Shown here: piece by piece, positions 1-10,802 of the stretch
Numbering within the stretch: the first letter of the stretch is position 1
How the letters are laid out: the number at the start of each line of letters is the position of its first letter
Origin: Bacteroidia bacterium
GTDB lineage: Bacteria > Bacteroidota > Bacteroidia > Bacteroidales > VadinHA17
Direction: 5' to 3'
Length of the DNA: 10,802 nucleotides
Assembly (NCBI GenBank): GCA_026391215.1
Contig: JAPLDX010000087.1
Span: 1-10,802 of the forward strand
Translations under genes and position numbers: made by a program
The notes under the pieces: generated by a model
Databases searched by the model: none
Seen by the model: the letters and a program-made list of their open reading frames with translations, nothing else
Told to the model about the DNA's origin: nothing

Positions 1-1764
1 ACCATTCACATTCCAACTCCTGTATATACCTTTTGGATCCCACACACTATAACCGGCTACGAGAACTGAAAGAACCTGATCAGCCTGCTGCATATATCCC
101 AGATCATTTGTTTCAAAACCGGGAGTCTTCCATTTGACGCACCCTAAAAGAAACAAGTGACCGTTTAATTTCTGAATCTGCATTCTTCCGCCTGATCCTA
201 AAAGAGAAGTCCGGTCAGGATCGAATTCAGCATAATCCTTATCGGGCCGCTGGTAATATCTGGCCGATGACAACTGAGTTTCGGTCATAACATCCTTTGT
301 TCCGTTTACCTGGCTGAAAGCTGTGTTAAGGTTGAACGACCAGCTTTTTTCCTTGAAATACTGGGTGAAATCCACCCCTCCCGAATATGCTGATCTGTGC
401 ATGAAGGTTGCAAGATTATCGTCAAGATCCCTGTTTGTGCTGGTAAGGATACCTCCGAGAATAGTATTTCCTTCGTTAAAATCCTTCTGGACCCTTCCGA
501 TAAAATAATTAGTGAGGGGTTCAGCAAGCTCATGCCTGATTGTTTCACCTGAGGCGGAGTCTTTTACTGCTGCCCAGACTCCCCCGGTGACTGCTTCAAT
601 AAAACCAAGAGATAATCCATTCTTTGTTTTTCCGGTAAGCTTGGCTGACCCAAGTATTGGTGTAAATGTCTGTACATCTGCATATTCCTGATTTCCGAGA
701 GAAGGATAACCCTGCGGCTGACGTCCTATTCGCCTGGAATAAAACAGGTTGTCATTTCCCTGGCTTCCATCTCCAAGGCCAATATTAAAATTCGTGATGT
801 TATTTCCTTCAATGAAGAAAGGTCTTTTTTCCGAGAAATACGTTTCATAGGCTGTAAGGTTAACCTCCGATGGGTCAGCTTCTACCTGACCGAAATCAGG
901 ATTGATGGAGAGGTCCATTGTCATATTATTGGTGATACCGATCTTTGCATCAAGTCCGGCGTTAAGTCCGGGTCTCCTGCCTTTATCAAGATTAGTAAAA
1001 GGATTACCTGGATCTTTCTTGAAAGTCTGTAGCTTGGCAACACTATAAGGTGTCAAATCAAATATTTTCCTTGGTTTAATCCCGTCGAGGCCAGAAAGCT
1101 CACCAAATACATGTATGATTCCGGGTGAACCTTGTGGTATATGCTGCCAGAAATCAGTTTCATTTCTCCTGTAAATAATCCGTGCCATTTCAAGTCCCCA
1201 GACATCAGAGTTTTTATCAAACCTCACCTGGCTGAAAGGGATCTTCATCTCAGCTATCCATCCTTTATCATTAATGGACGTTTTGACCCACCAGTTAGGG
1301 TCCCATGATTCATCTTCATTCTGCCCGTCTTCAGTGAACATAACATCGTACTTGACACCAGCGGAGCTAACCCCGAAACAAAAACCTGTGCGGAGATCAT
1401 GAAAGCTGTCAACGAGTATCGCAGCAAGATCACCGTCGGCCTGATCTCTCCTGGTAAGACGGTTTACAATACTGTCAGGATCGGTATCAAATGCCTTGAT
1501 GGCGACATATAAATTATCATCGTCAAACAGGATCTTGAATTCAGTCCTTTGCGTCGCAGCCTGTCCGTTGTAAGGCTCATTCTGCGTAAAATCATCTATC
1601 CATTCACCTGCACTCCAGGTCTCCTCATTAAGAACTCCATCTATGACGGGAGCATCCGTTATCCGGGTTGTTTTGTACTGCTTCTTTGGCAGATCCTGCG
1701 TCTGTCCGGACGCAGTTGAGAAAATCAGAAAGATCAATGAAAATAAGATAATGAGTCTTTTCAT
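1..1764 (-). CDS. DUF5916 family / CBM9-like domain exported protein (3' end lies outside the window)
   Basis: ATG at 1764-1762. Manual translation gives a signal peptide MKRLIILFSLIFLIFSTASG, a CBM9-like N-domain (PVIDGVLNEETW...QRTEFKILFDDDNLYVAIKAFD...DSFHDLRTGFCFGVSSAGVKYD) and the family motif GLDAKIGITNNMTMDLSINPDFGQVEADPSEVNLTAYETYFSEKRPFFIEG...LFYSRRIGR. No in-frame stop was found in the stretches read, which include 1-780. Absent from the ORF track, presumably because no stop lies in the window. Confidence 0.9.
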   Translation of the reverse strand, partial: MKRLIILFSLIFLIFSTASGQTQDLPKKQYKTTRITDAPVIDGVLNEETWSAGEWIDDFTQNEPYNGQAATQRTEFKILFDDDNLYVAIKAFDTDPDSIVNRLTRRDQADGDLAAILVDSFHDLRTGFCFGVSSAGVKYDVMFTEDGQNEDESWDPNWWVKTSINDKGWIAEMKIPFSQVRFDKNSDVWGLEMARIIYRRNETDFWQHIPQGSPGIIHVFGELSGLDGIKPRKIFDLTPYSVAKLQTFKKDPGNPFTNLDKGRRPGLNAGLDAKIGITNNMTMDLSINPDFGQVEADPSEVNLTAYETYFSEKRPFFIEGNNITNFNIGLGDGSQGNDNLFYSRRIGRQPQGYPSLGNQEYADVQTFTPILGSAKLTGKTKNGLSLGFIEAVTGGVWAAVKDSASGETIRHELAEPLTNYFIGRVQKDFNEGNTILGGILTSTNRDLDDNLATFMHRSAYSGGVDFTQYFKEKSWSFNLNTAFSQVNGTKDVMTETQLSSARYYQRPDKDYAEFDPDRTSLLGSGGRMQIQKLNGHLFLLGCVKWKTPGFETNDLGYMQQADQVLSVLVAGYSVWDPKGIYRSWNVNG

Positions 1765-1797
1765 GGTTTAATTCAGTTTTGATTGGTTTTCTGAATA

Positions 1798-1825
1798 ATG
1801 ACGTTTAAGAACGTAAGTTGATGCA
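1798..1825 (-). promoter_or_regulatory. Candidate ECF-sigma-type promoter for the DUF5916 gene
   Basis: Minus strand reads TGCATC-(16 nt)-CGTCAT about 35 nt upstream of the ATG. This resembles the -35 GNAAC-like / -10 CGTC layout of ECF promoters. Motif resemblance only. Confidence 0.35.
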
Positions 1826-1962
1826 ATAAATTATTATTTGGAAAAAATCTAAATAACGTCAGGTATTTTTAGATTTAACTAACATAAGACACTTAACAGG
1901 TATAAAAACCCTATTTTTATTCTGGAAATTCAGCTTAAAAAAAATATTCTGGTGAAACTTAA

Positions 1963-2112
1963 AGATTCTTCGCCTCACTTCGTTCCGCTCAGAATGACAA
2001 ACTAGTATAGTGGAGGCTGGAGGGAGGGGGAAAATGGCGGCCACACCGCCATTTTCCCCCTCCCTCATGTCAAAAATAAATTTACCTGTCATTCCGAACG
2101 AAGTGAGGAATC
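1963..2112. repeat. Composite REP/BIME-like element: two inverted (T/C)GTC-type palindromic units flanking a perfect 21-bp hairpin
   Basis: The reverse complement of 1963-1999 is TGTCATTCTGAGCGGAACGAAGTGAGGCGAAGAATCT, and 2087-2112 is TGTCATTCCGAACGAAGTGAGGAATC. Between them, 2020-2040 GAGGGAGGGGGAAAATGGCGG is the exact reverse complement of 2046-2066, with loop CCACA. Confidence 0.85.
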
Positions 2113-2182
2113 CCCTTACTAATATAGAACGCTATTGATAAAAATATAAATATTTGTATCTTAGGCTAAATTCTTATTCCAA

Positions 2183-3001
2183 ATGATAACACGCAGATCA
2201 TTTATTGAAAAGAGCGCTGTTGCCGCTGCAGCTGCATTAATAGCTCCTTCATTATACAGCAGTAATCTATTTGCCGGCAGAGGTTCGTCGCTGAACGGTA
2301 AGAAAGTCCTGTTCGTTTGGGGAGGATGGATGGGACATGAACCTGATAAATGCCGTGATATATTTGTCCCGTGGATGGAATCGGAAGGTGCAGCAGTAAT
2401 TGTATCAGATACGCTTGATGCATATATTAAAATGGATCTTAAAAAAGATTTTGATCTTATTGTGCAGGCATGGACAATGGGGACGATCACAGGCGATCAG
2501 GAAAAAGCTCTTCTTGATGCAGTTAAGAATGGAACAGGTCTTGCCGGATGGCATGGAGGGCTGGGAGATTCATTCAGGAACAATACCGAATACCAGTTCA
2601 TGGTGGGCGGGCAATGGGTAGCACATCCCGGAGGTGTTATCGATTACAGGGTTAATATTACAGATCACAAGGATCCTGTTACTAAGGGATTAACGGATTT
2701 TGACATGCACTCCGAGCAGTACTATGTGCATGTTGACCCAAACGTGAAAGTCCTGGCAACCACCACATTTACAGACAAGAATGCTTCATGGATAGGAGGG
2801 AATGTTGTCCCTGTTGTATGGAAAAAAGTATACGGTTCAGGCAGGGTATTCTATTCATCCCTTGGGCATGTAGCTTCTGATTTCAATATTCCCCAGGCGC
2901 TTGAAATTCAAAAAAGAGGAATCCTCTGGGCATCTGTGAGCAAATATGAACCAACTGAAGAATTGAAACAACCTGTATATAAGAACCCCCGGTCCCGCTG
3001 A
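2183..3001 (+). CDS. ThuA-like domain protein (class I glutamine amidotransferase-like fold) with twin-arginine signal peptide
   Basis: N-terminus [31 protein letters not shown] matches the Tat consensus. ThuA-like motifs: [35 protein letters not shown]...[24 protein letters not shown]. Confidence 0.9.
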
Positions 3002-3008
3002 AGCGGAA

Positions 3009-3141
3009 CTACCCCCTAAAGTCAAGACCCCCGGCCAGCTAGAGCTGGCCTGCCCCCTAAAGGGGGCTTAAAACCCAAATTGACTGATAATAAAGTAATT
3101 ACATCCAGGTTTATAGTCCCCCTTGGGGGGATGGGGGGTAG
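3009..3141. repeat. C/G-run inverted-repeat (REP/MITE-like) element between convergent genes; possible bidirectional terminator
   Basis: Left arm CTACCCCCTAAA...CCCCCTAAAGGGGGCTTAAAACC; reverse complement of the right arm CTACCCCCCATCCCCCCAAGGGGGACTATAAACC. Each arm has its own CCCCC-n-GGGGG hairpin, and there is an AT-rich spacer at about 3076-3107. Confidence 0.75.
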
Positions 3142-3161
3142 ATTGACCGGTGGTCGGAGGG

Positions 3162-3656
3162 TCAATCATAGACCTTAATAAACTCATATGAATTCCCAGT
3201 GTACTCCAGGAACTTCAGAAAATCGGATTTTGAAATTACAAGGGTCGCGGTATTTACATTTGGATGAAATGCAAGGCAGTCAGATTCATTGAGTTTTTCA
3301 TCAATGAAAAGATGGACATGATGATCAATATCGTTTATGAGTCCAAAAGGAGATACTGAGCCCGGTTCCATGCCAAGATATTTTTTCAGTCTCTGATCGG
3401 AAGCGAAGGTAAGCTTCCCCTGTTTCAGTCGTTTTTCAAGATCATGGATATTGAGATGACAGAGATGCTCAAGGATTACAAGATAATGTCTGTCGCCCTT
3501 GTGATTTCTGAAAAAAATATTTTTACACCTTCCTGAATTGTAATCTTTCCAGTGGATGATAGCATCATCAATAGTAGCTACCGGAGGATGCTCATGATAA
3601 TCAAATTTTATGGAAAGCTTTGCAAGCAGATCGTAGAGGTCCTTCTGTCCTCTCAT
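3162..3656 (-). CDS. proX: Prolyl-tRNA synthetase-associated editing protein (YbaK/ProX superfamily, ProXp-ala/PrdX type)
   Basis: Motifs EHPPVAT, CKNIFFRNHKG..HYLV, LTFAS, LGMEPGSVSPFGL and FHPNVNTATL are typical of the PrdX/ProXp-ala subgroup. The start overlaps the upstream stop (ATGA, 3656-3653). Confidence 0.9.
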   Translation of the reverse strand: MRGQKDLYDLLAKLSIKFDYHEHPPVATIDDAIIHWKDYNSGRCKNIFFRNHKGDRHYLVILEHLCHLNIHDLEKRLKQGKLTFASDQRLKKYLGMEPGSVSPFGLINDIDHHVHLFIDEKLNESDCLAFHPNVNTATLVISKSDFLKFLEYTGNSYEFIKVYD

Positions 3657-4072
3657 CTGTCAGTTTTTGGTTTTGGGATATAGTAGAATTCCATTTCCAG
3701 GAATGTAGCCATATCTTTTCCTGCTTCATTCATATCAATATCCTCTTCATCATAATACCATTTAACAGCAACGGGACAGATGTCAGGAGGGATCCTTTTA
3801 AACTCCTGAAGGATATCAAAGAAGAATTTTGCTGATGATGAATTAAAATATGCAAGATCAATTTGCAGATCAATTGGTGTTTCATGGTTAAATATCTCGT
3901 ATACACCTTCAAGAACATTATTAACAAATATCCTTACCCATTCTATTACAGGATAATACAATGCGCGGACGTCTTCAGGCGAAGAGGTCCCCTGTATCAG
4001 AAAAATATTTTCATCGGGAGAAAATCTTATTTCCGGAGTATTTAACGTTTTTGTAATTTGAAGATTTTCCAT
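3653..4072 (-). CDS. siaC: SiaC family regulatory phosphoprotein (DUF1987)
   Basis: Motifs TPEIRF, IQGTSSPED, FY/YYPVIEW, LAYFNSSSAK, VKWYYDEED.DM.EAG.D. The ATG at 4072 (MENLQI...) is preferred over the TTG at 4117 because the family motifs begin just after it. Confidence 0.85.
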   Translation of the reverse strand: MENLQITKTLNTPEIRFSPDENIFLIQGTSSPEDVRALYYPVIEWVRIFVNNVLEGVYEIFNHETPIDLQIDLAYFNSSSAKFFFDILQEFKRIPPDICPVAVKWYYDEEDIDMNEAGKDMATFLEMEFYYIPKPKTDR

Positions 4073-4133
4073 CAGCGGACCTTTTAACAAATTTGCATTA
4101 ATATTTTTTAACTGCAAAATTTATTTCAGTATA

Positions 4134-4622
4134 TCAGGGGTCTGAGAAAAGATCATTGTTTTCAGATTCAGAAGAATATCCGGAATCTTCAAGAAGATCA
4201 GCTTTACCTGAAGCCTCCACCGCCATCCTGTCGCATAGTTCATTTTCAGGATTGCTTGCATGGCCTTTTATCCAGATGAACCTGACATTGTGCCTGCGAT
4301 AAACCCTGAGAAATCTTATCCAAAGATCGGGATTCTTTTTCTTTCTGAATAATTTTGATTCCCACCGGATAACCCATCCCTGTTCAACAGCATCGGCAAC
4401 ATATCTTGAATCGGTACATACGGTTATATCTGAACCAGGTTTCTTCAGAGCCTCAAGACCGGTTATTACAGCCATGAGTTCCATACGGTTGTTTGTTGTA
4501 AGCCTGAATCCTTCTGATATTTCGAGTCTGTGCTTCCCCGAGATAAGGACAACGCCATAACCGCCGGGGCCGGGATTTCCCCTGGCAGCCCCATCGGTAT
4601 ATATTGTCACTTTATATGCCAT
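4134..4622 (-). CDS. rnhA: Ribonuclease HI
   Basis: IYTDGAARGNPGPGGYG, TTNNRMELMA, TDSRYV, KNPDLW, WIKGHA..PENE.CD: all D-E-D-H-D active-site positions are present. Confidence 0.97.
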   Translation of the reverse strand: MAYKVTIYTDGAARGNPGPGGYGVVLISGKHRLEISEGFRLTTNNRMELMAVITGLEALKKPGSDITVCTDSRYVADAVEQGWVIRWESKLFRKKKNPDLWIRFLRVYRRHNVRFIWIKGHASNPENELCDRMAVEASGKADLLEDSGYSSESENNDLFSDP

Positions 4623-5196
4623 GAGGCAGAACTATGCCTGTATTGGATAAAAAGAGCTTTATAGCTATTGAAAGGAGGATGACTCCAAATACTTTCTGAA
4701 TAATACGCAGTCCTCCTTCTCCCAGGATCCTTTCAAATAAGGTTGTTGACCGCAGGATAATGTATACAATTACCATATTCATAACCAGGGCTATAAATAT
4801 ATTAATGGTCTGATATTCAGCTTTCAGTGAGACAATTGTTGTAAGAGAACCGGCTCCTGCGATCAGCGGGAAGGCTATCGGGAATATTGAACCGCTTCCT
4901 TTTGAGCTGTCCTTGAATAATTCGACGCCAAGGATCATCTCAATAGCAATAAGGAAAATTATAAAGGAACCAGCAATTGCAAATGATGAGATATCAACTC
5001 CAAAAATCCCAAGTAACGGTTCCCCTATCAACAGAAATGCCAGGAGGATTAAAAATGAAACTATGGTGACCTTCATCGGTTTGACTATGCCCGACTTGGA
5101 TTTGATAGTAAGAATAATAGGTATTGATCCGGTAATGTCAATGATAGCGAACAATACCATGAAAACAGCCACTATCTCAATCAGGTCAATTTTCAT
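4612..5196 (-). CDS. MarC family integral membrane protein
   Basis: About six hydrophobic segments with LFAIIDITGSIP, FGVDISSFAIAGS, PIAFPLIAGAGSLTT and LGEGGLRIIQKVFGVILLSIAI. Overlaps the rnhA start by 11 nt. Confidence 0.93.
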   Translation of the reverse strand: MKIDLIEIVAVFMVLFAIIDITGSIPIILTIKSKSGIVKPMKVTIVSFLILLAFLLIGEPLLGIFGVDISSFAIAGSFIIFLIAIEMILGVELFKDSSKGSGSIFPIAFPLIAGAGSLTTIVSLKAEYQTINIFIALVMNMVIVYIILRSTTLFERILGEGGLRIIQKVFGVILLSIAIKLFLSNTGIVLPHGI

Positions 5197-5201
5197 AGTT
5201 T

Positions 5202-7352
5202 CTACTGCCTGATCGTCATTTCATCAACCAGATGTCCGGCTCCTGCATAAACGTCCATGATCCAGAGAACATATCTTATATCAACAGAAATGGTCCTCTG
5301 AAGTTCGGGTTCATAAGCTACATCGCCGCTCATTGCTTCCCAGTTACCATCAAATGCAAGACCGATAAGCTCACCATTCGCATTCATGACCGGGCTTCCC
5401 GAATTACCTCCGGTTATATCATTTGTGGTAAGGAAACATACAGGCATATAGCCTTTGGATGAAGCATATCTTCCGAATTCTTTCTTACTATAAAGATCGA
5501 TAAACCTCTGAGGCAGGTCAAACTCATAATCACCAGGTTTGTATTTATCAATCACTCCCTGGAGTGTTGTATAATATTTATAGGTCACAGCATCCCGGGG
5601 ATCATAATTCTGGATAGTACCATACGTGAGACGCATAGTAGAGTTTGCATCAGGATACAGTGTTTTTTCCGGAGTCATTTCCTTCAGAGCAGCAACCCAC
5701 AGTCTTTGTCCTTTAAACAAGTCCTGATCGAACTTGCTGCGTTCCTGTCCAAGTGTCCTGGCGACATTGATGAATGAGTTATAGGTCAGTATCACCGGAT
5801 CATTCTCAAGGGTTTTAAGAACAGGTTTATTCAGGAAGGCTGTCAGTTTTGCTTCACTTGCAAAGATTGATTTCGAAAACATGTTGTCAACGAATTTGTC
5901 AATGTTTCCCTTGAATTTTGCATCAATTACTTTAATATAGAAATCGGGATGGAACTTTTCAGGAACATCAGCCCTGAAGAGTTTCAGCATTGCCTTCATT
6001 GATTTCTGATCAGTTGGAGGATTATAGTCCTTGTAAATTTCACCGGTATTTTCCATGATCAGCCTGGTGGCTTCTGAGATCTTCTGGTTATCCGCCGATT
6101 TCAGCGCGGGTAAAAGATCTGCTGTAACCTGATTAAAACCAAGCAGTTCGCAACCCAGGAGGCATTCATTAAGGTATTGAGATGCATTCTGAAATTCTGC
6201 CCTGCCCTCGATAGAAGATTTTATCAGATTCAATGCTTCACCATATTTAGCTTTACGGTCGGCATTTGCATTCACCCATGTGTTGAACTGATTTTCAATC
6301 TGCTGTTTCTTTGCTATCACATTAAGGTTTTTGAGCTGGTTATTCTGTCCTATTGAATATTTCCAATAATTTGAGGAACCTGAATATTTTGAAGCATACT
6401 GGATGTCAATTTTCTCACTTGCCATCATATCTGCCAGCCAGATCTCCTGTTTGATCCCGCGTATCTTTATCCTGTTGGGATTTGTAATATTCAGAAGCTC
6501 ATTTACCTCATATGAGGTAAAGTATCTCTGTGTTCTTCCGGGGTATCCCATGATCATTGCGAAATCACCTTTATTAAGGTTCTTTAAAGAAACAGGCAGC
6601 CAGTATTTTGGTTTGAGAGGGATATTATCCTTTGAATATTCAGCCGGTTTGCCGTCAGGTCCTGAATAAACACGGAATACGCTAAAATCACCAGTATGAC
6701 GCGGCCATTCCCAGTTATCGGTATCGTCGCCATATTTTCCTATTGATGAAGGAGGTGCTCCGACCAGTCTGACATCAGTATATCGTTCATATACAAGAAG
6801 ATAAAAATAATTACCGCCATAAAAGGATGAAACACCTGCCCGGTAATTGTTCCCTTCGGTGGCTTTCCTTTCAATAGCCTGCCTGGCTGAATTGATTGCT
6901 GCATTTCTGTCAGTTTCGTTCATCTCAGGATTAACGGTTGCAAGAACCTGATCAGTAACATCTTCGATCCTTATAAGGAATGTAACACCGAGTCCCGGAT
7001 TAGGAAGTTCATCTTCCTTTGTCATAGCCCAGAAGCCGTCCTTCAGGTAATCATGTTCCACAGTACTGTGCGACTGAATCCTGCCATAACCGCAATGGTG
7101 ATTGGTAAGAATGAGTCCCTGTGATGAAACGATTTCTCCGGTACATCCTCCTCCAAAGCTTATGATGGCATCCTTTATACTTGGCTGGTTAAGGCTGTAG
7201 ATCTCTTCAGCTGAAAGCTTCAGTCCAAGCTCGGTCATTGTCCCCATGTTGAGTTTCTCGATCAGCGGCAGCAGCCACATACCTTCATCAGCCCTGGCTT
7301 TAAATCCGAAGCTGACAACAATAATTATTAAAACAGAAATGAGTTTTTTCAT
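5202..7352 (-). CDS. dpp7: S46 family dipeptidyl peptidase, DPP7 type
   Basis: Signal peptide then ADEGMWL; catalytic triad motifs TNHHC (His), NWEWPRHTGDFS (Asp) and DITGGNSGSPV (Ser). The S1 motif AFDGNWE has Gly, as in DPP7, not the Arg of DPP11. Confidence 0.95.
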   Translation of the reverse strand: MKKLISVLIIIVVSFGFKARADEGMWLLPLIEKLNMGTMTELGLKLSAEEIYSLNQPSIKDAIISFGGGCTGEIVSSQGLILTNHHCGYGRIQSHSTVEHDYLKDGFWAMTKEDELPNPGLGVTFLIRIEDVTDQVLATVNPEMNETDRNAAINSARQAIERKATEGNNYRAGVSSFYGGNYFYLLVYERYTDVRLVGAPPSSIGKYGDDTDNWEWPRHTGDFSVFRVYSGPDGKPAEYSKDNIPLKPKYWLPVSLKNLNKGDFAMIMGYPGRTQRYFTSYEVNELLNITNPNRIKIRGIKQEIWLADMMASEKIDIQYASKYSGSSNYWKYSIGQNNQLKNLNVIAKKQQIENQFNTWVNANADRKAKYGEALNLIKSSIEGRAEFQNASQYLNECLLGCELLGFNQVTADLLPALKSADNQKISEATRLIMENTGEIYKDYNPPTDQKSMKAMLKLFRADVPEKFHPDFYIKVIDAKFKGNIDKFVDNMFSKSIFASEAKLTAFLNKPVLKTLENDPVILTYNSFINVARTLGQERSKFDQDLFKGQRLWVAALKEMTPEKTLYPDANSTMRLTYGTIQNYDPRDAVTYKYYTTLQGVIDKYKPGDYEFDLPQRFIDLYSKKEFGRYASSKGYMPVCFLTTNDITGGNSGSPVMNANGELIGLAFDGNWEAMSGDVAYEPELQRTISVDIRYVLWIMDVYAGAGHLVDEMTIRQ

Positions 7353-7391
7353 GATATTATTATTTTCCTGATTGATTTATGATTAAAACGT

Positions 7392-7399
7392 CAAAGATA
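7392..7399 (-). promoter_or_regulatory. Bacteroidota primary-sigma -7 box (TAnnTTTG) upstream of dpp7
   Basis: Minus strand reads TATCTTTG about 40 nt upstream of the dpp7 ATG, followed by an A/T-rich leader with no Shine-Dalgarno. Confidence 0.6.
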
Positions 7400-7425
7400 A
7401 TTCTTTAAACAATATAAGGATTTGG

Positions 7426-8025
7426 TTAGAATGCAAAAGTCATCTGTGTATTAAAAAGAGCGAATGATTTTCTATGATATGGTGTGATGCCATGTTCCAG
7501 GATAGCATTTCTGTGAAAAGCCGTTGCATAACCCTTGTTCCTGTTCCATCCGTAATCAGGGTATTCATTATGAATTTTCTCCATTAATTCATCGCGGAAG
7601 GTTTTTGCAAGAACAGATGCTGCAGCTATTGAAAAGAAAAGACCGTCTCCTTTGATTATTGTATTATGCTTTATGTTTTTGTATGGATAGAAAGTGTTCC
7701 CATCGATAAGAAGGAACTGAGGTTTTAGCTTGAGTCCGTCAATTGCCAGGTGCATGGCCTTTATTGATGCCCTGAGTATATTTATTTCATCGATCTCATT
7801 ATTGTCAACAACACCTATATTCCAGGCTATGGCCGATTCCTTTATTTCATCCTTCAGCAAGCTTCTCTGCCTGGCGGTCAGCTTCTTTGAATCGTTTAGT
7901 ATGGGATGCTTATAATTTCTCGGGAGGATAACTGCAGCTGCCACAACCGGGCCTGCGAGACATCCTCTGCCGGCCTCATCGCATCCGGCTTCTATCAGAT
8001 TATGAAAGAGATTCGATTTTAACAT
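7426..8025 (-). CDS. rnhB: Ribonuclease HII
   Basis: GCDEAGRGCLAGPVVAAAVIL, LNDSKKL, EIDEINIL.AS..AM, LIDGN, IIKGD...SIAAASVLAK..RD, NKGY.T..H, HRKSF. Confidence 0.97.
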   Translation of the reverse strand: MLKSNLFHNLIEAGCDEAGRGCLAGPVVAAAVILPRNYKHPILNDSKKLTARQRSLLKDEIKESAIAWNIGVVDNNEIDEINILRASIKAMHLAIDGLKLKPQFLLIDGNTFYPYKNIKHNTIIKGDGLFFSIAAASVLAKTFRDELMEKIHNEYPDYGWNRNKGYATAFHRNAILEHGITPYHRKSFALFNTQMTFAF

Positions 8026-8143
8026 GAGTTATTATTACGATAAATTTAGGGAAATAATCGGCTTTAAAATCCATGCAATAAGAAATATTTTTCTTATTGC
8101 ATTAACATATTCGTGTAAGTTATTAACACATTTATCAACAATT

Positions 8144-8176
8144 ATTGTTAATATGTCAAAAATTTGACTATTTTTG
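8144..8176 (+). promoter_or_regulatory. Bacteroidota primary-sigma promoter (-33 TTG / -7 TAnnTTTG) for the T9SS-protein/fibre gene pair
   Basis: TATTTTTG at 8169-8176, with TTG at 8145-8147 (21-nt spacing), about 21 nt before the first ATG. Confidence 0.55.
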
Positions 8177-8197
8177 GCAACCTGACAGGTTTTTTTG

Positions 8198-8698
8198 ATG
8201 ATGAAAGTTTTGAAGATACTGATGCCATTTTTCCTGGTTTCATGGACAAATGTTTTTTCACAGCAATTGTCACATCAGGTTCTTGTTCCGCTTGCCGGCA
8301 TAACTTCAGACAATAAAATCAGTTATTCCCAGACCGTTGGTGAGACAGCCGTAGAGATTGTAGAATGTTCGCCATATGTCTTTACGCAGGGATTTCAACA
8401 GCCGGGCATAAAGCTTTCACATGAAGATCCTCCTCCGGGAACAGGAGTTAATGTATACCCGAATCCGGCAACCGATTATATTACCATTGAGTTATTCGGA
8501 GAATCGTCAAGGACATTCAGGATTGATATTGTCAATATTACAGGAACAGTGGTTCTGACTGAAAGGAAGGTTTTTGACGGCCAGTTCTGGTATAAGGAAC
8601 CTCAGAATATTGAGAACCTGATAAGGGGTTTCTACCTTATAAGAATTTCAAGCGAAGATGGCATTTTGAACCGGGCATTCAAGATTGAAAAGATTTAA
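8198..8698 (+). CDS. Small T9SS type A sorting (CTD) domain-containing protein
   Basis: Sec signal peptide ending VFS-Q; a ~50-aa N-domain (QVLVPLAG...SYSQTVGETAV...FTQGFQQP); a Pro-rich linker; then a CTD (VNVYPNPATDYITI...IVNITGTVV...GFYLIRI...FKIEKI). An ATG at 8198 or 8201 is preferred over the TTG at 8195. Confidence 0.9.
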   Translation: MMKVLKILMPFFLVSWTNVFSQQLSHQVLVPLAGITSDNKISYSQTVGETAVEIVECSPYVFTQGFQQPGIKLSHEDPPPGTGVNVYPNPATDYITIELFGESSRTFRIDIVNITGTVVLTERKVFDGQFWYKEPQNIENLIRGFYLIRISSEDGILNRAFKIEKI

Positions 8699-8708
8699 AC
8701 CATAAGCT

Positions 8709-10574
8709 ATGGTTTCGAAACGTACAAACAAATTCATCTTATCACTGGCTTTTTCGATAGCAAGTATTGGCATATTTGCACAGGGTAATGTACCGTTGGG
8801 GATTCATTATCAGGCTGTCGCAAGAGACAATTTCGGCAATGAACTTGTCAATAAAAAGATAAGCGTCAAGTTTTCAGTTATCTCAGGAAATCCATTAGGT
8901 ACAATCGTATATCAGGAACTTCATCAGGATATATTTACATCCAAATTCGGAGTCTTTTCCCTTATCATAGGACATGGTGTACCAACTGGCGGCACACAGT
9001 GCGGAGAGCTTTCACAAATAAGCTGGGAGAGCGCCAATCACTATCTGAAGGTTGAGGTAAAATTTGAAAATGATTTTATGGATATGGGAACGATGCAGTT
9101 TCTGGCTGTTCCATATGCTTTATATGCCGGGAAGTCGCTTGAACCGGGTCCGGCAGGTCCACAGGGAGAACAGGGACTAAAAGGCGAGCCGGGAGATCCG
9201 GCATCAGATGACCAGACACTCTCCTTCGACGGAAGCACGATTTCAATAGCAGACGGTAATTCTCTTTCTCTTACAGATCTTCTTCAAAACCTGACAGTTT
9301 CATATCAGAATGACGGCACCTACCTGGGTATTTCACGCGGAAATTCCGTAAAGCTGGCAACAATTGAAGCAGACGGAGACCCGAGAAATGAACTGCAGGA
9401 TCTGACGATCAGCTCAGATATGATGAAAATCACAAATAACTCCCTGGCGACAGAGTGGGATCTTTCACCTTACAGGCAATCGCTGTCATGGGACCCGGTG
9501 ACAAGGGTTTTGAACATTTCAGGAATTAGCACACCGATTAATCTCTCTGAACTTAAGAACGACGATGATTCAGATATTACAAATGAGATCCAGGATATTT
9601 CACTTGCCGGAGACCTGCTGACCATAACCAGAAATGAGTCATCTTCTGGAGTAAGCCTGAGTAAATATCTTGATGATACAGATAAGCAGCAGATGGAATT
9701 CAGTACCTCTGATAATATACTTTCACTGACAAACAGTACATCAGTTGATCTGACTTCTCTTAAGAATGATGCGGATTACGATATAACCAATGAAATACAG
9801 GACATACAGCTGACAGGAGATCTCTTAACCATTACAAAAAATAGCGGATCAACGGGTGTCTCAATGAGCAAATACCTTGATAACACTGACAACCAGCAGT
9901 TATCATTCAGCGGAGATTATAAGCTTTCGCTGACAAACAGTGTTACAGTTGACCTCAGCTCCCTGGCAGATGCAGATGCAGATCCGGCTAATGAGATTCA
10001 GGACCTGCAGCTTGTTGGAAATAAGTTGTCCATAACCCGTAAAACCGGAGCATACGAGCTGAATATGGCTGATTACCTGGATGATACAGATGATCAGACA
10101 CTGGAATTCGTTGAATCGGATCTTACAGAGTCTGTTACAATTTCAGAAGGTAATAGTGTGGTTATTGATAATAAGGTGGCGTTCAGGGCGAAAAAAACCA
10201 CATCAGAAACAGTGTCAGTTTGGAAGACAGATTATGATTTCATTATGGAAGCTCCTGAATATAATGAGGGGGAGGGGTTTGATTATACAACAGGTGAATT
10301 TACCGCTCCATTTATTGGAGTATATGTTTTTGATATCAGTTATACTGCGACAGAGGGTGTAGACGGCGGGGATTCCAGAATTTTAAAGATTCAATATAAA
10401 CACGGGCTAATAACAGAATACGAAATCCTTAATAGTCATATAGATAATGGCGTTTCGATTATAAGATCAATTACTTTAAAGTTAAATATTGGTGATAAAA
10501 TAAAACCAATAATTAATGTGGGTAATGGTTATCAAACAGGCACAGGTTCATTTTCGGGCTTCAAGGTTAATTGA
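8709..10574 (+). CDS. Secreted fibre-like protein: YQAVAR/VPYALYA N-domain, short collagen segment, acidic beta-repeats, C-terminal C1q-like domain
   Basis: Signal peptide ending IFA-Q (aa 1-24); N-domain aa ~28-141; (Gly-X-Y)6 at aa 147-164; NE[IL]QD repeats at aa 227, 292, 361 and 428; C1q-like head aa ~488-621 (VAFRA...YNEGEGFDYTTGEFTAP..GVYVF...TLKLNIGDKI...SFSGF). Confidence 0.85.
   Translation: MVSKRTNKFILSLAFSIASIGIFAQGNVPLGIHYQAVARDNFGNELVNKKISVKFSVISGNPLGTIVYQELHQDIFTSKFGVFSLIIGHGVPTGGTQCGELSQISWESANHYLKVEVKFENDFMDMGTMQFLAVPYALYAGKSLEPGPAGPQGEQGLKGEPGDPASDDQTLSFDGSTISIADGNSLSLTDLLQNLTVSYQNDGTYLGISRGNSVKLATIEADGDPRNELQDLTISSDMMKITNNSLATEWDLSPYRQSLSWDPVTRVLNISGISTPINLSELKNDDDSDITNEIQDISLAGDLLTITRNESSSGVSLSKYLDDTDKQQMEFSTSDNILSLTNSTSVDLTSLKNDADYDITNEIQDIQLTGDLLTITKNSGSTGVSMSKYLDNTDNQQLSFSGDYKLSLTNSVTVDLSSLADADADPANEIQDLQLVGNKLSITRKTGAYELNMADYLDDTDDQTLEFVESDLTESVTISEGNSVVIDNKVAFRAKKTTSETVSVWKTDYDFIMEAPEYNEGEGFDYTTGEFTAPFIGVYVFDISYTATEGVDGGDSRILKIQYKHGLITEYEILNSHIDNGVSIIRSITLKLNIGDKIKPIINVGNGYQTGTGSFSGFKVN
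9147..9200 (+). repeat. Collagen-like (Gly-X-Y)6 coding segment
   Basis: GPA GPQ GEQ GLK GEP GDP. Confidence 0.9.
9366..10169 (+). repeat. Four degenerate intragenic tandem repeats of about 65-69 aa
   Basis: Unit pattern DxDxxNE[IL]QD[IL]xLxGxxLxIT....[VL]x[LM]xxYLDxTDxQx[LM]xF. The best-conserved pair starts at 9552 and 9759 (CTTAAGAA, 207-nt period). Confidence 0.85.
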
Positions 10575-10588
10575 TTTTCTTGATATAT

Positions 10589-10790
10589 ATTGATGGGCCC
10601 CCCGCTAAGGCGGGGCAGGTTCTCCGCGGTTCTGATTCTGATAGATTTGTATAACAAATATTGATGGAATCCCTCTGGGATTCTCAGATCATTTTAAGTC
10701 AGTTTATTAGAATTGATGCAACCGCTCCGCGGTAACATCAACGGAAATTCTGAGCAGAATTGTTAGAAACCGCACAGGGTTACATTAATT
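10589..10790. repeat. Cluster of REP-like palindromic units headed by ATTGATG (three direct, one degenerate inverted)
   Basis: Copies at 10589 (ATTGATGG...CTCCGCGGTTCT), 10660 (ATTGATG-GAATCCC-TCT-GGGATTC-T) and 10712 (ATTGATGCA-ACCGC-TCC-GCGGT). An inverted copy at ~10765-10789 reads ATTAATGTAACCCTGTGCGGTTTCT on the minus strand. Confidence 0.7.
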
Positions 10791-10802
10791 ATTACAAGAC
10801 AT

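Follow-up and report, generated by a model that had tools for sequence, protein, structure and literature searches.

A small T9SS sorting-domain protein as a possible adaptor or anchor for the MAT-like fibre encoded beside it in Bacteroidota

Two adjoining genes and their products

The window analysed in this study, i.e., the whole stretch of 10,802 nucleotides from a Bacteroidia bacterium, carries near its end two genes that form one operon (Table 1). A first-pass annotation had picked them out as a gene pair 10 nt apart behind a promoter-like motif, and this is indeed how the open reading frames and a TAnnTTTG element upstream of gene 1 are laid out. We take TAnnTTTG to be the -7 promoter box of Bacteroidota; it occurs 5 times on the plus strand of the 10.8-kb window, and a sigma-70 promoter scan returned 7 sites vs 8.1 expected. 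No RNA run turned up among 20 runs listed in a search for RNA evidence. No terminator-like site was found in the 10-nt spacer between the two genes, and reading the GC-rich hairpin beyond gene 2 as a terminator is only a guess because no run of T follows it.

Table 1. Features of the operon, given as positions in the window and as residues of the respective protein
Feature	Position	Strand	Basis
TAnnTTTG promoter-like motif, 19 nt before first gene 1 start codon	8169..8176	+	regex
Gene 1, 167 aa, small T9SS type A CTD protein	8195..8698	+	ORF, Pfam/NCBIfam
Gene 1 signal peptide, residues 1-22, cleavage before QQ	8195..8260	+	by sequence; AF2 helix 2-25
Gene 1 module of ~50 aa, residues 23-70, end FTQGFQQP, single Cys58	8261..8404	+	31 orthologues aligned
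Gene 1 Pro/Gly-rich linker, residues 71-86	8405..8452	+	variable alignment columns
Gene 1 type A T9SS C-terminal sorting domain (CTD), residues 87-167	8453..8695	+	PF18962, TIGR04183, AF2
Intergenic spacer, 10 nt	8699..8708	+	
Gene 2, 621-aa CTD-less MAT-like fibre	8709..10574	+	ORF, Pfam/NCBIfam
Gene 2 Sec (SPI-type) signal peptide, residues 1-24, without Cys	8709..8780	+	by sequence; AF2 helix 3-27
Gene 2 MAT-like N-terminal beta-sandwich domain, residues 25-143, single Cys98	8781..9137	+	NF053851, AF2
Gene 2 six G-X-Y triplets, residues 147-164	9147..9200	+	regex
Gene 2 shaft, half repeat and four ~63-69-aa NE[IL]Q repeats, residues 167-487	9207..10169	+	
Gene 2 C1q/TNF-like head, residues 491-621	10179..10571	+	PF00386, phrog_15750
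GC-rich hairpin, 6-bp stem, 4-nt loop, 26 nt past gene 2 stop	10600..10615	+	by sequence

Three candidate start codons are available to gene 1 (TTG at 8195, ATG at 8198, and ATG at 8201), and one of the two ATGs is the likely start because orthologues begin with MKVL or MMKVL. As previously proposed, the encoded protein consists of a signal peptide, a module of about 50 residues, and a type A CTD: Por_Secre_tail (PF18962) matches residues 87-156 with 44.8 bits (cut-off 27), TIGR04183 matches with 32.6 bits (cut-off 23), and the CTD appears as a beta-sandwich with pLDDT 83-92 in the AF2 model. All 31 aligned orthologues have glutamine at the mature N-terminus, and about 64 residues of passenger would be left after CTD removal. 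Beyond the CTD, no further domain was recognised by Pfam or NCBIfam in residues 23-86, and the module itself had no match in Pfam, NCBIfam, or PHROG. A search of the ESM Atlas returned CTD clusters only, and a sequence search of the PDB gave one CTD and otherwise weak C1q-like matches with E values from 0.24 upwards.

The module is near-invariant across the 31 aligned orthologues. Mean pairwise differences are 0.34 for the module, 0.26 for rnhB, and 0.50 for the CTD, so that module conservation is about level with that of housekeeping neighbours. Despite this conservation, its pLDDT stays below 50 in the AF2 monomer model, a pattern to be expected of a segment that acquires its fold on a partner. 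We found 601 homologues of gene 1, and the best 120 of these 601 are mostly 165-167 aa long and 60-98% identical. With E<=0.001 as the threshold, a profile of the module retrieved 7,512 cluster representatives and, since the module is present in none of the libraries searched, a function assigned to it would annotate thousands of genes.

Gene 2 encodes a protein whose N-terminal domain matches the family Bdello_MAT_N (NF053851) at E 2.6e-7 with 30.6 bits, below the cut-off of 60. Ten of 10 paralogues from the same genome score 35.1-58.5 bits against this family, down to E 6.8e-16, and we therefore view gene 2 as a relative of the mosaic adhesive trimer (MAT) fibres that lies outside the Bdellovibrio subfamily, a family membership that the first-pass annotation had missed. 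Strands span residues 32-131 of the AF2 model at a pLDDT of about 90 (31-131). Foldseek found no match for the domain in the PDB at E<=0.001, and the wide VIA-align search reached a best Z of 6.5 with generic Ig-like sandwiches, T9SS CTDs following at Z 5.6-5.9, level with numerous other structures.

The previous label of a collagen fibre is an overstatement for the six G-X-Y triplets behind this domain; most of the shaft consists of NE[IL]Q repeats with the motif at residues 227, 292, 361, and 428. The collagen family PF01391 scores 15.2 bits in gene 2, below its cut-off of 27.2, vs 31.4 bits in one relative (L075), and orthologues of gene 2 have longer G-X-Y runs. No relevant tandem repeats were detected in the shaft at the DNA level, and phrog_13843 matches residues 347-403. 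In the head, PF00386 matches residues 491-603 with 25.5 bits, a small margin over the cut-off of 23.7; six of ten relatives that were scanned also have a C1q match, four of the six above this cut-off with up to 35.9 bits. The head further matches phrog_15750 (E 6.9e-8) and has weak PDB matches in C1q-like proteins 2 and 3. C1q and collagen parts form trimers, and a trimer is thus expected for gene 2 as well.

The earlier description of gene 2 as having a Sec signal and a C1q head but neither CTD nor lipobox agrees with our results. There is no match to PF18962, TIGR04183, or TIGR04131 at E<=1 (type A and type B CTDs) and the C1q match extends up to residue 603 of 621, so that we rejected gene 2 as a T9SS cargo in its own right. 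A lipobox is missing because the sole cysteine is C98, and with no such residue where the signal peptide ends, a lipoprotein was rejected, too.

Recurrence of the pair in Bacteroidota

Adjacency of the two domains across Bacteroidota had been set beforehand as a test of the pairing. We addressed it with 62 loci collected through motifs of the small protein alone, i.e., blind to the fibre. An ORF with the fibre N-domain follows downstream on the same strand at 58 of them, with 53 of these 58 pairs lying within 50 nt of each other or overlapping, and the gap measures 0-16 nt in most loci. Forty-three of the 62 are syntenic orthologues, in which S46 peptidase, rnhB, the small gene, and the fibre follow one another. 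The other 19 are distant and non-syntenic (Saprospiraceae, Chitinophaga, Parapedobacter, Flavobacteriales, Cyclobacteriaceae, and Lentimicrobiaceae), and in 15 of them a fibre, with another tip, still follows downstream. At three loci (L096, L102, and L105), a large, fibre-like protein with NEIQ repeats is encoded 2-5 nt upstream of the small gene, the S74 domain in these upstream genes being Pfam-confirmed for L105 only. Tips of paired fibres include C1q, FISUMP, S74, and long collagen among the relatives scanned, which bears out what the first-pass annotation had said of such pairs. The adjacency test thus comes out clearly in favour of the pairing of small gene and fibre, which is far above chance.

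Within the genus, small gene and fibre are found or not found together. A small orthologue is present in 13 of 24 genomes and adjoins the fibre orthologue in 12 of these 13, the 13th being cut by a contig end; in the 11 genomes in which no small orthologue was found, the search likewise gave no match to the fibre N-domain with more than 44% identity. Both genes seem to be broken in one genome (G022). This recurring pairing suggests an undescribed way to export or mount fibres: literature searches on the T9SS with fibres, with piggyback export, and with adaptors listed no paper that describes it, and we found no mention of a "GFQQP" motif.

The same data bear on whether the locus might be the remnant of a prophage or tailocin, with gene 2 as a phage tail fibre and gene 1 as an accessory gene. 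The matches of gene 2 to phrog_15750 and, weakly, to a tail-fibre family would fit this idea, as would paralogues with S74 and phage fibre repeats. However, both proteins carry Sec signals, housekeeping genes flank the locus in an unchanged order in 43/43 orthologous loci, the window has no other phage genes, and a search of a viral contig collection, with the pattern chosen for it, turned up no relative of the module. We therefore rejected a prophage origin, which seems extremely improbable.

Many fibres of the same family do without an adjoining small gene. Altogether 17-18 ORFs of this genome share the N-domain of gene 2, with tips such as Peptidase_S74, FISUMP, a YadA head, a MopE motif, and a phage fibre repeat in 9 scanned paralogues, and gene 2 is the only one adjoined by a module-plus-CTD gene; the other 16-17 had gone unnoticed in the first-pass annotation. 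Most fibres therefore need no partner in cis, or the partner acts in trans, and the unpaired majority weakens the idea that such a partner is a general requirement for export. The genome encodes only two module-plus-CTD small proteins. An orphan module-plus-CTD gene without adjoining fibre is found at G000 C100:44637-45113, and others exist in several relatives, judged by coordinates; two orphan-type mini-proteins might serve unpaired fibres in trans. None of the 150 best-scoring representatives of the module carries the fibre N-domain, and a search for longer proteins containing gene 1 residues 23-86 found no fusion either, which is weak evidence. Some of these 150 proteins end in Asp/Gly-rich repeats with no match to a custom CTD profile (judged by eye), and the module is thus not tied to the T9SS in every case.

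The T9SS link and possible roles of the small protein

This genome has a T9SS, judging from a PorV gene (NF033710, 487 bits, on C38) and 23 ORFs with type A CTDs, including a CTD-bearing ORF of 1140 aa just upstream of PorV. The operon in the window contains no PorV paralogue, with one PorV and one PorQ-like gene located elsewhere in the genome. Between small gene and fibre in Parapedobacter and Chitinophaga, by comparison, lies a PorV paralogue (402 and 374 bits, respectively; cut-off 250), and the PorV copies that pass the cut-off number 2 and 3 in these genomes. The in-operon paralogues reinforce the T9SS link of the pair. In further variants, the same module is joined to a type B CTD, with a PorP/SprF gene after it (L107), and a protein of at least 642 aa ends in module and CTD and precedes a fibre gene (L017).

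Direct contact of the two proteins was approached in several ways. Complex prediction for three copies each of fibre residues 25-165 and small-protein residues 23-86 with our own alignments scored 0.02 vs a mark of 0.32, a value that weighs neither for nor against binding. In a mirror-tree test, distances of module and fibre N-domain correlated no better than the rnhB control (partial r 0.42 vs 0.39). Each mature protein has one cysteine, C58 in the small protein and C98 in the fibre, and among 44 orthologous pairs the fibre cysteine is present in 19/30 with a small-protein cysteine and in 0/14 without. On the tree, this co-occurrence comes down to only 3-5 independent contrasts (sign test p = 1), and it may be read as a hint only.

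These results might also be explained if the small protein were an independent surface or signalling protein exported by the T9SS, e.g., with a part as regulator or co-factor in the same process of adhesion, that shares an operon with the fibre for co-regulation only and never touches it. PorA of P. gingivalis is a minimal CTD protein with a signalling role, and the lack of a co-evolution signal above the control or of a predicted interface between the two proteins would be in line with this scenario, as would orphan module-plus-CTD genes without adjoining fibre and module proteins with other C-termini. Against it stand the close spacing, with 0-16 nt between the genes in most loci, the joint finding or non-finding of the two genes, and a pairing that persists in five distant families or genera while the tip changes. 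This evidence is stronger than what is usual for mere co-regulation, and we consider co-expression without contact improbable.

The reading that we prefer, held at just short of even confidence, is that gene 1 encodes a T9SS-coupled adaptor or anchor for the base of the fibre. One operon would then build a two-part cell-surface fibre in which gene 2 contributes a homotrimer with a beta-sandwich base, a short collagen clamp, a shaft of NEIQ repeats, and a C1q-like binding head. Because its C-terminus is the functional tip, gene 2 would be unable to carry the strictly C-terminal T9SS signal, which gene 1 would provide in trans. The module of about 50 residues would dock on the fibre base in the periplasm, the type A CTD would bring the complex to the T9SS (PorV/SprA), and after export the small protein would hold the fibre base at the outer membrane, tethered either in the usual way, with the CTD cleaved off and A-LPS attached, or because it remains on a PorV-type barrel. 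The complete form of this idea, in which Bacteroidota piggy-back tag-less, phage-like trimeric fibres through the T9SS by means of a mini-protein that binds their base and then anchors it, is possible but somewhat doubtful. What the data show is the make-up of the domains, the conservation of the operon, the joint finding and non-finding of its genes, and a genomic link to T9SS parts, whereas binding, piggy-back export, tethering, the trimer state, and surface exposure are inferred. The carrier-cargo interpretation that we started from is partly supported, by adjacency, recurrence, and the T9SS link, but no interface was predicted for it.

The current data would fit a carrier as well as an anchor. 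The small protein could act as an anchor only, i.e., as a surface socket exported by the T9SS and fixed by A-LPS or remaining on a PorV/PorQ-type barrel, with the fibre crossing the outer membrane by another route. Adjacency and joint presence fit such a socket just as well, the approximately 64 residues left after CTD removal would suit a membrane-proximal position, and PorU and PorZ, which are kept at the surface by PorV and PorQ in the attachment complex, offer a precedent. We know of no T9SS in Bdellovibrio, which has MAT fibres, and the N-domain is therefore not generally T9SS-dependent; given these fibres and the 16-17 in our genome without cis partner, some partner-independent export route must exist. 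However, no alternative route across the outer membrane was identified here for the fibre, and the in-operon PorV paralogues suit export as well as anchoring. The work on MAT fibres, in the passages concerned, likewise expects the N-domain to be held, as it "would presumably tightly bind a surface element" yet to be identified (Caulton et al. 2024, PMC10769870). Taken by itself, the role of an anchor only appears rather unlikely.

Another scenario would be a periplasmic assembly factor whose module caps the fibre base during trimer folding, with the small protein alone leaving via the T9SS. The AF2 model gives the module no fold of its own, phage-type fibres often need dedicated chaperones, and S74 occurs in paralogues. 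This scenario would leave the secretion tag and, in two lineages, the PorV paralogue of the operon unexplained, and a fibre with its own S74 chaperone also adjoins a small gene (L105), so that we regard it as very unlikely.

As a dedicated and highly conserved genetic partner of the fibre, gene 1 is a concrete candidate for the missing partner of the MAT-type fibre base and, if it is an adaptor or anchor, would name the surface element that holds these fibres. Carriage of the fibre would make this the first mechanism of the hitch-hiker type for the T9SS; the T9SS, piggyback, and hitch-hiking passages of a review describe none (PMC9251779). The pair also suggests a testable route to C-terminal-signal secretion for proteins that need a free C-terminus. 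The combination of swappable tips, a common base, and a separate anchor would be of use as a surface-display scaffold in Bacteroidota.

Comparison with known systems

The closest relatives of gene 2 are the MAT fibres, prey-recognition adhesins of Bdellovibrio bacteriovorus (Caulton et al. 2024, PMC10769870). According to the passages of that paper that describe them, the two share a signal peptide directly before a beta-rich, conserved domain with about 130 aa, which is followed by a long shaft, and swappable C-terminal tips that include the S74 chaperone-protease and TNF/C1q-like heads, and the families are of similar size with 21 members in Bdellovibrio vs 17-18 here. Gene 2 differs by its NEIQ repeats and collagen stretch in the shaft, by its host from Bacteroidota in sediment-type metagenomes, and by its pairing with a T9SS-tagged mini-protein, which does not feature in these passages. 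They left open what holds the MAT base at the cell surface, and the fibre passages of a 2026 review do not address this anchoring.

Like ordinary type A cargo of the T9SS and the minimal CTD protein PorA of P. gingivalis, gene 1 combines a Sec signal with a Por_Secre_tail domain above both cut-offs. Unlike in these, its passenger of about 64 residues has no catalytic or adhesive domain, and the gene nearly always adjoins that of a tag-less fibre. The PorV paralogues inside two distant operons recall PorU and PorZ on PorV and PorQ as a precedent for barrel-bound CTD proteins, a likeness from which the operon of our window departs in having no PorV paralogue.

In the exosporium nap of Bacillus, the collagen and C1q-like trimer BclA is attached by its N-terminus to BxpB of the basal layer. 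Our pair may be seen as analogous in that a small, separate protein would serve as the base on which the N-terminus of a collagen/C1q-like trimeric fibre sits, and the head of one relative weakly matches BclA_C (28.8 bits, cut-off 38). Phylum and envelope are different, however, BclA comes without a secretion system, and there is no sequence relation between BxpB and gene 1. Tat hitch-hiker export, e.g., of small and large hydrogenase subunits (in the reference list of PMC9251779), differs in translocon and membrane but may serve as a parallel for the export step proposed here, in which one subunit would bear the targeting signal for a folded complex.

A small sorting-domain protein and its fibre neighbour

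The window is contig C61 in its full length of 10.8 kb, one of 135 contigs in a Bacteroidota genome of 3.39 Mb (G000), and carries at its right end two plus-strand ORFs that the first-pass annotation had described as a small protein with a T9SS C-terminal sorting domain (CTD) and a CTD-less collagen/C1q fibre. This description of the two genes was correct except that the fibre's shaft consists mostly of NEIQ repeats and not of collagen, which is limited to six G-X-Y triplets. The start of gene 1 is likely the ATG at 8198 or 8201, since orthologues start with MKVL or MMKVL. From N- to C-terminus, its product comprises a signal peptide, a stretch of about 50 residues ending in FTQGFQQP (the module), a Pro/Gly linker, and a type A T9SS sorting domain (PF18962, 44.8 bits with a cut-off of 27; TIGR04183, 32.6 bits with a cut-off of 23), so that by formal criteria it is a type A cargo of the T9SS. 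A TAnnTTTG motif 19 nt upstream of gene 1 is presumably a promoter element; no terminator-like site was found between the two genes, and a GC hairpin lies 3' of gene 2.

Locations of the gene pair and of related features
Feature	Location	Strand	Remarks
S46-family peptidase and RNase HII	window 5202-8025	minus	upstream of the pair
Gene 1 (small protein)	window 8195-8698	plus	167 aa
Small-protein Cys58	window 8366-8368	plus
Gene 2 (fibre)	window 8709-10574	plus	621 aa; starts 10 nt past the gene 1 stop
Fibre Cys98	window 9000-9002	plus
Second module protein of G000	C100:44637-45113 (L047:4638-5114)		158 aa
Further MAT-like fibre ORFs of G000 (16-17)	C134:29550-35865, C128:1-9119, C42:1217-6489, C26:205-3391, C102, C71, C69, C75, C36, C91, C17
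Split pair of a relative	G022 C19:11504-12444
Full-length PorV paralogues	L094:5384-6538; L098:5448-6632		between small gene and fibre
Module-type B CTD fusion and following genes	L107:4983-9651

The fibre begins with a Sec-type, cysteine-free signal peptide and has no lipobox because its sole cysteine is residue 98. Its N-domain is a confident beta-sandwich in AlphaFold2 (pLDDT around 90 over residues 31-131), followed by the triplets (residues 147-164; Pfam Collagen, 15.2 bits and thus below the cut-off of 27.2), a shaft of one half repeat and four NE[IL]Q-marked repeats of about 63-69 aa each (residues 167-487), and a C1q head (residues 491-603; 25.5 bits with a cut-off of 23.7). Scans with family models detected neither a type A nor a type B CTD. 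Orthologous fibres, compared across loci L048-L090, are between about 380 and 826 aa long and keep the base and the C1q head, their lengths differing because the numbers of NEIQ repeats and collagen triplets differ. The fibres of L064 and L087 look truncated.

The small protein has 601 homologues at E<=0.001, of which the best 120 are mostly 165-167 aa long and 60-98% identical. In an alignment of 31 homologues, residues 23-70 are almost invariant and the CTD is more variable; the mean pairwise difference is 0.34 in the module, against 0.50 in the CTD and 0.26 in the adjoining RNase HII. The module has no match in Pfam, NCBIfam, or PHROGs, and in an AlphaFold2 monomer model, where the CTD is confident, it is predicted not to fold alone (pLDDT below 50 for residues 22-74). 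A module profile built from 27 diverse members retrieved 7,512 cluster representatives at E<=0.001, 1,677 of them at E<=1e-10. Among the 150 best of these, 101 measure 150-199 aa and have the module straight after the signal peptide, 105 are matched by a CTD profile made from the small-protein family, a few are longer or have two modules, and none contains the fibre N-domain. Six representatives of 228-384 aa (P0241, P0178, P0212, P0248, P0252, and P0220) combine the module with what by eye are Asp/Gly-rich, dockerin- or calcium-binding-like C-terminal repeats; the family-built CTD profile finds no match in them, and the module is therefore not confined to T9SS cargo.

Pairing within the genus and across Bacteroidota

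Small orthologues are present in 13 of 24 genomes of the same genus, and a fibre orthologue adjoins them in 12 (the 13th is interrupted by a contig end); the 11 genomes without a detected small orthologue likewise gave no match to the fibre N-domain exceeding 44% identity. In G022, small gene and fibre N-domain alike are broken into two frames, which could reflect decay of both together or errors in the assembly.

One genome per species was searched with two peptide patterns for the small protein only, resulting in 62 loci. A same-strand downstream ORF with the fibre N-domain is present in 58, and 53 of these pairs overlap or have a gap of at most 50 nt (the remaining five: 115, 208, 226, 1186, and 1667 nt). 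The gene order seen in the window (S46 peptidase, RNase HII, small gene, fibre) recurs in 43 loci, with rnhB upstream in all of them and the peptidase also visible within the flank in 38; these loci are kin and not independent, and we therefore treated them as a single inherited arrangement. The remaining 19 belong to Saprospiraceae, Chitinophaga, Parapedobacter, Flavobacteriales, Cyclobacteriaceae, Lentimicrobiaceae, and other Bacteroidota, with small proteins 24-38% identical to the window's. Fifteen have a fibre downstream, of 505-1556 aa where the ORF is complete (four end at the locus edge), and tips at these distant loci include C1q (L093), FISUMP (L109), and long collagen (L092, L094). 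At L096, L102, and L105, a large NEIQ-repeat protein with its N-terminus beyond the fetched stretch ends 2-5 nt upstream of the small gene (S74 confirmed by Pfam for L105), and no fibre was found within the fetched locus L107. Relatives contain further non-orthologous pairs by coordinates, four of them in genome G033; at one of these (L017, minus strand, 400-3420), the module and type A CTD form the last ~150 residues of a multi-domain protein of at least 642 aa, followed by a 353-aa fibre that combines a MAT-like N-domain with a long collagen run. A prophage origin of the pair is argued against by the housekeeping synteny together with the absence of any module relative, with the pattern used, from a viral contig collection.

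Many fibres are unpaired. Among the 108 listed matches to the fibre N-domain, about one-fifth adjoin a detectable small partner; the window's genome has 17-18 ORFs with a gene 2-type N-domain, one of which is paired, and none of its 23 type A CTD ORFs adjoins any other fibre. The only other module protein of this genome, again a module with a type A CTD, lies in fibre-less surroundings and might serve unpaired fibres in trans. Orphan module-CTD proteins are found by coordinates in relatives, too (G001 C25, G004 C3, G009 C24, G010 C13, and G014 C24).

Small gene and fibre are very likely functionally coupled, and to this extent the earlier carrier-cargo proposal, in which the small protein exports or tethers the fibre, is supported; binding of the two proteins, like the direction in which the mechanism would run, is hypothetical.

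T9SS genes and possible roles of the small protein

The window's genome encodes PorV (487 bits), with a CTD-bearing ORF of 1140 aa immediately upstream of its gene. In Parapedobacter (L094) and Chitinophaga (L098), a PorV paralogue lies between the two genes of the pair (402 and 374 bits, respectively; cut-off 250), and these genomes have two and three PorV genes above cut-off. An additional low-complexity ORF of 137 aa precedes the fibre of L098. L107 encodes a fusion of the module with a type B CTD; a PorP/SprF gene and a 976-aa ORF come next.

The most economical reading is a three-step scheme. The fibre's C-terminus would be its working tip (a self-cleaving S74 chaperone in paralogues), and since a T9SS signal must be C-terminal, the fibre could not bear one itself. 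The small protein would give this signal in trans, with its module docking on the fibre base, and after export would hold that base at the membrane. Bdellovibrio, which also has mosaic adhesive trimer (MAT) fibres, lacks a T9SS to our knowledge; together with the many unpaired fibres, this shows that a partner of this kind in cis is not in every case required by the N-domain. The same two observations keep alive the alternatives that the small protein tethers the fibre but does not export it, or that the two proteins make no contact. The small protein may be a carrier, an anchor, or both.

Regarding contact, a distance-correlation test of the pair performed no better than its control. Each mature protein has a single cysteine, and across 44 orthologous pairs the fibre cysteine occurs in 19 of 30 with the small-protein cysteine versus 0 of 14 without, a difference that is not significant once kinship is allowed for, with too few independent contrasts. 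This asymmetric co-occurrence could reflect an intermolecular disulfide between small protein and fibre.

MAT-like fibres and known systems

Residues 22-94 of the fibre match the NCBIfam model Bdello_MAT_N, built for the N-domain of Bdellovibrio MAT fibres, clearly though below threshold (E 2.6e-7; 30.6 bits with a cut-off of 60), and all ten N-domain ORFs scanned in the window's genome match it at 35-58 bits. By sequence, gene 2 thus encodes a new relative of a known MAT-like kind, under the model's curated cut-off. Nine scanned paralogues, all of them without a CTD, end in Peptidase_S74, FISUMP, YadA-head repeats, a MopE-type motif, or a phage fibre repeat. Several of the further MAT-like ORFs are in tandem and many lie at contig ends. 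In an N-domain tree with poorly separated deeper branches, 13 of this genome's 16 unpaired fibres group in a single clade with good support that looks like a lineage-specific expansion.

Literature searches found no published description of the pairing, and the fibre passages of a 2026 review (PMC13689555) make no mention of a partner of the MAT N-domain. Hitch-hiking is described for Tat and peroxisomes, not for the T9SS, in the relevant passages of a review of folded-protein translocation (PMC9251779). Bdellovibrio has 21 MATs, both S74 and non-S74, each with a beta-rich, conserved domain ~130 aa long straight after the signal peptide and with tips that include TNF/C1q-like folds (Caulton et al., PMC10769870). 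Its authors presume that this domain attaches firmly to some component of the cell surface. As far as that account of the MATs goes, the fibre family of our genome mirrors them in its common N-domain after the signal peptide and its varied tips.
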